Of a DNA stretch of 64,000 nucleotides, positions 1 through 64,000 are shown in pieces; positions within the stretch are counted from its first letter, which is position 1, and each line of letters opens with the position of its first letter. The position numbers and the translations under genes were made by a program. The notes beneath the pieces were generated by a model. It worked only from the letters and a program-made list of their open reading frames with translations, did not search any database and had not been told where the DNA came from. The DNA comes from an uncultured Bacilli bacterium. Lineage in GTDB: Bacteria; Bacillota_I; Bacilli_A; RF39; UBA660. The stretch lies in the NCBI GenBank assembly GCA_947627925.1, contig CANQXW010000002.1, positions 9,575 to 73,574 of the forward strand, in the 5' to 3' direction.

Positions 1-1467
1 GATTTGAACTGGTGAAAGCCATAATGGTAAAGCACCTTTAGTTTCCTCTAAAATAAAGGCTGTAAAACGGTCAAAGGTTCCAAATATTGCTCTATGTAAA
101 ACAACCGGAATTTGACTTTTGCCTTCTTTATCAATATAAGAAAGTTCAAATCTTCTTGGAAGTAAGAAGTCTAATTGACAAGTAGACAAAGTTACTTCTG
201 GACCAACTGCTGGTTTTACTTCTACATCTAATTTTGGACCATAGAAAGCGGCTTCGCCCACGGCTTCATAGTAGTCGATACCAAAGCCATTTAAAACTTC
301 TCTCAATTTATTTTCAGCTTCATCCCACATTTTATCATCATCAAAATATTTTTCTTTATCTAATGGATCTCTTAAAGATAAACGGAATTTATAATTTTTA
401 ATACCGAAATCATGATAAACATCTAAAATAAGTCTAACAACTTTTTCAAATTCTTCCCCAATTTGGTCTGGACGGACAAAAAGATGGGCATCATTTTGAC
501 ACATACAACGAACTCTTTCTAGTCCTTTAACAGCGCCGCTTGCTTCATATCTAAAGTCAGTCGCAAATTCGCCAATTCGAATTGGTAAATCCCGATAAGA
601 ATGAAGTTCGTTAGCATAGACTAACATATGATGAGGACAGTTCATTGGCCTTAAAACAAATTCTTCATCGTCAACTTTCATAGAAGGGAACATATTTTCC
701 TTATAATGATCCCAATGACCAGAAGTCTTATATAAATCAACGGTACCAACACATGGCGTATAAACATGAAGATAACCTAATTTTTGTTCTTTTTCATAGA
801 TATAATTCTCTAATTGCTTTCGAATTATAGCGCCATTAGGTAGCCATAAAGGCATTCCTTTTCCCACTAAATCATGAGTTGTAAAAATATTTAAAGCCTT
901 GCCAATTTTACGATGATCTCTTTGAGATGCTTCTTCAAGTTCGGTTAAATAATCATTAAGTTCTTCTTCGGTATTAAAACAAACACCATAAATTCTTTGA
1001 AGCATTTTATTATTTTTATCGCCTTTCCAATAGGCTCCGCTAAATTTAATTAATTTAAAATGTTTTAATTCTTTAACACTTTCTACATGAGGACCACGGC
1101 AAAGATCAGTAAAATCCCCTTGAGTATAACAAGATATAACCGTTTCATTCTCGTCCATTCTTTCAATCAAATCAATTTTATAAGGGTCATCTTTAAACAT
1201 TTCTAAAGCTTCACTTTTAGAAATTTCATGACGGACTATTCTTTTGCCATCTTTAGCAATTTTTTTCATTTCGTGTTCAATTTTCGGAATATCTTCTTCG
1301 GTAATAACTTTGTCACCTAAATCGATATCATAGTAAAATCCTTCTTCTACAACTGGGCCAACCCAAAACTTAGCCTCCGGATATAAATGCTTTACTGCTT
1401 GCGCTAGTAAATGAGCACAACTATGATTTAACACATTTAATTTTTCATTTTCTTTAATATTTATCAT
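1..1467 (-). CDS. thrS: threonine--tRNA ligase, N-terminal 489 codons (3' end runs off the window)
   Basis: The minus-strand frame is open from ATG (1465-1467, RBS AGGAGGAAG upstream) to position 1. The translation MINIKENEK...[11 protein letters not shown]...RPMNCPHHM...[28 protein letters not shown] carries class II ThrRS hallmarks. The ORF track omits it because it is open-ended. Confidence 0.9.
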
Positions 1468-2092
1468 TTTTCTTCCTCCTTAATATAAATTTCGACTTCA
1501 ATGTCTTTATCAATTTCCTTTTTAAATTTTTCTCCTAAATCCATGCTACCAATGATACTACCATAATGAGTCGGGATAACTTTGTGAGGCTTTATCTCGT
1601 TTATGTACTTGGAAGCCTCGATGTAATCCATAGTAAAATGTCCTCCGATGGGAATAAAGCAAACATCAGCATGAATATTTTTATTTTCCTCTAAAGCATC
1701 AGTATCTCCCATAATATAATAGGTTAATCCTTCAAAGGAAAGAAGATAGCCCACATAATTAGCTTCTTTCGGATGAAACTTTTTATTAATGTTATAAGCT
1801 CTAACGGTGGAAAATTTTAAACCTTCAACCTCATAACTTTGATTAGGAAAAACTATTACTACTCTTTCGGATAAAGTTTTAACTTCTTCCTCTAAAATTT
1901 GGGGAGCAATAATAATGGTATCATCCTTAATAATATTCTGAATAGACTTTTTATCATAATGATCATAGTGATCATGAGTGATAAAAATATAGTCGGCATC
2001 ATTTAACTTTTGGGTTATTTTGAAAGGGTCAAAATATATTTTTTCTGACCACTAAGTTTTATAGCCGATTGAGTAAATACTTCAATTGTCAT
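1464..2092 (-). pseudogene. MBL-fold metallo-hydrolase, reading frame broken by a 1-nt deficit in an A6/T6 run
   Basis: ATG at 2090-2092 gives MTIEVFTQSAIKLSGQKK, which then stops. The -1 frame continues IYFDPFKITQKLNDADYIFITHDHYDHYD (HxHxDH motif) into the tracked ORF 1464-1754. The break is at the T6 run 2039-2044; A7 would restore the frame. Confidence 0.7.
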
Positions 2093-2095
2093 CTT

Positions 2096-2341
2096 TCCAC
2101 CTCCCTAGAAAATAAAAAAGAATGATACTTGAGGAGTCAAATTGACGGTACCATCCTTTGCTTAACTTAATTTCGATAACGGCTTTAAACCGGAGTTGAT
2201 TGGACTCACTAGAGAATAGTAATTATTAAATTCCTTTGTTAATTTCCACCAACCATTAACTCTCTTGGAAAATTCCTTTAATAATCGTGTTTCTCATCAC
2301 AGATTTATGTCTTAATTTTAACACTATTTATTTGTTTTGAC
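2096..2341 (-). promoter_or_regulatory. T-box leader (Thr specifier ACU) with its promoter and intrinsic terminator, upstream of the MBL-thrS operon
   Basis: Promoter TTGTCA-17-TAAAAT lies at plus 2313-2341. There is a K-turn-like GAUGAGA...UCUCUAGUGA. A 9-bp stem AUUAUUAAA/UUUAAUAAU flanks the loop UACUAU (ACU+A at plus 2218-2220). The T-box core is AAAGGAUGGUACCGUC (2145-2160). A 10-bp terminator AGGAUGGUAC/GUAUCAUUCU is followed by U6. Confidence 0.8.
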
Positions 2342-2555
2342 AATCTTTTTTCGGAACTAAATCGATTCCGCCTTTAGAAAAGGGATTGCATTTTAAAATT
2401 CGCTTAAGACTTAAGATAACTCCTTTAAAACTACCATAGGTGCTAATAGCCTCTTTAGCATAATCGGAACAAGTAGGATAATATTTACAATTACTATGAC
2501 TTCTTAAAGGGGCCATTTGATATAAATTAATTAATTTTAATAAAACCTTTTTCAT
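2328..2555 (-). CDS. yidD: membrane protein insertion efficiency factor YidD
   Basis: MKKVLLKLINLYQ...CKYYPTCSDYAKEAI..GSFKG..LSLKRILKCNPF..GGIDLVP matches the YidD pattern. The tracked ORF extends to a GTG at 2588, but I prefer the 75-aa ATG start. Confidence 0.85.
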   Translation of the reverse strand: MKKVLLKLINLYQMAPLRSHSNCKYYPTCSDYAKEAISTYGSFKGVILSLKRILKCNPFSKGGIDLVPKKDCQNK

Positions 2556-2584
2556 AACCTTATTATAATAGTTTATTTTTAAAC

Positions 2585-3973
2585 TCACAAGTCTTGCTTA
2601 TTTCTTGTTAATCTCATAAATGGAGTTTGCTCTAAATCATTAGTCAACAATTTATCACAAAAATCCAAAAAGTAATTCTTTAATTCTAAGATTTCTGTTT
2701 TATCAAAAGATACTGGTAAGAACAATTTTTTCTTATTCATACGATAACGCTCTTCTTTAGTAAGCACTCGATCACCATAAGTATATTTAGTAATTATAGG
2801 GTTATCTACAAGATATTTTTTGGCTTGTAATAAATTTTGTAAAGCTCTAAAATTATGATTTTCAATAATTGCACTTAAAAGATCAATTTGTTCTAAAAAT
2901 GTATTTTTAAATTCAGCAACATAAACTGAATATCCCATATAAAATATTTCTTGAAAAAAACTTTGAATATCTTCAGCTTCCATCATAGTTTGTTTACGAA
3001 TATTCCATGAGTCTTCTGGGGCACCATAAAAAATTTTTTGCTCATTTTCTTTAGTATTGTTAATAACATAATTTTGGGCATATGTTAACTTTTCTTTCAA
3101 AATTGTCCAAACATACTCATATTCGTTATCATCTCTTGGTATTTCCCAATATTTAGGAGCATATTGAAAATAGAAATGCATCGGTTTCATAAATTCAAAT
3201 ATCATTTCTTTTTCTTCCTTGCTACAAGAATTTAAAAGATTAAGATATTTAATAAATAAATCATCATTTAAATGATAAAGACATAATTTTAAAACATCTT
3301 TCCTTGATAAATTTGGATATTCTTGTAAAATATCATCAATATTTATATCTAAAAGTTTACTATCCTTAAATGTGTCAATAAGCATATCTAAATTAAAACT
3401 TTCAACATTTTGATAATTATTTATGTATTCTTCATATAATGATTTAATATCCTCTAAATATTGGATCCAAAAATCATCAGTTAATTTTAAGGTGATGTGT
3501 TCTTCCGGGTTACTTTCTTTTGTAAAGACTACTAAATACTCAATATCTTCTTCTGTTGCTTTTGCGTCATAACTGTATCTTGTTAAGATCGTCCAAATAT
3601 TACAAGCAATAAAAATTGCTACTTCATTTTTATCTAATTTGTCATTATGCAAATTATAAATATTTCTAATAAATATTCTTTGGATTTTATTCGTTACATC
3701 ATGAAACTCAAAAGCATTATAAATACTGACAAAGCCGCTTTTTCCTTCCCTTTTTAAATAATCATTTATTTCATTATATAACTTTTTTTCATTATCATCT
3801 TTTAAAATATCAATGCTGCCCATATAGTATAATATATGAAAAGCTATAAATTCACAAAATTCTCTATTCTTTCTTAAAGGCCTTCTTCTACTTAATAAAC
3901 CATTATCTTCTTTTAATTCCATCAGAACCCTCCTAATTGCATTTATAATAGCATAAAGATAATATTTTTTCAA
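2585..3973 (-). CDS. hypothetical protein (462 aa), no domain recognised
   Basis: A long ORF in AT-rich DNA. Its stop overlaps the alternative yidD start (GTGA). Confidence 0.7.
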   Translation of the reverse strand: MKKYYLYAIINAIRRVLMELKEDNGLLSRRRPLRKNREFCEFIAFHILYYMGSIDILKDDNEKKLYNEINDYLKREGKSGFVSIYNAFEFHDVTNKIQRIFIRNIYNLHNDKLDKNEVAIFIACNIWTILTRYSYDAKATEEDIEYLVVFTKESNPEEHITLKLTDDFWIQYLEDIKSLYEEYINNYQNVESFNLDMLIDTFKDSKLLDINIDDILQEYPNLSRKDVLKLCLYHLNDDLFIKYLNLLNSCSKEEKEMIFEFMKPMHFYFQYAPKYWEIPRDDNEYEYVWTILKEKLTYAQNYVINNTKENEQKIFYGAPEDSWNIRKQTMMEAEDIQSFFQEIFYMGYSVYVAEFKNTFLEQIDLLSAIIENHNFRALQNLLQAKKYLVDNPIITKYTYGDRVLTKEERYRMNKKKLFLPVSFDKTEILELKNYFLDFCDKLLTNDLEQTPFMRLTRNKQDL

Positions 3974-4043
3974 TTTTATTTATCTTATGTTTTTACTAAA
4001 TAAAATATCTAATGAATTATATTAAAATTGCCAAAAATAGGTA

Positions 4044-4092
4044 TTGCACTTTTAAGGAAAATAAACTATACTTAACTTATAAACAAATGTTT
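4044..4092 (+). promoter_or_regulatory. sigma-A-type promoter plus a possible SOS (Cheo-like) operator
   Basis: TTGCAC (4044-4049), a 17-nt spacer, then TATACT (4067-4072). The imperfect palindrome AAAC-AAAT-GTTT (4081-4092) lies between the -10 and the RBS GGAGGTG. It resembles GAAC-N4-GTTC only partly. Confidence 0.4.
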
Positions 4093-4108
4093 GCTGGAGG
4101 TGATTTAG

Positions 4109-5359
4109 ATGAATTTTAAAAGAAATATTTTATGTATTGATTTAAAAAGTTTTTTTGCTTCTTGTGAATGTATAGAAAGAGGTCTTGATCCTTTTACTTA
4201 TCCCTTAGTAGTAGCTAATCCGAAACAAGGAAATGGGGCCATTACTCTAGCGGTTACTCCCTATTTAAAAAAGCAAGGCGTAAAATCACGGGGACGTCTT
4301 TATGAAATAGATAAAAATATTAAGTATTATATTGCGAAGCCAAGGATGAGCTTATATATTGCGAAAAGTAAAGAAGTTATCAGCGTTTATTTAGACTTTG
4401 TGAGTGATGATGATTTACACGTCTATTCGATTGATGAATGTTTCTTAGATGTTACCAATTATTTAAAAATGTATAAGAAAACCGATGAAGAATTAGCCCA
4501 AGACATTTTAAAGACAATTTATCAAAAAACGGGACTTACAGCAACTTGTGGGATTGGACCAAATATGCTTTTGGCTAAAGTAGCGATGGATGTCGAGGCT
4601 AAAAGTAAACCTAATAATATTGCCAAATGGTCCTATGATGATGTTGAAAAGAAATTATGGCCCCTTACTCCTCTTTCAAAAATGTGGGGCATTGGCAAAA
4701 GAATGGAAAAAAATTTTAATATGTTAGGAATTTATTCTGTTGGGGATTTAGCTTGTTATGACCAAAATGTTTTAAAAGATAAATTTGGAGTGATGGGAAT
4801 AGAACTTTGGAATCATGCCAATGGAATTGATTATAGTAAAATTTCTGATTTTAAAAAAATGGCTAAAACAGAATCTTTTAGCCATTCCCAAGTATTATTC
4901 AAAGACTATAATGAAAACAATATTAAAATTATTATTTCCGAAATGGTTGATGTTTTAACCGAAAGACTTAGAAAAAACAACAAAATGACTAAATGTATTA
5001 GTCTAGGAATAGGATATTCCAAAGAAATTGACAATGGCTTTTATCATTCCACTAGACTAGATAATCCGACAGATTCAGCATATGAAATATTAAAGTATTG
5101 TTTAATTATTTTTGACAAGTTTTATGAATATTTACCCATTAGAAAAGTAACAATAGCTTGTGGAGATTTACAAAAAAGAGATAATGTGCAATTAAGTTTA
5201 TTTAATGAAGAAAAAGAACCAGAAAAAAATAATATTAATGCTACAATTGATAATATTAAAAATAAATTTGGCAAAAATAGTCTTTTAAAAGCTACTAATC
5301 TTTTACAGGACTCTACGGCAAAAGAAAGAAATCAAAAAATTGGAGGACATGAATCATGA
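4109..5359 (+). CDS. Y-family (translesion) DNA polymerase, UmuC/YqjW/UvrX-like
   Basis: The N-terminus ILCIDLKSFFASCE, then SIDECFLDVT, and the GIGPNMLLAKVAMD and LWGIG motifs are typical of the ImpB/MucB/SamB family. Confidence 0.85.
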   Translation: MNFKRNILCIDLKSFFASCECIERGLDPFTYPLVVANPKQGNGAITLAVTPYLKKQGVKSRGRLYEIDKNIKYYIAKPRMSLYIAKSKEVISVYLDFVSDDDLHVYSIDECFLDVTNYLKMYKKTDEELAQDILKTIYQKTGLTATCGIGPNMLLAKVAMDVEAKSKPNNIAKWSYDDVEKKLWPLTPLSKMWGIGKRMEKNFNMLGIYSVGDLACYDQNVLKDKFGVMGIELWNHANGIDYSKISDFKKMAKTESFSHSQVLFKDYNENNIKIIISEMVDVLTERLRKNNKMTKCISLGIGYSKEIDNGFYHSTRLDNPTDSAYEILKYCLIIFDKFYEYLPIRKVTIACGDLQKRDNVQLSLFNEEKEPEKNNINATIDNIKNKFGKNSLLKATNLLQDSTAKERNQKIGGHES

Positions 5360-5670
5360 TTGATAGAGGTATTATTAAATGGCAACCTTTTAATTCATGC
5401 TATAATGGCAAAAAGGTTATTGAAGATATTAAAAAAAATAAGGACTATGTTTCTTATCCTTCCCTATCAGAAGATCAATTAGAAATATTAGAAAACGAAA
5501 TTATTGAAGCCTATAATTTAGGATTAAATATTTCTTTGGTATACTATTATAGTGGGAAAATAAATAATCTTAAAGGTAAAATTAATTATTTAAATACTGA
5601 AAAAAAGATTCTATATCTAAATAATAAGAATCTTTACTTGAAACAAATTTTAAAAATTGAAAGAATTTAA
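5356..5670 (+). CDS. YolD-like protein (UmuD-equivalent partner of Y-family polymerases)
   Basis: Small size and 4-nt overlap (ATGA) with the polymerase gene. The N-terminal RGIIKWQPF motif is as in YolD/YqjX. Confidence 0.7.
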   Translation: MIDRGIIKWQPFNSCYNGKKVIEDIKKNKDYVSYPSLSEDQLEILENEIIEAYNLGLNISLVYYYSGKINNLKGKINYLNTEKKILYLNNKNLYLKQILKIERI

Positions 5671-6386
5671 AACTCTCCCTTTTTAATGACTAAATCAATA
5701 TCGCTTTCTAAATCATTGGCGAAAACATATAACATTTTGTTTAAATAAAATTCAGTTGTATGATAATTTTTAGTAAAATCAAAAGAATATTTATCATTTA
5801 TTTCATAAGAAATTTCAATAATTTCGCCATCCTCTTTAGCTCCATACCAAGAAGTTAATGGCAAAGGTATTAAATTACCATTAGGATCAAATTTTTGGGG
5901 TATTTTAAGTTGTTTTTTATTTAAAATAGAAATTATTTTGTAAAATAAATCTTCGTATTTTTTACCCAATTTCAAAGTAATATCTATTAAATCATCGTTA
6001 CAAAATTTAGAAGAAATAGTTTTTTTAGTGATTGTCTTTAATGCCTCTTTAGAATTAAATTCGACATTAGCAAAAACAGCACTATGAAGAACTTCTACAC
6101 CACTTCCAGTTAATATATCATATAAATTTAAAACTTTGGTTTTAAAATCTTCTAAATCTTCCATTAAAGCGTTGTGAACTGTATAACTAAAATTTATTTT
6201 GCTAAAAGACATATTGCTCTTGGGACTGCTGGCTTCTATTAGGGGAGCAAGAACATTATCTTTAGAATTATATATTTGATAATTAGAATATTCGTCTTGA
6301 AAAAATTTTTGAAATAAATTCAATACTTCGTTATGTTTTTCAAAAATATTAAACCAAAAAGTAATGCTAAAACAATTAACTGTCAT
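5667..6386 (-). CDS. hypothetical protein
   Basis: The tracked ORF is 5667-6440. I prefer the internal ATG at 6386 (MTVNCFS), which has the RBS GGAAAGGAA and avoids overlap with the upstream gene. Confidence 0.6.
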   Translation of the reverse strand: MTVNCFSITFWFNIFEKHNEVLNLFQKFFQDEYSNYQIYNSKDNVLAPLIEASSPKSNMSFSKINFSYTVHNALMEDLEDFKTKVLNLYDILTGSGVEVLHSAVFANVEFNSKEALKTITKKTISSKFCNDDLIDITLKLGKKYEDLFYKIISILNKKQLKIPQKFDPNGNLIPLPLTSWYGAKEDGEIIEISYEINDKYSFDFTKNYHTTEFYLNKMLYVFANDLESDIDLVIKKGEF

Positions 6387-6420
6387 TATAATTTCCTTTC
6401 CAATAGAAAAATAGCCGAAG

Positions 6421-7053
6421 CTATTTAATAGTACTTTCAAATGTATTAAGCATATAATCTATACGGCTTTTAATGCCTTCTGCATAATCACTACTATTTG
6501 GCGTTTTTATCGTTAATTTATAAACTGTACCATTTGTAGAAATATAACGTTCTTCGGTATAATTATCAACTGTAATAACACAACTACTGTATTCGCTATT
6601 GTTAACATTATTACATGTACTAGGCAACGTTGACTTTTCAACTACTACTAAAACTTTTTCAGAATCTAAATATTTAAATATATCTTGTTTTCGATATTTA
6701 AAAACTTTAAATGAACTAGTATCATAACGCATGCTATAATCTAAGTCACTAACATATTTTTGGGTGGTTATTAATTCATCTTCCCCTTCAATTTTTATAT
6801 ATTCCATTTTTCGGTCAGTAGACATATTTATTTTAATATAATTTTTTTCGACAAAAAAATAGTTCATTAAATAAACAATAGCTATAGATAATATAATTAC
6901 TCCTAAAACAACAAGGGTTTTCATCACTATAGTATTTTTTTTAAACTTGTCTATAGTAGTTCCCTTTTTATTAGAATATTTTTTATTATAATTTTGATTA
7001 TTTCTTGATTTATTTGCCATAACTTCTACCTCTATTTTAATAATACTACTCAT
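6421..7053 (-). CDS. hypothetical membrane-anchored protein
   Basis: Basic N-terminus followed by one hydrophobic helix (TLVVLGVIILSIAIVYLMNYFF). The start codon is ambiguous (M1 or M12). Confidence 0.6.
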   Translation of the reverse strand: MSSIIKIEVEVMANKSRNNQNYNKKYSNKKGTTIDKFKKNTIVMKTLVVLGVIILSIAIVYLMNYFFVEKNYIKINMSTDRKMEYIKIEGEDELITTQKYVSDLDYSMRYDTSSFKVFKYRKQDIFKYLDSEKVLVVVEKSTLPSTCNNVNNSEYSSCVITVDNYTEERYISTNGTVYKLTIKTPNSSDYAEGIKSRIDYMLNTFESTIK

Positions 7054-7160
7054 TTTTTAAATCATCAATGATATTTATTTTAAGTGTGTCAATTTAATAT
7101 AAACATCTTTTCTTATTATGGCATGAAGATGATTTAAATATTCTTCTTTGAAAGCATTAT

Positions 7161-7190
7161 AAAACTCGAAACATAAGTCAAAATTTAGTT
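7161..7190. repeat. copy 1 of a recurrent ~25-nt motif CATTWTRAAACTCGAAMYAWAAGTC
   Basis: gcattataaaactcgaaacataagtca aligns by eye with the copies at 8642 and 62642. It lies upstream of the minus-strand gene 6421-7053. Confidence 0.5.
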
Positions 7191-7234
7191 TATATGATAC
7201 TTTAAAAAATATTTTTATATTAGTATTGTATTAT

Positions 7235-8533
7235 TTAAAATTTAATATCATACTTATTTATTTTAATAATATTTTGATTTAGTAGTTCAAGTTGCTTATT
7301 AGTTAAATTTTTCTTATTTATAACTATTCGATGCACATATTTTTTTAACCAATCTTCTGTTGCGACATAATACCCATTTGTGCCATATGTATTTCCCCAA
7401 CTATTTTCAATTCTATATTTTATTGCTTTATCATCTATCGTATTAACTCCTGTTATTAACATACAATGGCAATTAGTTATCCCATTAGTTTTTAAAATAG
7501 AATTTCTATCTAATTTTAAATCAATGTCAAATATTTCCCCATATCTTTCCATTAAATCAATCCATATTCCATCAATTCTTTTTGAGGTTGTGGAGCAATA
7601 AAAATAAACTGGTTCATTAGCTTTCAATTGTTTAATTATTAAAGATTGAAATTCTTTTGAAGGTAAATTCAAAATAGTATTATCCTTTTCTCCACTGATT
7701 TTAGAACTATCTTCCTCTTGATATAATTTATTCCATTTTACTTTTTCATCATTATATGACGTTATTTCAATATATTCTTTCTGTAAATCAATATTTATAT
7801 AATTATTATAAAATTGTTTCGAAGTCATATTTTTATTAATATGATAGATTCCAATTTTGTCAGTATATTCAAAGTCAAATGAATCTGGAGGAATTCCATA
7901 TACAGACGCTATTACTATATATGCTTCTTCCATATATTTATTTTTCAAGTTATTTTCTTCATCATTATTAGTTATTAATTGTAAATCTAAGTAAAATTTC
8001 CTTAATAACCTGGATAAGATTTGATTAATTTCATATGTATTTGAAGATGAAAAAGTCTCAGGAAAAACTGTTTCGGGAACAACGCCATATTTTTTTACTA
8101 AATAAGCAAATTGAGTGAAATAGCCATCATCTGTTATTCCATTTTCAAGTAAACTAGAAACATCTCTATCGTATAAATTTATACCATTTTCTTTATATGA
8201 AATTAATCTTTCTAATAGCATGTTAAATCTTTCTAATTTATCGTAAAATGCAACATAACTACCAGATAATTCAAAATTATCTAAATTACATTTTTCTATT
8301 ACTATTTTTCTTAAAATATTCAATCCAGCAAATAGCCAACAACGACCAGATGATTTTTGATCTGTAATTTTATGTGTTTTAATATTTATATTAAACTCAT
8401 GATTAATTTGAGTATCTAAATCTTGAATTAAGTCAACTAATGATACTTTATTTAGCATTCTTTGTCTAATCTTATTATGTATATTGTTTGTATAATTTTT
8501 TCTATAAACATCTAAATCTTCTCTTTTTAACAT
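7235..8533 (-). CDS. pepC: aminopeptidase C (C1-like cysteine peptidase, bleomycin hydrolase family)
   Basis: The active-site context QKSSGRCWLFAGLN, the 432-aa length, and the C-terminal ENSWG...GYY pattern. Confidence 0.85.
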   Translation of the reverse strand: MLKREDLDVYRKNYTNNIHNKIRQRMLNKVSLVDLIQDLDTQINHEFNINIKTHKITDQKSSGRCWLFAGLNILRKIVIEKCNLDNFELSGSYVAFYDKLERFNMLLERLISYKENGINLYDRDVSSLLENGITDDGYFTQFAYLVKKYGVVPETVFPETFSSSNTYEINQILSRLLRKFYLDLQLITNNDEENNLKNKYMEEAYIVIASVYGIPPDSFDFEYTDKIGIYHINKNMTSKQFYNNYINIDLQKEYIEITSYNDEKVKWNKLYQEEDSSKISGEKDNTILNLPSKEFQSLIIKQLKANEPVYFYCSTTSKRIDGIWIDLMERYGEIFDIDLKLDRNSILKTNGITNCHCMLITGVNTIDDKAIKYRIENSWGNTYGTNGYYVATEDWLKKYVHRIVINKKNLTNKQLELLNQNIIKINKYDIKF

Positions 8534-8641
8534 ATATTAATAACTCCTTATTAAAAATATTACTTTTCATAACAAATGAACGTGATTTATTTGTATTTAA
8601 CTTTTGCCTACGTTCATATATAATATTATCATATTTTGATA

Positions 8642-8672
8642 CATTTTAAAACTCGAACTAAAAAGTCCGAGT
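8642..8672. repeat. copy 2 of the recurrent ~25-nt motif
   Basis: cattttaaaactcgaactaaaaagtccgag. Only in this copy does it form the hairpin AAACTCG/CGAGTTT, just 3' of tRNA-Ala. Confidence 0.5.
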
Positions 8673-8684
8673 TTCAGTTCAATC

Positions 8685-8761
8685 TGGTGGAGGATGTGGG
8701 ATTCGAACCCGCGACCCCCTGCGTGCAGGGCAGGTGCTCTAGCCAGCTGAGCTAATCCCCC
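8685..8761 (-). tRNA. tRNA-Ala(UGC)-like, with atypical C33 and a C50-A64 mismatch
   Basis: GGGGGATTAGCTCAGCTGGCTAGAGCACCTGCCCTGCACGCAGGGGGTCGCGGGTTCGAATCCCACATCCTCCACCA. It has a G3:U70 pair, anticodon stem CCTGC/GCAGG, loop CCUGCAC and an encoded CCA. Confidence 0.75.
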
Positions 8762-8814
8762 AGAGAACACGATTATCTTATCATATAAATTAAAGATAAT
8801 CAAGAGTTTTTCTG

Positions 8815-9021
8815 TTATTTTTCTTTCTTAACGACTTTTATTAAACCGTTTTCTAATTCTTCTAAACTTCGTCCAATATCTTTTTTACTAATGTATTCAT
8901 TAATACGCATTTGATAATGGCCAGTTTCTAACATTTGCTTACTTCTTTTAGAAGCGACATGTACTAACATGTATTTAGAATCTACTATATTTAGCAATTT
9001 ATCAATTGATGGATATAACAT
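8815..9021 (-). CDS. rpoZ: DNA-directed RNA polymerase subunit omega
   Basis: MLYPSIDKLL...SKYMLVHVASKRSKQM is the typical RpoZ N-terminus; the protein is 68 aa. Confidence 0.85.
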   Translation of the reverse strand: MLYPSIDKLLNIVDSKYMLVHVASKRSKQMLETGHYQMRINEYISKKDIGRSLEELENGLIKVVKKEK

Positions 9022-9109
9022 TTTACCACTGCTCCTTACAATAATATATTACTAAATATTTTATGATTAATACAATGTTTAGAAAGTTTTTTGACATTAA
9101 TTTTACCTT

Positions 9110-9490
9110 TTATTTGTCAATAGTGACTACTATACCATCAGTTTCTTTTCTAATAGTGATTCTCTTTTCGTTTAAAGTTTCTTCACTGTTAATAGGATTA
9201 GAAACATCACCTTGAGAATTAGGAGTATATAATTGTTGATCGATAAGGTCTTGAACTTTAATAACTTTAACATTTTGTGCTGCAAAAATATCAGGATTAT
9301 TATTAGCGTAATATTCAGCACTTTTTTTAATTGTATCTATAGTAGCTTCATAAGCAGCGTTCATATCATATTCTGGTTCAAAAGCATAAGATATTTGATT
9401 GGCTATAATAAAGTAAATAATTGTAAAAACAACTAGAATTATACCTAAAATTAATATTTTTTTATCTTTGACTAAACTCATTTTTATCAC
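9110..9490 (-). CDS. hypothetical membrane-anchored protein
   Basis: Single N-terminal TM helix (ILILGIILVVFTIIYFIIA). Confidence 0.6.
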   Translation of the reverse strand: MIKMSLVKDKKILILGIILVVFTIIYFIIANQISYAFEPEYDMNAAYEATIDTIKKSAEYYANNNPDIFAAQNVKVIKVQDLIDQQLYTPNSQGDVSNPINSEETLNEKRITIRKETDGIVVTIDK

Positions 9491-9536
9491 CTAACTATCT
9501 CTAAATATATTATATCTTATTTCATAAAAATAGCCA

Positions 9537-9562
9537 AGAAAAAAATCTCTAAACAGAGATTT
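9537..9562 (-). terminator. intrinsic terminator after the CotD-like gene
   Basis: On the minus strand, AAATCTCT-gttt-AGAGATTT is followed by TTTTTTC and abuts the stop codon. Confidence 0.6.
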
Positions 9563-9870
9563 TAAAAGCAACATCTTTGATCATAGACATTTGATACAAC
9601 ATTTTCTTCACAAGTAGTGAAACATGGTGTATATGTATGTCTATAAATATGATGATTTATAACTCTTGTATTGCATGGCATAATATGAGGTACTTCATAG
9701 CAAATATATTTATGGCATACCCTTTCTTGAGGACATTCTTGAATTGGTGGACACATCATAGTTTGTGATGGAGCCATTCCCATATCACAGCAACCACCAG
9801 CCATATTATTCATACTCATTGTACCTTCATAGTTACTTTCTGTATTAAACTCAAATTTATTTTGTTCCAT
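9562..9870 (-). CDS. Cys/His-rich CotD-family spore coat protein-like
   Basis: The C-terminal half, CHKYICYEVPHIMPCNTRVINHHIYRHTYTPCF, resembles the CotD repeat pattern (HP.H....NHH.Y.H.Y.P). Confidence 0.6.
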   Translation of the reverse strand: MEQNKFEFNTESNYEGTMSMNNMAGGCCDMGMAPSQTMMCPPIQECPQERVCHKYICYEVPHIMPCNTRVINHHIYRHTYTPCFTTCEENVVSNVYDQRCCF

Positions 9871-9927
9871 AAAATATTTCCTTTCTAATGTATCTTATGA
9901 AACATCTATATTTTGGTTTGGGTTATT

Positions 9928-11364
9928 TTAATTAGCGGCTTTAAATTGTTTTAATGGTGTTGATTCATCGATTGATTTAAATACATATCCTTTGCCTTTT
10001 AAATATATAATTACATCTTCCAATGCTTCTTTAGTGCTTTTTTGAATGTCATGCATTAAAATAATATATGAACCATTGCCTTTAACATAAGTTTTTATAT
10101 TGTTTAAAACATAGCTAGCTGTAGCTTTTTTTCCATGCGAATCTCCTGAATCAACATTCCAGTCAAAATAGGTATAGCCTTTTTCAGTCATTAATTTTGA
10201 TAAAGTTGTCATAATACCTTGGCAATGACTACGGCTGACAGTATTAGAAGTTCCTCCGGGAAAACGGAAATATTTTGGATGGACTCCTGTCTGTTCATAT
10301 ACAATTTGCTCCATTTTGTTAAAATCATTCAAGTAAGCATCTACACTATCATAAATATTCCACTTGTGAGAATAAGTGTGAACACCGACTACATGGCCAC
10401 GATTAGCCTCTTCTTTGATTAAATCCAAATATTTTGTGCTTTGAAATTGATTTGTAACAAAGAAGGTTGCTTTTACATTATATTTATCTAAAATATCTAA
10501 AATTGTAGTTGTATAAGCGCCGGGACCATCATCAAATGTTAAATAAATTACCCCATCCGTAACTGTTCCGTTTACTAAACTATCTTGATCTGTTACTATT
10601 ACCTTTCTAGTAACTTTATCAGTAGCCCCAGCCGAATCTGTAACCGTATAAGTTACCTCATAATTACCTAGGGTATTAGCATCAACATTAGATTCAGTTT
10701 TTATATTTTTGGAAATATCGCCATCACAAGAATCAGTCGCGGTGGCTCCGGCTTCTTCATAAATAGTACCAACTTTTACATAAGTTGTGGTCGAACCATT
10801 TAATTTAATTATTGGCTTTTCATCATCAATATAAATTAATTTTTCTTTTAATTCAGCTTTATTATTTGAAGTATCAGTGGTAGTTAAAATAATAAAATCA
10901 TCTTCAATCTTATAAGATAATTTATCGGTTATATCGCCATCATAATTATCATTAACCGTGGCATCAATTGTAACATTTTTTTGCGATTTACAAGTTTTAA
11001 TTTCCGAATTCAAATTAATTGTGGGAGCCTCTTTATCTACAACAGTTATTACTCTTTCCTTTTGTTTTTTATGGCCATTATTTTCTACTTCATATACGAC
11101 TATGTATTTACCAAGTTTAGTGGTGTCAACATTTCCGGTAACTTCTACTTTCATTTCTTTTTTAGAAAATAAATTGCCTAAATAAGCTTTGGCACCTTCT
11201 TCTTTATAGTCGGAACCAACTTCAATAGTTTCTTTTTCTTGACCATTAAGATTTATGCTTAATGAAGTAACAAATAAATTTACCACTATTAAAATTCCTA
11301 AAACAAGCGATAAAATGATTCCTCCGAAAATAATTAGTTTCTTTTTTCTCCTTCGACTTCTCAT
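9928..11364 (-). CDS. membrane-anchored polysaccharide deacetylase (NodB domain) with Ig-like DUF5011-type repeats
   Basis: N-terminal TM helix. Two repeats (DGDITDKL..., CDGDISKNI...GNYEVTYTVTDSAGA). NodB motifs YLTFDDGPG and HTYSH. Confidence 0.8.
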   Translation of the reverse strand: MRSRRRKKKLIIFGGIILSLVLGILIVVNLFVTSLSINLNGQEKETIEVGSDYKEEGAKAYLGNLFSKKEMKVEVTGNVDTTKLGKYIVVYEVENNGHKKQKERVITVVDKEAPTINLNSEIKTCKSQKNVTIDATVNDNYDGDITDKLSYKIEDDFIILTTTDTSNNKAELKEKLIYIDDEKPIIKLNGSTTTYVKVGTIYEEAGATATDSCDGDISKNIKTESNVDANTLGNYEVTYTVTDSAGATDKVTRKVIVTDQDSLVNGTVTDGVIYLTFDDGPGAYTTTILDILDKYNVKATFFVTNQFQSTKYLDLIKEEANRGHVVGVHTYSHKWNIYDSVDAYLNDFNKMEQIVYEQTGVHPKYFRFPGGTSNTVSRSHCQGIMTTLSKLMTEKGYTYFDWNVDSGDSHGKKATASYVLNNIKTYVKGNGSYIILMHDIQKSTKEALEDVIIYLKGKGYVFKSIDESTPLKQFKAAN

Positions 11365-11392
11365 ACAACTTCACCACTATTTATATTTTAAC

Positions 11393-11413
11393 ATAAAAAA
11401 AGCCTTATGGCTT
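11393..11413 (-). terminator. intrinsic (bidirectional-looking) terminator after pgsA
   Basis: AAGCC-ttat-GGCTT is flanked by an A7 run on one side and an A/T run on the other. Confidence 0.55.
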
Positions 11414-11422
11414 AAAAAAATT

Positions 11423-12013
11423 TTATTTTTTAGAAAACAAATATCTAGTATTGTAATAATATTCGCAACCGCTAACGATAGATAGTAAAGTTGCTAACAT
11501 TACCAAGAAAATATCAACAGGAATATTTAAATACGTAAATGGGAAATTATTTAGCATAACTAAAGTAAGCCCTATCATCATACAAAATGTTTTTGCTTTG
11601 CCTAAAAAACTAGCTGCAACAACTTTTCCATTATTTCCACTGATCATTTTACATGAATCAACAATAATATCTCTCGTAATAATTATTACAGGAACTAAAA
11701 CAGGAATTAAATGATCATAAGCTAAAATAATTAATAATCCATTGACTAAAATTTTGTCAGCAATGGCATCAGCAACTTTACCAAAGTCAGTTACCATATT
11801 TTTGCTTCTCGCCAAATATCCATCAATAAAATCAGTAACAGAAGCAATAACAAATATAATGGTTGCAATTATATATTTCAAACTTAATACTTCGCCATTA
11901 ACAAGATACTTGGGAAAATCAATTCCCATATCATACCAAGGTATCATTAATAATACTAACATAATAATTGCTAAAAAAATTCTAAATATAGTAATCTTAT
12001 TCGGTAAATTCAT
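11423..12013 (-). CDS. pgsA: CDP-diacylglycerol--glycerol-3-phosphate 3-phosphatidyltransferase
   Basis: NLPNKITIFRI, plus the CDP-alcohol phosphotransferase motif DFIDGYLARS...G...D...DK. Confidence 0.85.
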   Translation of the reverse strand: MNLPNKITIFRIFLAIIMLVLLMIPWYDMGIDFPKYLVNGEVLSLKYIIATIIFVIASVTDFIDGYLARSKNMVTDFGKVADAIADKILVNGLLIILAYDHLIPVLVPVIIITRDIIVDSCKMISGNNGKVVAASFLGKAKTFCMMIGLTLVMLNNFPFTYLNIPVDIFLVMLATLLSIVSGCEYYYNTRYLFSKK

Positions 12014-12022
12014 TTTAAATCA

Positions 12023-12490
12023 CTACTTTCTATAACTCACAACATAAGCGTTGCTTTTCTCAACAGTTACTTGATTAACTGACCAAAAAATTGCTAATAT
12101 TACCAATATAAAAATTAAAACATAAATTGCTAAATATATACTTTTAGGGCTTTTCAAATGGCTTAAAGTATATGGTGAAGAAATTTTTTCACTATTATCT
12201 TTTGTGGTTAATTCAATCGTTTTTTCAATTTCTTTGACCGGAATTCGAGATGTATATTCAAATAAATATTCATTAAATTCATCCAACATTTTATCTGAAT
12301 CTAACCCTAAATATTTAGCATAATTGGCAATATACTCTTTTAAAGCAAAAATATCTTTAAACGAACCTATTTTACCATTTTCAATATTATTTAAAACTAT
12401 TTCGCTTATGTCTAAGTCCTTACTAACTTCACTAAGTTCTATTCCTGATTCTTCTCTTGTTTCTTTCAAGAGTTCAGCAATTTCTTCCAA
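12023..12490 (-). CDS. RodZ/YmfM-like HTH membrane protein
   Basis: An N-terminal XRE-type HTH and one C-terminal TM helix. It sits directly upstream of pgsA, as in Bacillus ymfM-pgsA. Confidence 0.6.
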   Translation of the reverse strand: MEEIAELLKETREESGIELSEVSKDLDISEIVLNNIENGKIGSFKDIFALKEYIANYAKYLGLDSDKMLDEFNEYLFEYTSRIPVKEIEKTIELTTKDNSEKISSPYTLSHLKSPKSIYLAIYVLIFILVILAIFWSVNQVTVEKSNAYVVSYRK

Positions 12491-12511
12491 AGTTTTTCAC
12501 TCCTTAAATAA

Positions 12512-12868
12512 AAAATAATATTAATAAGCCATGTTCTGTACTCATATGAGCGACAAATATTTATCTATACATAATTATGTATCTATTATTGCGTTCTTTT
12601 TTCCGCTACTAATAGTTCCCCTACCATAATTTGGGTTTCTCACTCGTGGGGTTTACCGCGTTTCATTTGTTTGTTACCAAACAACTGCGTTTCTGTGGCA
12701 CTTTATAATTACTCATATCTTTAAAAGATATTTTCATCGCCGTTAGTTTAAAACTACTTTAGGTTATTTATTCCCTAAACACGAACACTACAACCATCAC
12801 AGGATTGTGTGAGCATGGACTTTCCTCTACATTACTATTTAATGCAGCATTTGTCTAAATATTATTCA
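12512..12868 (-). ncRNA. rnpB: RNase P RNA (bacterial, Firmicute type)
   Basis: The minus strand carries GAGGAAAGTCCATGCTC (plus 12811-12827), ...GTGCCACAGAAACG..., ...GGTAAACCCCACGAG... and ...ACAGAACATGGCTTA. Putative P1 pairing is AATAATATT/AATATTATT. The ends are approximate, and the 5' end abuts or overlaps the gpsB stop codon. Confidence 0.85.
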
Positions 12869-13194
12869 TCTTTACCAAAGACAACTTTTTCTAATTGGCT
12901 AATCCTTTTTAATAAATCAACATTATTTGGCATTCTAGTTGTATTTTCATTTACTTTAGCAATTTCTAATTGTTCATTCAAAGATCTAATTTCTTGTTTT
13001 AATTTACTATTATCAGCCATTAAGTCTTTAATATCTTTTTCCAATTTCTTTATTATAGAATTGTATTCTGTATAATCACGTATTACCATATCAAGAAATT
13101 TATCCACTTCTTGAGGCCTGTATCCTCGAGCGTCTATTTTAAATTCTTTCTCTAAAATTTCTTGTGGTGTTAAATAAATACGATCATTATACAT
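12862..13194 (-). CDS. gpsB: cell-cycle protein GpsB (DivIVA domain)
   Basis: LTPQEILEKEFK...RGYRPQEVDKFLDMVIRDY is the GpsB/DivIVA signature. The preferred start is MYNDR, with RBS AAGGTGGA. gpsB-rnpB synteny is as in Bacillus. Confidence 0.85.
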   Translation of the reverse strand: MYNDRIYLTPQEILEKEFKIDARGYRPQEVDKFLDMVIRDYTEYNSIIKKLEKDIKDLMADNSKLKQEIRSLNEQLEIAKVNENTTRMPNNVDLLKRISQLEKVVFGKDE

Positions 13195-13511
13195 ATATCC
13201 ACCTTCTAACAATAGAAATTATATCGACTTTAGTTATCTTTGTCAAGGTCTTTAAGTTTCGTTCTTTCAAGACAAATGCTGGAATATTCAATCTTTTTTA
13301 GCATTTCATTAATTATATAATCAATTTTCATTATATCACCAAATATATTGTAACATTTTTAAAAAAGAAAAAAATAGATTCGACAAATGTTAGCAAAATA
13401 TTCCCTTGTCAGTTAAAGTTAGCAATTATTAAATATTTGTTTAATGACTTAATTCCCGTCATTATACATATCGGGCATTTCTAACTATAATCAATAATTA
13501 TTTAAATTTGG

Positions 13512-13540
13512 TTGATTTTTTTTGCTTGGTGTAATATAAT
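13512..13540 (+). promoter_or_regulatory. sigma-A-type promoter for tRNA-Arg/tRNA-Pro
   Basis: TTGATT, a 17-nt spacer, then TATAAT, about 20 nt upstream of tRNA-Arg. Confidence 0.55.
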
Positions 13541-13560
13541 GTTAATGCAAACGGGAAACC

Positions 13561-13637
13561 GCACCCATAGCTCAATTGGATAGAGCGCTAGACTACGGAT
13601 CTAGAGGTTAGGGGTTCGACTCCCTTTGGGTGCACCA
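13561..13637 (+). tRNA. tRNA-Arg(ACG)
   Basis: GCACCCATAGCTCAATTGGATAGAGCGCTAGACTACGGATCTAGAGGTTAGGGGTTCGACTCCCTTTGGGTGCACCA folds as a cloverleaf with anticodon loop CUACGGA. Confidence 0.9.
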
Positions 13638-13642
13638 CTTTT

Positions 13643-13719
13643 CGAGAAGTAGCACAGCTTGGTAGTGCGCGTGGTTTGGGACCATGAGGTCGCAGGTTCG
13701 AATCCTGTCTTCTCGACCA
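13643..13719 (+). tRNA. tRNA-Pro(UGG)
   Basis: CGAGAAGTAGCACAGCTTGGTAGTGCGCGTGGTTTGGGACCATGAGGTCGCAGGTTCGAATCCTGTCTTCTCGACCA has anticodon loop UUUGGGA. Confidence 0.9.
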
Positions 13720-13731
13720 AATTTTAAAAAA

Positions 13732-13756
13732 ACCACATAATTTGTGGTCTTTTTTA
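13732..13756 (+). terminator. intrinsic terminator after the tRNA pair (bidirectional context)
   Basis: ACCACA-taatt-TGTGGT followed by CTTTTTT, with an A7 run on the other side. It overlaps the stop of the convergent gene. Confidence 0.65.
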
Positions 13757-14512
13757 TGTAATTTTTTCAAATAGTTTCGAAATGCTTTCTAATTTTAAAG
13801 CAAATTTGACTTCCCTGGCGATTAATCGAGGTGTACCGATGTCTGTAAAGCCATCTTTAATATAGAAATGAATTAACACTTCATCATTTTCAATAAGTTC
13901 TAAAAATTTGTCAAAGCTTTTTAACTTATAAATATCCATTTTAACATATTTGAAATATTCAGCATTATTTTTGTAATAAGGATAAGCATAGACTATTGCT
14001 AAATTGGTTAATTTTCCTAATAACCTTTTTTCTAAAGTTTCAAAATCCCAATAGCAAACATCTTCCACAAATTCCCCATTTTTACACGCTTTCATTATAA
14101 CTTGCTTTTTATCACGATTAACTTCCAAATTAAATTTATATCCGCCACGATCTTTAGTATAATTTGCAAAAACATTATTATAATAAACTAATTCACTATT
14201 AGAAATTTCGGGATTAAGATAACCATACGTTTCAAATATATACCTTGTAGCATAATTACCATTTTTAAGAGGTGCACAACTAAATAAAGATAATGGTATT
14301 TTACTATAAGCATATTTACATTTTAATTCAATACTCCGGAAATCTGGCTTACTTTCTTGATCTTCTTTTTTATTTAATAAAGTTTCAAATGTATAACCAA
14401 TTCCCGTTGGACCCTTTCGCAAACTTTTGACTAACCCCATATTTTTTATTCTTTTAAATTCTTTTTTTAATAAAAGTACATCTTCTCGCAAAACAACTTC
14501 ACCCCCTCTCAT
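13754..14512 (-). CDS. MvaI/BcnI-family type II restriction endonuclease-like protein (no adjacent methyltransferase)
   Basis: The pattern IKNMGLVKSLRKGPTGIGYTFETLL......KPDF.SIELKC...S..PLSLFSCAP and the C-terminal GTPRLIA...KL...LF resemble my recollection of BcnI/MvaI. The start is ambiguous; a TTG after GGGGGTG is possible. Confidence 0.55.
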   Translation of the reverse strand: MRGGEVVLREDVLLLKKEFKRIKNMGLVKSLRKGPTGIGYTFETLLNKKEDQESKPDFRSIELKCKYAYSKIPLSLFSCAPLKNGNYATRYIFETYGYLNPEISNSELVYYNNVFANYTKDRGGYKFNLEVNRDKKQVIMKACKNGEFVEDVCYWDFETLEKRLLGKLTNLAIVYAYPYYKNNAEYFKYVKMDIYKLKSFDKFLELIENDEVLIHFYIKDGFTDIGTPRLIAREVKFALKLESISKLFEKIT

Positions 14513-14665
14513 GGGGACGTATTATAGCAAAAAGTGGTTGTAAAATTTGTCGAATTATGTAGTATCGTAAAAAAATGTAAAAAAAATTTTTAAAATAAGA
14601 TAAATTTATGATTTTATAAGTTATAATTAAACTAGAAGAAGCGATTTTTAAACGGGGAGATTTTA

Positions 14666-14692
14666 GAATAAAAAGAATAAAAAGAATAAAAA
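14666..14692. repeat. three perfect tandem 9-mers (GAATAAAAA)x3
   Basis: Read directly from the sequence. It is A-rich low-complexity DNA in an intergenic region. Confidence 0.8.
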
Positions 14693-14734
14693 GTTTAAAT
14701 AAAAGCTTCTTTTTTGTTTAAAAAAATTAACATT

Positions 14735-14767
14735 AACAAAAGAAAACCTCGTAGTAAATACGAGGTT
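14735..14767 (-). terminator. intrinsic terminator of the five-tRNA operon
   Basis: On the minus strand, AACCTCG-tatttacta-CGAGGTT is followed by TTCTTTTGTT, immediately after tRNA-Lys. Confidence 0.65.
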
Positions 14768-14778
14768 TAATTATACAC

Positions 14779-14854
14779 TGGTGTCTCGTTGGAGATTTGA
14801 ACTCCAGACCCTTCGATTAAAAGTCGAATGCTCTACCGACTGAGCTAACGAGAC
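14779..14854 (-). tRNA. tRNA-Lys(UUU)
   Basis: GTCTCGTTAGCTCAGTCGGTAGAGCATTCGACTTTTAATCGAAGGGTCTGGAGTTCAAATCTCCAACGAGACACCA. Confidence 0.9.
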
Positions 14855-14861
14855 GAAATAA

Positions 14862-14937
14862 TGGCTGCCCCGGCTGGGTTCGAACCAACGGAATGTCAGA
14901 GTCAAAGTCTGATGCCTTACCACTTGGCTACGGGGCA
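14862..14937 (-). tRNA. tRNA-Gln(UUG)
   Basis: TGCCCCGTAGCCAAGTGGTAAGGCATCAGACTTTGACTCTGACATTCCGTTGGTTCGAACCCAGCCGGGGCAGCCA has a U1-A72 pair and anticodon loop CUUUGAC. Confidence 0.9.
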
Positions 14938-14955
14938 ATTAAATTAATTAAGAAA

Positions 14956-15039
14956 TGGTGGAGGGATATGGATTTGAACCATAGAACCCGAAGGAACAGA
15001 TTTACAGTCTGCCGCGTTTGACCACTTCGCTACCCCTCC
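14956..15039 (-). tRNA. tRNA-Tyr(GUA), long variable arm
   Basis: GGAGGGGTAGCGAAGTGGTCAAACGCGGCAGACTGTAAATCTGTTCCTTCGGGTTCTATGGTTCAAATCCATATCCCTCCACCA. Confidence 0.9.
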
Positions 15040-15046
15040 AAAAAAA

Positions 15047-15122
15047 TGGTGCCGACTGAGGGACTCGAACCCCCAGCCTACTGATTACAAGTCAGTTGCG
15101 CTACCAATTACGCTAAGTCGGC
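15047..15122 (-). tRNA. tRNA-Thr(UGU)
   Basis: GCCGACTTAGCGTAATTGGTAGCGCAACTGACTTGTAATCAGTAGGCTGGGGGTTCGAGTCCCTCAGTCGGCACCA. Confidence 0.9.
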
Positions 15123-15158
15123 ATACTAATACGTCGGCACAAAATGCCAAAAAATAAA

Positions 15159-15235
15159 TGGTGGGCGATATAGGACTCGAACCTATGACCCTCTGCTTGT
15201 AAGGCAGATGCTCTAACCAACTGAGCCAATCGCCC
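15159..15235 (-). tRNA. tRNA-Val(UAC)
   Basis: GGGCGATTGGCTCAGTTGGTTAGAGCATCTGCCTTACAAGCAGAGGGTCATAGGTTCGAGTCCTATATCGCCCACCA. Confidence 0.9.
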
Positions 15236-15276
15236 AAATATTCAATAATAAAATATCGCTTTTCAGGACAATTAAG

Positions 15277-15305
15277 ATTATACTATACAAATTTTAATTA
15301 TGCAA
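15277..15305 (-). promoter_or_regulatory. sigma-A-type promoter of the five-tRNA operon
   Basis: On the minus strand, TTGCAT, a 17-nt spacer, then TATAAT, about 40 nt upstream of tRNA-Val. Confidence 0.55.
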
Positions 15306-15334
15306 CAAATTTTTCTCATTTTTGTCGTTATTTT

Positions 15335-15760
15335 TCAAAAAAGTAGTCCTTTTTGAATTGCATATGGTAGAAAGTGGTCACGGATAGATGATGATAAATT
15401 ATATTCTGTTTCGCCTAAAGAATACCAATGATAATCTAATATTTCATCATTAGGAATTAAACTCACATGAATTTTTTTAGTAGCTAAAAACATATTCATT
15501 TCAATAATAACATCGCTATCACTCGCGGCAGCCTCTTTAAAGCACATTATAGGAAGCAAATCTTCTTCACAAAACTCAAAGCCTTGACCTACTTCTTCAT
15601 TTACCTCTCTTAAAGCAGCAGTAATTTCAGTTTCTCCAGTTTCTACCCCTCCACCAACGAGGGTCCAAGAATGAGTTGTATTGCTTCTTTGAGACTTAAC
15701 GATTAACAGTTTGCCATTTTCAATAAAAGCTACACCAACTACTCTTTTTAATTTCTCCAT
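15335..15760 (-). CDS. NUDIX hydrolase
   Basis: Nudix box GGGVETGETEITAALREVNEEVG. Confidence 0.85.
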   Translation of the reverse strand: MEKLKRVVGVAFIENGKLLIVKSQRSNTTHSWTLVGGGVETGETEITAALREVNEEVGQGFEFCEEDLLPIMCFKEAAASDSDVIIEMNMFLATKKIHVSLIPNDEILDYHWYSLGETEYNLSSSIRDHFLPYAIQKGLLF

Positions 15761-15887
15761 AAACTTCTCCTACTACTTTAGATTTATTATACTATAAATT
15801 TCTATAAAAACATCATTTTCATTTTTCAAAAAAGTAAAATTGTGTTAATATAAATTTAGAAACTTTTCCAAAAAGAAAGGTTTTATT

Positions 15888-17333
15888 ATGCAAAAAATTA
15901 CCAATATAAATAAATTAGATAAATTTCAAGAAAGTGTTGTAAAAAGCAATTGCAATTTGCTGATCATCGCAGGCGCAGGGGCCGGCAAGTCTTTTACATT
16001 GTTAAATAAAATTGAATATTTAATAACCACTCAAAATGTTTTGCCCGAAGAAATATTAGTTATATCCTTTACTAATGCTTCAGTTAACGATATAACGTTA
16101 AAATTAAATTCTAAAGTAAATGCATTTACTTTTCACAAATTGGCTATGCAAATTTTGGATGCAGCCTCCGTAAATTATCAAATTGTCAATGACTCCCTTT
16201 TAAATTTCATCATAAATGAATCTATTTACACATGTACCACTGAAGAGCAAAAAAATATTTTAAAATTTTTAAAATATTCTCAAAAATTTCCTACCTTTAT
16301 TAAATCGCCAGAATGTAATGCCTTCAAAAAATTTATCGCCACATTTATAAATTTATGGAAAACTAACGATTACAAATTTGAAAATATACCTTTAAAAAAA
16401 TTAAAGCGCAATGAAAAAAATATTTTACTTTTTATTTTTAAAATATACTCTATTTATATTGAAGAAAAAAATAGCCAAAACAAATTAGACTTTGATGATT
16501 TAATAAAGCTTGCTTCTCTTAAAGTTAAAGACGCCTCTTTAAAATATAAATATTTAATTATAGATGAATTTCAGGATACATCGTTAATTAGATTAAATTT
16601 ATTAAGACAAATATATAATTATACCCAATCACAGATAATCGTTGTTGGTGATGATTATCAATCAATTTATCGCTTTAGTGGTTGTGACTTAAATATATTT
16701 TTAAATTTTACAAATTATTTTCCCAAAGTAAAAACTATCACACTTCAAAATGTTTATCGAAATAGTCAAGAACTTATAGATATAGCGGCAACTTTTATTG
16801 CTAAAAATCCCCGTCAGATTTCTAAAAATCTTAAATCGCAAAAGCACACATCAAATCCTATTATATTCGCTCCATATAATAATAAATTACATTGTTTTAA
16901 AAATGTTTTAAATGAAACTTTAAATACAACAAAAGATATTATGGTTTTAAGCCGGAACAACCGGGATATTTATGATTATATTGATGATGATTTCAAATAC
17001 CAAGATAATATTTTAATTTATCAAGATACCAAAATTAAATTTTATACCGTTCACAAATCCAAAGGTCTAGAAACAGAAGCCGTGATTATTTTAAATTGCA
17101 ACAACAATATACTAGGATTTCCCAATCAAATAGAAAATAATAAATTAATAAATAAAATTTTTCCTTTTTCAGAAATCACGTTCGCTGAAGAAAGGCGACT
17201 GTTTTATGTGGCTCTAACCCGTACCAAAAATCAAGTATACCTTCTCTATGACAAGCATAATCCATCTTGCTTTATTAAAGAATTAAAAAAAATAGTTAGA
17301 TCTAAACTAAACTCCCTTGTTTACTTTAAATAA
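15888..17333 (+). CDS. UvrD/Rep-family (helicase IV-like) ATP-dependent DNA helicase, compact form
   Basis: Walker A AGAGAGKS, Walker B LIIDEFQDTS, then VGDDYQSIYRFSG, YRNSQ, VHKSKGLE and ERRLFYVALTR. Confidence 0.8.
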   Translation: MQKITNINKLDKFQESVVKSNCNLLIIAGAGAGKSFTLLNKIEYLITTQNVLPEEILVISFTNASVNDITLKLNSKVNAFTFHKLAMQILDAASVNYQIVNDSLLNFIINESIYTCTTEEQKNILKFLKYSQKFPTFIKSPECNAFKKFIATFINLWKTNDYKFENIPLKKLKRNEKNILLFIFKIYSIYIEEKNSQNKLDFDDLIKLASLKVKDASLKYKYLIIDEFQDTSLIRLNLLRQIYNYTQSQIIVVGDDYQSIYRFSGCDLNIFLNFTNYFPKVKTITLQNVYRNSQELIDIAATFIAKNPRQISKNLKSQKHTSNPIIFAPYNNKLHCFKNVLNETLNTTKDIMVLSRNNRDIYDYIDDDFKYQDNILIYQDTKIKFYTVHKSKGLETEAVIILNCNNNILGFPNQIENNKLINKIFPFSEITFAEERRLFYVALTRTKNQVYLLYDKHNPSCFIKELKKIVRSKLNSLVYFK

Positions 17334-18215
17334 CTATTTTTTACTTATCCATAAACTACCATCTTTAACAATAATTTCTATTTTATCTTCTTTAACTAAT
17401 TTAGTTAAAAATGACTTTATTGTTGTTCCTATTATATGATATTGTTCAACACTTGATTTTATATGATTTTTTAAAAATAACTCATTCAATAATTCATTAT
17501 AAAAATGCTTATGGTCTAATATATTTAAGATATCATTTTCAATAGCCAAAGTTGTTTGCCGATTAACATCCACTGTCTTTCTTATATCTTTTTCAATTTC
17601 GCCATGGCTAGGCACATAATAATCATAATTCGTCGTTTCGAGATAATCTAGGGTTTTTAAAAATTCTTCAACATCATAAGTATATTGAATTGCATATTTA
17701 TTTAATATTCTTTCACTAGTATAAGCATCGCCAACAAAAAGTACATTATCACTAGTAGCTACTCCAATAAGGCCAAAAGAATGTCCTTTTAAATCAACTA
17801 TCTTTAAACCTTCAATATCCATATTTTTAATATCTTCGCAACTGCTTGGTCTGGCCATTAAAAAAGATGTACACAAACTATCAAGTGGTTTTGCTCCATA
17901 CATTAAAGCTGGTTCCAATAGAGGATTGTTAATAAAATAACTTTCCGTTTTTTCAGCATAAATTAAAGCATGATATTTCTCTTGCAAATAACTATTTCCC
18001 CCAATATGATCAGCATGACTATGCGTATTAATGATATATTTTAATGTCCAGTTATTTTCTTCTAATACCTTCGCAATATTTTTGCCATAATCTTTGGAAC
18101 TTCCTGTATCAATTAAACATACTTCATTATCGTTTATTAAATATATTCCCACATTTACAAGATTTTCGATAACATATGTCTTTTCGCCTAATTTTTTCAT
18201 CGCCATATTATTCAT
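17334..18215 (-). CDS. MBL-fold metallo-hydrolase
   Basis: The INTHSHADHIGGN motif, followed by downstream H and D residues. Confidence 0.8.
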   Translation of the reverse strand: MNNMAMKKLGEKTYVIENLVNVGIYLINDNEVCLIDTGSSKDYGKNIAKVLEENNWTLKYIINTHSHADHIGGNSYLQEKYHALIYAEKTESYFINNPLLEPALMYGAKPLDSLCTSFLMARPSSCEDIKNMDIEGLKIVDLKGHSFGLIGVATSDNVLFVGDAYTSERILNKYAIQYTYDVEEFLKTLDYLETTNYDYYVPSHGEIEKDIRKTVDVNRQTTLAIENDILNILDHKHFYNELLNELFLKNHIKSSVEQYHIIGTTIKSFLTKLVKEDKIEIIVKDGSLWISKK

Positions 18216-19107
18216 TTTTATCTTTATTTAAAAAGTATTTTAAACCCTCTAAACTAAAGATAATAACGCCTCCTAAAATAAAATATAATATATTAAATGT
18301 ATCAAAAGTTAAATACTTAAGAGGTACATCTAAAGTTGTTGGTCCCATAATTATGGAATAGATTGACGCAATCATCATACCTAAAATGGCATAAATGGTT
18401 GCACTTCTTTTTTTATCTAAACATTTTCTTAATAGTTTAATAAAATATAAAATCCCAAATATTACTCCTAAACCAAACACTATTAAAATTGGTAAGGCTG
18501 AAAAATCCAAACTTATTAAAGCTTTTATTTTACTAATAATAGGAATATAAATGCCAAAAATAAGCAAAATGGTTGAACCAGAAATTCCCGGCAATACCAT
18601 CGCTGAAATAGCCACCATGGCCGCTAAAAAGACATATAATATTGTGCCTAAATTAAAACTATCAATATTAAAAGTTCCTCCTACAACTCGGTTTAAATAA
18701 GTAACTAAGATAACTAATAAAGCGCCTAAAATGGCAAAAATAATATTTTTATATTGTCCTTTTAAAGACTCCTTTTCCTCTTTCATAACAATCGGCAAAG
18801 CAAAAATAATAAATCCAATAAATAATGAACTCATTTCGTAAATGTGCTTATCAAATAAATTAGCTAAAAATAAAACCGCTAATAAAAATCCTACACCCCA
18901 ACCAATAGCAATTTTAAATAAATATTTAATGGCTTCTTTTTTCTTATTGATATTTCCTCTAAATAAATCATCTAAAGCGGTAATGAATTTGTCATAAAAT
19001 CCTAAAATAAAGGCTACTGTGCCGCCTGATACCCCCGGAACGCTGTCAGCCAAAGCCATAAAAAAACCGTTGATAAAATTACTAATATAATCCTTAATTT
19101 TCTTCAT
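18208..19107 (-). CDS. DUF368-family polytopic membrane protein (undecaprenyl-phosphate translocase-type family)
   Basis: Duplicated PGVSGGT / PGISGST motifs and multiple TM helices. The preferred start is MKKIKDY at 19107; the tracked ORF extends to 19179. Confidence 0.7.
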   Translation of the reverse strand: MKKIKDYISNFINGFFMALADSVPGVSGGTVAFILGFYDKFITALDDLFRGNINKKKEAIKYLFKIAIGWGVGFLLAVLFLANLFDKHIYEMSSLFIGFIIFALPIVMKEEKESLKGQYKNIIFAILGALLVILVTYLNRVVGGTFNIDSFNLGTILYVFLAAMVAISAMVLPGISGSTILLIFGIYIPIISKIKALISLDFSALPILIVFGLGVIFGILYFIKLLRKCLDKKRSATIYAILGMMIASIYSIIMGPTTLDVPLKYLTFDTFNILYFILGGVIIFSLEGLKYFLNKDKNE

Positions 19108-19275
19108 GCTATCATCATCCTCTTTTTCTAAAATAATTATAGCAAAGAAAAAATAACTAAACAATATATAACTATTCAAACCTATATTTATATTTTCTTT
19201 ACTATTTTCTTTCTAAAAGAAGTTTACAAATAAATTTCACTTATGATACAATAATAATTGAAAGGATATGGTTAT

Positions 19276-19857
19276 ATGAGCCCAAAGAAAAAAGCAGTTA
19301 CAAAAAAAGTTTCTTCTAAAAAAGAAACTAAAAATGTTGGTTTTAAAAATTATTTATATGCTTTCCTTATTTTAGTTGGAGGTATAGCTTTTATATTTTT
19401 ATCTTTTAAATGGTATCAATTAAAAACAGAAGAAAAACTAATGAAGAGTTATTTAATAACTTCTAATACAGTTGTAACCACCATTTCTGATTTAGACGAA
19501 TTTAATCATATCATGCAAGAATCCCCAGCATCATATTTTATCTATCTTAGTTATACGGGAGATAAAAATGTTTACGAAATGGAAAAAGATTTAAAAATTG
19601 TGATAGATAAGTACAATATTAACGATATATTTTATTATATCGATGTTACCGAATTAAAAAAGAACAATCAAGATTATCTAAATAAAATAAAAGAAACCTT
19701 AAATATTCCTGATTTAGAAAGAGTTCCCGCTGTAGTTTATGTTAATGAAGGCGAAATTCTGAATCGCAATATTCTTGATGGCGTTAAAGGAACTAATTTT
19801 AAAGCCGAAGACTTAGAAAGTCTACTTGAAATATACGAATATGATACAGTAAAATAG
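19276..19857 (+). CDS. membrane-anchored protein with a thioredoxin-fold-like layout but no CxxC
   Basis: One TM helix. The pattern FIYLSYTGD...IFYYIDVTEL...VPAVVYVNEGE parallels the paralogs at 37.1-40.7 kb, but TGDK replaces CxxC. Confidence 0.5.
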   Translation: MSPKKKAVTKKVSSKKETKNVGFKNYLYAFLILVGGIAFIFLSFKWYQLKTEEKLMKSYLITSNTVVTTISDLDEFNHIMQESPASYFIYLSYTGDKNVYEMEKDLKIVIDKYNINDIFYYIDVTELKKNNQDYLNKIKETLNIPDLERVPAVVYVNEGEILNRNILDGVKGTNFKAEDLESLLEIYEYDTVK

Positions 19858-19918
19858 GCAGAAACCATATGTACAAATTTAATTACCTCATACATTAATT
19901 GTAGGAGGTAATTTTTTT

Positions 19919-20389
19919 ATGTTATTCGATGATAATAATGTTAGTTTAGATCTATCCCTATTTAATTTACCAGGTGTAACCGAATCCCCAATGAATATCA
20001 TTAATAATTATAATAGCAATTCTAAAAACAAGTTTTTATCAGCTAAAGAAGGATTTTTAAAAGGAAATTCTTTTAAAGATGAATATAAACCTTATAAAAA
20101 TTTAACCTATGTAGATATTAAACCTAAAAGTGATCGCGAAGCCAAATTATATAATGTTATGCAATATGCCTTTGCCATAACCGATATGAATTTATATTTA
20201 GATACTCATCCTGACGACAAAATGGCCTTACGCTATTTAGAAGAACTAATCAATGAAGAAATGGAAGCCAAAAAAGAATTTATGAAATCTTATGGTCCTC
20301 TTATGGTAAATAAAACTAAAGGCGATGAATTTAAATGGATTGATAGTCCATGGTCTTGGGAATCTTTCAGAGGTGATATCTATGTTTAA
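19919..20389 (+). CDS. cotJB: apparent CotJA-CotJB fusion spore coat protein
   Basis: The N-terminal half, AKEGFLKGNSFKDEYKPYKN, resembles the CotJA core. The C-terminal half, MNLYLDTHPDD....YGPL....W.DSPWSWE, is the CotJB signature. Confidence 0.7.
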   Translation: MLFDDNNVSLDLSLFNLPGVTESPMNIINNYNSNSKNKFLSAKEGFLKGNSFKDEYKPYKNLTYVDIKPKSDREAKLYNVMQYAFAITDMNLYLDTHPDDKMALRYLEELINEEMEAKKEFMKSYGPLMVNKTKGDEFKWIDSPWSWESFRGDIYV

Positions 20390-20939
20390 GTATGTAAAAA
20401 CAACTAATTATCCTATTAGCATTACAAAAAAAGATTTAAGAATGGCTAAAAATCTTATAACCCAATTTGGTGGATCTAATGGCGAATTAGCGGCGGCCTT
20501 AAGATATTTTAGTCAAAAATTTACAATGCCAGATGATAAAGGTAAAGCCTTACTTAATGATATAAGTACAGAGGAACTTGGCCATTGTGAAATGATTTGT
20601 ACAATGGTTAAACAACTAACCCAAAATGCAACTGTAGAAGAATTAAAAGAAGTTGGCCTAGATTCTTATTATGCTGAACATAATAAAGGCTTATACCCTG
20701 TAGATGCCAATGGTGTTCCTTTTACTGCCACTTACTTTGCAGTAACTGCTGATCCCATGGCGGATTTAATGGAAGATATGGCCGCAGAACAAAAAGCGAG
20801 AGCAGTTTATGAAAATCTCATTGATTTAACAACTGATGAAGATGTTATTGCTCCCCTTCTATGGTTAAGACAACGAGAAGTCGTTCATTTTAATCGCTTT
20901 AAAGAATTATATGAATATTATAAAAGTAAAGGTTACTAA
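20382..20939 (+). CDS. cotJC: spore coat protein CotJC (manganese-catalase-like ferritin fold)
   Basis: FGGSNGELAAALRYFSQ...EELGHCEM...EQKARAVYE. The ATG at 20382 overlaps the cotJB stop by 8 nt; the tracked ORF starts earlier at 20325. Confidence 0.8.
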   Translation: MFKYVKTTNYPISITKKDLRMAKNLITQFGGSNGELAAALRYFSQKFTMPDDKGKALLNDISTEELGHCEMICTMVKQLTQNATVEELKEVGLDSYYAEHNKGLYPVDANGVPFTATYFAVTADPMADLMEDMAAEQKARAVYENLIDLTTDEDVIAPLLWLRQREVVHFNRFKELYEYYKSKGY

Positions 20940-20940
20940 A

Positions 20941-20965
20941 AAGACGCTTAAAGGCGTCTTTTTTA
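20941..20965. terminator. bidirectional intrinsic terminator between cotJC and ftsK
   Basis: AAGACGC-ttaaag-GCGTCTT is followed by TTTTTT and preceded by AAA. Confidence 0.65.
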
Positions 20966-23197
20966 TTCTTCTTCTTCATTTTTAACTAAGACTTCTCTTG
21001 GTTTACTACCATTTTGAGGCCCTACAATTCCTCTTGACTCTAATAAATCAATCATTCTTGCCGCTCTGTTAAAGCCAAAACGGAATTTTCGTTGAATCAA
21101 GGAAGCACTAATCTTACCCGTTGTAATAGCAAAGTCCACAACTTCATCATACATTGGATCATCATAGCCATCTTCACCATTACCACTACCAGATGAAGAA
21201 TTAGAGCTACTAGCTACCGTAATATCTTCTTTATATTGGGCTTTTAATTGCTTTGTACAATAATTAATTAATTTTTCAATTTCTTCATCCGAAATAAAAC
21301 AACCTTGGATTCTTTCTGGTGTATTCTCCCCCATTGGTAGATAAAGCATATCACCTTTTCCCAGTAACTTTTCAGCTCCTCCCATATCTAAAGCGGTTCT
21401 AGAATCGATTTGGCTTGCTACCGCGAAACAAATACGAGATGGAATATTGGCTTTAACAACACCAGTAATGACATTGGTTGAAGGTCTTTGCGTAGCCACG
21501 ATTAGATGAATTCCAGCAGCTCTTGCTAATTGAGTAATTCGCATAATAGAATTTTCTACTTCTTTAGAAGCCACTAACATCAAATCAGCAAGTTCATCAA
21601 TAATTACTACCCAATAAGGCATTTTGGGAAGCGGCGATTCCGGATGTTTTTTATTTTCTTTTTCGATATGTTCATTATATTCGTTTATCTTTTTAACTTT
21701 TGCTTCGGCAAATTGATCATAACGCCGGTCCATTTCCGCTACTACATTTTGTAACATTACGGAAGCCTTTTTAGGGTCATTTACAACCGGACAATACAAA
21801 TGCGGAACGCCATTATAATTAGTAAGTTCTACCTTTTTAGGGTCAACCATAATAAGTTTTACCTCATAAGGCGTATAATTCATTAAAATTGAACAAATAA
21901 TAGAATTAATACAAACTGATTTACCACTACCCGTAGAACCAGCCACTAAAAGATGGGGCATTTTAGTTAAGTCAGCTACAATAGGTTTGCCCATTAAGTT
22001 TTTGCCTAAAGTAACCATAATATCATACTTATTTTTAGCGTTTAAATTAGCTTCTAATATTTCTCTAAAAGGTACCGCACTAATAGTTTCATTAGGTATC
22101 TCTACGCCGATTGTACTCTTGCCTGGTATAGGAGCTTGAATCCGAACATCTTTAGCGGCTAAAGCTAAAGCGATTTCTTTATTAATAGACAAAATATGAC
22201 TGACTTTAGTTCCCGCCGGAACACAAACTTCATATTGCGTAAAAGCCGGTCCTACTCTAATGTCCACTACTTTACCAACAATGTGGAAATCTCTTAAAAC
22301 TTTTTCTAATAAATCTTTATTAGCCAAAATCTTGGCATCACTTTCGGTTTTTTTCGGAACCTTAACTTCTTTTAAAAGATTAATTGGAGGCAAACGATAT
22401 TTGCCATCATTTACCATATTTTCGACTACTAATGGTTCAATCTCTACAACTTCTTTAACCTCTTCCGATTTTTTATTTTTAATATCTTCTAATCTATTAA
22501 TAACAACTTTCTCATCACTTTTTCGCATTGGCAATTCTTCTGTAACTTGCTCACTAATACTTGGAAGACTTTCTTCTCTTTCGTCTTTCTCCTCATCGGA
22601 AGCTTCTTTATTCCTTTTTACAAATCCTTTAATTTTATCTAAAACATCACTTAACGATAAATCGAATAAAAGAATTAAACCGCCCAGAGCTAATACTACC
22701 AAAATAACGATGGTGCCAGTCCTTGCAAAAAGCATATATAAACCACTTATAGCGAGAGCTCCAACTAATCCTCCCCCAATCGCAATAGAAGTATTTCCGG
22801 TATTTAAAACCGAAGCGGCCATATCAATTGTATTTATCCGATCCATAAATTGATCAAAAGTCGTTTTTAAAATATCGCCGGGATTTTCAATCTCGTTTAA
22901 AAAAGTAAAATGACTAGCGACTAAAACAACTAACAAAATTAGATAAAACCCAATTAACCGAGAAGAAAAAAACTTTGGCATTTTTCTTTTAAAGACCATA
23001 AACAAACCAACTAATAAAAGATAAATTACAAAAACAATCCACCATGAGCCAAATAAAAACATGCCAAATTCTTTAATAAGAGTGCCAATATAGCCAAAAC
23101 CAAAACCAATAATACCAATAATGGCTAAAATTAATCCAGTAAGTTCTACACTCATTCCCTTATTTTGGGAGTCTTTTGATTTTTTACGCTTTGCCAT
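20963..23197 (-). CDS. ftsK: DNA translocase FtsK/SpoIIIE
   Basis: N-terminal TM helices. Motor domain with Walker A GSTGSGKS, IIDELADLM and ATQRPS. C-terminal gamma wHTH domain SASLIQRKFRFGFNRAARMID. Confidence 0.9.
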   Translation of the reverse strand: MAKRKKSKDSQNKGMSVELTGLILAIIGIIGFGFGYIGTLIKEFGMFLFGSWWIVFVIYLLLVGLFMVFKRKMPKFFSSRLIGFYLILLVVLVASHFTFLNEIENPGDILKTTFDQFMDRINTIDMAASVLNTGNTSIAIGGGLVGALAISGLYMLFARTGTIVILVVLALGGLILLFDLSLSDVLDKIKGFVKRNKEASDEEKDEREESLPSISEQVTEELPMRKSDEKVVINRLEDIKNKKSEEVKEVVEIEPLVVENMVNDGKYRLPPINLLKEVKVPKKTESDAKILANKDLLEKVLRDFHIVGKVVDIRVGPAFTQYEVCVPAGTKVSHILSINKEIALALAAKDVRIQAPIPGKSTIGVEIPNETISAVPFREILEANLNAKNKYDIMVTLGKNLMGKPIVADLTKMPHLLVAGSTGSGKSVCINSIICSILMNYTPYEVKLIMVDPKKVELTNYNGVPHLYCPVVNDPKKASVMLQNVVAEMDRRYDQFAEAKVKKINEYNEHIEKENKKHPESPLPKMPYWVVIIDELADLMLVASKEVENSIMRITQLARAAGIHLIVATQRPSTNVITGVVKANIPSRICFAVASQIDSRTALDMGGAEKLLGKGDMLYLPMGENTPERIQGCFISDEEIEKLINYCTKQLKAQYKEDITVASSSNSSSGSGNGEDGYDDPMYDEVVDFAITTGKISASLIQRKFRFGFNRAARMIDLLESRGIVGPQNGSKPREVLVKNEEEE

Positions 23198-23277
23198 ACT
23201 ATCACCAATATCATTATAAACTATTTTGACAATTAATTCTAGATTTTATATAATTAATTTTATTGGGGCGTGATTTT

Positions 23278-23787
23278 ATGATTAATGTGGTTTTATTTGA
23301 ACCCGAAATTCCAACAAATACAGGAAATATTATGCGTACTTGTATTGCTACTAATACCCATTTACATTTAATAAAACCTTTAGGTTTTAGCTTAGATGAT
23401 AAATATGTAAGACGAAGCGGTGTTAACTATATTGATAAATGCCATTATACTCTATATGAAAATATTGATGAATTTTTTGCCAAAAACAAAGGCGAATACT
23501 ATTTTTTAACGCGATATGGCCATAAACCTCATACTTCTTTTGACTACTCTAATCCAAAAGAAAATATCTATTTCTTTTTTGGCAAAGAATCTACTGGTAT
23601 TCCGCCGAAAATTTTAAAACCTTATATTGATCGATGTTTAAGAATCCCCATGACTAGTGATGTTAGAGCCTTAAATTTATCTAACACTGTAGCTATCGTA
23701 GTATATGAGGCCTTAAGACAACAAAACTACCCTAATTTGTTATTCGATGAACCCCATAAATCCAAGAATTTTATTGAGGAAAGTTAA
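23278..23787 (+). CDS. trmL: tRNA (cytidine/uridine-2'-O-)-methyltransferase TrmL (SpoU/TrmH family)
   Basis: INVVLFEPEIPTNTGNIMRTC and the C-terminal LNLSNTVAIVVYEALRQ knot motif. Confidence 0.8.
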   Translation: MINVVLFEPEIPTNTGNIMRTCIATNTHLHLIKPLGFSLDDKYVRRSGVNYIDKCHYTLYENIDEFFAKNKGEYYFLTRYGHKPHTSFDYSNPKENIYFFFGKESTGIPPKILKPYIDRCLRIPMTSDVRALNLSNTVAIVVYEALRQQNYPNLLFDEPHKSKNFIEES

Positions 23788-23802
23788 TACTTTCTTTTTT
23801 TA
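23779..23802 (+). terminator. intrinsic terminator after trmL
   Basis: GAAAGT-taat-ACTTTC is followed by T7 and overlaps the stop codon. Confidence 0.55.
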
Positions 23803-23885
23803 TTATTATATGCTAGAATAATTTTCTAAGAATTGAGGTGCCTTATGACTAAAGAATTAGCTATGCAAATCTTAGGTTTAGAAAA
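23791..23885 (+). repeat. near-identical 5' module (promoter, RBS and first 14 codons), copy 1
   Basis: My manual alignment to 25964-26058 (offset 2173) shows 1 mismatch in 95 nt. The module includes TGCTAGAAT (an extended -10-like element), the RBS GAGGTG and ATGACTAAAGAATTAGCTATGCAAATCTTAGGTTTAGAAAA. Confidence 0.85.
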
Positions 23886-25887
23886 GGAATTCACTTTTAA
23901 AGAATTAATGGAGGCCTACCACAGAGAAAAAAATAAATATGAAAATCATTTTCACGTTTATAAAACGGAATATCCGCCAGAATTAAATGATGTGGAAAAT
24001 GCTTATAAATATTTAAAACAAAATCAATGCTATGTTATACCTACTACTGATAAAACTACGGCAAGAATTTCATATGATGAAGATGAACCTTTATATTCTT
24101 TAGATCGAAAAAATGAAGAAATAAAACAAACAATAAATCGATTTATGGAAAATTTTGCCATTGAGAAAAAGAAATTTATTGAAAGAATATCTATTTATTT
24201 AGAAATTCCTAATATGGCTTATTCCGATACAAAACAAGAGCAAATAGATTTTTTGGCACCACAATATCCGGCTTTTTTAGAAACTTTACAAAATTCAGTA
24301 AAAGTTGAAGTAGAAAGAATATTGCCACTAATTAAAGATTGTCAAGATTATAATGATTTTGCTAAATTTAAGGAAATTGCTGAAAGTTTTAAAGCTTATA
24401 TAAAGGAAATTTACAAAAAGATAATTGAAGAAGTATTAAAGGAATATAATTTAGTCAAATGGGATATGAGTGATATATATAACAATCTTTTCCCTTCTAT
24501 AAAAACCAGATATCACAATTTAATAGAAGTCTACAATTTAGTTCATAATTATATCGTACAAGCAGGACTTGTATCAAATAACAATACCTTTGAGAGAACA
24601 TGTAGAGAAATTTTTAATTACTGGATGATAAATGTTAAACATAGTAAACATTTTAGAGAAATTAGCAAACAAGATTTTCATTCAATGCGTAAACAAGTTA
24701 GAGACAAAATGAAATCTCTATATGGAGACTATTTATCTATAGATATAGCATTCCAAAACGGCTTTCAAAAATTATTTATAGAATCCCTAGACGATTTAGA
24801 AAGAGAAAAAACCGCAATGTATGCTGAATTTTACGATGTATTAGAGGAAAAACGAAAAACTTACAGAAATGAACCAGGGATTGGCTATGTTGGCGATATA
24901 GTATGGGAAAAAATACGAGAAAGAATTAGTGATAAATATGGAAAAGAATTTACGAAAGGAGCCGACAGTTATCCGGTTATTACACCGAGTGTTAGAAAAG
25001 GAATAGAGCAAATCATTGAAGAGGAACAAGATGAAATCGTAAAATTATATAATAAAAGATTTTATCAAATAAAATATTTATTAGACCACTATCCAACTTT
25101 CGCTAACTCAGATTTTGTTAACGAGGAATTAAGAACTCAGGTCTACCCTTTTGAACGTTTTATTATAAATGAAACACATGCAAATGAATTTTTTCGAATA
25201 TTAAATGAATGTGAACCTAATGCTCATATAACTAGTTTTGATTCGATTCCTTATGAAGATGAATCTATTAGTGATGAAATGCTTCATACCTTACAAAAAG
25301 AAGAAGATGATATTCTTCCTAATCGAGGCACCTATTTAGTTTATGATGGCTGTGAAATAACCTGGTTAGAAATTGAAGAAAAACTAAAACAATATCAAAG
25401 AAATGACGAGGTAACTCACGCAATTTATCAAGAGGGAATTTTATTTGCCAAAAATGGAACGTTTAATTCTGAGTATTTAGAACCACACTCATATGCTGGT
25501 GGTATTTATGTTAGCGATTTTATAGAAGAACAAAAACCAGCTATTTTAACATATCCAATAAATGGTGATGTCAAATCTGTAACTTCTATCTTTGAATATA
25601 TTTTGGATAGATTGCGAAATTTACAAGAGTTTGATGCAGTTGCCGATTATACTTTAATATCATTTAATTTAAATAGTCATAATTTATTTATTTTTTCTCA
25701 TCATCTTCCAGTATATGTCGGATTTACAAATAAAAATGAAAAAATGTATTCTAACAATCCATGCTTATTGAGGTATTTTTGTAATCAAGTTTATCAAATA
25801 CCTGATGAATCTTACTTATTTAATGGCAATATTGAGCCAAGAAAAAAAGGTTTTGATCTATTAGTGCGTCGTTATCATAACTATTAA
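23845..25887 (+). CDS. large unknown protein with a degenerate J-domain-like N-terminus, paralog 1
   Basis: I use the ATG after RBS GAGGTG; the tracked ORF begins 12 nt earlier at a TTG. MTKELAMQILGLEKEFTFKELMEAYHREKNKY...VENAYKYLKQN resembles J-domain helices but has no HPD. No other domain was recognised. Confidence 0.75.
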   Translation: MTKELAMQILGLEKEFTFKELMEAYHREKNKYENHFHVYKTEYPPELNDVENAYKYLKQNQCYVIPTTDKTTARISYDEDEPLYSLDRKNEEIKQTINRFMENFAIEKKKFIERISIYLEIPNMAYSDTKQEQIDFLAPQYPAFLETLQNSVKVEVERILPLIKDCQDYNDFAKFKEIAESFKAYIKEIYKKIIEEVLKEYNLVKWDMSDIYNNLFPSIKTRYHNLIEVYNLVHNYIVQAGLVSNNNTFERTCREIFNYWMINVKHSKHFREISKQDFHSMRKQVRDKMKSLYGDYLSIDIAFQNGFQKLFIESLDDLEREKTAMYAEFYDVLEEKRKTYRNEPGIGYVGDIVWEKIRERISDKYGKEFTKGADSYPVITPSVRKGIEQIIEEEQDEIVKLYNKRFYQIKYLLDHYPTFANSDFVNEELRTQVYPFERFIINETHANEFFRILNECEPNAHITSFDSIPYEDESISDEMLHTLQKEEDDILPNRGTYLVYDGCEITWLEIEEKLKQYQRNDEVTHAIYQEGILFAKNGTFNSEYLEPHSYAGGIYVSDFIEEQKPAILTYPINGDVKSVTSIFEYILDRLRNLQEFDAVADYTLISFNLNSHNLFIFSHHLPVYVGFTNKNEKMYSNNPCLLRYFCNQVYQIPDESYLFNGNIEPRKKGFDLLVRRYHNY

Positions 25888-25945
25888 TAAAGGTATAAAT
25901 TTAGTAAACTTTCTAAATACTTACAAAATCGAACTTAATTTGAAT

Positions 25946-25975
25946 GAAAGAAAGGAATGATTCTTTCTTTTTTTA
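25946..25975 (+). terminator. intrinsic terminator after paralog 1
   Basis: GAAAGAA-aggaatga-TTCTTTC followed by T7. Confidence 0.6.
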
Positions 25976-26058
25976 TTATTATATGCTAGAATAACTTTCT
26001 AAGAATTGAGGTGCCTTATGACTAAAGAATTAGCTATGCAAATCTTAGGTTTAGAAAA
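25964..26058 (+). repeat. near-identical 5' module, copy 2
   Basis: See 23791-23885. Confidence 0.85.
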
Positions 26059-28060
26059 TGAATTTACTTTTGAAGAATTAAAAAAGGCTTATGAACAGGC
26101 TCATAATCAATATCAAATAAATCATTATCCTAACTTTATAAAAAATCATTCTGCTAAATTATATGATATTGAAAGAGCATATGAGTTTTTAAAGAAAAAT
26201 AAATGCTACTCAATTTCTCTTCGTGATACTACTAGGAATATTTTTTATGATAATGATGATAAATTTCTAGAATATTTAAAAGGAATAAACGGGGAAATAA
26301 AATTATTAATGGAAAAAATAATTAAAAATTTTCCAATAGAAAGAGAAAGTTTTATTAAGCGAATATCAATTTTTTTAAATTCTCCAAAGATAGTTTATAC
26401 AGATGATGAAGATAATCAAATTACTATATTCACGACAAAATATCCTCGATTTTTAGAACCTCTGCAAAAAGAAGTTAAAGATAAAGTCAAAAAATTAATT
26501 GCGCAGATTAAAGAATTTCAAAGTTACAATGACTTTTTAAAATATTGTGAAATTGTAGAAGAATTTAACCATTTCATAAAAGAAATTTACAAAAAAATTA
26601 TTGAATACTCTTTAAAAGCACATAATTTGGTTTGTTGGGATGTCAGCGATATATACGATAATGTTTTTTCATCTATGCAAAATAGATACCATCAACTATT
26701 TGATGTATATGATTTAATACAAGATTATATTAATGAACATAAATTAACATCTAACAATGCTTTTGAAAACAAGATGAAAGAAGTATTCGATAAATGGTTA
26801 AGGACTTCTAAACATAGTCCTCATTTTAAAGACTTAAGTGAAGAAGAACGAAAAAAAATATTTAATCATGCAAGAAATATAATGAAAGAATTATTTAAGG
26901 ATTATTTATCTGATAGCACCGCTATACAAAATGGTTTTGAAGAAATGCTTATCGAACTTTTAGATAATCTAGAAAATACTGAATCTCAAATCTATCATAC
27001 TCTTAACGAAGTAATCGACGAAAAGATGGCTACATATCAAGGAGATATTGGATTTCAATATTTTTCTTTAACCCATCCAATTTGGAGCCAAATTAGAGAA
27101 AGAATAGTAAGTGTTTATGGTAAAGATTTTGAAAAGGGGAAAAATCCCAATGTTACTCCCGCGATGAAAAAAGACATCGAGCTCATTATTGAAGAAGAAA
27201 TAACAAGACTCATAGAATTATACAATAAAAGATTCTATCAAATAAAATATTTATTAGATCACTATCCAAATTTTGCTAATTCTTCTTATGTTGAAGCAAT
27301 GTTACAAAATTTTGTTAATCCTTTTCAACCTTTTATCACAGAAGGTGCATTTGAAGATGATCTCTTAAAAAAATTAAATGAAACAGAACCAGAGGCCCAA
27401 TTAACTAGTTTTGATTCCATTAATTATATTGATGAAATTATTAGTGATGAAACACTACAAATGGTAAATCCTGATGAAGAGATATTACCTAATCGTAATA
27501 CCTACTTAGTATATGATGGGAGCGAATTTTCTTGGCTAGAAATAGAAGAAAAATTTAAACAATACAGCCAAAATGACACAGAAATTTATGCTATTCATTG
27601 CGATGGAATGCTTTTTGCCAAAAGCGGAAAATTTAATCCTAATTGTATCGAACCTGCTAGTTATGATGGTGGCTATTTTGTTAGTGATTTTAAAAGAGAA
27701 CAAGAAAGCGATATTGCTGACACCTACAAAGATTACTGGAATAATCCATCTACAACTTACACCTTTAGAGCTGCTTTAAACAAATTCAGTGTTTTAAAAA
27801 ATTTAGAACAAGTTGCTGATTTTACTTGTGTAGCTTTTAACACAAAATATCATAGTCTTTTTATCATTTCTCATCATCTACCTGTCTATATTGGCTTTAC
27901 CAATAAAGGAGAAAAAATGTATTCTAACAATCTAAGTTTATTAAGGCATTTTTGTCCATATATTCATAAAATGCCTGATGAATCTTACTTAATTGATGGC
28001 GATATTATGCCACGTCGAAAAGGTTTTGATTTATTAGTTCGTAATTACCATAACAATTAA
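26018..28060 (+). CDS. large unknown protein with a degenerate J-domain-like N-terminus, paralog 2
   Basis: The tracked ORF is 684 aa, the same as paralog 1. Shared blocks are KEIYKKIIE, LYNKRFYQIKYLLDHYP.FANS, LPNR.TYLVYDG, HHLPVY.GFTNK.EKMYSNN and PDESYL..G.I.PR.KGFDLLVR.YHN. Confidence 0.75.
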   Translation: MTKELAMQILGLENEFTFEELKKAYEQAHNQYQINHYPNFIKNHSAKLYDIERAYEFLKKNKCYSISLRDTTRNIFYDNDDKFLEYLKGINGEIKLLMEKIIKNFPIERESFIKRISIFLNSPKIVYTDDEDNQITIFTTKYPRFLEPLQKEVKDKVKKLIAQIKEFQSYNDFLKYCEIVEEFNHFIKEIYKKIIEYSLKAHNLVCWDVSDIYDNVFSSMQNRYHQLFDVYDLIQDYINEHKLTSNNAFENKMKEVFDKWLRTSKHSPHFKDLSEEERKKIFNHARNIMKELFKDYLSDSTAIQNGFEEMLIELLDNLENTESQIYHTLNEVIDEKMATYQGDIGFQYFSLTHPIWSQIRERIVSVYGKDFEKGKNPNVTPAMKKDIELIIEEEITRLIELYNKRFYQIKYLLDHYPNFANSSYVEAMLQNFVNPFQPFITEGAFEDDLLKKLNETEPEAQLTSFDSINYIDEIISDETLQMVNPDEEILPNRNTYLVYDGSEFSWLEIEEKFKQYSQNDTEIYAIHCDGMLFAKSGKFNPNCIEPASYDGGYFVSDFKREQESDIADTYKDYWNNPSTTYTFRAALNKFSVLKNLEQVADFTCVAFNTKYHSLFIISHHLPVYIGFTNKGEKMYSNNLSLLRHFCPYIHKMPDESYLIDGDIMPRRKGFDLLVRNYHNN

Positions 28061-28066
28061 TATTTA

Positions 28067-28097
28067 AAAGGTTTCTTTTTTGGAACCTTTTTTTATT
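28067..28097 (+). terminator. intrinsic terminator after paralog 2
   Basis: AAAGGTT-(10 nt)-AACCTTT followed by TTTTTATTTTT. Confidence 0.6.
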
Positions 28098-28144
28098 TTT
28101 CGCATATATTATATCTTAAGTCCATATATTTTAATGGGTGAATT

Positions 28145-30706
28145 ATGATAAATTATAATGGTCTTAGTGAAATGGAAGTAAAAAATGCACGCAAAATGTA
28201 TGGTACTAATGAATTAACGAAGTTGAAGCAGAAAACTTTTTTTAAAATTCTCTTAGAATCCCTTGGAGATCCAATTATTAAAATATTATTAATTGCTTTA
28301 GGGATTAAACTCCTTTTTATTTTTTCTAAATATGATTGGTATGAAACAATTGGAATTGCTATTGCCGTCATGCTTGCTTCCTTAATATCCACTATATCGG
28401 AATATGGAAGTGAAGAGGCCTTTAAAAGGCTTTCCAATGAAGCAAGTAAAATAAATGTTAAAGTTTATCGTGACAACCTTTTAAAAGAAATTATGATTAA
28501 TGATATTGTCGTTGGCGATATTGTAAAACTTTCCACTGGAGACTCTATTCCCGCGGACGGCATTTTAATAAATGGTACTTTATCAGTTAACGAGTCATCG
28601 TTAACTGGCGAATCTAAGGATATCAAAAAAGCTAATAATGATAAACTTTTTCGGGGGTCAGTTGTCACGAACGGGAATGGAAAAATGCTTGTCCAAAAAG
28701 TTGGCAACAATACCGAATATGGCAAAATATCTTTAGAAATCCAAACTGAATCACCTACTTCACCCTTAAAAAAAAGATTATATGGTTTAGCCAAAATAAT
28801 TAGTAAGATTGGTTATATTGGGGCTTTTGTTGTTTCACTTTCATATCTTTTTAATAAAATTGTTATTGAAAATAATTTTGATATTGATTTAATCATGGCT
28901 ACTCTTACTACTCCTAAAATTATTCTTAATCATTTAATCTATGCTTTAACTTTGTCTGTAACCATTATTATTGTCGCTGTTCCTGAAGGTCTTCCGATGA
29001 TGATTACTTTAGTTCTTTCTTCCAATATGAAAAGAATGCTTAAAGATAATGTTTTAGTAAGAAAACCGATTGGCATTGAAACTAGTGGCAATCTTAATTA
29101 TCTTTTAACAGATAAAACAGGAACTCTCACTAAAGGAATTTTAGAAGTTACCTCTTTTATTACAGGAGATTTAAAAATCTTTAAAAATAATAAAGAATTA
29201 AAAAAACACTCTAGTTATGAAATAATTTATAATTCTCTCATTTTAAATAATGAAAGTGTTATTAGTGATGGCAAAATAATCGGAGGTAATTCTACCGATA
29301 AAGCGTTAATTGGCTTCTTGCCTCTTAAAAACAATAATCCCAAAATTACCAAAAGAATCCCTTTTGATAGTGAAAAAAAATATAGTGCTGTATACATCAA
29401 TAATGATATCTATTTAAAAGGAGCCGCCGAGATAATTTTACCGAAATGCACTAAATATCTCACTACTAAAGGAGAAGAAAAAATTATTCTAAACGAGAAA
29501 AATATCTTAAAAGAGATTAGCAAATACACTCAAAAAGGAATTAGAGTCATTGCTTTAGCAAAGGGAAATAATTTAGATAATAATTTAACGTTTATTGGTT
29601 TTGTAACTTTAAAAGATGAGTTAAGAAAAGAAGCTAAAGAAGGAATTAGTTTAATTCGAAATGCCGGCATTAATGTCATTATGATTACGGGAGATGCCAA
29701 GGATACGGCCCGGAATATTGCCAAAGACTCAGGCATTATCGCAGATCCTACTGATATGATATTAACCAGTGAAGAATTTAATCAAATGGATTCTGAAGAT
29801 GTAAAAAAAATTATCCATCGTTTGAAAGTAGTGGCTAGAGCTCTTCCTCAAGATAAAAGTCGTCTAGTTACCATTTTAGAAGAAATGAATTTTGTGGTTG
29901 GTATGACTGGTGATGGCGTTAATGATGCTCCCGCTTTAAAAAAAGCCAATGTCGGCTTTGCGATGGGAAGCGGAACCGAGGTTGCTAAAGAAGCTAGTGA
30001 TATTGTTATTTTAGATAATAATATTTTATCCATTAGTAAAGCTATTTTATATGGTCGCACGATTTTTAAAAGTATTCGCCGTTTTGTTATATATCAATTA
30101 ACCGTTAATTTTACGGCCCTTTTCCTATCTATTGTTGGTTCTTATATTGGTGTTAGTACACCAATTACTATAATTCAAATGTTATGGCTTAATATGATAA
30201 TGGATACTTTTGCAGGCATGGCGTTCTCTTATGAAGCCCCTCTTAAATATTACATGGATCATAAGCCCAAAAAATTAGATGAACCAATCATCAATAAATA
30301 TATGTATTCCGAAATAATTATTACGGCCATGTATTCCGCTTTCTTATGTATATTATTTTTAAAACTTCCTCTATTTAAAGAAATAGTACGTAGTGAAGAA
30401 AAATATTTTATGACTTCTTATTTTGCCCTCTTTATCTTTATAGGTATCTTTAATGCTTTTAATTCCCGAACCGAAAGATTAAATATTCTATCTAATATTA
30501 CAAAAAACAAAGTCTTTATCACTATCTTCCTTTTTATCATCAGTGTCCAAATATTCTTAATATATCATGGAGGAGAATTATTTCGTACCTTCGGAATGAC
30601 CCCTTTTGAACTTATCTTTGTTATTCTTTTAGCTTTTACTGTCGTTCCTGTAGAATTTTTAAGAAAAATTATTCTCAAGAAAAAAGGTTATTCCATTGAA
30701 GTATAA
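28145..30706 (+). CDS. P-type (P2) calcium-transporting ATPase
   Basis: LTGES, the phosphorylation site DKTGTLT, MITGD, MTGDGVNDAPALKKA, and about 10 TM helices. Confidence 0.9.
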   Translation: MINYNGLSEMEVKNARKMYGTNELTKLKQKTFFKILLESLGDPIIKILLIALGIKLLFIFSKYDWYETIGIAIAVMLASLISTISEYGSEEAFKRLSNEASKINVKVYRDNLLKEIMINDIVVGDIVKLSTGDSIPADGILINGTLSVNESSLTGESKDIKKANNDKLFRGSVVTNGNGKMLVQKVGNNTEYGKISLEIQTESPTSPLKKRLYGLAKIISKIGYIGAFVVSLSYLFNKIVIENNFDIDLIMATLTTPKIILNHLIYALTLSVTIIIVAVPEGLPMMITLVLSSNMKRMLKDNVLVRKPIGIETSGNLNYLLTDKTGTLTKGILEVTSFITGDLKIFKNNKELKKHSSYEIIYNSLILNNESVISDGKIIGGNSTDKALIGFLPLKNNNPKITKRIPFDSEKKYSAVYINNDIYLKGAAEIILPKCTKYLTTKGEEKIILNEKNILKEISKYTQKGIRVIALAKGNNLDNNLTFIGFVTLKDELRKEAKEGISLIRNAGINVIMITGDAKDTARNIAKDSGIIADPTDMILTSEEFNQMDSEDVKKIIHRLKVVARALPQDKSRLVTILEEMNFVVGMTGDGVNDAPALKKANVGFAMGSGTEVAKEASDIVILDNNILSISKAILYGRTIFKSIRRFVIYQLTVNFTALFLSIVGSYIGVSTPITIIQMLWLNMIMDTFAGMAFSYEAPLKYYMDHKPKKLDEPIINKYMYSEIIITAMYSAFLCILFLKLPLFKEIVRSEEKYFMTSYFALFIFIGIFNAFNSRTERLNILSNITKNKVFITIFLFIISVQIFLIYHGGELFRTFGMTPFELIFVILLAFTVVPVEFLRKIILKKKGYSIEV

Positions 30707-30708
30707 AG

Positions 30709-30733
30709 TATCTAGTCAAACTAGATATTTTTT
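30709..30733 (+). terminator. intrinsic terminator after the Ca-ATPase
   Basis: TATCTAGT-caa-ACTAGATA followed by TTTTTT. Confidence 0.65.
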
Positions 30734-30790
30734 AATAAAAAAATATAAGCCCATGATATAATTAATATATAAAGGTAGGAAAAATAATAT

Positions 30791-31165
30791 ATGATTTTAA
30801 TAACAAAGGATAATGTATCATCATTTATTGAATATTATCATAATTTACATGATAGTTATATAACCAATGTTAGTTATGATATTAAATTATCAAAAATAGA
30901 ACTTGCTATAAATGTTTTTTGGTCTGGCAAACCAATATTAAATAAAGAAAAATACTACGAAACTAATAGCACAAAACTAAAAATGATTTTTAGCAATATA
31001 GAAAAATGTAATATCAAAGAAATATTTTCCTGGAATTATATTAATGATGCTTTTATAAAATATATTAATATTAAAAATAAAGATTATATTTGTTTTGCTA
31101 ATGACGAAAGTGATCCCTTAATTTATATTGTCTGTGACAAGATTGAATATGAAGAATTAAAATAA
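30791..31165 (+). CDS. hypothetical protein (124 aa)
   Basis: ORF only; no motif recognised. Confidence 0.5.
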   Translation: MILITKDNVSSFIEYYHNLHDSYITNVSYDIKLSKIELAINVFWSGKPILNKEKYYETNSTKLKMIFSNIEKCNIKEIFSWNYINDAFIKYINIKNKDYICFANDESDPLIYIVCDKIEYEELK

Positions 31166-31219
31166 CAATTAAATCTATTATCTCTAAACATATAATTCTT
31201 AATTTTAACAAAAAAAGAA

Positions 31220-33337
31220 CTAATTATTAATTAAATTGTTCTCTTTCATTAATTTACTAATATTCTTATAATTATAAATTTCATAATTACTTCTTTTAAT
31301 AATATCTTCAACATTTTTAATTTTTTGACTTCTTAAATAACCCGTTAGAATATCTTTAGTTAAATTATCAAAAGTTATTGTTTTATCAACTAAATCATTA
31401 ATCTCACTACTAGTATTTTCTTTTAAATCATTATTAAAACCAATATGATTATTATTTAGGATATCATCAGTAATAAATATTAAAGAATTATTAAAATAAA
31501 TCTTTTCGCCTTTATTATCCGTAATATATCCTTCTTTTAAAATTTCTTTAATCAAATCTTTAATATTTTGATGAGCTTCATTATAGTTGTCAAATAATAT
31601 AATGGTAAAATTATTATTAGCTAGTTTATTAAATAAATGTTCATCATTATAGCCAACGTATCCTTGCGTTGTCCCAATTAATTTATTAATATCAATGGAA
31701 GTTTTATACTCCTTTAAATCAATTCTTAAAAAGTTAGCATTAGGAACGAGCTCCGCATATTTTTTAACTAAACTACTTTTACCTAAGTAAGATCCTCCCT
31801 CTAAATATATTTTAATAAAGCCTTTTTTATTTAAGAAATGATTCCTTACTACATTATTTATTTCTTGCGTATATTTATAAGTATTGTATAGTTCTTTTTC
31901 TATTTGGGAAGGAATATTATCTAAAACTTTTAGCTTTTCTTTTGTAAGCATTAAATTAGTTTTATTTTCTAAAACTTGAATAATATCTTTTTCTTTAATA
32001 ACTTGCTTTTTACTATTATTAAAACTACTTAATTTTTTATTTACTTCTAATTCCTCACTATAAATTTTTAAGGCTTTATCATAGTCATTATTTTTGATAC
32101 TTTTATCTTTTTCTTCTTTTAATTTATCTAATTTTTTATATAATTCTCTTTTCTCACTAATATTAATATTTCCGGCTTTAACTTTGGAGCAAACTGAATC
32201 TAGAAAATCAATGGCCTTATCAGGATTTCTTTTATTATTAATAAAAGTATCAGTATAATAAATGATTTTATCAATAATATTATTAGGAATTATAACTTCA
32301 TGATGTCTCTCATACTCTTTTTTTACTTTCAAAAGAATATCTTTAGTTTCTTCTTTATTAGGTTCATTTACATTTATCACTTCAAAACGGCGCATTAGTG
32401 CTTTATCTGCTGAAAAAAATTTATGATATTCACTATTAGTAGTGGCTCCAATACATTTTATTTTACCCCTTGCTAAAGCAGGTTTAAAAATATCTCCCGC
32501 TGTAATTGCGCCTTCTGCCCCACCAGCATTAACCATCGAATGGATTTCATCGATAAATAAAATAATATGGTCATCATTTTCTAACTCTTTAATAATTTTG
32601 GTTAGTTTTTCTTCAAACTCGCCCCGATATTTAGTTCCCGATACTAAAGAGCCCATTTCTAAAGCTACAATTTTAGTATTAAATAAACTATCTGGAACTT
32701 CTTTTCTTTCAATTCTTCTAACTAACTCTTCCACAATGGCTGTTTTGCCGACTCCCGCTTCCCCGATTAAAATCGGATTATTTTTTTTCTTTCTTAAAAT
32801 AGTTTCAATAATTAAATCGATTTCTTTATCTCTTCCCACAACGGTTTCGTTATAATCAATGGTTTCATTAAGTAACACGCCTGTTTCTAAAACTTCCAAC
32901 TTTTTATGAACTAATTTAGTATTTTTATTAAGATTATCATATACATCATCAATATCAATACCCATGCCAATTAAAAGTCGAATAGCTATTCCTTCGCCTT
33001 CTTCAAAAATTGACAAGACTAAATGTTTAGGCGTCACAATACCTTTATTGTTTTCTTTGGCATTATCTAAAGCATTATTTATTACTCTTTTTAAAAGAGG
33101 CGTATAAAGATTAAGTTCACTTTCTTTAGTTGCATTACCCACCACGATATTGAGTTCTCTTTTAAAACTTTCATAAGTTAAATTATATTCTTTAAAAAAA
33201 TTACTCATATCTTGATCTAACTTCAAAATAGCTAAAAATAGATGTTCTGTGCCAACATAAGGATGATGTAAATTAAGTCTTTCACTTTCCGCCATTCTAA
33301 AAATATTTGATACATGAACTCCAAAATTATTATACAT
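31220..33337 (-). CDS. ClpA/ClpC-family AAA+ ATPase, short form with divergent second module
   Basis: Clp_N repeat (HPYVGTEHLFLAIL). D1 has Walker A GEAGVGKT and Walker B LFIDEIH. D2 has Walker A GGSYLGKS, but Walker B reads ILFDNYNEA (DE replaced by DN). An HIGF tripeptide loop is present. The protein is 705 aa. Confidence 0.8.
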   Translation of the reverse strand: MYNNFGVHVSNIFRMAESERLNLHHPYVGTEHLFLAILKLDQDMSNFFKEYNLTYESFKRELNIVVGNATKESELNLYTPLLKRVINNALDNAKENNKGIVTPKHLVLSIFEEGEGIAIRLLIGMGIDIDDVYDNLNKNTKLVHKKLEVLETGVLLNETIDYNETVVGRDKEIDLIIETILRKKKNNPILIGEAGVGKTAIVEELVRRIERKEVPDSLFNTKIVALEMGSLVSGTKYRGEFEEKLTKIIKELENDDHIILFIDEIHSMVNAGGAEGAITAGDIFKPALARGKIKCIGATTNSEYHKFFSADKALMRRFEVINVNEPNKEETKDILLKVKKEYERHHEVIIPNNIIDKIIYYTDTFINNKRNPDKAIDFLDSVCSKVKAGNINISEKRELYKKLDKLKEEKDKSIKNNDYDKALKIYSEELEVNKKLSSFNNSKKQVIKEKDIIQVLENKTNLMLTKEKLKVLDNIPSQIEKELYNTYKYTQEINNVVRNHFLNKKGFIKIYLEGGSYLGKSSLVKKYAELVPNANFLRIDLKEYKTSIDINKLIGTTQGYVGYNDEHLFNKLANNNFTIILFDNYNEAHQNIKDLIKEILKEGYITDNKGEKIYFNNSLIFITDDILNNNHIGFNNDLKENTSSEINDLVDKTITFDNLTKDILTGYLRSQKIKNVEDIIKRSNYEIYNYKNISKLMKENNLINN

Positions 33338-33420
33338 AAAATTTCTCCCTTACAATTCTATGTTTATAATGAGATTTTTATTAAAATCTTATACAACTAA
33401 AAAAGAAGATCTTAAATCTT

Positions 33421-33651
33421 CTAATATGGTCTAAATGGTGGATAATAATAATTATAACTATAATTGCCATAAGGATAATTAGAATTAAAGCCAGGTCCAC
33501 CATTAGGATACGGAGCAACATTATAAATTGGTCTTGGTCGTGTTAAACCAACCGCTGCTCCCCCAAGTAGTGCTCCTCCTAAAAAAGGAACAATAAATCT
33601 TTCATTATTAATATTATAATTATTAGGATAAAAATTAGGCCTATTATACAT
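33421..33651 (-). CDS. small Tyr/Pro/Asn-rich low-complexity protein with a central Gly/Ala hydrophobic stretch
   Basis: The ORF is 76 aa. Its composition (NYPYGNYSYNYYYPPFRPY) is reminiscent of spore-coat or cross-linked proteins, but function is unknown. Confidence 0.45.
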   Translation of the reverse strand: MYNRPNFYPNNYNINNERFIVPFLGGALLGGAAVGLTRPRPIYNVAPYPNGGPGFNSNYPYGNYSYNYYYPPFRPY

Positions 33652-33722
33652 AATATCTTCCTTTCACTCATAGCATATGTTTAGTTTTTTTAAGAATACA
33701 TTATGTTGGCCCAATCTTAGTT

Positions 33723-33747
33723 TAAAAAAACACCTTTTTAAAAGGTG
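33723..33747 (-). terminator. intrinsic terminator after tRNA-Leu
   Basis: On the minus strand, CACCTTTT-a-AAAAGGTG followed by T7. Confidence 0.65.
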
Positions 33748-33760
33748 AACAATCTCATTA

Positions 33761-33848
33761 TGGTGCTCGTACTCGGACTTGAACCGAGACTTCTTTAAAG
33801 GAAAACAGATTTTGAGTCTGCCGCGTCTACCAATTCCGCCATACGAGC
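33761..33848 (-). tRNA. tRNA-Leu(CAA)
   Basis: GCTCGTATGGCGGAATTGGTAGACGCGGCAGACTCAAAATCTGTTTTCCTTTAAAGAAGTCTCGGTTCAAGTCCGAGTACGAGCACCA has a long variable arm. Confidence 0.9.
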
Positions 33849-33917
33849 AACTTACAACTAATTATAACACGGATAATACTAATTAGTAAATAATAGAATC
33901 TGTCTTTAGACCCTTTT

Positions 33918-34832
33918 TTAATCACCTATTGTAAAAACATAAAACTCATATATAATTTGGGCATTTTCATCCACAAGACTAGAAATAATATTTATTTTTC
34001 CAGCATTATCAATATAATATATTAATCCGCCATTTTCTTTATCTTCTTGATATTGATTATTCAAATTTTTGATATTCTTTTCATAATATTTTATTGTTTC
34101 TTCTTGGCTATATGAATCATCAGTTTTAAAATAATCATTTATTGCCATTATGGTTTTTTCTTTTAATTTTTCTAAACTTAAATTTTTTCTTTTGGCTATT
34201 TCCATATTATTTAAAATAGCACCACTTTCTAAATCGATTACATAACCTAAAAGATGATGAACAGGCACTGATGTATCACCACTATAATCTAAAATTAAAA
34301 TCGTTAAAGTATTTAATTCCTCATTTATGAATGTTTTATATGTTAGATTATAATATTCACAATTTTGGTCATAATCTTCATCTGATTCTTCACACAATCT
34401 ATTATTATTTAGAAATTTCGCATATTTTAAATATAAGTCCTTTAATTCATTATTTATTTTTTCGACATCTTTATTGTCAATATTTATGAAAGGAATTTTG
34501 AAAGCATCAATATTTTCTTGGGTTATATTAGTAGGAAACTCTAAAGAGCCAAAAGATATATTACTAGAACTAATTTCATTATTTTTCATTTTGTTGCTAA
34601 ATACATAATCATACTTTATATCGTATACATAATCTTTATCTTGATAAATTTTTTTAATTTTTTCTTCTGGGGTATTATCATCTTCTTTGATATTGCTATT
34701 TTCCTCTTGGAGATTATTTTCTTCAAAAGTATTATTGAAGATTCCCATATAGTACATTACTCCCATATTTATACTTGCCCCTAAAATAATTCCTAATATA
34801 CATACTAATAAATATTTAACCCATTCTTTCAT
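33918..34832 (-). CDS. hypothetical membrane-anchored protein
   Basis: N-terminal TM helix (YLLVCILGIILGASINMGVMYYM). Confidence 0.6.
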   Translation of the reverse strand: MKEWVKYLLVCILGIILGASINMGVMYYMGIFNNTFEENNLQEENSNIKEDDNTPEEKIKKIYQDKDYVYDIKYDYVFSNKMKNNEISSSNISFGSLEFPTNITQENIDAFKIPFINIDNKDVEKINNELKDLYLKYAKFLNNNRLCEESDEDYDQNCEYYNLTYKTFINEELNTLTILILDYSGDTSVPVHHLLGYVIDLESGAILNNMEIAKRKNLSLEKLKEKTIMAINDYFKTDDSYSQEETIKYYEKNIKNLNNQYQEDKENGGLIYYIDNAGKINIISSLVDENAQIIYEFYVFTIGD

Positions 34833-34848
34833 CCTTTTATCCTTTCAA

Positions 34849-35391
34849 CTATTCTTTAGTTTCAAAAAGTAGAGCATCTTCTTGAGGTTTCTCGACTACT
34901 AATTCTGGCAAATCATTTAATGAAGCTAGACCAAAAAAGTCTAAAAATTCTCTAGTTGTCTTGTATAAATTTGGTTTACCAGGCAAATCACTTTTACCAA
35001 CAACTTTAATTAAATCCTTACTTAATAGTTTTCTTATAACATAAATACTACTTATGCCCCTTATTTCATCTATTTCAATTCTTGTTATTGGTTCGTTATA
35101 AGCAATAATAGCTAAAACTTCTAATTGGGCTTGGGATAAAGTTTCAACTCTTTCTTTTACTAATTTTTGATAAAATTCTTTATGTTCTTTTTTAGTTGTC
35201 AATTTAAAACTATTTCCTAAATAACTAATTTTAATACCCCGTTCATCTTTATCATATTCTTTTTTTAAAGTTGTTAAAAGTTCTTTAGCTTTATCCGGAG
35301 AAACATTTAAAATACTACAAATATCTTCTAAAGTTACCCCTTCATCACCAACGACAAATAGTAAACCTTCTAAAACACCCACTAAATTCAT
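34849..35391 (-). CDS. scpB: segregation and condensation protein B
   Basis: VLEGLLFVVGDEG, LEVLAIIAYNEPITRIEIDEIRG and GKPNLYKTT.EFL..FGL. Confidence 0.85.
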   Translation of the reverse strand: MNLVGVLEGLLFVVGDEGVTLEDICSILNVSPDKAKELLTTLKKEYDKDERGIKISYLGNSFKLTTKKEHKEFYQKLVKERVETLSQAQLEVLAIIAYNEPITRIEIDEIRGISSIYVIRKLLSKDLIKVVGKSDLPGKPNLYKTTREFLDFFGLASLNDLPELVVEKPQEDALLFETKE

Positions 35392-35392
35392 T

Positions 35393-36118
35393 TTAATCAA
35401 CACTTTCTATTACAATTTTACTAAATGCTTTGCTTTGTTTCAATAATATTTCTTTATTTTTACTCATATCTAAAAGAGATAAAAATGTAACAACGACATT
35501 TTCTTTAGTCAAAATATCAAATAATTCGGAAAATTCCACTTTCTTTTTGGCTTTTAAAAGACTTCTTATCTCCCTAATTCTCTCTTTAACACTATATTCT
35601 TTTCGCATTACTTTAGTTGTTAAAGGCTTTTGAAAATTAACTCGCTTTTGCATTTCTTGAAAAGCCGCGAGTAAATCATCTAAAGTAACATCACTATTGA
35701 TTATCTTTTCATCATCTTCTACATATTCTTGTAAATTTTCTGGTATTTTTGTATAATAATCCGCCCGATTTTCTTCTAAACTCCGGAATGTTTCACACAT
35801 ATTTTTATAACGTTCATATTCAATTAATTTATCTCGTAAATCTTCTTCACTTTTTAAAGAAAATTCATCATCTTCATTATTATCTTCTTCTTCCGTTTTA
35901 TTAACTAACATTTTACTTTTCAAATGAATTAATTCTGATGACAAAACTAAGTATTCAGAAGAAGAATCTAAATCTTCTTTGGGAATACTTTTAATAAAAG
36001 CAATATATTGATCAATAATATCTTTAATGTTTATTGTATATATGTCCATTTTGGATACTCTTACTAAATGTAAAAGCAAATCAAAAGGGCCTTCAAAATC
36101 TTCTAGTTGTAAATTCAT
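35393..36118 (-). CDS. scpA: segregation and condensation protein A
   Basis: FEGPFDLLLHLV...KMDIY.I.I..I..QY. It sits directly upstream of scpB. Confidence 0.85.
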   Translation of the reverse strand: MNLQLEDFEGPFDLLLHLVRVSKMDIYTINIKDIIDQYIAFIKSIPKEDLDSSSEYLVLSSELIHLKSKMLVNKTEEEDNNEDDEFSLKSEEDLRDKLIEYERYKNMCETFRSLEENRADYYTKIPENLQEYVEDDEKIINSDVTLDDLLAAFQEMQKRVNFQKPLTTKVMRKEYSVKERIREIRSLLKAKKKVEFSELFDILTKENVVVTFLSLLDMSKNKEILLKQSKAFSKIVIESVD

Positions 36119-36127
36119 AAAATCTTC

Positions 36128-37069
36128 CTAACTACAAACAAATCCATAAGTTGTCATTTCAAAATCAACTACTTTTGGGTCTTCTTTTAAAAGATAGTAA
36201 TAATGATTATTTAGTTTAGTGGAATCAACTTTGGTTAAATCAATCGAAATAACTGCAGTGTAACCATTATTAGAACCATTAAACGTCGCCGTTACACCCG
36301 TTACATCTTTATAATTATTAACTATATTTTGTTTATTTTGGTAATCTTCATTATAACCAGAATCATTTACATTACTATTAGAAATAGTATGATTAATTGT
36401 TTTTAATTCTTTATTTTCAAAAGAATAAGTTAAAGTTTCATTATCCTTTTTACAAGTTAAAGAACCACGACCATAATCATCATTGGCTAAAGTGAAATCA
36501 GGATAATCTTGAACAGTCTTTTCTGTAAAAATCAAATAATAAAAGGCACTGGGAACAGTAAGAGTATAAGCTTCTTTACTTCCTTTCGCTACTGATGCAA
36601 TATCTATTTTAAAACGGTCTAATAAAGTCTTGTCTTCAGAATAAGTTTCTAAGAAAAATTTTCGACCGGTTAAATTAACAGTTTGTTCCGTATCATTAAC
36701 TGCTTCAAAAGTTAATGTTTTATTAGCATAATTAAAATTTTTTAAAGTTAAAGAGTTACTTTCTATCTCCAAAGTATTACTAAAAACATTATATACTACT
36801 TCATCTTCAGGAGGTAAAGTAGGTTCTTCAGGATTCTCCGGCTCTTGTTCATTACCTGAACTACCACCCGCAATAGTGCTAGCGGTATTTTTTCCTAAAA
36901 GATCATTTATAAAAACAGATATATCATTAATATAAAAAACCGCTAAAATAAAAATGGCAAATATGACTATAACCCGTCCTAAATTACTCTTTTTTTGATA
37001 AGCAGTTCCTATTACTTGGGGTTTTAATTCAATATCTTCTAAAACCACAGTTTCTTTTTTCTTTGCCAT
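36128..37069 (-). CDS. hypothetical membrane-anchored extracellular protein
   Basis: One TM helix, then a Pro/Glu linker and a beta-rich domain. No family recognised. Confidence 0.6.
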   Translation of the reverse strand: MAKKKETVVLEDIELKPQVIGTAYQKKSNLGRVIVIFAIFILAVFYINDISVFINDLLGKNTASTIAGGSSGNEQEPENPEEPTLPPEDEVVYNVFSNTLEIESNSLTLKNFNYANKTLTFEAVNDTEQTVNLTGRKFFLETYSEDKTLLDRFKIDIASVAKGSKEAYTLTVPSAFYYLIFTEKTVQDYPDFTLANDDYGRGSLTCKKDNETLTYSFENKELKTINHTISNSNVNDSGYNEDYQNKQNIVNNYKDVTGVTATFNGSNNGYTAVISIDLTKVDSTKLNNHYYYLLKEDPKVVDFEMTTYGFVCS

Positions 37070-37127
37070 ACTATCACCCTTATATTCTTTCTTATTATAT
37101 CATAAATCTTTAAATTCTAAAATATTA

Positions 37128-37823
37128 TTAGCAGCCATTTTGGGCACAATCTTCAATATTATTTTTACTTCTAATAAGGCTTTCAATTAAATTTTCTAAT
37201 ATTTCCTCATCTATTTTTTCATTTTCATAATTTTTAGGAGTATAAAAAGAAGTTATTTTTCCCTCTCTAAAAGCCACTAAAGTAGGAGCTTCCAAGACTT
37301 TTTCGAAAGTAGCCATACTATGACCCTCAGCATCATAAATTAGACTATTATCTAAATAATCATCTAATAGTTCTAATAAATGATTATAATTTTCTTCCCC
37401 ATCGCGAGTCTTCGTAATATTGCCATCAATAAATTCATAAGTAGGACGAATACTTTCGATATCTAAATAATAAATGGGCTCTTCTAAAGTGCTTGACACC
37501 TTTAACAAAGAAGGAATTAAACTTCGGCAATCGGCATTGGCTGCATAACCAAAATATATTACTCCTGTTTCTTCTTGGAGCATCTTTATAGCTTCATCAG
37601 TATTTATATAATTAATCAAATTATTATCACTAATAATTAAATCTAGATAAGCATTATCGCTTTCATCGACTTTATCATTATAACTCATGTACTCCATCCG
37701 GAAAACATTAGCATCAGTAATGGCATTACTTTTTCTTTTGAGTAAAGAATTAATTCCTAATCCTAAGACCATAATTGTTAAAACAATAATAGAATAAAGA
37801 ATTATTTTATTACGTCTTTCCAT
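37128..37823 (-). CDS. membrane-anchored thioredoxin-fold paralog with a degenerate active site and a C-terminal CAQNGC tail
   Basis: The preferred start is MERRNK (RBS AGGTGG). FGYAANADCRSLIPSL aligns with FGYNTCPWCRSVLPTL of 39285-39983. The protein ends ...EDCAQNGC. Confidence 0.6.
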   Translation of the reverse strand: MERRNKIILYSIIVLTIMVLGLGINSLLKRKSNAITDANVFRMEYMSYNDKVDESDNAYLDLIISDNNLINYINTDEAIKMLQEETGVIYFGYAANADCRSLIPSLLKVSSTLEEPIYYLDIESIRPTYEFIDGNITKTRDGEENYNHLLELLDDYLDNSLIYDAEGHSMATFEKVLEAPTLVAFREGKITSFYTPKNYENEKIDEEILENLIESLIRSKNNIEDCAQNGC

Positions 37824-37878
37824 TCTACCACCTATCAAAATTTTACTATAAATATTAAAGATATGCAATAAAGGAGGC

Positions 37879-38394
37879 TTAACTTGCTTCTAACACCAGC
37901 ATTTTGGAACCATGTTTATTGGCTTCTTTTAAAACATCATCTAAGCACTCTTTATTAAGATAAAAATAAATTGGCGTATCAGTCAAAATAGTTATAGAAT
38001 ACTTTTGAATGACAATTGCTTTTATTTTTGACCACTTAAAAATCATTTTAATATCATAAAATGAAGAATAAGTAAGTCCTTCTTTATCTAAAATTATAGT
38101 TGATTCAAAATTAACCTTTTGGCTCATTTTATAAATAATTAAATATTTTAAAATTAAATATAAAACATAACCAATATCTAAAATTAATAAAATAATTCCC
38201 ATGATTAAATATTGATTTAAGAAAAACATTAAGCTTACAAATAAAAGTAATGTACTTAGAAAAATTGTTTCCATTCCATAACTTAAATTAGGAATTTTAT
38301 GTTTTTGTAAAATAATTCTTTTATTTCTAGCTACAGTTTTTGCCTCATTATAAATTTTAAAATAATTTTTACTTAAATCACATTTTATTTTCAT
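37879..38394 (-). CDS. YcxB-like two-TM membrane protein
   Basis: Two adjacent TM helices are followed by a small C-terminal domain. The family assignment is tentative. Confidence 0.5.
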   Translation of the reverse strand: MKIKCDLSKNYFKIYNEAKTVARNKRIILQKHKIPNLSYGMETIFLSTLLLFVSLMFFLNQYLIMGIILLILDIGYVLYLILKYLIIYKMSQKVNFESTIILDKEGLTYSSFYDIKMIFKWSKIKAIVIQKYSITILTDTPIYFYLNKECLDDVLKEANKHGSKMLVLEAS

Positions 38395-39194
38395 TTATGC
38401 CTCCCTAATTTTTGCTCTAAAAAATACGCTATCCCATCATTATCATTACTTAAAGTTACCGCGTCAGCTTTCGCTTTAACTATATCTAAAGCATTTTCCA
38501 TAGCCACACCCATGCCCACCATTTCTATGGCTTCTAAATCATTAGTGCCATCACCAAAAAAGATCATTTCATCTAAAGAGATACCTAATTTCTTCCCTAA
38601 ATACTCTAAAGAAACGCCTTTATTAATATTTAAAGGATTTATAACAATAATTTTACATTCATCCGTATTATCATCCATAATAAATATATTTAATTTCTTC
38701 GAATAGGGAGCAAGTAAAGGAAATATTTCTTCTACTTTTCGATCATCTTTTAAAAAGACATTTATTTTACTAATATGACCTTTTATTTCCTCTAAAGAAT
38801 GAATATCTATGAGAAATGGTACAGAATTATGTTCCTTATCCCCTTTTAAATAATAAGCCAAATCCGTTACATAATCAATGCGACTACAATAAGGAGTTAA
38901 AAAATCAGTCAAATCCTGGATAAGAGAAAAAGGAATCGTTTTAATTGGTTCTATTTTATCATTTTTTACATCATAAATTGAAGAACCATTAGTTAAAATA
39001 ATATAGTCAAAATAACTGATTGAAAGATCCCATTTAACGCTCTCTAAATTTCTTCCCGTTACACCGACAATTAAATAATCTTCATTCCGATATTTTAAAA
39101 GAGCATCATGACTCTTAGAACTAACAAGGCCTTGCCTATTTAATAAAGTACCATCAAAATCCATTCCAATTAGTTTGTACATTTTCTTCACCAC
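38391..39194 (-). CDS. Cof-type HAD-IIB phosphatase
   Basis: GMDFDGTLL, GR, and FGDGTNDLEAIE.VG.GVAMENA. Confidence 0.85.
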   Translation of the reverse strand: MVKKMYKLIGMDFDGTLLNRQGLVSSKSHDALLKYRNEDYLIVGVTGRNLESVKWDLSISYFDYIILTNGSSIYDVKNDKIEPIKTIPFSLIQDLTDFLTPYCSRIDYVTDLAYYLKGDKEHNSVPFLIDIHSLEEIKGHISKINVFLKDDRKVEEIFPLLAPYSKKLNIFIMDDNTDECKIIVINPLNINKGVSLEYLGKKLGISLDEMIFFGDGTNDLEAIEMVGMGVAMENALDIVKAKADAVTLSNDNDGIAYFLEQKLGRHK

Positions 39195-39284
39195 TCTTTT
39201 AAACTTAAAATAATTATACCAGAGATTTAGAGAATATTGCTAAAAAAATATTCTAAGTTTAAAAAAGTAGATTTCCAAATCTAA

Positions 39285-39983
39285 TTAACAACCGATTCCA
39301 CATTTTTCAGGTTCATCTTCTAAACATTCTAAGACGCATTTTAATTTATCATACATATCTTTCTTCATAGAATCCGTTAGTTCCATATAACCATCAGTTT
39401 GTTCATCAGATATACCTGTATCTAGTTTTTGCGGCTTACCATCGATAACACTTACGACATTTGGAGCATAAATTCTTTTTTCTTTAGTATCAACTTCTTT
39501 GCCTTTACTATCAGTTAAAGAATAATCCTCTAAAACATTATCCATTAGTTCCAATAATTTATAGTAATCATCGCTACCTTTTTTACTAGTAACTACTTCC
39601 CCGTCTTCATTAACTTCTAAAGTATCTCTGATATCATGAATATCTACGTAGTAAATTTTATTAATATCTAAGTCATCTAAAACTTCAACTAAAGTTGGTA
39701 GAACACTCCGGCACCAAGGACAAGTATTATAGCCAAAATATACCGCAAAAGTCTCTCCGGCTTCTAAAAGCTCCACTATATCTTTAGCCTCTTTATAAAC
39801 AAAAGGATTATCTTCTGGGATTTCAATATTTCTAATATCTTTACCACTAGATGTTTTGGTTCCATTAACACTTTCATATTCTTTTTTAAATTTTTGGGCA
39901 TCAGTTTCTTCTTTTTTACCGCAACCTGTAAATAAAAATAAACTTAAAACAATACTTAATAAAACAAATAATTTCTTTTTCAT
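39285..39983 (-). CDS. thioredoxin-fold lipoprotein (CPWC) with a Cys-rich C-terminal tail ending CGIGC
   Basis: Lipobox LFTGC, active site NTCPWC, and tail KCVLECLEDEPEKCGIGC. Confidence 0.7.
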   Translation of the reverse strand: MKKKLFVLLSIVLSLFLFTGCGKKEETDAQKFKKEYESVNGTKTSSGKDIRNIEIPEDNPFVYKEAKDIVELLEAGETFAVYFGYNTCPWCRSVLPTLVEVLDDLDINKIYYVDIHDIRDTLEVNEDGEVVTSKKGSDDYYKLLELMDNVLEDYSLTDSKGKEVDTKEKRIYAPNVVSVIDGKPQKLDTGISDEQTDGYMELTDSMKKDMYDKLKCVLECLEDEPEKCGIGC

Positions 39984-39995
39984 TTTTTATCACTC

Positions 39996-40661
39996 CTATT
40001 TCTTTTTCGTTTCTAATTTAACAAGTTTAGCCATTATTTTCTTATTTGAGAAATAAATATAACTAATAATAATTACGGTGCTTACTGAAGTAAATAATAA
40101 ACTCCACCAAATTGAAGATGAATTAGATGTAACTTCTTTGGTGCCTTTACTCATTTCTTCTAAAACATCATATCTTGTCTTCTTGTTGTATTCATCTTTA
40201 ATGGCTTTTTTAATATCTTCATCATAACCAGCGTAATAACCCCCAAAAACTTGATCACCAATAACAATATAAGGAACTCCCTCATTAGCCACACCGGTAA
40301 AATCAGCCACCTTATTTAATAACTCTTTATTATCCGCATTATTCCAAGTTTCATAAGATACTAATTTAAAATATTTTCCATATTCCGGAACAATACTATT
40401 TAAGAAAGTTAAAAATTTCATACAAACTGTACAACCTTTACCTCTAAATAAATAGATAGTAATTTGATCATCAGTTTCCTTATAGTCTTTTAAATCATAT
40501 TCAATGCCTTCATCTTTCAGAGAATTTTCTAAATTCATCGTTTTATACTTAGATGCCGCATCCACCCACATTGGCATTAAGAATAAACAAAAGATACCCA
40601 GCAGAACAATAATTGTCACAATAACTGATAATAACCGATTACTTTTTTTGCTTTTTTCCAT
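39996..40661 (-). CDS. thioredoxin/glutaredoxin-like protein (CTVC) with N- and C-terminal TM helices
   Basis: FRGKGCTVCMKF...VPYIVIGDQVFGGY, flanked by hydrophobic helices. Confidence 0.65.
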   Translation of the reverse strand: MEKSKKSNRLLSVIVTIIVLLGIFCLFLMPMWVDAASKYKTMNLENSLKDEGIEYDLKDYKETDDQITIYLFRGKGCTVCMKFLTFLNSIVPEYGKYFKLVSYETWNNADNKELLNKVADFTGVANEGVPYIVIGDQVFGGYYAGYDEDIKKAIKDEYNKKTRYDVLEEMSKGTKEVTSNSSSIWWSLLFTSVSTVIIISYIYFSNKKIMAKLVKLETKKK

Positions 40662-40747
40662 ACTTTTTCCTCCAATATCAGTATCTGCTTTTTCCTTAAA
40701 ATTAGCAAGAAAATCAAGGTTGAAAAAAATTCAACCTTAAGTTGAAT

Positions 40748-41449
40748 TTAATTTTTACAGCCATTTTCTATAATCAAAGGGATTTTATAAAAGACAGTTT
40801 GATGAGATTCGTTAATAGCTTCAATTTCTAAATGGAAAGTATCATTTTCATATATTTTACAATTATCCGAATGATGATTAACATTGAAATTAACCTGACT
40901 TAAAAAATCTTTTAAACTAATTTTCCCATCTGTATGATTATAACTACTAATTACTTCTTTAGTATTACCTACACTTTCATAAAGGAGACACTTTATTTCC
41001 ACATATTCATTAGTGCTATCTTCACCTTCATATGTAATATTCGAAATATAAATAGTGGTTTTATTTTCATTATAAGCAATGCTACCATACAAACTAAAAT
41101 TATTCACATTAGTCGAAATAGTTTTAAATTCAAAATCATTGTGAGGAAAAAGAAAATGAATAAGTAAAAAAGAAACTATCAATATTAAAATAATTAAGGA
41201 AATTATTAATTTTAAATTAATTTTTTTGGTATTTTTAGATGGTAAGTCTAATCCAAAAAGTTCCATAAAATCTAAATTAAATTTATCACAAATTAAATAA
41301 AGAGTTTCTATGTCAGGCATATTTTTGCCCATCTCCCATTTACTAACGGCTTGGGGAGAAACATAAAAAAACTGAGCAAATTCTGCTTGCGTTAAATTAT
41401 GACTGACTCTTATATCTTTAATTTTTTTTCCTAATTCTTCTAAATTCAT
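40748..41449 (-). CDS. XRE-family HTH regulator fused to a TM helix and an extracellular domain
   Basis: LTQAEFAQFFYVSPQAVSKWEMGKNMPD, followed by LIISLIILILIVSFLLIHFLF. Confidence 0.75.
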   Translation of the reverse strand: MNLEELGKKIKDIRVSHNLTQAEFAQFFYVSPQAVSKWEMGKNMPDIETLYLICDKFNLDFMELFGLDLPSKNTKKINLKLIISLIILILIVSFLLIHFLFPHNDFEFKTISTNVNNFSLYGSIAYNENKTTIYISNITYEGEDSTNEYVEIKCLLYESVGNTKEVISSYNHTDGKISLKDFLSQVNFNVNHHSDNCKIYENDTFHLEIEAINESHQTVFYKIPLIIENGCKN

Positions 41450-41641
41450 AATACTTCCTGGCTAATATTATAGCACAACCGCAAAATATTTAAACATTTT
41501 TATTTTAAAATAACTTTAATATTGCCTTTTTCTAAATCTTTTAAAGCCACAGTATGGCCAATTTTAGTATAGCTATAGAAGGGGTAAAGTTTTGATAAAA
41601 CTAAACTAAACAATAGACGAATACCCTTTTTCCTAATACCT

Positions 41642-42535
41642 CTAGTGATGATGGCGATGCGTTGCCAATTCTTTTACTTCACAATTTTTTTCGGCACATT
41701 CATCATCTTTTTCTTCCATTTCAATAGTTACATGACTAATATTATTTTCAGACATAAGTTTTTTAATCTCTTGCTTTACCTCTTTAAAATATTTCATATC
41801 ACTAACGACATGCATGGTGGCATAAACACTTTCGCCATCCATACTCCATAAATGCACATGATGGACTTCTAAAACATGAGAAACTTTTTTAACTAAAGAT
41901 ATAATCTTTTTTACATCATAACCTCTAGGAGTTTTTTCTAAAAATAAATCTAAAGCCTCTTTTAAATTTTTAAAAGCATGAACTAAAAGGAATATGGCTA
42001 CTCCTAGGCTCATCAAAGAATCAATAGCATAAAATTTAGTTAAACGAATAACTAGAGAACCCACTAAAACCACTAACCAACCTAAAACATCTTCCATCAT
42101 ATGGAGATTAACTGCTTTTTTATTAACATTATCCCCATCTTTCGTTACATAAGCCGCTAAAAAGTTAATAATAAAGCCAATAATTGCTAAAATAAGCATG
42201 CCATTATAATTAACCCGAACAGGATTAATTAATCTTTTTATAGAACTTACAATAACAATTAGAGAGCCACAAATTAAAATAATCGTCGTAATTAAAGCCC
42301 CTAAAACGGAATATCTTCGGTAGCCATAAGTATAGATATCATTTGCTTTCCGCTCACTTTTTTTCTCTAAAAAATATGATATCCCGATACTTAAAGCATC
42401 CCCGGCATCATGTAGGGCATCACTCATAATCGAAACACTTTTAGAAAAGAAACCGCCGATTAATTCAAAAATAGCAAAGAAAAAATTAAGGAGAAAAGCC
42501 ACTAAAATACTAGTTTTATTATTCATTTGCTTCAC
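41642..42535 (-). CDS. cation diffusion facilitator (Zn/Co/Cd efflux, CzcD/ZitB-like)
   Basis: The SDALHDAGDA and HMMEDVLGW motifs, six TM helices and a His-rich C-terminus, HRHHH. Confidence 0.85.
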   Translation of the reverse strand: MKQMNNKTSILVAFLLNFFFAIFELIGGFFSKSVSIMSDALHDAGDALSIGISYFLEKKSERKANDIYTYGYRRYSVLGALITTIILICGSLIVIVSSIKRLINPVRVNYNGMLILAIIGFIINFLAAYVTKDGDNVNKKAVNLHMMEDVLGWLVVLVGSLVIRLTKFYAIDSLMSLGVAIFLLVHAFKNLKEALDLFLEKTPRGYDVKKIISLVKKVSHVLEVHHVHLWSMDGESVYATMHVVSDMKYFKEVKQEIKKLMSENNISHVTIEMEEKDDECAEKNCEVKELATHRHHH

Positions 42536-43027
42536 CTACTCACACATATCTTTACTTATATCGGCTTCTAAAGAACCGAGATAAATATTTTTATTTTTAG
42601 CATTATCACAAACTAAAATTTTAAGGCCTTCATTAGAAAAGCCTGATTCTCCTTCATCAATATAAATTTTAGCTTTAAAGTATTCTTGAACTTCCCCATT
42701 ATCATTTAAAATATTAATAATTTCTTCCATAATATTTTCATCATCTTTTAAAACTTCTTTTAAAGATCTAACTTCTTTATAATCATTTATCTTAATATCT
42801 TTTAAACAATTAGTATAAATAATTCGCCCATCTTTTAATTCATAATACTTATTATCTTTCGTACAGCTTTCTTTTGTAGTTTCAATTTTATAAGCAAAGT
42901 CCTCACCAGGTAGTGTTTTATCCACTTTCCCAAAATACTTAAAAATAACAATTATCCCAATAACTATAATCAAAATAATAATTATAATAGTTAACCATTT
43001 ATTTAACTTATCTTTCACTACTATCAC
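42536..43027 (-). CDS. hypothetical membrane-anchored protein
   Basis: N-terminal TM helix. Confidence 0.55.
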   Translation of the reverse strand: MIVVKDKLNKWLTIIIIILIIVIGIIVIFKYFGKVDKTLPGEDFAYKIETTKESCTKDNKYYELKDGRIIYTNCLKDIKINDYKEVRSLKEVLKDDENIMEEIINILNDNGEVQEYFKAKIYIDEGESGFSNEGLKILVCDNAKNKNIYLGSLEADISKDMCE

Positions 43028-43049
43028 CTAATAATATTATATCACTAAC

Positions 43050-44261
43050 TTAATAATAAAAATATTTAATTTTAAAAGTTGTTCCTTTATTAACAATAGA
43101 CTCGCAAGTAATCTTCCCCTTATCTTTTTCAATAATAGATTTAGCTAGAGCTAGTCCAATCCCAATACTATCAGAACTAGCATTTTTCCCTTTATAAAAT
43201 CTTTCAAAAAGATGTTTTAAGTCTTTACTATCCATTCCTTTACCATAATCTTTAATATCTATTTCTAAATAAAGATTATTTTTAAAAACTTTAATATCGA
43301 TAATTCCTTTCGAATGAGAATATTCCAAAGCATTTTTTAAAATATTAGTTAAAGCTTCAATTTGCCACTTTTTATCACAAATTATTTTTTCTTCGTTCCT
43401 TTCCTGATAATTAATTTTAACATTTTTTAAATCGCTTAAACTGTTAACATTCAATATGGCTTCTTTAATAAGATCATCTACTCTTACTTCTTCATCATAA
43501 AAAGTAATTGCATTAGCTTCAAATTTAGAAAGTTTTAATAAACTATTAATTAAAAAATTTAAATTCGTAATTTCTCTTTTAATTTTATTTAAAAATTGCT
43601 CTCTAACATCTTCTTCCATATCAGGATTGGAAATTAAATTATCGAGCATAATACAAATAGATGTCAAAGGAGTTTTTAATTGATGAGAAATATCTTCTAA
43701 ATAATCTTTTAATTTAATTTTATCATTTAAAGAAGTTTCGGTTAAACTTCTTAGTCTAATAGTAGTCTTAGCTACTTCATCTTTTAATAAAGATAATTCA
43801 TCTTCTTTAGCCTCTTTAAAATTAATTTGATAATTGCCATGATTAATCTTTTCTAACTTCTTAATAATCGATTCAATGCTTTTGCTATTTCTTCTTTTAT
43901 AAAAGATAAAGATTATTAAAATTAAAAAACTAAAAACCATAATATCGGCAAGTTTAAAGAGAAAAAATTTTTCTTTTAAAGTATCATTTTCTAAAATAAT
44001 ATTGTCACTTAAATCATAACCATACTTGGCTAAATAATTAGGATAATCTTCTTTAACTTTTAAAGAAGAAATAATTTCACTTTCTGATACATTAGGATAT
44101 TTTTCTTTAATTAAAGCGATAAGCATATTTAAATTATTATTAACATTTTCATTATACTTTTGATACTCTAATTTATTAAGATAAATAATACTTCCTAAAA
44201 ATATGCCAAGTATGATCAAAAGCCCTAGTAAATATTTTTTAAAATAATTATTCTTCTTCAT
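43050..44261 (-). CDS. sensor histidine kinase
   Basis: H-box ISHQLKTPLTS, N-box NILKNALEYS and G-boxes DYGKGM / GIGLALAK. There are two TM helices. Confidence 0.85.
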   Translation of the reverse strand: MKKNNYFKKYLLGLLIILGIFLGSIIYLNKLEYQKYNENVNNNLNMLIALIKEKYPNVSESEIISSLKVKEDYPNYLAKYGYDLSDNIILENDTLKEKFFLFKLADIMVFSFLILIIFIFYKRRNSKSIESIIKKLEKINHGNYQINFKEAKEDELSLLKDEVAKTTIRLRSLTETSLNDKIKLKDYLEDISHQLKTPLTSICIMLDNLISNPDMEEDVREQFLNKIKREITNLNFLINSLLKLSKFEANAITFYDEEVRVDDLIKEAILNVNSLSDLKNVKINYQERNEEKIICDKKWQIEALTNILKNALEYSHSKGIIDIKVFKNNLYLEIDIKDYGKGMDSKDLKHLFERFYKGKNASSDSIGIGLALAKSIIEKDKGKITCESIVNKGTTFKIKYFYY

Positions 44262-44904
44262 CGACTCTATAACCTATTCCTTTAACTGTTTTAATAATAT
44301 CTGTTTCTAATTTTTCTCTTATTCTACTAATATAAACGGTAATGGTATGTAAAGAAACATCATTTCCTGTCCATTCCCATAAGTGATCCGCAATGTCTTC
44401 TCTTCTCACAACTTTATTAAGATTTAAAAATAACAAATGCAAAATTTTTAATTCTAAAGGGGAAATTACTAAAGGTTCATCACCTTTTAAAACTACCATT
44501 TTATCTAAATCAAATTGGATATCTTTAATTTTGATTATGGCCGATTTTTTATTCCGTAAAACAATTTTATTAATTCTCGCTAATAACTCTTTCGTAAAAA
44601 AGGGTTTAGTTAAGTAGTCTTCGGCTCCTAAGTTTAGGGCTTTCACTATCTCTTCTTCCCCATCACGAGCCGTTAAAAAAATGGTCGGAATATGATATTT
44701 TACTAAATAATGTTCAAAAAAACTTAAACCATTTCCATCGGGAAGCGTAATATCTAAAATAATTATATGAGGACGATTATTTTCTAAATATTCTAAAGAG
44801 GATTGAATAGTTTGACAAGTTAAAACATTGTAACCTTCTTTTTTTAAAGAATATTCTAAACCATCTAAAATATTTTGGTTATCTTCAATAAGTAAAATGT
44901 TCAT
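44248..44904 (-). CDS. OmpR-family response regulator
   Basis: Receiver domain (ILDITLPDGNG, KP) and a winged-helix C-terminus (GIGYRV). Confidence 0.85.
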   Translation of the reverse strand: MNILLIEDNQNILDGLEYSLKKEGYNVLTCQTIQSSLEYLENNRPHIIILDITLPDGNGLSFFEHYLVKYHIPTIFLTARDGEEEIVKALNLGAEDYLTKPFFTKELLARINKIVLRNKKSAIIKIKDIQFDLDKMVVLKGDEPLVISPLELKILHLLFLNLNKVVRREDIADHLWEWTGNDVSLHTITVYISRIREKLETDIIKTVKGIGYRVDEEE

Positions 44905-44955
44905 AAAGCCTCCTTCTTAATTATACCATAAGGAAAAGGGAAAGTTTATTTTCCC

Positions 44956-47592
44956 TTAAATATTTTCATTTCTAATCGTTTCAATCACATTTTGGCGACT
45001 TATCTTTTTAAGTGAGTATTTCATAATAACAAAAATGAGAATAAAGACAACAATGGTAGTAATCAAAATAGCCCCAAAAGGTATTTCAAAACGCATAATT
45101 AAATTACTCTTGGCAAGATAATAATAAATTAAGTAAGATAACGCTAGACCAATCGGAATTCCAATCAGTAAAGATTTAGTGCCATAAAAGATACTTTCCA
45201 AGCGAATCATGCGATTAAATTCGGGAGTAGTCATACCAATACTTTTTAAAATTGCAAATTCTCTTTTCCGCAAATTCATGTTCGTGGTAATGGTATTAAA
45301 GATATTTGTAATTCCAATTAAGGCAATAACCGTAATGAAACCATATAAGAAGATAGCTACTAAAGTAAAGAAATAATTCATTTGTTTTAAGTTTGCATCA
45401 ATATTATTGATATGAATATCATAATCTTTAAACATATCTTCTAATTGTTTCTGTACTTCGTTAGCATTTTTACTTTTTATATAAACAAAAGCTGTATCAT
45501 TTTCGGTAGTCATATCTTCATGGTATTTTTTATTACCGATTAAATAAACAGAATAATTTAAATCGGAAATAAACATCGGTTTAACATCAGTTAATGCCCC
45601 AACTATTAATGAACGTTCACCTTCATCTCCAATCGTAATATTTCCTTTAAGAATATCATTTTTCTTAAAATTATATTTTATTATCTCATGATATTTATCA
45701 TCTTGATTATTATAGATAAAGTATTTATTTAAGTAAATAAACTTATCTTTATTATCTTCATAATTAACTTTTAACTCTTTTAAATAATTGCGATAATACT
45801 CATCATTAACCATAATGACAGGAATATATTCTACAACCGTTCCATCTTCTTCAATTACCGAAGAGGCATTATTAATTTTTTGATATTCTTTGGTGTAATA
45901 TTTAGAAGGATTTTCCAATTTTAAATAGAAATCCCGGTATTCCGCTACCTCTTCAATTAAAGGTAAATCATTAATGGATGCAATTTTACCTTTTAATTCT
46001 TCATCCATTCGATTATTAAAATAAGCACTTAAACTATAATTGTAAGTTCCATATTCTAATTTAACAAACTTAAACGCATAATTAATAAATGTTGAAAGGG
46101 CAATAAAGACAGCCGAACAAACCACAATACTAATTACAGTTGTCCGATATTTCTTTTTACTTCTTTTTAAATTCTTATAAGAAATTTCGCCACCAATACC
46201 AAAGATTCGGGAAATAAATGCCGGAATCTTTAAATTTTTGGATTTAATACTTACTTCCCCACTATTGCGAATCGCTTTAATTGGAGATACTTTACTTGCC
46301 TTTTTAGCACTTCTTCTGGCTGAAAGCAAGATGGTTACGAGTCCTAAAAGAGCGGAAAATAAAATTCCTATTAAAGAGAAAGCAAAATGTAAATTTAAAC
46401 CTTCTTGAAAAGCCGCTTCTAAAAGATAGTTACTAATGAATATTAAAATATATGATGCTAATAGGCCACTTAATATTCCTAAAGGTATCCCAATTAAGGA
46501 AAGAATAAGGGCCTCTAAGTAAACACTCATTTTTATCTGCCTTTTAGTAGCCCCAACACTTCTAAGCATACCATAATCTCTAACTCTTTCGGTAACCGAA
46601 ATATCAAAACTATTTTTAATACAGAATATGGAAGTAAAAATAATGATGATAATGACTACAATGGCCACATATAATAAAACCTTAATGGCCGTATCTCCTG
46701 TTATACCAGTTTCTAGAGTTATTAAATAATTATTATAATTAAATTCATATTTAGCGTCCTTTAAAACTTCGAAATACTCCTCTAGTTTTTCTTCACTTAA
46801 ACGATTAGGAGAAAAATATAAATCTTTAATAACTTTTTCATCGCCTTCAATTAATTGGGCAACTCCTTTACTAGGATTTTTTAAAGCACTCTTAGTAAAA
46901 CGCACATAAACATCATTAACTGACGTTGCCACCTTAGTATCTAAATGCGTAATAAAGGTATAACCAGGTGCTGAATAGTCTTCAATAATCCCGGATGGTC
47001 TACTAGCAATTCCCACAATTTTAAATCTATAGTGTTTTGTTTCCACAATTTCTTCAGGCGTTTCTCCATCATAAGGATTATTTTGGGTAAGAGCATCCCC
47101 TTCACTATTAACTCTTTTGCCGACATCTAAAGTAATAAAATCGCCAACTTCTAAAGTGACTCTCCCATTAGTTTCTAGGTGACTTGGAATTACGACTTCT
47201 TCCGAGTTTTCCGGAAGCCTTCCTTTAATTAAATTCACTCCTAAATTATTTAAAGCTTTATCATCATAAGCCTTTAAATAAATATAAGGTTTATTTTCAT
47301 TTTTAATACCCTCTAATTTAGCATAACCAAGATTGTTAGTTAAATAATAGCTTTCAATATTTTTATTTAATCGGAAGGTATCAACATCACTATCTAAAAC
47401 ATTATAAAAAGCAAAATGATAATTACCATCTTTTTTACTTTCAAAGTCAATCATACTTTCTCTAGCGGAGAAAAACATACTCGTAACGGCGGAAAGCAAA
47501 GCAACTGATAAGATAATGCCCATAATGGTGACAATCGTTCTTTTTTTATTTAAAAGTAAATTAGTGGTTGTTAATTTGCGAAAAAGATGCAT
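44956..47592 (-). CDS. FtsX/MacB-type ABC transporter permease with duplicated FtsX domains (878 aa)
   Basis: Two blocks of TM helices are each preceded by a large extracytoplasmic domain, and the gene sits next to a MacB-type ATPase. The module plus TCS is arranged like Bce-type peptide-antibiotic sensing/resistance units. Confidence 0.75.
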   Translation of the reverse strand: MHLFRKLTTTNLLLNKKRTIVTIMGIILSVALLSAVTSMFFSARESMIDFESKKDGNYHFAFYNVLDSDVDTFRLNKNIESYYLTNNLGYAKLEGIKNENKPYIYLKAYDDKALNNLGVNLIKGRLPENSEEVVIPSHLETNGRVTLEVGDFITLDVGKRVNSEGDALTQNNPYDGETPEEIVETKHYRFKIVGIASRPSGIIEDYSAPGYTFITHLDTKVATSVNDVYVRFTKSALKNPSKGVAQLIEGDEKVIKDLYFSPNRLSEEKLEEYFEVLKDAKYEFNYNNYLITLETGITGDTAIKVLLYVAIVVIIIIIFTSIFCIKNSFDISVTERVRDYGMLRSVGATKRQIKMSVYLEALILSLIGIPLGILSGLLASYILIFISNYLLEAAFQEGLNLHFAFSLIGILFSALLGLVTILLSARRSAKKASKVSPIKAIRNSGEVSIKSKNLKIPAFISRIFGIGGEISYKNLKRSKKKYRTTVISIVVCSAVFIALSTFINYAFKFVKLEYGTYNYSLSAYFNNRMDEELKGKIASINDLPLIEEVAEYRDFYLKLENPSKYYTKEYQKINNASSVIEEDGTVVEYIPVIMVNDEYYRNYLKELKVNYEDNKDKFIYLNKYFIYNNQDDKYHEIIKYNFKKNDILKGNITIGDEGERSLIVGALTDVKPMFISDLNYSVYLIGNKKYHEDMTTENDTAFVYIKSKNANEVQKQLEDMFKDYDIHINNIDANLKQMNYFFTLVAIFLYGFITVIALIGITNIFNTITTNMNLRKREFAILKSIGMTTPEFNRMIRLESIFYGTKSLLIGIPIGLALSYLIYYYLAKSNLIMRFEIPFGAILITTIVVFILIFVIMKYSLKKISRQNVIETIRNENI

Positions 47593-47593
47593 T

Positions 47594-48262
47594 TTAATCC
47601 TCCACTATTTTGCCATCTTGAATTTTAATAATTCGATCAGCATTCTTCGCTATTTCTAAATTATGGGTTATCATTACTATCGTTTGTTTATAATCTTTAT
47701 TACTTCTTTTTAAAAGTTCTACAATTTCTTCACTATTTTTGGTGTCGAGATTTCCTGTTGGTTCATCGGCTAGAATAATGGTTGGACTTGTAATAAGAGC
47801 TCTACCAATAGAGGTTCTTTGTTGTTCTCCACCGGATAATTCATTGGGTAAATGTCTTCTTCTTTTGGAAAGACCTAATAAAGATAAAATATTATCTAAA
47901 TGTTCTTTCGATACTTTCCGATTATCTAAATCCATCGGCAAAGTAATATTTTCTTCCACATTTAAAATCGGAATTAAATTATAGAATTGATAAATTAATC
48001 CTACTTGTCTTCTTCTAAAAATAGCTAATTTATCATCGCTATAGGAATAAATATCTTCCCCATCAATATAAACTTTCCCACTAGTGGGCTTATCAACACC
48101 TCCAATTAAGTGTAAAAGAGTGGATTTGCCACTACCACTGGCTCCGACAATAGCCACAAATTCGCCCTTGTTAACCCTAAAAGATACATTGTCTAAGGCT
48201 ACTACCTGGGCATCGCCTTTGCCATATATTTTGGTTAAATTCTCAACCTTTAAAATTTCCAT
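47594..48262 (-). CDS. ABC transporter ATP-binding protein (MacB/LolD/BceA type)
   Basis: Walker A GASGSGKST, signature LSGGEQQR, Walker B ILADEPTGNLD. Confidence 0.9.
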   Translation of the reverse strand: MEILKVENLTKIYGKGDAQVVALDNVSFRVNKGEFVAIVGASGSGKSTLLHLIGGVDKPTSGKVYIDGEDIYSYSDDKLAIFRRRQVGLIYQFYNLIPILNVEENITLPMDLDNRKVSKEHLDNILSLLGLSKRRRHLPNELSGGEQQRTSIGRALITSPTIILADEPTGNLDTKNSEEIVELLKRSNKDYKQTIVMITHNLEIAKNADRIIKIQDGKIVED

Positions 48263-48309
48263 AATTCACCTCACACTTTAATTATATTATATCCAGTGTT
48301 ACAAGTAAG

Positions 48310-48942
48310 TTAGAAATCTTTTTTTAGATATATTTTTCTTGATATAAAATAAGAAGCCCCAATAATCAAAATAATAAACACAATAAAGAAATAAATTAAA
48401 TAATTGCCAAAGTTATTTAAAAAAGTTCCCACACTGCTTAAATCAAAGAAATTAAGTAAAAATCCTCCTCCAATAGCGATACCAAAGACTAAAACAAAAA
48501 TAATTAATCTGCCTTTTTCAATACCATATTTAAAGATTAAAGGATACATTAAAGCCACCACTAAAAGAGTACCTATAATAGAGCCAAACATTAAACCTAA
48601 ATTCTCTCCAATATTTAAGCTACCTTTACTAATAAAAGACATTAGACAAGATAAGATAAACACTAATAAAGATGTACTTAAAACTAATAATAAACTCATA
48701 ATATATTTCGCTTTAACAACATTCTCTCTTCCTTTAGGTAAAGTAATGGCATAAGCATCCCATTTGTTATATTCATCATAACTAAATGTTGATAAGCCCA
48801 TCATCACACTCATAAAAGGAGGCAAAAAAGTTAAACTATTATCCCCATTTAAAGCCATAATAATATCAATAATTAAAATAACTCCTAAAATTGTCAAATT
48901 ATTTTTAGTTGATAATAAATCCTTTATAATTAATCCCTTCAT
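48310..48942 (-). CDS. ABC-2-type transporter permease
   Basis: Six predicted TM helices; translationally coupled to the upstream ATPase. Confidence 0.7.
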   Translation of the reverse strand: MKGLIIKDLLSTKNNLTILGVILIIDIIMALNGDNSLTFLPPFMSVMMGLSTFSYDEYNKWDAYAITLPKGRENVVKAKYIMSLLLVLSTSLLVFILSCLMSFISKGSLNIGENLGLMFGSIIGTLLVVALMYPLIFKYGIEKGRLIIFVLVFGIAIGGGFLLNFFDLSSVGTFLNNFGNYLIYFFIVFIILIIGASYFISRKIYLKKDF

Positions 48943-49802
48943 TTTTCTTCACCTTTAATCATTAATACCATTAATTCATCTAAAGTTATTTTATCAATAA
49001 CCATTCCCTTATATTTTTTCTTTAAAGCATTTTTATTTTTAATTAAAACTTCATAATTGTATTTATTATTTTGATATTTCAAAATATCACTCTTATCTAA
49101 TTTCTTAAACTCTTCAATACTACATTTTAAAATACCATAACTATCCATAATATTAGAACCTAAATCATCTAAAACTATTTGGCCTTGATCAATAAAGACA
49201 ATGCGGTCTGCGACATTTTCTAAATCACTCGTAATATGCGTAGATAAAATTATCGTATGATCCTCACTTTGCATAAAGTTTAAAAAGATATCTAACACTT
49301 CTTTTCTTACAACGGGATCTAAACCACTTGTTGGCTCATCTAAAATTAATAATTTCGGATGATGAGCAATTGAGGTAATTATTTCTAATTTCTTTTTCAT
49401 TCCTTTAGAAAAAGTTTTAATAGTTTTATCTTTAGGAAGATTAAATTCTTCCAAATATTTAAAATATAATTCTTTGTCCCAATTAGCATAAATATTTTTC
49501 ATGATTAAATTAATATCTAAAGGAGTTAAGATTTCCGGAAAAAACATATCGTCTAAAACAACACCAATATCTTTTTTATTGACTTCTTCCCCTTCTAAAT
49601 AATCGCGGTTAAATAATTTAATCTTCCCCTTATCAGGTTTAATAATATTTAAAAGGAGTTTAATTAATGTGGTTTTACCAGCTCCATTTTCGCCAATTAA
49701 ACCAATTATTTCGCCTTTAGGAATATTTAGATTAATAGGTCCTAAAGAAAATTTATCATAATTTTTACTTAAATCTTTAATTTCAATTATATTCATATTC
49801 AC
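48939..49802 (-). CDS. ABC transporter ATP-binding protein
   Basis: Walker A GENGAGKTT, signature FSKGMKKK, Walker B LILDEPTSGLD. Confidence 0.9.
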   Translation of the reverse strand: MNMNIIEIKDLSKNYDKFSLGPINLNIPKGEIIGLIGENGAGKTTLIKLLLNIIKPDKGKIKLFNRDYLEGEEVNKKDIGVVLDDMFFPEILTPLDINLIMKNIYANWDKELYFKYLEEFNLPKDKTIKTFSKGMKKKLEIITSIAHHPKLLILDEPTSGLDPVVRKEVLDIFLNFMQSEDHTIILSTHITSDLENVADRIVFIDQGQIVLDDLGSNIMDSYGILKCSIEEFKKLDKSDILKYQNNKYNYEVLIKNKNALKKKYKGMVIDKITLDELMVLMIKGEEK

Positions 49803-50170
49803 TCTCCATAAAATATATCTAATAAACTCTTAAATTCTTTTTTTGAAATATTATTTTTCTTCGCTATATTAACTGCTTCCATTAAATGCTTCTCTAATTC
49901 TTTCTGAGCAGTTTCTTTAATTAATTCTTTATTTTTCGGTGCAATAAAAGTTCCTTTCCCTTGAACCTGAATAATATAGCCTTCATCTTCTAATTCATCA
50001 TACGTTTTTTTAATCGTCATAATACTTATCTTTATTTCTTCTGCTAAACTTCTAATGGAAGGAAGAGAATCATTTTCTTCTAAATTGCCCTCTAATATTT
50101 CTTCAATAATGGCTTTTTTAATTTGCTCATAAATCGGAACCATACTACTATTACTAATAATTATTTTCAT
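49799..50170 (-). CDS. GntR-family (YtrA-subfamily-like) transcriptional regulator
   Basis: PIYEQIKKAI...LPSIRSLAEEIKISIMTIKKTYDELEDEGYI. It is short with no effector domain and leads an ABC operon. The preferred start is MKIII at 50170. Confidence 0.8.
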   Translation of the reverse strand: MKIIISNSSMVPIYEQIKKAIIEEILEGNLEENDSLPSIRSLAEEIKISIMTIKKTYDELEDEGYIIQVQGKGTFIAPKNKELIKETAQKELEKHLMEAVNIAKKNNISKKEFKSLLDIFYGE

Positions 50171-50180
50171 ATCTACCTCA

Positions 50181-50217
50181 TATATAACACTATATAACAC
50201 TATATATCACTTGTCAA
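50181..50217 (-). promoter_or_regulatory. promoter of the GntR-ABC operon overlapped by three tandem decamers (candidate operator)
   Basis: On the minus strand, TTGACA (plus 50212-50217), a 17-nt spacer, then TATAGT (50189-50194). The plus strand carries TATATAACAC TATATAACAC TATATATCAC at 50181-50210. Confidence 0.45.
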
Positions 50218-50421
50218 TATATAATGTTTAAAAAAAATATTCTACCATATATTCAAAGGTAATTACTCCTTAAATATACAAGTAGAATATATGTATAGCC
50301 TTCAGCTTAGAAGTGAAAGCTTTTAGAATTGGGGTAAATATTATTATCTTCATTATTTATTATTTTTTTTCATTAATAATTATCATTTATTCATAACTCA
50401 AAATTATTTTGCAACTTGTGT

Positions 50422-50531
50422 AATAAAAAAACGCCTAATTCAGCAATTAACTACCCCAACTTAAATTCGGCAACATCCAACACAGAAATATTTGAATGTT
50501 CCTTTTTTATTGTATTCAAGTTTCCTTGAAC
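50422..50531 (-). ncRNA. candidate small RNA (orphan copy of the module at 56.8 kb)
   Basis: It lies downstream of the promoter at 50538-50567. It has the 5' hairpin UGUUCAAG-GAAA-CUUGAAUA, then AAAAAAGGAACAUUCAAAUAUU..., and ends at a GCCgAAUU...AAUUaGGC stem followed by GUUUUUUU. The boundaries are inferred. Confidence 0.3.
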
Positions 50532-50537
50532 AATAAT

Positions 50538-50567
50538 ATTATAGCATGTAATGATTTTTTCTGCCAA
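50538..50567 (-). promoter_or_regulatory. sigma-A-type promoter (extended -10), copy A
   Basis: On the minus strand, TTGGCA, an 18-nt spacer, then TGcTATAAT. Confidence 0.5.
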
Positions 50568-50596
50568 AAAAAGATACTCTATTTCTAAAGTATCTT
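50564..50596 (-). terminator. intrinsic terminator of surface-protein gene 1
   Basis: On the minus strand, AAGATACT-ttagaaatag-AGTATCTT followed by T7. Confidence 0.7.
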
Positions 50597-50731
50597 CTCT
50601 ATACTAATTTGTAAATAATTGTTTTACAATTACCACAAGTTCTGTGGAAAGGTTTGTGAGAATGAACTTTAGGGTGTTTGCGAGTCCCTAAAATTTATTT
50701 AAACAATTTATTTACCAATTTAGTAACTTAA

Positions 50732-52219
50732 TTAGTTGTTTTCTTTTCTTTTTGTAGAAAAGCTAACTGTTAAGGCACTTACTAGACCTAATCCAGCATA
50801 AACTAAGATATTATCATTAGTTTTTGGTACATCTGGCACATTAGGGTTTGTGTCTTCTGGAGTTGTTCCTGGAGTGTTTGCTTCGTCTCCAGTACTTCCT
50901 TGTTGATCTTCAGGTTTTTTATCTGGTGCTTGAGCGCCATTACCTACTACCACGTTTCCATTTTCATCAGTTGTGAATTCAGCGCTAGCTAATGCTTTAA
51001 CAAAATCATCATCTGAATATTTTTCAGAACCTAATCTTATATCATTACCAATTAATCCGCCAATGAATTCTCCACCTGAAATCATATTTTTATGTTGATC
51101 AAGGAAATTTTTATCTAAGTCTTCAATATGCATAACTGGTAAATATTTGCCGTTATTTCCTTTTCCACTTGTAAATTTGCCTCCTGAAACAGCTAATTTA
51201 GTATCTTCGGTTACTCCCTTGATATAAACAGCATATTCATTAGCCTTTTTAGCAGTAAATTCTCCACCTGAAATTGCTACATCAACATATTTTGGTCCAT
51301 TATAAGTAGTACCGTCATCATTTTGCATTGCAAGCACTGCAATTGCATGGTTAGATTCACCATCGTGAACTCCTTTTTGATGTTGTGCATCAGTAGCTGT
51401 ATAAGTACCACCAGTAATACTAACTTTACCACTTCTAACAGTAACAGCTTGAGCACCTTTTACAGTACCATTAATAGTCCAAATACCATATCCTGATGCG
51501 TATAAAGCTGTTGCTTGATTTGATGTATATGTACCAGCATTTACATTAATTACTGGTGCATTTTTATCATATGCAATAAATCCGTTAACCTTTATTACAT
51601 AGCCTTCAGTAGTCCAAGTACCATCCATATCAATTGTTGTATTCTTAGCTGTAGAAATTCTACTTGAAACCGGGCCATTAACTCCTAAAACTAAACCATA
51701 TCCAGTAGAAGTAACAGTAACATCCTTTCCAAAAGATACAGCAGTTGTAAGATCTGTATTATCATTTCCTGCAACTAATACAACAGCTGAATTATCATCA
51801 TCCGTGGTACCATTGCCTTTTAATTCAACTGAACCTTCTACCTTTAAAGTAGATCCAGCCTCAACTTTAATTAATGGAACACCTGCACCAGCAACATTTT
51901 TAATAATTCCGCTAGTTCCTGTTATAGTAACATTAGCATCTGATTTTATTATAATGCTGTGTCCATTGGCAACAGTAATAGTTTTACCATTTAAATCAAG
52001 AGTGATATCTTTATCAATATCTCTATCTACTGATAAACTTGATGCCTTTAATACTTTGACTGTATCACCTTTTTGAGCATGATCTAAAGCATCTGTTAAA
52101 GAAGTTTCACATACATCATTTAGATAAGCTTCACCCATACATTCAACTTCAGCTCTAACACCCATAGTCATTACTAACATACTTAGTAATGCGATTGCAA
52201 ACATTTTTAAACTTTTCAT
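50732..52219 (-). CDS. secreted, C-terminally anchored surface protein with beta-helix-like repeats, paralog 1
   Basis: Signal peptide MKSLKMFAIALLSMLVMTMGVRA. Repeated SGG(T/E/K)F(T/I) turns. A Pro/Glu/Asp linker. C-terminal VPKTNDN, a hydrophobic helix and KRKENN. Confidence 0.8.
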   Translation of the reverse strand: MKSLKMFAIALLSMLVMTMGVRAEVECMGEAYLNDVCETSLTDALDHAQKGDTVKVLKASSLSVDRDIDKDITLDLNGKTITVANGHSIIIKSDANVTITGTSGIIKNVAGAGVPLIKVEAGSTLKVEGSVELKGNGTTDDDNSAVVLVAGNDNTDLTTAVSFGKDVTVTSTGYGLVLGVNGPVSSRISTAKNTTIDMDGTWTTEGYVIKVNGFIAYDKNAPVINVNAGTYTSNQATALYASGYGIWTINGTVKGAQAVTVRSGKVSITGGTYTATDAQHQKGVHDGESNHAIAVLAMQNDDGTTYNGPKYVDVAISGGEFTAKKANEYAVYIKGVTEDTKLAVSGGKFTSGKGNNGKYLPVMHIEDLDKNFLDQHKNMISGGEFIGGLIGNDIRLGSEKYSDDDFVKALASAEFTTDENGNVVVGNGAQAPDKKPEDQQGSTGDEANTPGTTPEDTNPNVPDVPKTNDNILVYAGLGLVSALTVSFSTKRKENN

Positions 52220-52248
52220 CTTTTTTCCTCTTTCCTTTCTATGCGTTA

Positions 52249-52279
52249 ATTATACCCCCCCCCGTATTCGATTTGTCAA
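52249..52279 (-). promoter_or_regulatory. consensus promoter with a G9 tract inside its 19-nt spacer (gene 1)
   Basis: On the minus strand, TTGACA (plus 52274-52279), aatcgaatac+GGGGGGGGG (C-run at plus 52255-52263), then TATAAT (52249-52254). The ATG is about 30 nt downstream. The -35 lies in one arm of the 10-bp inverted repeat GATTTGTCAA/TTGACAAATC (52270-52308). Confidence 0.7.
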
Positions 52280-52544
52280 TACTTATTTTTGCTAATTTTT
52301 GACAAATCATTATTTTTTACAAAAAAGATATAATTTCTTTATATTATATTTATTATTTTATATTTTGATTACAATTTAAAAAATTATATACTATTATCGT
52401 GTAAATAAGGATCATTCTAAAATAAAAAGAGAAAATTCACTTAGTAACTTTCTCAATTTATTATAATCCTACTCCTATTTCTAGTTGTAATTTTATTACT
52501 TCTGAAATAAAAAAATTTGTATTCAAGTTTCCTTGAACAATAAT

Positions 52545-52574
52545 ATTATAGCATGTAATTACTTTTTCTGCCAA
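52545..52574 (-). promoter_or_regulatory. sigma-A-type promoter (extended -10), copy B
   Basis: TTGGCA, an 18-nt spacer, then TGcTATAAT. The GAAA-tetraloop hairpin is followed here by ACAAAUUUUUUUAUUU, so the transcript would probably be very short. Confidence 0.45.
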
Positions 52575-52603
52575 AAAAAGATACCTTATTTCTAAAGTAT
52601 CTT
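52571..52603 (-). terminator. intrinsic terminator of surface-protein gene 2
   Basis: A 7-bp stem AAGATAC/GTATCTT followed by T7. Confidence 0.65.
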
Positions 52604-52738
52604 CTCTATACTAATTTGTAAATAATTGTTTTACAATTACCACAAGTTTTGTGGAAAGGTTTGTGAGAATGAACTTTAGGGTGTTTGCGAGTCCCTAAAA
52701 TTTATTTAAACAATTTATTTACCAATTTAGTAGCTTAA

Positions 52739-54196
52739 TTAATTGTTTTCTTTTCTTTTTGCAGAAAAGCTAACTGTTAAGGCACTTACTAGACCTAAAC
52801 CAGCATAAACAAGAATGTTATCATTTGTTTTTGCAGGTTCGTCTGGTAAACGACCTGTTGTTCCGTCTGCTGGAGTGTTTGCGTCTCCAGTATTTCCTTG
52901 ATCTTCAGGTTTTGTTTGATCTTCTGGTTTTTGTTCATCAGCAGGGGTGTTAGTATTAACATCACCTTTAACTAATTCAGCAGTAAATTCTTCATCAGTA
53001 TATTTTACGCCATCTACAGTAATTTCACCAACTACACCGCCAGTGAATGTTCCACCAGTAATCATATCTTTATGATTTTCAAACATAAGTTGAGCACTAG
53101 CATTATTAACATACATAGCTGGTAATTGAGTTCCTTTAACTGAATCTTTACCACTTGTAAATGTACCACCACTGATAGCTAATTTAGATCCTTCAACTAT
53201 TTTTCCGACATATATTGCATACGCATCTTCAGTATTAGCAGTAAATGTACCACCTGAAACAATTAAATTCATATATTCTGGATGATATGTAGAACTATCT
53301 TTCTTTTCGTCTCCTAAGATAGCAATAGCATGATTACCTTCGCCATCGTGAACACCTTCACCGTTTTTTGTATTAGTAGCTGTATAACTTCCTCCACTAA
53401 TATCTACCTTACCACTTCTAACTGCAACAGCTTGAGAGCCTTTTACAGTCCCACCATCAATATCCCATTCAGCATATCCTGATGCATATAATGCAGTTGC
53501 TTTATTTGAAGTATATGTACCTTCAGCTATAGTAATCTTCACAGGATTAGAACTTTTAGTAATATATCCATTAACTTTTACAACATAAGCATCTGTAGTC
53601 CAGGTACCATTCATTGTAATATCAATATTTTGAGCCGTTGTAGTAGATCCATCACCAACAACTAAACCATGTAATTTTGAAGTAGCGACAACACCTTTTT
53701 CAAAATATACAGTAGTATTGTTAGTATTGATGTTTTTTACTCTTACAACAGCAGAGTCAATTTCAGTAGCATTATTGACTAAATTAACTGAATCTTCTAC
53801 CTTTAATGTAGCTCCAGAATTTACAGTAATCAATGATGTTTTAACTGCTGCAACATTTTCAACTGTACCAGTTCCTTTCAAAGTAAGTTTTGCACCATTT
53901 ACTATAATTCCAGCACCATTAGTAGTAGTAAATTTAAGGCTCTTGCCGTTTAAATCAATAGTAATATTTTGACTAATTTCAATGGAACTGCTTTCTTCAG
54001 CATCAGCTTCTAGTTTAATTGTATCGCCAATTCCTGCTCCTCTAATAGCTGTAGATAAATCTGCATAACAAGTAAGTTTACCATCAACTAGTCTCGAATA
54101 CTCATCGTTACTATCTGTACATGATGCAGCATGTACACCTGTTGCCATTACAGCAAATGCCATAACAGCGATTGCAAACATTTTTAAACTTTTCAT
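52739..54196 (-). CDS. secreted, C-terminally anchored surface protein with beta-helix-like repeats, paralog 2
   Basis: Signal peptide MKSLKMFAIAVMAFAVMATGVHA. Shared blocks are TWTT..YV.KVNG, GTYTSN.ATALYASGY, VRSGKV and GVHDGE.NHAIA. The C-terminus is PAKTNDNILVYAGLGLVSALTVSFSAKRKENN. Confidence 0.8.
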   Translation of the reverse strand: MKSLKMFAIAVMAFAVMATGVHAASCTDSNDEYSRLVDGKLTCYADLSTAIRGAGIGDTIKLEADAEESSSIEISQNITIDLNGKSLKFTTTNGAGIIVNGAKLTLKGTGTVENVAAVKTSLITVNSGATLKVEDSVNLVNNATEIDSAVVRVKNINTNNTTVYFEKGVVATSKLHGLVVGDGSTTTAQNIDITMNGTWTTDAYVVKVNGYITKSSNPVKITIAEGTYTSNKATALYASGYAEWDIDGGTVKGSQAVAVRSGKVDISGGSYTATNTKNGEGVHDGEGNHAIAILGDEKKDSSTYHPEYMNLIVSGGTFTANTEDAYAIYVGKIVEGSKLAISGGTFTSGKDSVKGTQLPAMYVNNASAQLMFENHKDMITGGTFTGGVVGEITVDGVKYTDEEFTAELVKGDVNTNTPADEQKPEDQTKPEDQGNTGDANTPADGTTGRLPDEPAKTNDNILVYAGLGLVSALTVSFSAKRKENN

Positions 54197-54225
54197 CTTT
54201 TTTCCTCTTTCCTTTCTATGCGTTA

Positions 54226-54256
54226 ATTATACCCCCCCCCGTATTCAATTTGTCAA
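54226..54256 (-). promoter_or_regulatory. consensus promoter with a G9 tract inside its 19-nt spacer (gene 2)
   Basis: TTGACA (plus 54251-54256), aattgaatac+G9 (C-run 54232-54240), then TATAAT (54226-54231). Confidence 0.7.
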
Positions 54257-54533
54257 TACTTATTTTTGCTAATTTTTGACAAATCACTGTTTTTTACAAA
54301 AAAGATATAATTTCTTTATATTATATTTATTATTTTATATTTTGATTACAATTTAAAATCATCATTAATTAAATACATATTTTCCAAATATTTTCATATA
54401 TTAAATAATGCAGCTTTTCTTAAAAACAGACAATTTATTAAAATTTTAGCCGCTTCGGGAGAAAATATCTCCCAAATATTTACTTTTTCGCTAAAAAATG
54501 CTAATATAAGTACAAAAAGGAGATGAAATACAT

Positions 54534-55733
54534 ATGTTAATTCAATTTAAATTTAAAAATCATAAATGTTTTTATGACGAAACTTTTTTAGACTTATTAG
54601 CCACTCAAGAAAAAAGGCATTTGGAATCGACAATTAATGTCAATGGTTATAATATCTTACCAGTAATTGCTATTCATGGAGCTAATGCTTCTGGAAAAAG
54701 TAGTGCCTTAGAGGCTTTAGATTTCATGTTTGAACTTATCAAGTATTCAAATAAAACTGATATTAAAAATAATTTACCAGCAAATCCCTTTTTATTTAGT
54801 CAAAAAAGTGCTGATGAAAATAGCGAATATGAAATCTCAATTTGCTTAGGTGATTATGAATATCGTTACGGATTCTCATTAAATAAACAACAAATTGATG
54901 AAGAATGGTTATATGTTAAAAAATTTGCTATTAATACTAAAGCTTCCCAAAAAACTATTTTTGAAAGATCAAATAATAAAGTTACCTTTGGCAAAAATTA
55001 TGCTAAATATGAAAAAACTTGGAATTTATTTGGAAAAGATATTATTATAAATACTAATAAACTATTAGTTTTAAGTAATTTAGCCATTAAAGAAGAAACT
55101 GGTATTTTAAGAGATATTTATGATTATATTTGTAAATTTGATTTTAAACTAGCTAGCGAATTTCAAAAAGCCAGTATTGATATCTTAACCCAAGACGATT
55201 CAATATTTCAAAAATTTCAAAATATTATTAATGAATTTGATCCTTGTTTACTAGGAATTGAAATTGTTCCCGTAGAAACAGAAGAGGGAGAAAAATATAT
55301 TATTAGTGGTATTCATAAAAATATTGATAATTCTAAATTACCAATTTCAATCCCTATTCATAAAGAATCTGATGGTACTATTCGTCTTTTTGGTATTATA
55401 CCAAGAATTTTAAAAAATTTAGAAAATGGGGGATTATTATGTATTGACGAAATAGATATAAAATTACACCCTTTATTATTTAAAAAAATTGTAAGTATGT
55501 ATATGGATAAAACAATTAATAAAAATAATGCCCAGTTAATTTATACTTCCCATTCAACATTTTTATTTAATAGTAATACTTTACGAAGAGATCAATTATA
55601 TCTTGTCGAAAAAGATAACACTGGGAAATCCAAGTTATACTCTTTGTCAGAATTTAGAGATTTACGAGCTGATGCCGATTATGAAAAAAAATATTTAACT
55701 GGTCAGTTCGGAGCCATTCCATATGAGAAATAG
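54534..55733 (+). CDS. ABC/SMC-like AAA_21-type ATPase (defence-associated family)
   Basis: Walker A GANASGKSS, signature-like ESDGTIRLF, Walker B LLCIDEIDIKLHP and H-loop YTSHS. It is followed by an RloB-like gene. Confidence 0.75.
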   Translation: MLIQFKFKNHKCFYDETFLDLLATQEKRHLESTINVNGYNILPVIAIHGANASGKSSALEALDFMFELIKYSNKTDIKNNLPANPFLFSQKSADENSEYEISICLGDYEYRYGFSLNKQQIDEEWLYVKKFAINTKASQKTIFERSNNKVTFGKNYAKYEKTWNLFGKDIIINTNKLLVLSNLAIKEETGILRDIYDYICKFDFKLASEFQKASIDILTQDDSIFQKFQNIINEFDPCLLGIEIVPVETEEGEKYIISGIHKNIDNSKLPISIPIHKESDGTIRLFGIIPRILKNLENGGLLCIDEIDIKLHPLLFKKIVSMYMDKTINKNNAQLIYTSHSTFLFNSNTLRRDQLYLVEKDNTGKSKLYSLSEFRDLRADADYEKKYLTGQFGAIPYEK

Positions 55734-55741
55734 GTAAAAAT

Positions 55742-56430
55742 ATGGGAAGTGACAATTTATATAAAAGACGTACTACCGAAAGGCGTCAAAGACAAGAAAA
55801 TATAAAAAAGAACGCTCTAGTAATTGGTTAATAGTATGTGAGGGAAAGAAAACAGAACCAAACTATTTTACAAACGCTATTGAAGAAATTAATAAAAATA
55901 TTGATAGTAAATATAAATTTAAAGTCAAAATTGTTGGTAAAGGAATGAATACCAAATCTTTAGTTAAAGCGGCAGATTTACAAATTGAAATTGATAAATA
56001 TTCTTATAATGAAATACCATATGGAAAAATATTTGTTGTATTTGATAAAGATAGCTTTGATGCTGATGATTTTGATGAAGCAATAAAAATGTGTGAAAAT
56101 AATGGGTATATTCCACTATGGTCTAACCAAGCAATTGAATTTTGGTTTTTATTACATTTTAATTATATATTTTCTAAAATGAATAGAACAGAATATGCTA
56201 AAAAAATTAATGAATATTTTAAAAAGAAAGGGCTTAATTATAAATATAAGAAAAATGACAAAGAAATATACAATTTACTTTGTAAATATGGTTCATTAGA
56301 AAAAGCCAAAACAAATGCTAAAAAAATTATGAAGGAGTTTCAAGGAGAAAAACCATCATTATCAGAAAGTTGTACAAATGTATATAAATTCTTTGATGAA
56401 ATTGATAGTCGATTAAAAGAATTAAAATAA
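55742..56430 (+). pseudogene. RloB-like (Toprim-like) protein gene, interrupted at an A_AAA_AAG / A6 run
   Basis: ATG at 55742 gives MGSDNLYKRRTTERRQRQENIKKNALVIG*. The -1 frame continues ERSSNWLIVCEGKKTEPNYF...VVFDKD...WSNQAIEFWFLLHF (RloB signatures) to 56430. The A-run is at 55804-55809; A7 or a -1 slip restores the frame. Confidence 0.7.
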
Positions 56431-56446
56431 TTATATATGATTAAAC

Positions 56447-56471
56447 AAAAAAGGCACACTCTGCCTTTTTA
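56447..56471 (+). terminator. intrinsic terminator after the RloB-like gene
   Basis: AAAAAAGGCA-cactc-TGCCTTTTT. Confidence 0.65.
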
Positions 56472-56475
56472 ATTT

Positions 56476-56577
56476 ATACTAATTTTGTAAATAATTGCTT
56501 GACAATTAATGCCATAATTTCTTTATGTTATATTGCTTATTTTATTTTTTGACTACATTTTAAAAAAGTTTCATAAT
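56476..56577. repeat. fused copy of the two cassette flanks (cassette-less junction)
   Basis: tatactaattttgtaaataattgcttgacaatta matches the 3' flank of units A/B (50601-50632). ataatttctttatgttatattgcttattttattttttgactacattttaaaaaa matches their 5' flank (52330-52381). Only about 6 nt (atgcc) lie between the two. Confidence 0.7.
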
Positions 56578-56592
56578 GTCCGCATATTTTTG

Positions 56593-56622
56593 TTGACTTC
56601 AAAAACGTTAGTTTGCTATACT
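56593..56622 (+). promoter_or_regulatory. promoter of the small hydrophobic peptide gene
   Basis: TTGACT, an 18-nt spacer, then TGcTATACT (extended -10). The 5' UTR is about 57 nt and carries the hairpin CTTGC-tgaatttc-GCAAG just before the SD AAAGGAGG. Confidence 0.55.
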
Positions 56623-56685
56623 CTTATTAGGAACATTTGAATAGTTGGGTGCTTGCTGAATTTCGCAAGAAAGGAGGCGATCTTT

Positions 56686-56769
56686 ATGAACAAGAAGGAT
56701 TTGTTAATCTTATCTCAAGTAGTAATTATCTTCCTTTTATTATTTTTACTATTTGTAGTATTAATATAA
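56686..56769 (+). CDS. 27-aa hydrophobic peptide, candidate type I toxin
   Basis: A strong SD, AAAGGAGG, lies 7 nt upstream of the ATG. The peptide MNKKDLLILSQVVIIFLLLFLLFVVLI is a polar N-terminus plus one TM helix. It is too short for the ORF track. Confidence 0.5.
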   Translation: MNKKDLLILSQVVIIFLLLFLLFVVLI

Positions 56770-56885
56770 ATTGAAAAGAACCTAACTCATCATCTATGAT
56801 TTAGGTTCAACCAAAATAAATTCTGCAACACTCAACACTAGAATATTTGAATGTTCCTTTTTTATTGTATTCAAGTTTCCTTGAC
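56770..56885 (-). ncRNA. convergent small RNA, candidate type I antitoxin
   Basis: It starts after the promoter at 56892-56920. It has the GAAA-tetraloop hairpin and AAAAAAGGAACAUUCAAAUAUUC.... It ends at the 8-bp terminator GAACCUAA/UUAGGUUC followed by UUUUC, right at the peptide stop codon. The U-run exists only on this strand. Confidence 0.4.
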
Positions 56886-56891
56886 ATATTC

Positions 56892-56920
56892 ATTATAACA
56901 TATAATTAATTTAATGACAA
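56892..56920 (-). promoter_or_regulatory. sigma-A-type promoter, copy C (drives the convergent small RNA)
   Basis: On the minus strand, TTGTCA (plus 56915-56920), a 17-nt spacer, then TATAAT (56892-56897). Confidence 0.55.
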
Positions 56921-56921
56921 A

Positions 56922-57848
56922 TTATTCTATATAAAACTCCCATAAATTCTTAATTTGACCTTTAAGACGACTATAATCCCAAAGAATATTACTTCTTATT
57001 TTACTATTAGGATCATTTACCTTTATTTTTCCATCTTGAACACTCACTAACACAATGTAATGGCCATTGATTGTAAAATCTCCTTTCCGCATACTACAAA
57101 TAATAGGATGTCCATTATTTAAAGCATTTTTAATACTTGCCTCATCTAAAGGAAGTTCTTTGGATTTAAGACCAAAATGATTCGCACCTTTCCGCATTAA
57201 ATCCCATGTTGTTCCACTACTTTCTAAATAATAACCATTTTCATAAGCGTATTTACTAACTTCATAAGGCGTATAATCACCGTTACCAGTTAAACCCGCA
57301 ATTACCATAGCTAGTGATGTTGGACCACAACCACTAATAGCAACATTACTACTGCCATATTTGCCATAACCCCATCTTTCATCCCATTGGAGTAACAACG
57401 GTATTTCTCCTTTTGTTACACTACCAATATTATCACTATAAACTTTGTCTTTCTTTTCTTGATAATTTAAGACAAAATCAGTAAGTTCAATATTTCTGGA
57501 TAAATCCTCTAATAATACTTCTGGATAGGTATTATAATTATCAATAATATCATTAATTCTTTTATCAATTTTACTGAAATTTTTTAATCTTTCCCTAATT
57601 GTTCCCTTTTCATACTTAAGCATCGAAACATCTTCATATGTTTGATATTTACTATAATCAATATTATCTTTATTTTCTTCATGATTATCATTATCAATAA
57701 TTACAGTATCAAGGGTTAACATTTTAAAATAATGATAATAAAAGAAAATTATGCCTCCGATTAATCCTAAAATAATTATTAATTTTAATATTTTTTTTCG
57801 TTTTTTTCTTCTTTTCATAAAACACCTCATTATAAAACCCATTTTCAT
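56922..57848 (-). CDS. membrane-anchored C39-like cysteine peptidase domain protein
   Basis: A basic N-terminus and TM helix. SGCGPTSLAMVIAG, and later GHYIVLV, are typical of the Peptidase_C39_2 family. The start is ambiguous. Confidence 0.7.
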   Translation of the reverse strand: MKMGFIMRCFMKRRKKRKKILKLIIILGLIGGIIFFYYHYFKMLTLDTVIIDNDNHEENKDNIDYSKYQTYEDVSMLKYEKGTIRERLKNFSKIDKRINDIIDNYNTYPEVLLEDLSRNIELTDFVLNYQEKKDKVYSDNIGSVTKGEIPLLLQWDERWGYGKYGSSNVAISGCGPTSLAMVIAGLTGNGDYTPYEVSKYAYENGYYLESSGTTWDLMRKGANHFGLKSKELPLDEASIKNALNNGHPIICSMRKGDFTINGHYIVLVSVQDGKIKVNDPNSKIRSNILWDYSRLKGQIKNLWEFYIE

Positions 57849-57907
57849 TGTAGCAAAACGAGAAAATGGGTTTATTAATAATGTCTTAGAAATTTCTTAA
57901 GATTTTC

Positions 57908-58963
57908 TTAAAGAGGCAATTTTATCGTAAATTTAGTTTCCTCTTCATCACTAGAGGCCGCTATATCGCCATGATGTTTTAAAATAATTTCTTTAGAAAT
58001 AGCCAGGCCTAAACCAGATCCTCCTAAAGATGTTTTACGGGCTTTATCAACTCGATAAAATTTAGTAAATATTTTAGTTAAATCTTCTTCTTTAATCTTA
58101 TCTCCTTTATTACTAATAGTTAAGTAAGCATATTTATTATCTATATAAGTAGTTATTAAAATAGATGTATCTTGATAACTATAATTTAAAGCATTTTTAA
58201 TTAAATTGCCAATAACTCTTGCTAAAAGATTAGAATCAGCTTTTAAAACTATTTTGTCTTTTTTTATAAATTTGATTTCTTTATGTAAACTTAAAGTAAG
58301 AGGATAAAAATCATCTATAATTTGTTCAACCATTAAATTAAGATTTATTTCTTCTTTTTGAAGTTTAACCTCATCTAAACTAAATTTAGTGATATCAAAT
58401 AATTCATTAATCAATTCTTCTAATCTTTCGGATTTACTTAAAGCAATATCTAAATATTTTTTTCTATTTTCTAAAGGTAAGTTATTTTCTTCTTTTAATA
58501 AATGTAAATAACCAATTAAACTAGTTAAAGGGGTTTTGATATCATGGGCTAAATAAACAATTAAATCGTTTTTCTTTTTCTCTTCTAAAAAAGCCTTTTC
58601 TTTAATTTTATTTAAACTTATCTCAATATCTTTTAATTCATCGGGAAGGCGAATATATTCATTTGGAATTAAAAGTTTACTACTTCCTAAAACAATTGCG
58701 TCAATATAAGCAAGGGTTTTTCTTAAATGATAAAAAGATATAATGGCGACTCCAATTAACCAGACAATAACTTCAATAATAACATTATCTTTAATCATTT
58801 TTAAAAATTGATAGGTTTTATCGTAAGGTTGCCAGACATAAGATTCACAATAAGTTCTCGCAATAATATAGATAAGAAGAAAGATACAAGTATAAATAGT
58901 TGTACTTAAAATTATTTTTTTAACTAATTTTTTTGTTAACGCATTTCCATATTTATTTTTCAA
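57908..58963 (-). CDS. sensor histidine kinase (VanS-like architecture)
   Basis: Two TM helices, H-box LAHDIKTPLTSL, N-box NLIKNALNYS, and GSGLGLAISKEI. Confidence 0.85.
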   Translation of the reverse strand: MKNKYGNALTKKLVKKIILSTTIYTCIFLLIYIIARTYCESYVWQPYDKTYQFLKMIKDNVIIEVIVWLIGVAIISFYHLRKTLAYIDAIVLGSSKLLIPNEYIRLPDELKDIEISLNKIKEKAFLEEKKKNDLIVYLAHDIKTPLTSLIGYLHLLKEENNLPLENRKKYLDIALSKSERLEELINELFDITKFSLDEVKLQKEEINLNLMVEQIIDDFYPLTLSLHKEIKFIKKDKIVLKADSNLLARVIGNLIKNALNYSYQDTSILITTYIDNKYAYLTISNKGDKIKEEDLTKIFTKFYRVDKARKTSLGGSGLGLAISKEIILKHHGDIAASSDEEETKFTIKLPL

Positions 58964-59633
58964 TGATATAACCTACTCCCCAAATAGTTTTAATATACTT
59001 AGGATCTTTCCCTGTATCATGCATTTTCTCTCTTAAATGTCTTATATGAACCATTATGGTATTATTATCATTCTCATAATATTTCTCTTGCCAAACATGA
59101 AAGAATAAATCTTCACATGCTACTACTTCTCCTCTATTTTGACATAAATACCATAAAATTTTAAATTCAATCGGGGTTAAATCTAATTCTGTATTATTTA
59201 AAGAACATTTATGAGTTTTATTATTAATAACTAAACCGCGAAAATAAATTTCTTCACTGTTATCTACTTGATATTCTTTATATCTTCTAATATTAGCTTT
59301 AACTCTGGCTACTAATTCTAAAGGTTCAAATGGTTTCGTTAAATAATCATCAGCTCCTAAAGAAAGGCCTTTAATTTTATCTAAACTATTAATTTTCGCT
59401 GTGACAAAAATAATTGGAAAATTATAATTCTTTCTTATTTCTTGACATAACTGAAAACCATCTAAATCATTCATCATAATATCTAATATTGCTAAATCAA
59501 TCTTTTTCGTTTTTAAAAATTCTAAAATATTTTTACTTTCATAAAACTTAAAGACTTGGTAACCTTCATTTTGTAAATATATTTCGATTAAATCCGCAAT
59601 CTCTTTTTCATCATCACATACTAAAATATTCAT
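58953..59633 (-). CDS. OmpR-family response regulator
   Basis: MNILVCDDE...LDIMMNDLDG...KP; the winged helix ends WGVGYII. Confidence 0.85.
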   Translation of the reverse strand: MNILVCDDEKEIADLIEIYLQNEGYQVFKFYESKNILEFLKTKKIDLAILDIMMNDLDGFQLCQEIRKNYNFPIIFVTAKINSLDKIKGLSLGADDYLTKPFEPLELVARVKANIRRYKEYQVDNSEEIYFRGLVINNKTHKCSLNNTELDLTPIEFKILWYLCQNRGEVVACEDLFFHVWQEKYYENDNNTIMVHIRHLREKMHDTGKDPKYIKTIWGVGYIIEK

Positions 59634-59674
59634 AACTTCACCTTTTAAATATTATAACATATGCTCCTATTTTT

Positions 59675-59702
59675 TTGACATAATAATAATTTATGATATA
59701 CT
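59675..59702 (+). promoter_or_regulatory. sigma-A-type promoter of gene 59725-60765
   Basis: TTGACA, a 16-nt spacer, then TGaTATACT. Confidence 0.5.
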
Positions 59703-59724
59703 AATCAAATAAGGAGCATGATTC

Positions 59725-60765
59725 ATGAGTAAAAATGATTGTTTAAACTTAAAACATAACTTAAATATAGCTCAAATATTTTTAAATACTTTTGGACTTG
59801 TCTTAGGAGATACAAAAGAGGCTGATGCATTTTCCCAAATAAAAATATTTGATCAAGACAGAAATGAAGTGGGAGAATTATCCTTAACTAATGACAAGGT
59901 TATAATATCAGCAAATTATCATAAAAATGTCTTAAATGCAAGTTTTGATATAGCTAAACTGTCTAGTTTTATTGACTTTGAGTGTGAAAGTGCTCCAGCG
60001 GCTATGTTTGGTAAATGGTCTAGTAAAGTTGTTTTTCAAGTTCAAAAATCAAATAATATAAATTTATCCGGAGAACTTTTAATGACATGTTCTGCCGATA
60101 CTGAACTTGGAATATCTTGTCTTTGCCATCCTTTAGTAAATTGTGAAGTTCCTGGTAAAGGTCAAATAATTTTAAAAATATTAAGGGATGGAAGCACATT
60201 TAATTTAGAAATTATTGCAAAAGAAAACTATGAAGTAATAGATATAAGGCCTTGGGATTGGTTAAACGGTTTTATTCTTCATGATAAAAAAAGTGGAAAA
60301 TATGATGAAGAAAAATTTGCTTATCCATATAGAAGATATGCTGGAGTTTTTAATGGTGCCGAAAGCGGAGAAAATAAAAATAAATTACATGTATTCTTAA
60401 GCGAGGAAGAGTATGAAAATCAATTAACTTTTAGAAGTGAATTTCCACCAAAAGTTGGAGATGACAATTCTAGAGAAACCTTGCTACAAAAAGGAAGGCT
60501 AATGCAAGATTTAGATCCAAATATGTATGAAAAAATCCAAAAATTAAGAGATATATTATTAATTGGGGATATATCTTTATTAGATAATTTATTTAGTGTT
60601 TGTTATGATAGTTACACTGATGAAGAATTAAATTCTTTATTAGGTGTTAATAGACAAAAATTAAATTATCAAAATGGTGCAGATAATTTAGTTGATGCTT
60701 GCTTTGAAATTGGAACCAAGGAAAGCCTTTCTTCAGAAATTATAACTAGATTATTAAAAAAATAA
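59725..60765 (+). CDS. hypothetical protein (346 aa), no domain recognised
   Basis: A long ORF with RBS AAGGAG, divergent from the TCS. Confidence 0.65.
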   Translation: MSKNDCLNLKHNLNIAQIFLNTFGLVLGDTKEADAFSQIKIFDQDRNEVGELSLTNDKVIISANYHKNVLNASFDIAKLSSFIDFECESAPAAMFGKWSSKVVFQVQKSNNINLSGELLMTCSADTELGISCLCHPLVNCEVPGKGQIILKILRDGSTFNLEIIAKENYEVIDIRPWDWLNGFILHDKKSGKYDEEKFAYPYRRYAGVFNGAESGENKNKLHVFLSEEEYENQLTFRSEFPPKVGDDNSRETLLQKGRLMQDLDPNMYEKIQKLRDILLIGDISLLDNLFSVCYDSYTDEELNSLLGVNRQKLNYQNGADNLVDACFEIGTKESLSSEIITRLLKK

Positions 60766-60774
60766 GAATTACGT

Positions 60775-61356
60775 TCAATTGTAATTCTTTATTTTTAAGG
60801 ATTCTAAATAAGTAGAAATATCATTCTTTAACATTTCATTTATAAATTTATCTAAATTAGCGTATGAAATAATATTTTGTCTTTCTTCTCCTCTATAGTG
60901 GGCATCTTTTTGACTCGAAGTAATCCGATTCTCTACTTCTTTTTGAAATGGTCCATAACTTATATCATAATTATTAATGAGATATTCATGAACTTGATTA
61001 TAACTATAATATAAATCTTTTTTAAAATCGTTATATTCAGTTTTAACTATATAATTTTTATCAAAAAAATTATTAAAAAAAATATAATCTGTTAATAGAT
61101 GAAAGAAATAGCCTTTTTCATAATCATTATCTATTTTAGCTTTAGCTAAATATTCATTTAAACCAATTTTATTTTTTAATATTTCTTTTAAATTATTTTG
61201 ATTAACCTTTTTAGTATAATGAGACTTTATTCTATCAATTGCTAAATCAGGGGCTAAAGAGCCTTTAATAAACTCTACTTCATCTTTTATATCATTATGA
61301 ATTTTTAAATATTTCCGAGCAAGAGCAATATGAATATCAAGACTTGGCATAAGCAT
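60775..61356 (-). CDS. putative metal-dependent hydrolase (zinc phospholipase C-like / DUF457-like pattern)
   Basis: The N-terminal PSLDIHIALA, then GSLAPDL, then FFHLLTDY are spaced as in membrane-associated metal hydrolases. The assignment is weak. Confidence 0.35.
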   Translation of the reverse strand: MLMPSLDIHIALARKYLKIHNDIKDEVEFIKGSLAPDLAIDRIKSHYTKKVNQNNLKEILKNKIGLNEYLAKAKIDNDYEKGYFFHLLTDYIFFNNFFDKNYIVKTEYNDFKKDLYYSYNQVHEYLINNYDISYGPFQKEVENRITSSQKDAHYRGEERQNIISYANLDKFINEMLKNDISTYLESLKIKNYN

Positions 61357-61364
61357 CTCCTAAC

Positions 61365-61883
61365 TTATTTTTTTATCTTTTTGATTAATGATTCTAATTC
61401 TTTTAAAGATTTGTTTATATATTTTCTATTAATACCAATAATAGGAATGTTATAATCTTTAATTTTATCATATAATTTTTGAATAAAAAGTCCTTTTCTT
61501 CGTTCGTTACCATGGTTAGTATATATATAATTAACACAACATGATGGCGATTGTTCTATACCTAAAATAGCTATAATCTTATAATTATTATCAATAATTT
61601 GCTTTATTTCTTCAAAAACGTTATTTGCCAATTCTTCACAATGCTGATTAAATTCATCAGTATTATACTTTTTTAATCCCATCGGTTCCCGAATCAAACT
61701 TTTCTTATAACTACTTTCAGCACAAGGCATTTGGATTATATTTATATCATTAGCCATTAATAAATCTATAAATGGTTTTATAGAACTTTTCCATTCATAT
61801 TTAACAAGCCCCTTTGCTTGATAAGCTTGAGCAAGCAAACAAAAAGGGACAAAAACAAAATAAGGGCTTCGATTATCTATCAT
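61365..61883 (-). CDS. Cys-containing protein resembling DUF523/TudS-type [4Fe-4S] proteins
   Basis: Three Cys contexts, VPFCLLAQ.Y.A.G, MPCAES and EQSPSCCV, echo the DUF523 pattern (SaCLLG..vRYdG / CPE / SPSCG). The assignment is tentative. Confidence 0.35.
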   Translation of the reverse strand: MIDNRSPYFVFVPFCLLAQAYQAKGLVKYEWKSSIKPFIDLLMANDINIIQMPCAESSYKKSLIREPMGLKKYNTDEFNQHCEELANNVFEEIKQIIDNNYKIIAILGIEQSPSCCVNYIYTNHGNERRKGLFIQKLYDKIKDYNIPIIGINRKYINKSLKELESLIKKIKK

Positions 61884-62587
61884 AAATATTTTTCTCCCAT
61901 ATTAACGTTTAAATATCTTTTTATTAACAAATCTATTTTAGGAAATAGAAAGTCTTTATAAACTTTTATTGTAGCATCTAAAATGTCTTTATCTAAAGAA
62001 TTATTTTTTAATGGCATTCCTAATAAACATTGAGCTTCATTGGCTTTAGGAATTATCCCTCTAATTAATAAATCATTTTTTTCTTGAAAATCATCACTTA
62101 GATTCTTAACAGGAAGCAATAAATTTATCTTATATTTTTTAAATAATAAAGTAAATAAATCTAACATTTCATTTTGTTCAATAGCAAACTTTTGACTTAT
62201 TCTAGCACCATCAACAACATCGGTAATGCCTAATTGCTTACATAAAATTATCGATTGAATGTACATTGATAATCGACAAGATAGGCAATTAAATTGGGAA
62301 ATAGAAATATTACCAAAATCATTAGCAATAATATTTGCTTTAGTATTGTAAAAATCTTTAATTAATTCTCTAAATATAGCATCAATTTTTTGAATTCCAA
62401 CAAATTTTACTGTATCATCTCCATATTTTTCTTTTAATCTTTTAATTCCATTTTTAATATTTCTACTTCCTATTTCAAATGAATTATCATAATGAACTAA
62501 ATATACCTGATAACCTTGCTCTATTAGTAACACCGTACTTAATAATGAATCTTTACCACCAGAATATAATACTAAAGCTTTTTTCAA
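61880..62587 (-). CDS. PP-loop (adenine nucleotide alpha-hydrolase superfamily) ATPase
   Basis: The N-terminal ALVLYSGGKDS PP-loop and an internal CLSC motif. The start is a TTG, overlapped 4 nt by the downstream gene. Confidence 0.65.
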   Translation of the reverse strand: MKKALVLYSGGKDSLLSTVLLIEQGYQVYLVHYDNSFEIGSRNIKNGIKRLKEKYGDDTVKFVGIQKIDAIFRELIKDFYNTKANIIANDFGNISISQFNCLSCRLSMYIQSIILCKQLGITDVVDGARISQKFAIEQNEMLDLFTLLFKKYKINLLLPVKNLSDDFQEKNDLLIRGIIPKANEAQCLLGMPLKNNSLDKDILDATIKVYKDFLFPKIDLLIKRYLNVNMGEKYL

Positions 62588-62641
62588 AAGATTTCACTTC
62601 CTTATGTTTTAAATATATAAATATCATACCATAATTTTAAG

Positions 62642-62670
62642 CATTTTGAAACTCGAACCAAAAGTCCATA
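62642..62670. repeat. copy 3 of the recurrent ~25-nt motif
   Basis: cattttgaaactcgaaccaaaagtcc, about 55 nt upstream of the PP-loop gene start. Confidence 0.5.
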
Positions 62671-62799
62671 GTTAATGACATTAATAACAAAAGAGAAAAG
62701 TAAAACTTTCCCTAAGGCTGTTATTTATTATTTATCATTAGTATCATCATATTATAAGCATCTACAATTTTTTTTGACTTAGTCATATAATCAGCTAAA

Positions 62800-63393
62800 T
62801 TATTTTATAAATTTTTTTCTATAACTATTATTTATTGTGGCATCAAAGTTATCTGGTAAATATTCATTTGGTATATGTTCATTATATTTAATATCCATAA
62901 AGTAATTACAAAATATCATTTCAACATAAATTATTCTCCTATTATCCGTAATTGCATAGACAAATCCTTGGTATGAATCCGATTCCATTGCTAATAATTT
63001 GTAATTAGTAAATCCGGTTACCCCATAATAACCAATATAATCTTCTATTCCATATTTATTTAATCTTTCCACTTCATTTTCATATTCATCTTTAGAATAA
63101 TCTACTACTAAATAAGATAAATATTGATTATCCCAAGCATCTAAATAAACCATTTTAAAATCTTTAACATCTAAGTCCTTAACTGATTTGGGAAATATTT
63201 CTTCTGACATTCCCCATTTATCTTTATATTTATTATTGGCCTTAACTCCTATAACTTCCTGATATTTATTTAGATCCGTTATTGCTTCTTCTCTATTTAG
63301 TCCTCCCCTAAATATAAAGATACAAATAAAAGCCACGATTAAAATTATAGCTAAAATTACTATATATTTAAACATATTTTTTGATTTTTTCAT
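62800..63393 (-). CDS. hypothetical membrane-anchored protein
   Basis: N-terminal TM helix (YIVILAIILIVAFICIFIF). Confidence 0.6.
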   Translation of the reverse strand: MKKSKNMFKYIVILAIILIVAFICIFIFRGGLNREEAITDLNKYQEVIGVKANNKYKDKWGMSEEIFPKSVKDLDVKDFKMVYLDAWDNQYLSYLVVDYSKDEYENEVERLNKYGIEDYIGYYGVTGFTNYKLLAMESDSYQGFVYAITDNRRIIYVEMIFCNYFMDIKYNEHIPNEYLPDNFDATINNSYRKKFIK

Positions 63394-63433
63394 ATTTAAT
63401 CTCCAATCGATTAAACAACATAATTGTAATTTA

Positions 63434-63754
63434 TTATTTATTAGTTAATTTATAAATAATTGTTCCTATTACTAAACCAAGTAAAGAATCAACAAAATAC
63501 CAAACTATATGAATTAAAGCTGATTCATTATAGTAAATAAAGATTGATGGTATAAATAAAACTGAAACAACTAAAGGATAAAAATATTTTGCTTTTTCTT
63601 TAGATATACTAGATATTATTATAGAAAGAATAAATGTTCCCACTATAAGTAAAAATACTAAACCCATTTCTGTCATTCCGGCAAATAAAGGAACAATGTA
63701 AAACAAAAATAATTGTATTATTAATATTAATATTTCTTTCCAAAATTTTTTCAT
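63434..63754 (-). CDS. small polytopic membrane protein
   Basis: Three to four hydrophobic helices in 106 aa. Confidence 0.6.
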   Translation of the reverse strand: MKKFWKEILILIIQLFLFYIVPLFAGMTEMGLVFLLIVGTFILSIIISSISKEKAKYFYPLVVSVLFIPSIFIYYNESALIHIVWYFVDSLLGLVIGTIIYKLTNK

Positions 63755-63815
63755 AATTTCTCCACTTCTACAAACTTGCTAATATAAATCAAGTCCTTTT
63801 TATGAAATTTTACAG

Positions 63816-64000
63816 CTATTCTTTATATAACCTATATGCATAATATAAACCGATTAAAGAGTTAACAACAACTAACAATAAATCAAAATTATAAAACTCT
63901 CCATTTTGAACAAAGTTTATTATAAAATCAATAATAAGTACAATTAGTATAATTACATTAAAAATTAGTAATAATAACTTATATTTCTTTTTATAAAAGA
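63816..64000 (-). CDS. C-terminal fragment of a hydrophobic protein (5' end outside the window)
   Basis: The frame is open from the window edge to a TAG at 63816-63818: ...LLLLIFNVIILIVLIIDFIINFVQNGEFYNFDLLLVVVNSLIGLYYAYRLYKE. Confidence 0.4.
   Translation of the reverse strand, partial: FYKKKYKLLLLIFNVIILIVLIIDFIINFVQNGEFYNFDLLLVVVNSLIGLYYAYRLYKE

Follow-up and report, generated by a model that had tools for sequence, protein, structure and literature searches.

Tandem cassettes for predicted variable surface proteins in an uncultured rabbit-gut Bacilli bacterium: old cores, homogenised ends and promoter G tracts

The window analysed here, a 64,000-nucleotide stretch from an uncultured Bacilli bacterium (GCA_947627925.1 CANQXW010000002.1:9575-73574), carries two adjacent genes in near-identical flanks, and the question is how neighbouring genes come to share their ends while differing strongly in between. 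A preliminary description offered two answers, diversifying selection on an exposed domain or ends that evolve in concert through gene conversion, either of them consistent with an antigen-variation family. We consider it probable that both genes belong to cassettes of a multigene family for variable surface proteins, with old cores, ends homogenised by recombination and putative switching through a promoter G tract.

Anatomy of the cassettes and their products

Comparison of unit A with unit B by blastn returned a 5' block of 98.4% identity over 191 nt (52191-52381 versus 54168-54358) and a 3' block of 95.9% over 318 nt (50510-50826 versus 52517-52833), with mere patches at ≤80% identity between them. 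The noncoding flanks differ at 3/162 (5') and 6/222 (3') positions, exactly as counted by hand in the preliminary description (3 of about 160 and about 6 of about 220), which corresponds to K = 0.019 and 0.028, against a core dS of 0.73. The central ~400 codons, described as heavily diverged, are 48% identical at the protein level, and the proposed mosaic held: identity in 50-column sliding windows is bimodal, at 0.88-1.00 over the flanks and 0.36-0.80 over the core, and unbroken identity extends to 83 nt at most, whereas 10,000 permutations of the positions that differ never gave more than 52 (P < 1e-4). Folding of the 3' flank also gives the four consecutive hairpins, terminator included, that had been noticed (z = -5.65 versus shuffles). 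The claim of near-identical coding ends needs qualifying, since the first 10 codons are identical but the hydrophobic region of the signal peptide differs (69 nt, 76% identity), and the last 26 codons, near-identical as protein (dN 0.03), have diverged at synonymous sites (dS 0.34).

In each cassette (Table 1) a sigma-A consensus promoter with a G9 spacer tract is followed by a ribosome-binding site. The predicted product then runs from a Sec signal peptide through one hypervariable beta-helix domain and a stalk of low complexity to a class-B-sortase-type sorting signal, and behind the gene lies a structured 3' region that includes a terminator. The right arm of the 9-bp inverted repeat overlaps the -35 box, and the repeat, also kept in relatives, is a putative regulator site. 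The small-RNA-like module is complete downstream of A, its B copy (52522-52574) is truncated where the A/B homology stops, and ~13 copies occur across the genome. The inter-unit spacer resembles sequence upstream of another cassette, C15_3. The geneless remnant matches cassette flanks at 88-91% (blastn), and a relative, G001, has an intact cassette at the syntenic site (contig C41).

Table 1 Cassette features and their coordinates in the window
Feature	Coordinates	Strand	Basis
Unit A, complete expression cassette (5' flank, gene A, 3' flank)	50510..52381	-	blastn homology limits, MAFFT alignment
Unit B, complete expression cassette (5' flank, gene B, 3' flank)	52517..54358	-	blastn homology limits, MAFFT alignment
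Gene A, 495 aa	50732..52219	-	ORF
Gene B, 485 aa	52739..54196	-	ORF
Promoter A: TTGACA 52279-52274, 10 nt, G9 52263-52255, TATAAT 52254-52249; spacer 19 nt	52249..52279	-	
Promoter B: TTGACA 54256-54251, 10 nt, G9 54240-54232, TATAAT 54231-54226; spacer 19 nt	54226..54256	-	
Perfect 9-bp inverted repeat of unit A, ATTTGTCAA / TTGACAAAT, loop 19 nt	52271..52307	-	
Copy of the 9-bp inverted repeat in unit B	54248-54284	-	
3' flank A: hairpins 50668-50692, 50633-50647, 50609-50629; intrinsic terminator 50566-50595	50510..50731	-	
3' flank B: hairpins 52675-52699, 52640-52654, 52616-52636; terminator 52573-52602	52517..52738	-	
Multi-copy small-RNA-like module downstream of A: promoter (TTGGCA-18-TGcTATAAT) and first hairpin	50515..50567	-	
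Inter-unit spacer, 135 nt, unique, with terminator-like hairpin at 52424-52454	52382..52516	-	
Cassette remnant, geneless: first ~52 nt of 5' flank joined to part of 3' flank	56475..56565	-	

Both products start MKSLKMFAIA and are predicted to be Sec-exported proteins with a class-B-sortase-type wall anchor. That of gene A comprises a signal peptide, a beta-helix core, a stalk rich in Pro, Asp, Glu and Thr, the sorting motif VPKTNDN, a hydrophobic helix and the tail KRKENN; that of gene B has the same architecture with the motif PAKTNDN. The shared C-terminal signal is (P/A)KTNDN-ILVYAGLGLVSALTVSFS-KRKENN, and T457, N458, D459 and N460 are invariant or nearly so among 34 family sequences. An N-terminal signal peptide with a C-terminal motif, hydrophobic helix and basic tail is the layout of class B sortase substrates, and the two sortases encoded in the genome are both of class B (scores above the TIGR03064 cut-off). 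Known class B substrates include IsdC of Staphylococcus aureus (NPQTN) and SvpA of Listeria monocytogenes (NAKTN), which share with the cassette proteins the tripartite C-terminal signal and an xP/A-K/Q-T-N motif; one family member gives a weak match to the IsdC model. The cassette proteins, by contrast, have no NEAT or haem-uptake domains, their motif is (P/A)KTND with T-N-D-N invariant, and their anchoring is a prediction.

The fold is predicted to be a single-domain right-handed beta-helix: the AlphaFold2 model of the gene B product (pLDDT 84, pTM 0.79) forms one over residues ~30-420, with regular short strands at 33-416, and its top Foldseek matches, AlgG, AlgE4 and phage tailspikes among them, are all beta-helix proteins, although the matches are weak (E 3e-3 to 0.5, TM 0.3-0.45). 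Core conservation is confined to Gly and structural residues; no conserved catalytic residues were found in the family alignment, and a Pfam/NCBIfam search with 34 members found no family above cut-off, Beta_helix, Pectate_lyase and similar families included. A and B belong to a so far undescribed multigene family, found in some members of a single genus of uncultured Bacilli from the rabbit gut. The family profile matches 15,504 representative proteins, one of them a hypothetical protein of a Ruminococcus MAG, and many are 2,000-7,000 aa long with 10-29 module copies. The module is shared with the beta-helix surface adhesins and giant multi-module proteins of gut Firmicutes, and its fold resembles pectate-lyase-like beta-helices, whereas the cassette proteins have one module each, behind a promoter of their own that is putatively switchable.

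Old cores and homogenised ends

In the core tree, gene A is sister to G012_C89 (support 99/97) and gene B to G019_C4/P0002 (support 100/99), so that each is nearer to genes of other species than to the other. Genomes do not cluster in this tree (8 genome-label changes, with 47/200 shuffles as low), whereas the 5' flank tree clusters by genome (minimum 4 changes, with 0/200 shuffles as low). From these placements we conclude that the core lineages are old, have diverged deeply and extend across species boundaries, and that the A/B core split is older than the species splits.

All the genomes are short-read MAGs, in which near-identical repeats may be cross-threaded or collapsed and flank identity thereby inflated; read with that in mind, paralogues in genome G019 with cores only 31-41% identical have 91-94% identity in the 5' flank, 100% in the C-terminal 78 nt and 92-95% in the 3' flank, whereas the ortholog pair G001_6191/G019_6026, with cores 81% identical, reaches 85%, 82% and 69%. 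Identity in the 5' flank is likewise 0.96 within G000 and 0.93 within G019 versus 0.84 between them, and in the C-terminal 78 nt it is 1.00 inside G019 versus 0.87 between genomes. Between species the 3' flank evolves almost neutrally, with K of 0.37-0.40 that approaches dS, yet A and B differ there by only ~0.03, which argues that the ends have been homogenised around old cores. Substitutions specific to a genome are common to all of its paralogues, the 3' homology of A and B breaks off mid-way through the unrelated small-RNA module, 566/946 informative site pairs show all four gametes, and ribosome-binding-site and signal-peptide modules are reassorted; RecA is encoded in the genome. Paralogue ends within genomes are therefore closer than those of orthologues between genomes, core and flank trees conflict, and a recombination signal is present, so that concerted evolution of the ends, one of the two answers first offered, is well supported. 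Judging from these alignments, the ends are kept alike in each genome by homologous recombination, whether by gene conversion between paralogues, by exchange of cores via the conserved ends, or both. Such recombination accounts for the almost identical control regions of A and B, and old cores within homogenised ends account for the mosaic between them.

An alternative emphasis is that cores were swapped between strains or species via the conserved ends, by allelic replacement after DNA uptake, with the ends serving as recombination handles and intragenomic conversion of paralogues only secondary. Core lineages do cross species, with identity up to 81% (G001 versus G019), copy number and site occupancy vary among relatives, as where the remnant in the window is an intact cassette in G001, and the family is patchy, occurring in 9/25 genomes of the genus. 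We nevertheless regard this as possible but rather unlikely, because, where every paralogue in a genome has the same flank variants, the flanks must also have been homogenised inside that genome.

The near-identity of the flanks might instead be inflated by short-read assembly that collapsed or mis-threaded repeat bubbles. Between two assemblies of one strain, 22/22 differences in ~18 kb lie at paralogue-variant flank positions, as do 2/2 differences in 1720 nt in a comparison of assemblies of G019, and contigs of relatives often stop in these flanks; such flank-only differences could be either live gene conversion or an assembly artefact. As an explanation of the near-identity itself, however, we consider an artefact improbable, because the mosaic recurs in at least six separately assembled species, each with its own flank variants, because paralogues still differ at some flank sites, and because the contig of the window spans both units.

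Purely functional constraint on promoter, ribosome-binding site, signal peptide, anchor and terminator, with recombination unnecessary, would fit the 5' flank, which is more conserved between species than synonymous sites (K 0.10-0.17 versus dS 0.43-0.52), and the fact that signal peptide and anchor are the best-conserved protein segments across the family. It is already disfavoured and in our view very improbable, because constraint alone cannot account for the 97% identity of a 3' flank that is near-neutral between species, nor for substitutions common to all paralogues of a genome, homology that stops inside an unrelated module or abundant four-gamete signal. Recent tandem duplication followed by very fast, positively selected core divergence is likewise very improbable, despite the adjacency of A and B, their 97-98% identical flanks and a few noisy 40-codon windows that reach dN/dS ~1, because selection on the protein cannot raise dS to the level seen in the cores, each core is nearer another species' gene than its neighbour, and gene-wide dN/dS is 0.6.

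Rapid core divergence after a recent duplication did not, on this evidence, occur. Diversifying selection on the exposed core, the other answer first offered, was not demonstrated, since core dN/dS is 0.27-0.64 over eight pairs, only those few windows approach 1 and the A/B split predates the species splits; synonymous sites in the cores have diverged as expected of old lineages. The label of an antigen-variation family fits the anatomy, that is, predicted export and wall anchoring, hypervariable cores and a promoter G tract.

The G tract in the promoters

In both units a homopolymer lies between the -35 and -10 hexamers (TTGACA, 10 nt, G9, TATAAT). The genome (1.16 Mb, 28% GC) holds 10 G/C runs of 9 versus 0.035 expected, and 12/12 runs of at least 8 fall between TTGACA and TATAAT. 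Across the genus, 79 G-tract promoters were found in 18/42 genomes and 0 in the reversed control, with G8 (32), G9 (44) and G10 (3) as tract lengths, G7 being undetectable by a scan with a threshold of at least G8; the optimal 17-nt spacer that G7 would give was absent among ~50 class-1 promoters in fetched loci. Tract lengths are 10, 9, 9 and 8 in one array of promoters with identical flanks and 8, 9, 10, 9, 9 and 9 in a second array of paralogous promoters. Every copy in species G010 and G021 is G8, and in a family member without a G tract the spacer is fixed at 18 nt.

Slipped-strand ON/OFF switching of the cassettes is plausible as judged from promoter structure. The tract would alter its length by slipped-strand mispairing, G8 would give a permissive 18-nt spacer and G9 or G10 weak or off spacers of 19-20 nt, so that each cassette would switch independently, and host antibody, phages or neighbours would meet a population in which the combination of displayed surface proteins varies.

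The tract might alternatively be a fixed promoter element with no role as a mutational switch, giving the spacer a special geometry or serving as the site at which a regulator or an alternative sigma factor acts. Five orthologous promoters across independent assemblies have the same G9, tracts of 8-10 are the only lengths observed, so that a spacer of 17 nt never results, MutS is encoded in the genome, and the inverted repeat overlaps the -35 box, all of which would suit such an element. We think it somewhat doubtful, because paralogous promoters in identical surroundings differ in tract length, because runs of 8-9 G slip in other bacteria (PMC7864442) and because the tract is retained in spacers whose remaining sequence is free to vary.

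Beyond the cassettes, and as a tentative proposal only, switching could extend to a genus-wide contingency regulon of dozens of G8-10 sigma-A promoters serving at least three unrelated secreted or surface gene sets, namely class-B-sortase-anchored beta-helix proteins, pilin-like/'SYAYYS'-signal operons and a type VII secretion substrate operon. Promoter and terminator modules would then owe their uniformity and portability to gene conversion, old alleles of the core would be shuffled between sites and species, and what differs in the flanks from one assembly of a strain to another would be conversion in progress.

Known systems and meaning

Among the known parallels are porA of Neisseria meningitidis, with a poly-G between its -35 and -10 boxes, and opc, cases also discussed in PMC7864442, in which a spacer homopolymer determines how far apart the promoter boxes lie and thereby how strongly the gene is expressed. 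The position is that seen in the cassettes, but porA and opc are single genes and not a cassette family with concerted flanks.

Further parallels are the tpr genes and tp0126 of Treponema pallidum, where the promoters of paralogous genes for surface proteins likewise contain G tracts (there 7-11), which in tp0126 separate the -35 box from the -10 box (PMC7864442). The genes tprE/G/J are transcribed only at ≤8 Gs, and at tprL near-clonal isolates carry ~81% G9 and 19% G8, with only background activity at 10 Gs (PMC7864442), a G9 majority and G8 minority; gene conversion is also known in the tpr family (tprK). Tpr proteins, however, are outer-membrane beta-barrels of a spirochaete pathogen, whereas the cassettes belong to a Gram-positive clade of gut commensals and differ in fold, in anchoring and in their tandem arrangement with homogenised 3' flanks. 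The Mycoplasma hyorhinis Vlp system (Rosengarten and Wise 1991, Citti and Wise 1995, via PMC10502178; cited also in PMC11868660) is likewise a clustered surface-protein family in which every member is driven from a separate promoter that contains a homopolymer, the 5' region and signal peptide are conserved and the exposed regions diverge, and Vlp genes switch ON and OFF independently and combinatorially, as we infer for the cassettes. Vlps differ in being lipoproteins of a wall-less organism, with a poly(A) tract in the promoter (PMC10502178) and repetitive, size-variable external regions, whereas the cassettes have poly(G) and encode sortase-type anchored beta-helices without a conserved lipobox. 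With no conserved Cys after the signal peptide, a poly(G) tract and no homology found to Vlps, the cassettes would resemble that system in its working but are not members of the Vlp family.

The cassettes are a further case of a known kind of system, vlp-like and tpr-like. Contingency loci and concerted families of surface antigens are textbook matter in pathogens such as Mycoplasma, Neisseria and Treponema; to our knowledge they have been little described in uncultured small-genome commensal Firmicutes of the gut. The locus offers a clean natural example of old trans-species core alleles set in ends that are homogenised genome by genome, behind promoters that look mutable. The near-identical ends explain why metagenome assemblies break at these loci, and the system predicts strain-level surface heterogeneity that consensus assemblies of metagenomes would hide. 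It also draws attention to a beta-helix surface module, so far undescribed, of which thousands of giant gut-bacterial proteins carry copies.

Cassette anatomy and encoded proteins

Units A and B are tandem minus-strand cassettes, and blastn aligned them in one near-identical block at each end (table below), between which identity reached at most 80%, in patches only. Sliding-window identity along the pair gave a bimodal profile, confirming the mosaic of alike ends and diverged cores (~400 central codons) noted in a preliminary description. The flank differences counted there were reproduced exactly for the non-coding ends (3/162 nt at the 5′ end and 6/222 nt at the 3′ end), but the near-identity claimed for the signal peptide held only in part: just the first 10 codons are common to both genes, whose hydrophobic regions differ in type. 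A and B share an identical run of up to 83 nt, longer than any in 10,000 permutations (maximum 52 nt).

Features of the cassettes and related loci (window positions unless a contig is given)
Feature	Position	Strand	Remarks
Gene A	50732-52219	−	495 aa
Gene B	52739-54196	−	485 aa
5′ block, A vs B	52191-52381 vs 54168-54358		98.4% over 191 nt (blastn)
3′ block, A vs B	50510-50826 vs 52517-52833		95.9% over 318 nt (blastn)
Putative defence pair	54534-56430	+	AAA_21 ATPase and RloB; PADLOC AbiLi 5.7e-80, AbiLii 1.3e-15
Cassette remnant	56475-56565		First ~52 nt of 5′ flank fused to part of 3′ flank
Small-RNA-like module copies	50422-50567, 52522-52574, 56770-56925		~13 genome-wide
C15_1, family member	C15:7834-9330
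Exported protein	C15:15705-17075	+	456 aa; unrelated to the family
Second-class G8-9 promoters	C4:42481, C5:28917, C6:70, C6:17457, C7:866, C8:21522, C10:70, C26:18862		Outside the window
Tandem array in genome G055	G055:C4:5198-24398		Six G-tract promoters ~3.8 kb apart; tracts 8, 9, 10, 9, 9, 9; identical flanks

On the minus strand, from 5′ to 3′, each cassette opens with an AT-rich leader and a perfect inverted repeat (9 bp) that overlaps the -35 box with its right arm. Next are a promoter (in both A and B TTGACA, 10 nt, G9 and TATAAT, a 19-nt spacer) and a ribosome-binding site (GGAAAGAGG); after the coding sequence come three hairpins and then a strong intrinsic terminator (3′ flank folding z = -5.65). 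Units A and B had no Rfam match at the gathering score, and 3′ flank matches were sub-threshold and at chance level. At its distal end the cassette carries the promoter and first hairpin of a small-RNA-like module, which in full consists of an extended -10 promoter, an TCAAGGAAACTTGA hairpin, a second stem and a terminator, and which likewise had no Rfam match; the first 55 nt of the module are the distal end of the cassette 3′ flanks. Homology between A and B ends within this module, the A copy running on to its own terminator and the B copy being truncated, so the 3′ limit is a recombination or duplication end-point and not a functional boundary.

No Pfam, NCBIfam or PADLOC family matched the surface proteins. 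An AlphaFold2 model of B (34 homologues, pLDDT 84, pTM 0.79) predicts a right-handed parallel beta-helix over residues ~30-420, then a disordered stalk rich in Pro, Asp, Glu and Thr, and a C-terminal helix. Foldseek matches were beta-helix proteins throughout, all weak (AlgG, AlgE4, phage tailspikes and the L. reuteri SRRP adhesin), and the similarity is that of a generic beta-helix only. Across the family, conservation is high in the signal peptide and anchor, and entropy is uniformly high throughout the helix; since conservation there is limited to Gly and a small number of structural residues, an enzymatic role appears unlikely, and a reading as lyase or epimerase was rejected because the core has no conserved polar residue. 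The C-terminus reads (P/A)KTNDN, a hydrophobic helix and KRKENN; its motif is similar to the class B sortase signals NPQTN and NAKTN, and both sortases of the source genome are class B (TIGR03064 above cut-off). The exported protein adjoining the C15 cassettes ends in NNPKTGD, a hydrophobic helix and a basic tail, a second class-B-sortase-like signal type in this genome. The family profile matches 15,504 representative proteins, one of them a Ruminococcus hypothetical protein and many of them giant, with 10-29 module copies each; those tested matched no Pfam family. Exact-protein look-ups returned no record for B, and one independent assembly for A and one C15 member.

Concerted evolution of the cassette ends

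The cassette ends have evolved in concert around old cores. Between A and B the core has a dS of 0.73, a dN of 0.44 and an omega of 0.60, against flank divergences of 0.019 (5′) and 0.028 (3′). In the core tree, B is sister to G019_C4/P0002 (support 100/99), and the sister of A is G012_C89 (99/97), so the two cores parted before these species diverged. The 5′ flanks cluster by genome (4 label changes, the minimum possible; 0/200 shuffles as low), whereas the cores do not (8 changes; 47/200 shuffles as low). Among four paralogues in genome G019, core identity is 31-41%, against 91-94% for the 5′ flank, 100% for the final 78 nt of coding sequence and 92-95% for the 3′ flank; for the orthologs G001_6191 and G019_6026, with cores 81% identical, the three end values are only 85%, 82% and 69%. 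Constraint cannot account for the 97% identity of 3′ flanks within the genome, because between species their K (0.37-0.40) is near dS. In the 5′ region, 566/946 site pairs show all four gametes, and every combination is found of ribosome-binding-site type, signal-peptide type and the single-nucleotide variants that flank the G tract. The source genome encodes RecA. These patterns support gene conversion of the ends, one of two explanations offered in the preliminary description; conversion among paralogues fits, and so does strain-to-strain exchange of cores via the conserved ends.

The other explanation, diversifying selection on the core, was not demonstrated. Gene-wide omega was 0.27-0.64 in eight pairs (pairwise Nei-Gojobori, with dS near saturation for most pairs), a few 40-codon windows reached ~1 to 1.3, and neither approach gave convincing positive selection on the core, which is under relaxed constraint with, perhaps, some selected sites. 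Neither uniform divergence nor low omega unaccompanied by recombination, either of which would have counted against the earlier proposal, describes the pair, given its bimodal divergence and strong recombination signal.

The strain has also been assembled independently (ERZ27249519; L098 and L099); this assembly is 99.9% identical to contigs C2 and C15 over ~18 kb, and 22/22 differences lie within cassette flanks at positions that vary among paralogues: the 5′ flank of A has the three variants of B, one 3′ flank site is switched, and in both C15 cassettes the ribosome-binding site and start are of the C2 type. Flank variants lie at window positions 52312, 52310, 52270 and 50642. The G019_C4 cassette, also available in two assemblies, differs between them at 2 of 1720 nt, both again at paralogue-variant flank positions. 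Differences confined to flanks could reflect either gene conversion within the population or mis-threading of short reads through repeats.

G-tract promoters

All G/C runs of at least 8 in the genome (12/12) sit between TTGACA and TATAAT. Shorter runs occur at chance (length 6, 11 vs 12.7 expected; length 7, 2 vs 1.8), and over-representation is 8-fold at length 8 and ~290-fold at length 9. Four of the 12 tracts drive the surface-protein family, and the remaining eight, with a different flank, form a second class (TTGACA-CC-G9-TGTTA-TATAAT, spacer 15-16 nt, conserved ~120-nt leader) driving operons of ~230-aa proteins with a 'KDSYAYYS' ('SYAYYS') signal and ~420-aa partners, and in one case a WXG-like/EssC (type VII secretion) locus. 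C15_1, the sole family member lacking a G tract, has GAAGTGAAG instead, with a fixed 18-nt spacer, and is possibly a constitutively expressed copy.

A scan of the genus found 79 promoters of the type used by the surface-protein cassettes in 18/42 genomes and none with a reversed-pattern control; tracts were G8 (32), G9 (44) or G10 (3) and spacers 18 nt (28), 19 nt (47) or 20 nt (4), with the tract kept and the non-G part freely variable. Arrays with identical flanks differ in tract length (10, 9, 9, 8 or 8, 9, 10, 9, 9, 9). JGI metagenome contigs, scanned for the promoter, gave 0 hits. Near-identical TTGACAAAAAT(C/T)ATAC-G9/G8-TATACT promoters in L045 (Bulleidia sp.) and L081 (a bin labelled Coriobacteriaceae) lie outside the rabbit MAG clade, so the G-tract spacer design may extend to Erysipelotrichales-like gut bacteria.

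Judged from these promoter sequences, phase variation of the cassettes is plausible: the G tract would act as a slippage switch, with an 18-nt spacer (G8) permissive and 19-20 nt weak. We still only infer such a switch, because five orthologous promoters across independent assemblies carry G9 in 5/5, no 17-nt spacer was seen (fetched loci scanned down to G6, the genus scan covering G8 and longer), and the source genome encodes MutS; since MutS is present, an explanation of tract instability by lost mismatch repair was rejected.

Family distribution and relation to known systems

The source MAG (1.16 Mb, 28% GC, 88% complete) has relatives among 'uncultured Bacilli' bins from rabbit gut, and a literature search found neither the clade nor the surface-protein family described. 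Five family members occur in this genome (A, B and three on contig C15), with homologues in 9/25 genus genomes searched and 0/16 outside the genus; copy number rises to at least 10 in G001 and 7 in G019, and tandem arrays are frequent. At the site syntenic to the cassette remnant, contig C41 of G001 has an intact cassette with a 515-aa family gene, so site occupancy changes over time. The AbiLi/AbiLii-like pair separates cassette B from the remnant, a position suggestive of insertion into the array.

In their presumed mode of working the cassettes may be likened to the Mycoplasma hyorhinis vlp family (PMC10502178; PMC11868660) and to the poly-G promoters of T. pallidum tpr genes, where transcription of tprE/G/J is permitted at ≤8 Gs only and tprL in a near-clonal isolate was ~81% G9 and 19% G8 (PMC7864442). 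However, fold, anchor, tract base and host all differ, with no homology. The cassette family thus belongs to neither, and is a further example of an already known kind of system.

Follow-up and report, generated by a model that had tools for sequence, protein, structure and literature searches.

Organization of the locus

The stretch of DNA analysed here (64 kb, referred to below as the window) carries two tandem genes, gene 1 and gene 2, on the minus strand. Both are headed by the same conserved expression cassette, in which a run of nine G residues lies between the -35 and -10 hexamers of a predicted promoter and ends directly at the -10 hexamer. An earlier note on this DNA had described the promoter of gene 1 and had read its G run as a candidate slipped-strand phase switch. 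The features of the locus are collected in Table 1. The cassette corresponds to a repeat of about 190 bp, called D2, which begins some 100 bp before the -35 hexamer and runs into the first ten codons.

Table 1. Features of the two paralogous genes and of their promoter regions, in window coordinates
Feature	Position	Strand	Description
Gene 1	50732..52219	minus	495 aa, predicted to be exported; signal peptide 52151-52219, predicted beta-solenoid body
Gene 1 C-terminus	50735-50830	minus	VPKTN, hydrophobic segment, KRKENN
Leader of gene 1	52220..52248	minus	predicted from sequence reading and conservation; contains conserved CATAGAAAGGAAAG and Shine-Dalgarno
Shine-Dalgarno GGAAAGAGG	52235-52227	minus	
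-10 hexamer TATAAT, gene 1 promoter	52249..52254	minus	invariant in all cassette cores
G9 homopolymer GGGGGGGGG	52255..52263	minus	C9 on the plus strand; abuts the -10 hexamer; G8 or G9 in homologues, never interrupted
Non-repeat part of spacer AATCGAATAC	52264..52273	minus	3/10 positions vary among cassette copies
-35 hexamer TTGACA, gene 1 promoter	52274..52279	minus	invariant in 17/17 distinct cassette cores
Imperfect palindrome I16	52270..52308	minus	16 nt, 14/16 complementary, 7-nt gap; promoter-proximal arm contains the -35 hexamer
Expression cassette, copy 1	52191..52381	minus	repeat D2; AT-rich upstream block, promoter, leader and first ~10 codons
AT-rich hairpin and T run	52419..52454	minus	just upstream of cassette 1; -11.9 kcal/mol, z = -2.3
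Second promoter-like site	52545..52574	minus	TTGGCA-18-TGcTATAAT; inside D1, ~325 nt upstream of the gene 1 ATG
Repeat D1	50510-50809 and 52517-52816		300 bp; spans the 3' end and downstream flank of each paralogue
Gene 2	52739..54196	minus	485-aa paralogue (P0002), in tandem with gene 1; 47% identical to gene 1
Expression cassette, copy 2	54168..54358	minus	repeat D2; 98% identical to copy 1
Twin promoter of gene 2	54226..54256	minus	TTGACA (54256-54251), AATTGAATAC, G9 (54240-54232), TATAAT (54231-54226)
Twin palindrome I23	54248-54284		arm over the gene 2 -35 hexamer

The encoded protein family and its host

Gene 2 encodes the same signal peptide and C-terminal anchor as gene 1, and the two products belong to a rare family that had only 44 relatives among 5.8 billion clustered proteins. 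Almost all of these relatives came from rabbit-gut metagenome assemblies and from MAGs named 'uncultured Bacilli bacterium, Lapin-...'. Neither Pfam nor NCBIfam contained a family for the proteins, and a Pfam domain was absent from all of the close relatives. Both ends of the proteins are nearly invariant across the family, the signal peptide (MKNLKMFAI...GVHA) as well as the C-terminus (x-P-(K/E/N/Q)-T-N-DNILVYAGLGLVS...KRKENN), while the middle is divergent, with about 30-50% identity between members. An architecture of conserved ends and a diverged middle, as predicted for these proteins, is typical of variable surface antigens. The remark in the earlier note that gene 1 fits a variable surface antigen is supported by the family, which has a conserved signal peptide, a predicted sortase-B-type anchor and a diverged middle.

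The sorting motifs found in the family were VPKTN, PAKTN, NPETN, NPNTN and VPQTN, each of them followed by DNILVYAGLGLVS...KRKENN. The tail resembles an NPQTN-like sorting signal of the sortase B type, and the predicted proteins contain the complete pattern of a sortase B substrate, namely a signal peptide, an NPxTN-like motif, a hydrophobic segment and a basic tail. A lipobox, the mark of Vlp-type lipoproteins, was absent from the signal peptides, which end in VRA or VHA followed by E or A. It is reasonable to regard the predicted gene 1 product as an exported, anchored surface protein. A class B sortase is encoded amid genes of the family in Lapin-019 (L048:2468-3232, minus strand), with a TIGR03064 score of 191.8 bits against the NCBIfam equivalog cut-off of 153.75 bits; a sortase motif search across the 64-kb window found none. 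The sortase gene on L048 is flanked by larger relatives of the family (528-622 aa) with the signals VPKTS and NAQTS and an extra C-terminal domain.

An AlphaFold model based on a 30-sequence alignment was an all-beta solenoid with regular short strands (pLDDT 82.6). All of the best Foldseek matches in the PDB have a right-handed beta-helix (PL6 lyases, phage tailspikes and the adhesin PfbA of pneumococci), and they were weak, with E-values of 0.003 or worse and a TM score of about 0.3. Two near-clonal assemblies differed by an in-frame deletion of 23 aa in the protein encoded at the same locus (P0026 on L037 and P0029 on L081, both behind a G8 tract). This length is presumably about one rung of the beta-solenoid, and the deletion suggests that the surface protein may vary in size.

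The window encodes an RNase P RNA of class B, which suggests that the organism belongs to the Bacillota. Genes for PBP, MraY, FtsW, MurG, MurB and SpoIIP were found at loci related to the window, and these peptidoglycan genes together with the class B RNase P indicate a walled Firmicute and not a Mollicute. The DNA next to the locus (window 59661-56772) was 92.7% identical over 2.9 kb to Lapin-019 bin1 (L059 3007-5896). This indicates that Lapin-019 bin1 is closely related to the window organism and that the setting of the surface-protein cluster is syntenic.

A G tract within perfect-consensus promoters

Re-reading of the sequence confirmed the arrangement given in the earlier note for gene 1, TTGACA, 10 nt, G9 and TATAAT on the minus strand, with both hexamers matching the consensus at 6/6 positions. 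The spacer was counted directly as 19 nt, nine of which form the single G run, also as described. The ATG, at 52219, lies 29 nt past the -10 hexamer, in agreement with the earlier figure of about 30 nt, and transcription of gene 1 would be expected to start near 52242 on the basis of the sequence. The impression that the G run is conspicuous in AT-rich DNA also held: the G+C content of the window is 27.5%, and only two G/C runs of six or more were found, both of them C9 on the plus strand (52255-52263 and 54232-54240) and both at the same position in two near-identical promoters.

The window contains four perfect promoters of the form TTGACA-N15-20-TATAAT, where 0.37 would be expected; two of the four are the cassette promoters with 19-nt spacers, and the other two have spacers of 17 nt. 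The consensus promoter scan accepted spacers of 16-18 nt only and so missed the 19-nt cassette promoter. The occurrence of G9 in the promoter is not due to chance. Its length also lies within the range regarded as hypermutable for homopolymers, about eight or more G/C.

A conserved cassette across related genomes

Scanning one genome per species for the promoter pattern gave matches in 58 DNA stretches. The G tract was present only in those from five 'Lapin' rabbit-gut Bacilli MAGs, and the remaining matched stretches were ordinary promoters with unrelated spacers. Further contigs, fetched by way of homologous proteins, were added to the set that was scanned. In all, 17 distinct copies of the cassette were found, distributed over six or more related rabbit-gut Bacilli genomes, and there were multiple copies per genome: at least four in the window strain (two in the window and two on L065), five in Lapin-002, eight in Lapin-019 and three in Lapin-017. 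More than 30 instances were recovered from many independent assemblies and MAGs, with the tract at the same position in each.

Alignment of 22 copies showed a conserved block that begins about 125 bp before the -35 hexamer and extends to about codon 23, with sharp divergence beyond it on both sides. The first codons unique to a paralogue come about 105 nt after the tract. Each paralogue has its own cassette, made up of about 125 bp of upstream DNA, TTGACA, 10 nt, Gn, TATAAT, the leader and the signal peptide, and it is the mature part of the protein that has diverged. Between genomes, the proteins have diverged to about 30-45% identity, yet the cassette has been retained. The 252 kb of lineage DNA contain 41 G/C runs of seven or more, and all 41 abut TATAAT in the cassette, where 0.06 would be expected. 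Among the 17 distinct cores, none of the eight tract sites carried a substitution, as compared with eight of the 15 flanking sites outside the hexamers (Fisher p = 0.019). Fourteen of these cores had G9 and three had G8; neither G7 nor G10 was found. Between paralogous cassettes of one genome, the G8/G9 indel was the sole or nearly the sole difference over ~130 nt around the promoter.

Two scans of JGI metagenomes for the cassette yielded nothing or only chance matches in unrelated DNA. A scan of viral contigs for the cassette likewise found nothing, so there is no sign that it is phage-borne. The distant homologue P0035 lies in DNA of 55% G+C without any cassette. Upstream of another distant member, P0018, there is a G+C-rich island of ~100 bp with C-rich runs (L070 7820-7915), in a genome that is otherwise 27% G+C.

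Homologues from a sister genome (L079, MAG CANQEN01; positions 1-45 and 1395-1460) have no poly-G cassette and instead carry long T runs in the putative promoter. One has T9 followed by T6 within a 17-nt spacer, and T12 or more is found at the contig end; the longest T run in the window is eight. These poly-T promoters may represent a further type of homopolymer switch within the family, and they hint that homopolymer promoters are general to it.

Spacer length and promoter state

Promoters of the same lineage give an indication of which tract length would be active. The homologous promoter of P0016, in assemblies of the window strain, shares with the cassette its hexamers, its CATAGAAAGGAAAG leader and its signal peptide; it contains no G run and has an 18-nt spacer. 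A distant paralogue beside the L048 sortase is preceded by TTGACA-N12-G6-TATAAT, also with a spacer of 18 nt. In 187 kb of lineage DNA, the non-cassette promoters that matched the consensus at 11/12 or more positions had spacers of 17 nt in 17 cases, 18 nt in 13 and 19 nt in two, the last being at background level. Among the perfect non-cassette promoters in the same 187 kb, four had 17 nt, six had 18 nt and none had 19 nt.

With native and homologous spacers of 17-18 nt, G9 places the cassette promoter one step outside the working range, G8 places it inside, and G7 would give the optimum. By analogy, we infer that G9 is the low or off state and G8 the on state, an assignment based on what is generally known of sigma-70-type promoters and on precedents. 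Given the perfect hexamers and the G at -14, the 19-nt spacer may still be fairly active and the effect of length small.

Tract length in replicate assemblies

The tract length at the same locus was compared across assemblies, and none of the 13 replicate comparisons was discordant. All three promoters of L067/L068/L069 had G9 in three samples, as did both promoters of L065/L066 in two samples, the gene 1 promoter in the window and in L001, and the P0032 locus in three records (L076/L077/L078). G8 was found in both records of the P0015 locus (L040/L080) and in both records of the P0026/P0029 locus (L037 and L081), which do not differ over 640 bp of intergenic sequence. These samples are near-clonal, and their sequences are short-read de Bruijn consensus assemblies, a procedure that can overstate the similarity of repeated cassettes.

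According to PMC7864442, a near-clonal T. pallidum isolate carried about 81% G9 and 18.6% G8 at tprL. Such a mixture would assemble as G9, and the constant consensus length therefore neither refutes nor supports switching. The earlier note had counted an invariant length across related strains against a switch. Invariance was found for each locus in the near-clonal samples, with none of the 13 comparisons discordant, but not between paralogues, where G8 and G9 both occur. Contig breaks at the tract were considered as a sign of length heterogeneity and dropped, because the repeated cassette explains the breaks equally well.

L001 is another assembly of the window strain and differs from the window at four positions in 7,448 bp. 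Three of the four differences turn the gene 1 cassette (L001 1799-1989, window 52191-52381) into the gene 2 version. Similarly, the P0032 protein was found behind cassettes with different pentamers after the -10 hexamer in two samples. The cassettes are perhaps homogenised by gene conversion, and cross-talk during assembly could mimic both the L001 and the P0032 patterns. As the cassette is kept similar as a whole, the conserved tract cannot be taken as fully independent support for selected mutability.

Interpretation of the tract

The data above are best accounted for if the tract is a slipped-strand contingency element in the spacer of a sigma-A-type promoter, and thus a candidate switch, an interpretation from sequence comparison that is considered moderately probable. 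The occurrence of the cassette throughout the family makes the locus a better candidate than consideration of a single promoter had allowed. Of the case made for a phase switch in the earlier note, one part has been strengthened, in that the tract is conserved, uninterrupted and confined to the spacer, and its length differs between paralogues (G8/G9); set against this is the concordance of the same loci in the 13 replicate comparisons.

Under this interpretation, a cassette with G9 would hold its hexamers 19 nt apart and transcription would be low or off. Loss of one G at replication would shorten the spacer to 18 nt and turn the paralogue on, and a further step to G7 would bring it to the 17-nt optimum. 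Gain and loss would be independent for each copy, giving a population with mixed surface-protein repertoires, and the hairpin and T run upstream would keep each copy under its own promoter. The products would be exported, probably sortase-B-anchored, beta-solenoid proteins in a walled, low-G+C Bacilli lineage of the rabbit gut.

A more specific form of the switch would be a coordinated family with one copy on and many off, in which the on state moves by slippage and by gene conversion of cassettes. Three MAGs with three or more copies had exactly one G8 copy and the rest G9, which amounts to three of the five such genomes or strains. By our own estimate this pattern is compatible with chance at the observed frequency of G8, and the coordinated form is regarded as doubtful. 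If it were true, it would mean Mollicute-style antigenic variation in a walled, sortase-using gut commensal.

The tract could instead be a fixed part of an over-spaced or regulator-dependent promoter, with an activator or repressor acting on the palindrome or with a rigid G:C block tuning promoter strength, and the G8 alleles would then be ordinary fixed indels. The identical tract length in every replicate assembly, the G8 loci included, agrees with this, as do the presence of only two lengths and the 16-nt imperfect palindrome that overlaps the -35 hexamer. Spacers of 19 nt are typical of activator-dependent (MerR-type) promoters. A MerR-type promoter was nevertheless rejected: the spacer length fits, but AATCGAATACGGGGGGGGG contains no dyad, and the genes nearby are those of an AAA_21 ATPase and of a GntR/ABC operon. 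The missing dyad in the spacer also weighs against a fixed element in general, along with the want of an adjacent MerR-type gene, the divergent neighbour being the AAA_21 ATPase, and the left arm of the palindrome is not conserved in the Lapin-019 copies. Moreover, a static spacer needs no pure homopolymer, yet the tract is uninterrupted while adjacent sites vary, and homologous promoters without a long tract have ordinary 18-nt spacers. A fixed element is thus thought unlikely, although it carries more weight than the explanations that follow.

The near identity of cassettes within a genome, where coding regions differ, would also be expected if the tract had arisen once in an ancestral cassette and had spread as a neutral passenger of duplication and gene conversion. 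The conversion of the gene 1 cassette to the gene 2 version in three of the four differences between L001 and the window, and the different pentamers after the -10 hexamer in front of P0032, point in the same direction. A passenger would, however, hardly be retained among genomes whose proteins have diverged as far as these; a G9 run in DNA of such low G+C content should decay without selection, whereas the tract sites are the invariant ones and the flanking sites vary; and the tract sits exactly where length matters most. Neutral spread is accordingly given a low probability. An artefact of sequencing or assembly, either a miscalled homopolymer or a chimeric join, is hardly credible. All of the data are short-read metagenome assemblies, and several contigs start or end at or beside the tract (L024 at position 1, L076 at position 2, L040 at its end, and L021), but breaks are expected at a repeated cassette, and the many instances from independent assemblies and MAGs agree in position.

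If the cassette does switch, an uncultured lineage of gut Bacilli diversifies its surface by means of a dedicated poly-G module placed on a whole family of genes. Such diversification, if true, would be relevant to the evasion of IgA and of phages in the gut. The pattern TTGACA-N10-Gn-TATAAT is a simple signature with which switching can be measured in metagenomic reads.

Comparison with known systems

Simple-repeat phase variation has been documented mainly in pathogens (Neisseria, Haemophilus, Campylobacter, Helicobacter, Mycoplasma and Treponema), and work on phase variation in gut commensals has stressed invertible promoters. A literature search did not turn up any homopolymer switch in the promoter spacer of genes for sortase-anchored proteins of gut Firmicutes. 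The mechanism proposed here is conventional; the gene family and the lineage are new.

The closest system in architecture is vlp of M. hyorhinis, together with maa2 and vmm, and the closest in chemistry are the tracts of porA, tp0126 and tpr. According to PMC2268961, vlp, maa2 and vmm are switched by indels in the spacer that separates the -35 from the -10 hexamer; the same paper states, citing Citti and Wise 1995, that the vlp spacer carries a simple repeat in which single-unit indels switch each gene independently. As with vlp, the predicted surface proteins described here are encoded by a multigene family in which every gene has a conserved promoter and signal-peptide cassette of its own and the mature regions vary. 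The tract of vlp is poly-A, whereas here it is poly-G. The Vlp proteins are lipoproteins of a wall-less host, while the present family has an ordinary signal peptide and a sortase-B-type anchor in a walled host and shows no tandem C-terminal repeats like those of Vlp. Switching is known for vlp, and here it is a candidate mechanism.

In porA and tp0126, as described in PMC7864442, the spacer between the two promoter hexamers contains a poly-G tract whose length relative to the 17-nt optimum sets the level of transcription, and the product is surface-exposed. The rabbit-gut cassettes likewise have a poly-G tract between the hexamers of a predicted promoter, ahead of genes for predicted surface proteins. 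However, porA and tp0126 are single genes in diderm pathogens, whereas at least three and up to eight paralogues per genome are found here in an uncultured monoderm gut commensal, and the cassette promoters have perfect consensus hexamers with a modal state that is over-spaced (19 nt).

The same source reports, for T. pallidum tpr subfamily II and tprL, G tracts of about 8-10 residues, mostly G9 with a minority of G8, of which tracts of eight or fewer G are permissive (PMC7864442). These genes resemble the present ones in being a paralogous surface-protein family with a G tract in the promoter region. They differ in that the tpr tracts are located immediately before the transcription start and not clearly between consensus hexamers, and in that the products are unrelated outer-membrane beta-barrels.

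On the protein side, the predicted right-handed beta-solenoid of the family resembles the sortase-anchored beta-helix adhesin PfbA of S. pneumoniae, which likewise combines its fold with a C-terminal cell-wall sorting signal. The anchor of the family is of the NPxTN/PKTN (sortase B) type and not LPXTG, and the fold match is weak. To our knowledge, no control by promoter repeats has been described for PfbA.

Other elements around the two genes

The palindromes over the -35 hexamers of both cassettes may be operators, and their left arm is altered in the Lapin-019 copies. The hairpin at 52419-52454 was not called by the consensus terminator scan, which called no terminators at all, and an equivalent hairpin is present upstream of an L065 cassette. 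It is a weak but plausible terminator that could shield gene 1 from read-through, which might come from gene 2 or from the promoter-like site at 52574-52545. The presence of that site, with so weak a hairpin separating it from the cassette, counts against the proposed switch.

Both copies of repeat D1 contain a strong promoter-like site of the form TTGGCA-18-TGcTATAAT (50567..50538 and 52574..52545, minus strand), and immediately after it come a hairpin of 8 bp, GUUCAAGG-AAAC-UUGAAUAC, and then a T run. A promoter-plus-hairpin unit of the D1 type is also present in Lapin-019 (L037/L081). No RNA family was found at the locus with Rfam; the unit may encode a very small RNA or serve as an attenuator in front of the GntR/ABC operon.

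Beside gene 2, and divergent from it, the window encodes an AAA_21 (AbiEii/OLD-like) ATPase and an RloB-like protein (54534-56430, plus strand). In other genomes, genes with a HipA_C domain lie between the paralogues (L002 and L067). These neighbours indicate that the surface family sits in regions rich in defence and toxin genes. The window also contains a second tandem pair of paralogues (23833-25887 and 26006-28060, plus strand), of 684 aa each, without a Pfam match or an evident signal peptide. The upstream regions and N-termini of this pair are nearly identical.

Follow-up and report, generated by a model that had tools for sequence, protein, structure and literature searches.

Phase variation by simple repeats is textbook knowledge for the pathogens Neisseria, Haemophilus, Campylobacter, Treponema and Mycoplasma, and work on phase variation in gut commensals has mostly concerned invertible promoters. 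In the DNA analysed here, a stretch of 64,000 nt from an uncultured Bacilli bacterium (hereafter the window), two adjacent paralogous genes for putative surface proteins are each preceded by a promoter with nine consecutive G between its -35 and -10 hexamers. The question raised by this locus is whether slippage in such a poly-G promoter could turn the transcription of a surface-protein gene on and off, making it a contingency locus with phase variation. Judging from the sequence comparisons presented below, this is probably the case, and we would assign it a probability of about 0.7.

Structure of the twin promoters and their cassettes

The features on which the analysis is based are the following.

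54256..54251, minus strand: -35 hexamer TTGACA of the paralog-2 promoter, read from the sequence; the majority of the relatives' tabulated cassettes have the identical hexamer
54250..54241, minus strand: the 10 nt of the spacer ahead of the repeat, AATTGAATAC; the ATAC adjoining the tract is kept in nearly all relatives
54240..54232, minus strand: G9 homopolymer, the proposed slippage tract, giving a spacer of 19 nt; in relatives the equivalent tract is G8 or G9
54231..54226, minus strand: -10 hexamer TATAAT of the paralog-2 promoter, read from the sequence
54204..54213, minus strand: ribosome-binding region GGAAAGAGG, read from the sequence
52739..54196, minus strand: coding sequence of paralog 2, 485 aa, open reading frame
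50732..52219, minus strand: coding sequence of paralog 1, 495 aa, open reading frame; protein 48% identical to paralog 2
52279..52249, minus strand: twin promoter of paralog 1, TTGACA-AATCGAATAC-G9-TATAAT, with G9 at 52263..52255, read from the sequence
54168..54358, minus strand: 5' cassette of paralog 2 (191 nt), 98% identical to 52191-52381
52517..52816, minus strand: 3' cassette of paralog 2 (300 nt), 96% identical to 50510-50809
~52607..52573, minus strand: terminator-like hairpin with U run, downstream of paralog 2 and ahead of the paralog-1 promoter, from folding (region z = -5.2)

The promoter that had been predicted ahead of paralog 2 was confirmed to the base, with TTGACA and TATAAT separated by 19 nt (the 10 nt AATTGAATAC plus G9), and the same architecture is present at both paralogs, each with its own copy reading G9. 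At paralog 2, the -10 hexamer is followed by TAACGCATAGAAAGGAAAGAGGAAAAAAG and then by the ATG at 54196 (minus strand), so that 29 nt lie between the promoter and the start of the gene. The Shine-Dalgarno sequence GAGG occupies 54207..54204 (minus strand), 7 nt ahead of the ATG, and the distance to the -10 hexamer would place the transcription start near 54219. The A run that separates GAGG from the start codon is also not of one length in all paralogs (GAGG-A6-G-ATG, GAGG-A6-ATG and GAGG-A7-G-ATG; variable sites at 54203..54197 of the window, L020:4929 and L021:1674). The distance from the Shine-Dalgarno sequence to the ATG changes with it, and the run may act as a further tuning tract, at the level of translation.

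The twin promoter pattern is beyond chance. In the 64-kb window, with its ~27% G+C, runs of at least 8 G are confined to the two twin promoters (4 overlapping matches against 0.20 expected; 4 reached in 0 of 100 shuffles), and TTGACA-N19-TATAAT occurs at these two places only (0.07 expected; 2 reached in 0 of 100 shuffles). The G9 promoter was missing from the promoter scan because this accepts only spacers of 16-18 nt, and the spacer of 19 nt falls outside that range.

The two paralogs constitute a tandem duplication of ~2 kb, with 1,977 bp between their G tracts. Besides the promoter and an AT-rich block upstream of it, the 5' cassette contains the 5' UTR and the first codons; the 3' cassette contains the last codons and the terminator as well as two hairpins and a second promoter-like site. 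Since the twin promoters are copies within the duplicated cassette, they represent one evolutionary event and not two independent coincidences. The word "independent" in the original prediction therefore does not apply to the origin of the paralog-2 promoter, which is a copy in a tandemly duplicated 191-nt cassette with 98% identity. The contrast between near-identical flanks and diverged gene bodies points to concerted evolution, and the copies of the 5' cassette are probably kept near-identical by gene conversion.

The terminator-like hairpin between the genes indicates that paralogs 1 and 2 are probably separate transcription units. The four expression states proposed earlier for the pair are thus plausible, the hairpin with its U run being a strong one. 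The second promoter-like site in the 3' cassette, TTGGCA-18-TGcTATAAT (52545..52574 and 50538..50567, minus strand), is also strong, with 11 of 12 matches and an extended -10; it lies just past the terminator of each gene and is aimed at the next gene. The site at 52574..52545 could drive read-through into paralog 1 whatever the length of the G tract. In the intergenic regions, Rfam recognised no known RNA element with E-values up to 1 allowed. An invertible-promoter switch was also considered and rejected, as flanking inverted repeats are absent and only short AT-rich matches were found, beside a 10-nt palindrome around the -35 that is not conserved in relatives.

Predicted structure and anchoring of the encoded proteins

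Both paralogs carry a Sec-type signal peptide (MKSLKMFAIA...VHA followed by A, with cleavage after VHA). No lipobox cysteine was found, the first Cys being variably placed, or absent from the aligned N-terminal stretch, in several family members. In the AlphaFold2 model, the body of the protein forms a right-handed beta-helix of repeated short strands (pLDDT 84.6, pTM 0.80). Beta-helix proteins make up nearly all of the top structure matches in the PDB (AlgG, AlgE4, phage tailspikes and the adhesin domain of L. reuteri SRRP), the best having target-normalised TM-scores of 0.43-0.49 with weak E-values (1e-3 or worse). The paralogs are therefore predicted by modelling to be right-handed parallel beta-helix proteins. 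Searches of Pfam, NCBIfam and PDB sequences with the paralogs gave no match, and coding tandem repeats were not detected by Tandem Repeats Finder, which returned only short, low-copy AT-rich rows.

The beta-helix body is followed by a linker rich in Pro, Asp, Gln and Thr, and then by a C-terminus in which a motif, a hydrophobic helix and a basic tail succeed each other (PAKTND-NILVYAGLGLVSALTVSFSA-KRKENN in paralog 2). This tripartite end is nearly invariant in the family, consisting of PAKTND or VPKTND, then NILVYAGLGLVSALTVSFS, then KRKENN; the sorting motifs seen are VPKTND, PAKTND, NPETND and VPQTND. The general form x-P/A-K/E/Q-T-N-D, with a variable first residue, resembles NPQTN and NAKTN, and the C-terminus as a whole looks like a class B sortase cell-wall sorting signal. 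Known class B sortase substrates are IsdC of S. aureus, with NPQTN, and Lmo2185/2186 of Listeria, with NAKTN/NPKSS (PMC8225981). The family proteins have a C-terminus of similar build, with a short motif that resembles theirs, a hydrophobic helix and a basic tail. However, they are haem-uptake NEAT proteins encoded beside srtB, whereas the proteins studied here are predicted beta-helix proteins and no sortase-like ORF with a TLxTC motif was found within the 64-kb window. From the form of their C-terminus, the family proteins are probably sortase-anchored.

The gene family and its cassette in relatives

A search of 5.8 billion proteins yielded 57 relatives, and an exact-protein look-up of paralog 2 (P0001) found it not on record. 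The genomic matches are all "MAG: uncultured Bacilli bacterium, isolate Lapin-0xx" (rabbit gut), together with ENA metagenome contigs of the same project, and the family is present in at least nine species-level "uncultured Bacilli" rabbit-gut MAGs. The RNase P in the window is of class B, in agreement with Firmicutes. In the family alignment, the signal peptide and the sorting signal are nearly invariant and the middle is hypervariable, with a mean column identity of 27%; the subtypes of N-terminus, UTR and C-terminus are combined in various ways. Tandem arrays of family genes were seen, with at least seven in L002 (extended by L022) and three each in L004, L013 and L043. The organism of the window has at least five members, namely paralogs 1 and 2 and P0024, P0020 and P0014, the latter three on another contig that comes from the same sample and has the same coverage.

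These numbers are likely to be too low, as family loci break short-read assemblies and the family members per MAG are therefore underestimated. Many MAG contigs end inside the 5' cassette (L007, L008, L025, L029 and L017), and three begin, at position 1, exactly with the G tract (L005/L009, L016 and L048). The second assembly of the locus of the window (L001) likewise breaks inside the repeated cassette before reaching the paralog-2 tract.

For each family gene, the 75 nt ahead of the start codon were tabulated. Almost all family members share a cassette with the consensus TTGACA, ~10 nt ending in ATAC, a G tract, and TATAAT. Uninterrupted tracts are of two lengths, G9 with a 19-nt spacer (~29 entries) and G8 with an 18-nt spacer (6 entries), a seventh G8 gene having lost its -35; G7 and G10 were not found among the tabulated cassettes. 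In seven paralogs without a long G tract the spacer measures 18 nt (five cases) or 17 nt (two cases), never 19. Among the five 18-nt spacers, one holds T8 and one ends in G5. The anatomy of the promoter, its conservation, the G8/G9 polymorphism and the spacings of the tract-free promoters can all be read directly from these entries.

Some members depart from the common form. At L013:4143 a T8 run takes the place of the G tract in the 18-nt spacer (TTGACA-AAGACATTTTTTTTGAAG-TATAAT), which may be a different homopolymer with the same job. Interrupted tracts, G5AG4 and G4AG4, were found in one and the same MAG, and they resemble the decay that would be expected when a switch becomes locked. P0014 (L042), from the same organism as the window, has a tract-free 18-nt promoter and may be a constitutively expressed family member. 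With regard to the distribution of G8, each of six MAGs has exactly one G8 gene and none has two. This is a hint of a "one G8 per genome" pattern, with a rough binomial chance of ~0.2 for no genome with two G8 (G8 making up ~21% of tracts), which is not significant.

Mutability and distribution of G tracts

Among 52 within-genome cassette pairs, tract length differs in 15. Seven pairs have identical 90-nt flanks, and in three of these the length of the tract alone differs. As these differences arose while 630 flanking sites remained without substitution, changes in tract length are far more rapid than point substitution.

Related loci with a total of 364 kb contain no G run of at least 7 that does not directly abut a -10-like hexamer. 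These runs comprise 22 distinct contexts in the cassette and two elsewhere, ahead of other predicted envelope-protein genes. One of the two, at L024:4022-4030, reads TTGACA-9 nt-G9-TATACT with an 18-nt spacer and precedes the gene at 4052-5665, which encodes a different protein of 537 aa with an NPQTS anchor signal. The other, at L033:1379-1387, is a G9 abutting a -10-like hexamer with less clear hexamer spacing, ahead of the gene at 1454-3118 for a 554-aa protein with an N-terminal membrane anchor. The poly-G device is thus not limited to one gene family. Such a confinement of G runs at ~27% G+C matches the prediction of second-order selection for contingency loci. A scan of JGI metagenomes with a variable-gap DNA pattern returned eight loci, all chance matches and none with a G tract; the lineage is either absent there or the pattern was too narrow.

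A possible switch mechanism and its alternatives

Since the tract-free promoters have spacers of 17-18 nt, this appears to be the working distance of the promoters of the family, from which it follows that G8 would be the on state and G9 off or weak. The proposed promoter would be of the sigma-A type, with a slippage-prone poly-G tract setting the distance between -35 and -10. At G9, with its 19-nt spacer, the promoter would be off or weak; if slipped-strand mispairing at replication removed one G, the spacer would shrink to 18 nt and the gene would be on, and the gain of one G would reverse this. With a tract of its own for each paralog and a terminator between neighbours, the genes would switch separately, so that a mixed population with different combinations of surface proteins could result, with four states for two genes and many more for larger arrays. 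Both genes in the window read G9, which is the predicted low or off state. We infer that transcription depends on the spacing, and in this direction, and that switching is frequent and reversible. The contingency tract of the original prediction gains support from the comparison with relatives, in the G8/G9 differences among paralogs and species, the 17-18 nt of the tract-free spacers, and the position of G runs of at least 7 next to -10-like hexamers.

It could be argued, however, that the tract is a fixed expression setting, with G9 hard-wired low and G8 high, and that changes happen only on evolutionary time scales. The same gene indeed keeps its consensus tract length in every independent assembly compared, G8 genes included, and only two tract lengths (G8 and G9) were seen. 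Tract length for the same gene differed in 0 of ~9 such comparisons, which involve consensus sequences of near-identical strains and have little power. They are paralog 1 in the window and L001 (9 vs 9), P0017 in L002 and L003 (9 vs 9), the P0030 locus with three genes in three samples (all G9), and the G8 genes L002:12014 and L015:706 against L046 and L047 (8 vs 8); L043 and L044 are even 100% identical over 8.4 kb. Within this set of close relatives at least, each gene seems to keep its majority tract state. On the other hand, 9-nt G runs are to our knowledge intrinsically slippage-prone in all bacteria studied, and at gut population sizes a slippage-prone G9 must yield length variants. Differences in tract length between identically flanked cassettes (three of seven pairs) also speak against a fixed setting, as does the confinement of G runs of at least 7 to -10-like hexamers at ~27% G+C, and a constant low expression would need just a non-repeat 19-nt spacer or weaker hexamers. 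A fixed setting is therefore considered unlikely, though it has more in its favour than the two explanations that follow.

The cassettes, with the tract as their boundary, might instead function mainly as homology arms for gene conversion of the variable gene bodies, the effect on transcription being incidental. Several observations would fit this, i.e., the flanks are 96-98% identical against 48% for the proteins, the cassette homology of the gene in L028 stops right at the tract, and subtypes of the N-terminus, UTR and C-terminus are combined in a mixed manner. Moreover, L001 shows 4 mismatches to the window in 9,448 nt, and all four fall in the paralog-1 5' cassette (L001:1799-1989 vs window 52191-52381), which in L001 is 100% identical to the paralog-2 cassette of the window (54168-54358). 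This suggests gene conversion between cassettes or else assembly threading, so that the difference could be an artefact. Differences between strains at the P0030 locus also cluster in the 3' cassette. Nevertheless, recombination requires homology and not a G run exactly between a perfect -35 and a perfect -10, and the restriction to G8 and G9 as well as the 17-18-nt spacers of tract-free promoters would be left unexplained. Gene conversion between cassettes is compatible with a switch and may add a shuffling of gene bodies to it, being an added layer more than a replacement; as the main function of the cassettes it seems improbable. More improbable still is that the tract is a sequencing or assembly artefact (two-colour poly-G or a collapsed repeat). 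The source data are short-read metagenome assemblies, several contigs of which (L005, L016 and L048) stop within the cassette or right at the tract. However, more than 40 gene contexts, drawn from many samples and MAGs, show the same tract within conserved unique flanks, tract lengths are reproducible per gene, and dark-cycle poly-G occurs at read ends and not inside contigs that match on both sides.

The slippage switch is therefore preferred for the promoter itself. A wider proposal can be put forward more tentatively, namely that the lineage has a genome-wide poly-G "phasome", in which the G8/G9 promoter cassette and the conserved 5' and 3' recombination arms would drive on/off switching and gene-conversion shuffling of a large set of sortase-anchored beta-helix proteins, usually with one paralog per genome in the 18-nt on state.

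Comparison with known systems

In T. pallidum tp0126 and N. meningitidis porA, the length of a poly-G tract in the -35/-10 spacer sets transcription, with an optimum of 17 nt (PMC7864442). As in the window promoter, the G tract lies inside the spacer and the gene encodes a surface or outer-membrane protein. However, those are single loci of diderm pathogens, whereas here a cassette stands before up to at least eight paralogs per genome in low-G+C gut Bacilli. Furthermore, porA and tp0126 centre on 17 nt, in contrast to the 18 and 19 nt read from the sequences here.

The tprE/G/J promoters of T. pallidum are permissive only at 8 G or fewer, and the tprL promoters are mostly G9 with a G8 minority (PMC7864442). 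Tpr subfamily II and tprL thus resemble the present family in being paralogous surface-protein genes with poly-G promoters on several members, and in the majority of G9 and minority of G8. In tprL, however, the tract overlaps the -10 region and has no spacing effect, whereas here it lies in the spacer. The tpr proteins are unrelated to the present family, and heterogeneity in Treponema was measured by fragment analysis, in contrast to the consensus sequences used here.

In GTDB, the Mollicutes belong to the class Bacilli. Among the mycoplasmas, vlp of M. hyorhinis, maa2 of M. arthritidis and vmm of M. mycoides are switched by indels in the spacer (PMC2268961), and vlp-type promoter-spacer repeats, maa2 and vmm figure in the reference list of PMC11868660 as well. 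The vlp genes of M. hyorhinis resemble the present family in being a multigene family with a tract in each -35/-10 spacer and a conserved 5' region that includes the signal peptide, with combinatorial expression in vlp. The Vlp proteins are lipoproteins whose size varies through in-frame tandem repeats at the C-terminus, and the tracts in their promoters are poly-A. The family studied here, on the contrary, has a sortase-type C-terminus and no detectable sequence homology to Vlp. The vlp-type logic that had been suggested for the pair consequently holds for the design (conserved 5' block, divergent bodies and one tract per gene) but not for membership in the vlp family, as there is no lipobox, the tract is poly-G and not poly-A, and coding tandem repeats are absent.

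For S. pyogenes M28, a 1-nt indel in an intergenic homopolymer is reported to alter transcript levels of the cell-wall-anchored surface protein Spy1336/R28 (PMC7098570). This is also a Firmicutes homopolymer, but at a single locus that differs among strains and not in a family-wide cassette. The switch mechanism proposed here is accordingly known in kind, and the setting is new (an uncultured commensal lineage, an anchored beta-helix family and a lineage-wide cassette). No description of a promoter-repeat cassette or of this gene family in walled gut Firmicutes was found in the literature searched.

If the switch reading is true, poly-G cassettes ahead of a whole family of anchored beta-helix proteins would diversify the surface of an uncultured rabbit-gut lineage of low G+C. 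G8 versus G9 would then be a sequence marker by which the expression state of each paralog could be read straight from metagenomes, and the family would provide defined candidate adhesins, or antigens exposed to the immune system or to phages, in an organism not yet grown. There is also a warning for work with MAGs, as family loci break assemblies and homopolymer length would hold biological information. Should the phasome exist, it would be, as far as the literature found allows us to say, the first multigene promoter-repeat contingency system in a walled gut Firmicutes commensal, functionally comparable to vlp in mycoplasmas and tpr in treponemes.

Neighbouring genes and repeated elements

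An AbiLi/AbiLii anti-phage pair, divergent from paralog 2, is located at 54534-55733 (plus strand; AAA_21 ATPase) and 55945-56430 (plus strand; RloB-like), with PADLOC E-values of 6e-80 and 1e-15. In relatives, family genes are likewise found among defence and toxin genes (Abi_2, HipA_C, CdiA_C, YhcG nuclease and ResIII helicase), and because of this company the locus looks like a variable island.

A repeated unit of ~110 nt occurs on the minus strand at ~50535..50425 and ~56885..56773, with a truncated copy at ~52545..52500, and it is also present in L002, L005, L012 and L050. It has a near-consensus promoter (TTGTCA-17-TGtTATAAT at 56920..56892 for the copy at ~56885..56773), three hairpins and a terminal U run, the first hairpin bearing a GAAA tetraloop, TCAAGGAAACTTGA. 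The unit follows many family genes in the 3' cassette and is also found alone downstream of a C39-peptidase-like gene. Compensatory changes affect 4 of 25 predicted pairs in an alignment of eight sequences, and an Rfam search with the unit gave no match. From these sequence features it looks like a small-RNA gene.

Elsewhere in the window, two adjacent ORFs of equal length, 684 aa, lie at 23833-25887 and 26006-28060 (both plus strand), the first of which was scanned and had no Pfam match; they may be another pair of paralogs.

What the first reader, a model, noticed from the sequence alone, without database searches (positions are those of the whole stretch)
56476..56577. Cassette-less junction: the two cassette flanks occur fused 2 kb downstream
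At 56476-56577 there are about 33 nt matching the sequence just 3' of each surface-protein cassette (tatactaatttgtaaataattgttttacaatta). About 6 nt later come about 55 nt matching the sequence just 5' of each cassette promoter region (ataatttctttatattatatttattattttatattttgattacaatttaaaa). In units A and B these two segments are separated by about 1.7 kb, comprising the structured 3' UTR, the gene and the G9 promoter.

This looks like an empty or excised site. It implies the gene-plus-promoter block behaves as a discrete insertable or deletable module. Both flanks contain a short shared core, TTACAATT, which could be a recombination crossover. No recombinase gene is visible in the window.
Basis: inference. 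Interest (0 to 1): 0.6.

Follow-up and report, generated by a model that had tools for sequence, protein, structure and literature searches.

The report
Scar of a lost surface-protein gene
The two ends of a variable surface-protein gene unit sit fused here with the gene itself missing. A sister species still has the gene at this exact spot, so this is an ordinary deletion scar in a gene array that grows and shrinks, not a jumping-gene docking site.

Summary
Positions 56475-56508 match the 33-nt segment 3' of cassettes A and B (2 substitutions, 1 indel). After 5 nt (atgcc), 56514-56567 match the 54-nt segment upstream of each cassette promoter (48/54).

Neither segment is a generic AT-rich repeat. 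The genome holds 3 copies of flank3 and 6 of flank5, all tied to cassettes.

In the closest species genome (G001), the same position next to the C39-peptidase gene holds an intact cassette between these two segments. G055 has no array at all between the C39 and GntR-type genes.

The mobile-module reading fails:
- Flank3 is part of the cassette's own conserved, structured 3' UTR, and it is joined to UTR plus gene in 21 of 22 copies.
- Flank5 is continuous with the promoter in about 30 copies.
- TTACAATT is neither at the breakpoints nor conserved.
- No recombinase gene lies on either array contig.

Best reading: a decaying internal-deletion relic of a third cassette. The array consists of poly-G phase-variable surface-protein genes interleaved with type I toxin-antitoxin-like modules.

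The parts
56475..56508 (-). flank3_J, an orphan copy of the distal 3' UTR segment of a cassette. In intact units this segment is the 3' strand of the long-range closing helix, and it also contains a local palindrome.
   Evidence: It has 2 substitutions and 1 indel against the A and B copies. Its pairing partner is missing, and the local fold is not better than shuffles (z = -1.1).
56509..56513 (.). 5-nt filler 'atgcc' at the deletion joint.
   Evidence: Read directly. The 10-mer AATGCCATAA that spans it also occurs in the signal-peptide coding region of gene B and of the C15 genes (roughly p = 0.014). This is a weak lead for a templated or two-step deletion.
56514..56567 (-). flank5_J, the AT-rich far-upstream region of a cassette promoter. 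Here it has no promoter on its left and still abuts the TA toxin promoter on its right.
   Evidence: 48/54 to copy A and 51/54 to G001 copy X. The same flank5-to-TA-promoter arrangement is seen in G001.
56448..56470 (.). Bidirectional terminator hairpin of the RloB gene. It stands where intact units have the cassette's own terminator.
50732..52219 (-). Surface-protein gene A (495 aa). It has a signal peptide, a variable core and a PKTND-type C-terminal anchor.
   Evidence: No Pfam match.
52739..54196 (-). Surface-protein gene B (485 aa).
50567..50731 (-). Structured 3' UTR plus terminator of cassette A. flank3_A is 50600-50632.
   Evidence: Fold energy -42.2 kcal/mol, z = -5.3. A consensus structure is shared by 12 copies from 5 species genomes.
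52574..52738 (-). Structured 3' UTR plus terminator of cassette B. flank3_B is 52607-52639.
52249..52383 (-). Cassette A promoter (TTGACA, then a 19-nt spacer that includes G9, then TATAAT, at 52249-52279), the promoter-distal segment, and flank5_A (52330-52383).
   Evidence: This block is continuous in about 30 copies across species.
54226..54358 (-). Cassette B promoter (G9 spacer) and flank5_B (54307-54358).
54534..56430 (+). AAA_21 ATPase gene plus RloB-like gene (N-terminus out of frame). This gene pair is absent from the closest relatives. It occupies the slot between flank5_B and flank3_J where other units carry a TA module.
   Evidence: Pfam. Absent from G001 and G009; only G042 has a full-length match, at 73% (G008, G005 and G006 match only in part).
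56580..56920 (+). Type I toxin-antitoxin-like module: a 27-aa hydrophobic peptide gene with a convergent antisense promoter. It forms the right-hand neighbour of the scar.
52384..52540 (+). Degraded TA' module between cassettes A and B. The start codon and the promoter are lost.
   Evidence: Homologous to the intact TA' of G001 (MTKREVSQFIVILLLFLVVILLLLK).
50226..56921 (.). The whole variable array region. It lies between the promoter/operator of the GntR-type operon and the stop codon of the C39-peptidase gene.
   Evidence: In G055 these two points are only about 45 nt apart.

Best explanation
The junction is a relic, made of the two extremities of one surface-protein transcription unit whose interior has been lost. 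The missing part is about 1.65 kb: core promoter with its poly-G tract, the gene, and the proximal 3' UTR hairpins.

The unit belonged to a tandem array. In that array, phase-variable surface-protein genes (G9 in the -35/-10 spacer) alternate with type I toxin-antitoxin-like modules. The array sits in a variable slot between a GntR-type operon and a C39-peptidase gene.

Arrays of this family expand and contract between species by duplication, unit loss and gene conversion. Here one unit was removed by an illegitimate internal deletion, possibly in two steps or with templated filler, which left 'atgcc' at the joint. The neighbouring TA slot is now occupied by a gene pair absent from the closest relatives (AAA_21 ATPase plus RloB).

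What survives:
- flank3, the orphaned 3' strand of the 3' UTR closing helix, which is now drifting.
- flank5, the AT-rich upstream region, which still adjoins the next TA promoter.

What is shown and what is inferred:
- Shown: the sequence relationships, occupancy in the sister species, the empty backbone in G055, the membership of flank3 in the UTR fold, and the absence of a linked recombinase.
- Inferred: the direction of change (loss rather than gain), the deletion mechanism, and whether the loss occurred in place or in DNA acquired together with the gene pair.
For: 1. Bipartite match, specific to cassettes.

2. G001 is the closest species genome (C39 protein 93% identical). Its order is flank3, 3' UTR hairpins, 515-aa gene, poly-G promoter, flank5, TA promoter, TA, C39. 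The window has flank3, atgcc, flank5, TA, C39. The left end of the array is also shared: GntR operator, TA, flank3 (L029).

3. G055 has C39 and the GntR-type operon about 45 nt apart, so the whole array is accessory.

4. flank3 is conserved at 31-33 of 33 positions in 22 copies from 6 of 42 species of the genus. It is joined to UTR plus gene in every copy except J.

5. In single-sequence and consensus folds flank3 pairs with the stop-proximal segment (19 pairs kept in 12 of 12 sequences; z = -5.3). In J that partner is gone and the fold is unremarkable.

6. Promoter and flank5 are continuous in about 30 copies from 8 species.

7. flank3 is identical in A, B and three G001 copies, but J has 3 changes, which fits relaxed constraint.

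8. No tyrosine or serine recombinase gene lies on contig C2 or C15.
Against: - Only one close genome shows the occupied state. So polymorphism within the species, or circular intermediates, could not be looked for.
- A second promoter-less flank5 (contig C15:17493-17551) starts within 2 nt of the same boundary, and it also lies beside inserted foreign-looking DNA. G001 has an intact cassette at that position too. Two losses with nearly the same right-hand breakpoint hint at a non-random boundary.
- The 5-nt filler is not explained with confidence.
- flank5_J is no more diverged from the G001 type than flank5_A is (3 changes each), so decay is visible only in flank3.
- The genome is a fragmented metagenome-type assembly.
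Confidence: 0.77

Rival explanations
1. One reading: the promoter-plus-gene block is a discrete mobile cassette. It excises or inserts by site-specific recombination between short cores (TTACAATT) in the two flanks, and the junction is the regenerated empty attachment site.
For: - Occupied versus empty states exist at the same position in sister species.
- flank3 contains a palindrome that keeps its symmetry through a double change in G049 (TTGTTAA/TTAACAA versus TTGTAAA/TTTACAA).
- Two promoter-less flank5 copies share a left boundary within 2 nt.
Against: - The core is not at the flank5 breakpoint. It is mutated in both halves of J, and the G001 flank5 copies lack it.
- Recombination between the two cores would remove flank5, which is instead retained.
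- A 5-nt non-templated joint is atypical of conservative site-specific recombination.
- flank3 is internal to the transcript and pairs with UTR sequence.
- J is the only fused copy among 22.
- There is no linked recombinase.
- J is about 10% diverged from the active copies, so it is not a recent excision product.
Confidence: 0.07
2. The junction was created by the event that brought in the AAA_21/RloB gene pair. Incoming DNA from another strain's array carried a flank3 fragment and recombined at or near flank5, duplicating it. On this view no third cassette ever stood at this position in this lineage.
For: - The gene pair fills exactly the slot between flank5_B and flank3_J, and G001 and G009 lack it.
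- If G001 contigs C54 and C41 abut, G001 has two cassettes here, the same number as the window.
- The C15 array shows a parallel case: an inserted 456-aa gene beside a promoter-less flank5.
Against: - It still needs a cassette 3' end stripped of its gene, so it only moves the deletion elsewhere.
- flank5_J together with its TA promoter is of the ancestral, G001-like type in its original context.
- Homology to the G042 gene pair stops at the coding regions, so no transported flanks can be shown.
Confidence: 0.12
3. Assembly artefact: a collapsed or chimeric join of repeat copies in a short-read metagenome bin.
For: The assembly is fragmented (56 contigs). Cassette repeats break contigs in G001.
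Against: - Both halves carry private substitutions absent from every other copy, plus a unique 5-nt joint. The 15-mer across the joint is unique in the genome.
- The surrounding sequence is unique on both sides.
Confidence: 0.03

Closest known systems
Mycoplasma hyorhinis vlp-type families (also M. mycoides Vmm and M. capricolum Vmc): tandem surface-protein genes, each with its own promoter carrying a slippage-prone tract between -35 and -10
   Same: - Same-orientation tandem genes, each with its own promoter.
- A homopolymer in the promoter spacer (G9, giving a 19-nt spacer).
- Highly conserved 5' region, signal peptide and C-terminus with divergent cores.
- Gene number differs between related genomes.
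- Basis: for this locus; my own knowledge for the vlp system.
   Different: - The proteins are not lipoproteins. They have a signal-peptidase-I-type leader and a sortase-like PKTND anchor.
- The tract is poly-G, not poly-A or TA.
- Units are interleaved with type I TA-like modules.
- Units carry a long, conserved, structured 3' UTR.
- The host is an uncultured small-genome, walled gut bacterium.
Recombinase-driven surface-antigen loci: M. agalactiae vpma/Xer1, M. bovis vsp, M. pulmonis vsa/HvsR
   Same: A clustered multigene family of variable surface proteins with short conserved sequences at unit borders.
   Different: Those systems have a tyrosine recombinase gene next to the locus, recombination sites in the 5' UTRs, a single promoter, and inversions between oppositely oriented genes (PMC2268961). 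Here there is no linked recombinase, every gene has its own promoter, all genes face one way, and the conserved border segments are a 3' UTR strand and a far-upstream region.
Integron gene cassettes (attC at the 3' end of each cassette)
   Same: A palindromic element at the 3' end of each unit; arrays of units in one orientation; units can be missing.
   Different: Integron cassettes are usually promoterless and depend on IntI, attI and a common promoter. Here the units carry their own promoters and no integrase is linked. In addition, the palindrome lies inside a larger RNA fold, and only one fused junction exists.
Gene remnants left by contraction of tandem contingency-gene arrays (ordinary illegitimate or unequal recombination)
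   Same: The ends of a unit are retained and the interior is lost. The relic is diverged from active copies, which remain homogenised among themselves.
   Different: Nothing essential. This is the category the junction falls into.

Membership tests
Site-specific-recombination surface-antigen switch (vpma/vsp/vsa type) | Recombinase gene encoded next to the locus | tested here: not met
   PF00589 hits lie only on contigs C13, C17 and C35. PF00239 hits lie only on C35, C48 and C53. None is on C2 or C15.
Site-specific-recombination surface-antigen switch (vpma/vsp/vsa type) | A conserved recombination site at the same place in every unit (the 5' UTR), with crossovers inside it | tested here: not met
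   The proposed core, TTACAATT, is about 45 nt from the flank5 breakpoint. It is mutated in J and the G001 flank5 copies lack it.
Site-specific-recombination surface-antigen switch (vpma/vsp/vsa type) | One active promoter with silent genes; inversions between oppositely oriented genes | tested here: not met
   Every gene has its own TTGACA-G9-TATAAT promoter, and all genes are on the same strand.
Integron cassette array | IntI integrase plus attI next to the array; promoterless cassettes ending in attC | tested here: not met
   No tyrosine recombinase on the array contigs. The cassettes have promoters. The 3' palindrome is part of a larger UTR fold.
Slipped-strand phase-variable tandem surface-protein family (vlp-like) | Homopolymer or short repeat within the promoter spacer of each gene | tested here: met
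   G9 in a 19-nt spacer in all four G000 cassettes that carry this promoter. Actual length switching was not observed.
Slipped-strand phase-variable tandem surface-protein family (vlp-like) | Conserved leader and ends with divergent cores, and variable gene number between genomes | tested here: met
   Identity to protein A across 12 paralogues is 21-52%, with a nearly invariant signal peptide and anchor. Gene number at this site is 2 plus the scar in G000, at least 2 in G001 and 0 in G055.
Slipped-strand phase-variable tandem surface-protein family (vlp-like) | Lipoprotein signal (lipobox cysteine) | tested here: not met
   The leaders end VRA|E and VHA|A, with no lipobox. The C-terminus has a PKTND motif, a hydrophobic helix and a KRKENN tail.
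Deletion relic of a cassette | The orthologous position is occupied by an intact unit in a close relative, with colinear flanks | tested here: met
   G001 contig C41. Right flank: the stretch from the TA promoter through the TA module into the C39 gene (window 56570-57300) is 84% identical over 731 nt.
Deletion relic of a cassette | The retained pieces are normally integral parts of the unit | tested here: met
   flank3 is attached to UTR plus gene in 21 of 22 copies. flank5 is continuous with the promoter in about 30 copies.
Deletion relic of a cassette | Presence/absence polymorphism or read-level support within the species | not testable with these tools
No exact-protein contigs were on record. 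The best metagenome relatives are only 56-63% identical.

The most novel reading that the evidence does not exclude
The left edge of flank5 (the promoter-distal/flank5 boundary) is a preferred recombination or integration boundary. In this genome both arrays of the family lost their terminal cassette with right-hand breakpoints within 2 nt of each other, and each loss lies beside foreign-looking plus-strand genes (AAA_21/RloB here; a 456-aa gene on contig C15). On this reading flank5 and flank3 act as conserved linkers between interchangeable modules (cassette, TA variants, the AAA_21/RloB pair and other inserted genes), which would make the array a landing pad for exchanging modules.
Probability: 0.1. 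Interest if true: 0.55.

Novelty: new member of a known kind. Interest (0 to 1): 0.3.

Why it matters
- The scar is direct evidence that arrays of this newly seen surface-protein family gain and lose whole units between closely related gut species, in addition to their probable poly-G switching.
- It also helped define the real unit. The cassette includes a long 3' UTR fold that is more conserved than the coding sequence, and cassettes alternate with type I toxin-antitoxin-like modules that may stabilise the array.
- By itself the junction is an ordinary relic and reveals no new mechanism.

Tried and rejected

2. Same-species contigs:
- An exact-protein look-up of the C39 protein found nothing.
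- A metagenome scan returned only relatives at 56-63% identity.

3. Rfam scans:
- On 49500-58000 there was nothing relevant.
- On the C15 small-RNA region there was nothing above noise.

4. Hybrid-recombination idea. BLAST aligned the whole junction to the promoter-distal-plus-flank5 region of G001 cassettes at 77-82%. That suggested J-left might be a promoter-distal segment, or a flank3/promoter-distal recombinant.
- By hand, the similarity of the left half is only about 67%. It rests on a shared TAATT..T..ACAA-like motif.
- The flank3 match is about 91% (31 identities over a 34-column alignment).
- Rejected as the origin of J. The motif similarity is recorded as unexplained.

5. flank5 as an independent genus-wide element. 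The many weak hits start anywhere between query positions 107 and 158, so they are AT-rich noise. Rejected.

6. G009 as a third comparison. Its C39 gene is split at a contig end, and the candidate contig (C112) turned out to be an unrelated TA copy next to a tRNA gene.

7. The closest relatives of this TA copy (G009 C19 at 95%, G001 C4 at 91%) are stand-alone modules with no flank5. So flank5 is not part of the TA element.

8. The AATGCCATAA remnant is kept only as a weak lead.

Full report
**Observation.** The junction is real.
- Read directly, positions 56475-56508 are TATACTAATTTTGTAAATAATTGCTTGACAATTA.
- Five bases (atgcc) follow.
- Then 56514-56567 read ATAATTTCTTTATGTTATATTGCTTATTTTATTTTTTGACTACATTTTAAAAAA.
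- The first segment matches the 33 nt at 50600-50632 and 52607-52639 with two substitutions and one inserted T.
- The second matches 52330-52383 at 48/54 and 54307-54360 at 46/54.
- In units A and B the two segments lie about 1.7 kb apart. Between them are the proximal 3' UTR, the gene and the promoter.
- Against the whole 1.16-Mb assembly, flank3 occurs only at these three places. flank5 occurs six times: three here and three on contig C15. All other hits are 13-19-nt AT-rich noise.
- Both halves of the junction carry private substitutions, and the 15-mer across the joint is unique. A chimeric assembly of copies A and B is therefore very unlikely.

**What the flanks are.** The genes lie on the minus strand.
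- Each encodes a protein of about 490 aa with a cleavable signal peptide, a variable core and a conserved C-terminus: PKTND, a hydrophobic helix and KRKENN.
- Each gene has its own promoter: TTGACA, a 19-nt spacer ending in G9, then TATAAT.
- Downstream of the stop codon lies a 3' UTR of about 130 nt followed by a terminator hairpin with a T-run.
- flank3 lies inside this UTR, upstream of the terminator.
- The UTR of cassette A folds at -42.2 kcal/mol, with z = -5.3 against shuffles. In the model, flank3 is the 3' strand of a long-range helix. That helix pairs with the segment just after the stop codon and encloses two conserved hairpins.
- A consensus fold of 12 copies from five species genomes keeps the same helix, with 19 pairs intact in all 12. 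The sequences are so conserved that covariation is minimal, so the fold is well predicted but not proven.
- In the junction the pairing partner is gone, and the local fold is no better than shuffles (z = -1.1).
- flank5 is the AT-rich region upstream of the promoter. In about 30 copies across eight species it is continuous with the promoter.

**Comparison with relatives.**
- The neighbouring C39-peptidase gene (Pfam) identifies G001 as the closest available species (93% protein identity).
- Read in the window's orientation, G001 contig C41 runs: flank5, TA' module, terminator, flank3 (identical to A and B), 3' UTR hairpins, a 515-aa family member, poly-G promoter, flank5, TA promoter, TA module, C39 gene.
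- The window runs: flank3, atgcc, flank5, TA promoter, TA module, C39 gene.
- So the site that is empty here is occupied in the sister species, between the same two segments.
- The left end of the array is shared as well: GntR-type operator, TA-like module, flank3 (G001 contig C54).
- In the more distant G055, the C39 gene and the GntR-type operon are about 45 nt apart. Homology to the window breaks at 50225/50226 and near 56921. The whole 6.7-kb array is therefore accessory.
- Across 42 species of the genus, flank3 occurs in six, in 22 copies, at 31-33 of 33 identity. It is always attached to UTR plus gene except in this junction.
- A BLAST of the junction across the genus found no second fused copy.

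**Interpretation.**
- The junction consists of the two extremities of one cassette transcription unit whose interior was lost. It is a deletion relic.
- The active copies in this genome (A, B, and C15a and C15b) are homogenised with each other. flank5_J is closer to the G001 type (51/54) than to A (48/54), and it keeps the ancestral flank5-to-TA-promoter arrangement.
- flank3 is identical in A, B and three G001 copies, but flank3_J has three changes, one of which spoils its palindrome. That fits an orphaned piece that is drifting.
- The slot to the left of flank3_J holds a TA module and the cassette terminator in other units. Here it holds an AAA_21 ATPase gene and an RloB-like gene. This pair is absent from G001 and G009; within the genus only G042 has a full-length match, at 73%, with partial matches in three further species.
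- The joint carries five unexplained bases. The 10-mer AATGCCATAA across it also occurs in the signal-peptide coding region of gene B and of the C15 genes (roughly p = 0.014). This hints at a two-step deletion or templated filler. I treat that as a lead only.
- Whether the loss happened in place or in DNA that arrived with the gene pair cannot be decided.

**Tests of the mobile-module model.**
- The proposed TTACAATT core is adjacent to the breakpoint only in flank3. In flank5 it lies about 45 nt away.
- Recombination between the two cores would have removed flank5, which is in fact retained.
- The core reads TGACAATT and CTACATTT in the junction itself, and TTACATTT in the G001 flank5 copies.
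- All genes face the same way and each has its own promoter.
- The genome's three tyrosine-recombinase and three serine-recombinase genes lie on other contigs: C13, C17, C35, C48 and C53.
- By contrast, the recombinase-driven mycoplasma systems have the recombinase gene next to the locus, sites in the 5' UTRs and a single promoter (PMC2268961).
So the observation and the 'empty site' idea stand, but the mechanism does not.

**An unexplained parallel.**
- Contig C15 carries the second array of the family. It is orthologous to the large G001 C6 array, with a PBP gene and two further ORFs of matching length (317/318 and 145 aa) on the right.
- Its last flank5 (C15:17493-17551) also lacks a promoter. 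It starts within 2 nt of the same boundary as flank5_J (query positions 133 and 131). It also lies beside an inserted plus-strand gene (456 aa, no clear family).
- In G001 the orthologous flank5 belongs to an intact cassette and abuts the same small-RNA promoter.
- Two terminal-cassette losses with almost the same right-hand breakpoint could be chance. I estimate roughly 5-10%, given the short interval in which a breakpoint can fall. They could also mark a preferred boundary. This is the basis of the novel case, which I rate at about 10%.

**Comparison with what is known.**
- Functionally, the family resembles vlp-type contingency families: tandem genes, each with a slippage-prone tract in its promoter spacer, and gene numbers that differ between genomes.
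- It differs in protein type (sortase-like anchor, no lipobox), in tract type (poly-G), in the interleaved TA-like modules and in the conserved structured 3' UTR.
- The junction itself belongs to the ordinary class of remnants left by array contraction.

**Limits.**
No within-species or read-level evidence could be obtained.
- The direction of change (loss rather than gain) is inferred from the fact that both retained pieces are integral parts of intact units everywhere else.

Noticed in passing
window 56570-56600; also genome contigs C1, C5, C10, C11, C12, C15, C32: A conserved motif, (T)ATAATGTCCGCATATTTTTGTTGAC, sits immediately upstream of and into the -35 box of about 14 promoters. Those promoters drive type I toxin-like peptide mRNAs and a multi-copy small RNA. 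It looks like a shared operator or an unusually extended promoter element.
   Followed up: partly
L001 12550-12860 (= C15:17553-17860); also C5:41753-42737 and C10:30582-30900; G001 L120 1180-2860: A multi-copy structured small RNA of about 75 nt (AATTAGAAAAGGGCCGGTCGTGGCGC...GCGGTYGGCCCTTTTTT), often in tandem pairs. In G001 each copy precedes an ORF on the opposite strand (one of them 191 aa). There is no Rfam family. It could be an RNA-protein toxin-antitoxin or some other repeat unit.
   Followed up: partly
window 50567-50731 and 52574-52738 (minus strand): The 3' UTR of the cassettes is more conserved across species than the coding sequence. It is nearly invariant over about 130 nt in five species genomes, whereas the proteins are 21-52% identical. 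It folds strongly (z = -5.3), and its first hairpin loop (CTCGCAAACA) is also kept in the diverged C15-type UTR, where the stem covaries (tttaggg/ccctaaa versus ttgaaga/tcttcaa).
   Followed up: partly
window 50226-56921 versus L118 (G055:C13) 3199-3289: The whole array is an insertion relative to G055, where the C39-peptidase gene and the GntR-type operon are about 45 nt apart. The direct-repeat operator (ATAACACTATATAACACTATATATCAC) in front of the GntR-type gene is conserved in both.
   Followed up: yes
window 52285-52329 versus 50600-50632: The promoter-distal segment (CTAATTTTTGACAAATCATTATTTTTTACAAAAA) and flank3 (CTAATTTGTAAATAATTGTTTTACAATTA) share a repeated TAATT..T..ACAA-like motif. 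That was enough for BLAST to align the whole junction to G001 promoter regions at 77-82%. This could be a shared protein-binding motif at both ends of the unit, or AT-rich coincidence.
   Followed up: partly
window 55742-56430: The RloB-like gene matches only profile positions 46-195. Its N-terminal part lies in another frame upstream, so it is a frameshifted gene or carries a homopolymer sequencing error.
   Followed up: no
genome-wide; G001 has at least 15 copies: The type I TA-like module is a highly repeated unit with sharp ends. Its closest relatives lie in unrelated contexts in other species (95% in G009 C19, 91% in G001 C4). This suggests that it moves or is exchanged independently of the cassettes.
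   Followed up: partly
contigs C2 and C15: All four cassettes with this promoter in the genome carry exactly G9, which gives a 19-nt spacer that is longer than optimal. No length heterogeneity is visible in the assembly.
   Followed up: partly
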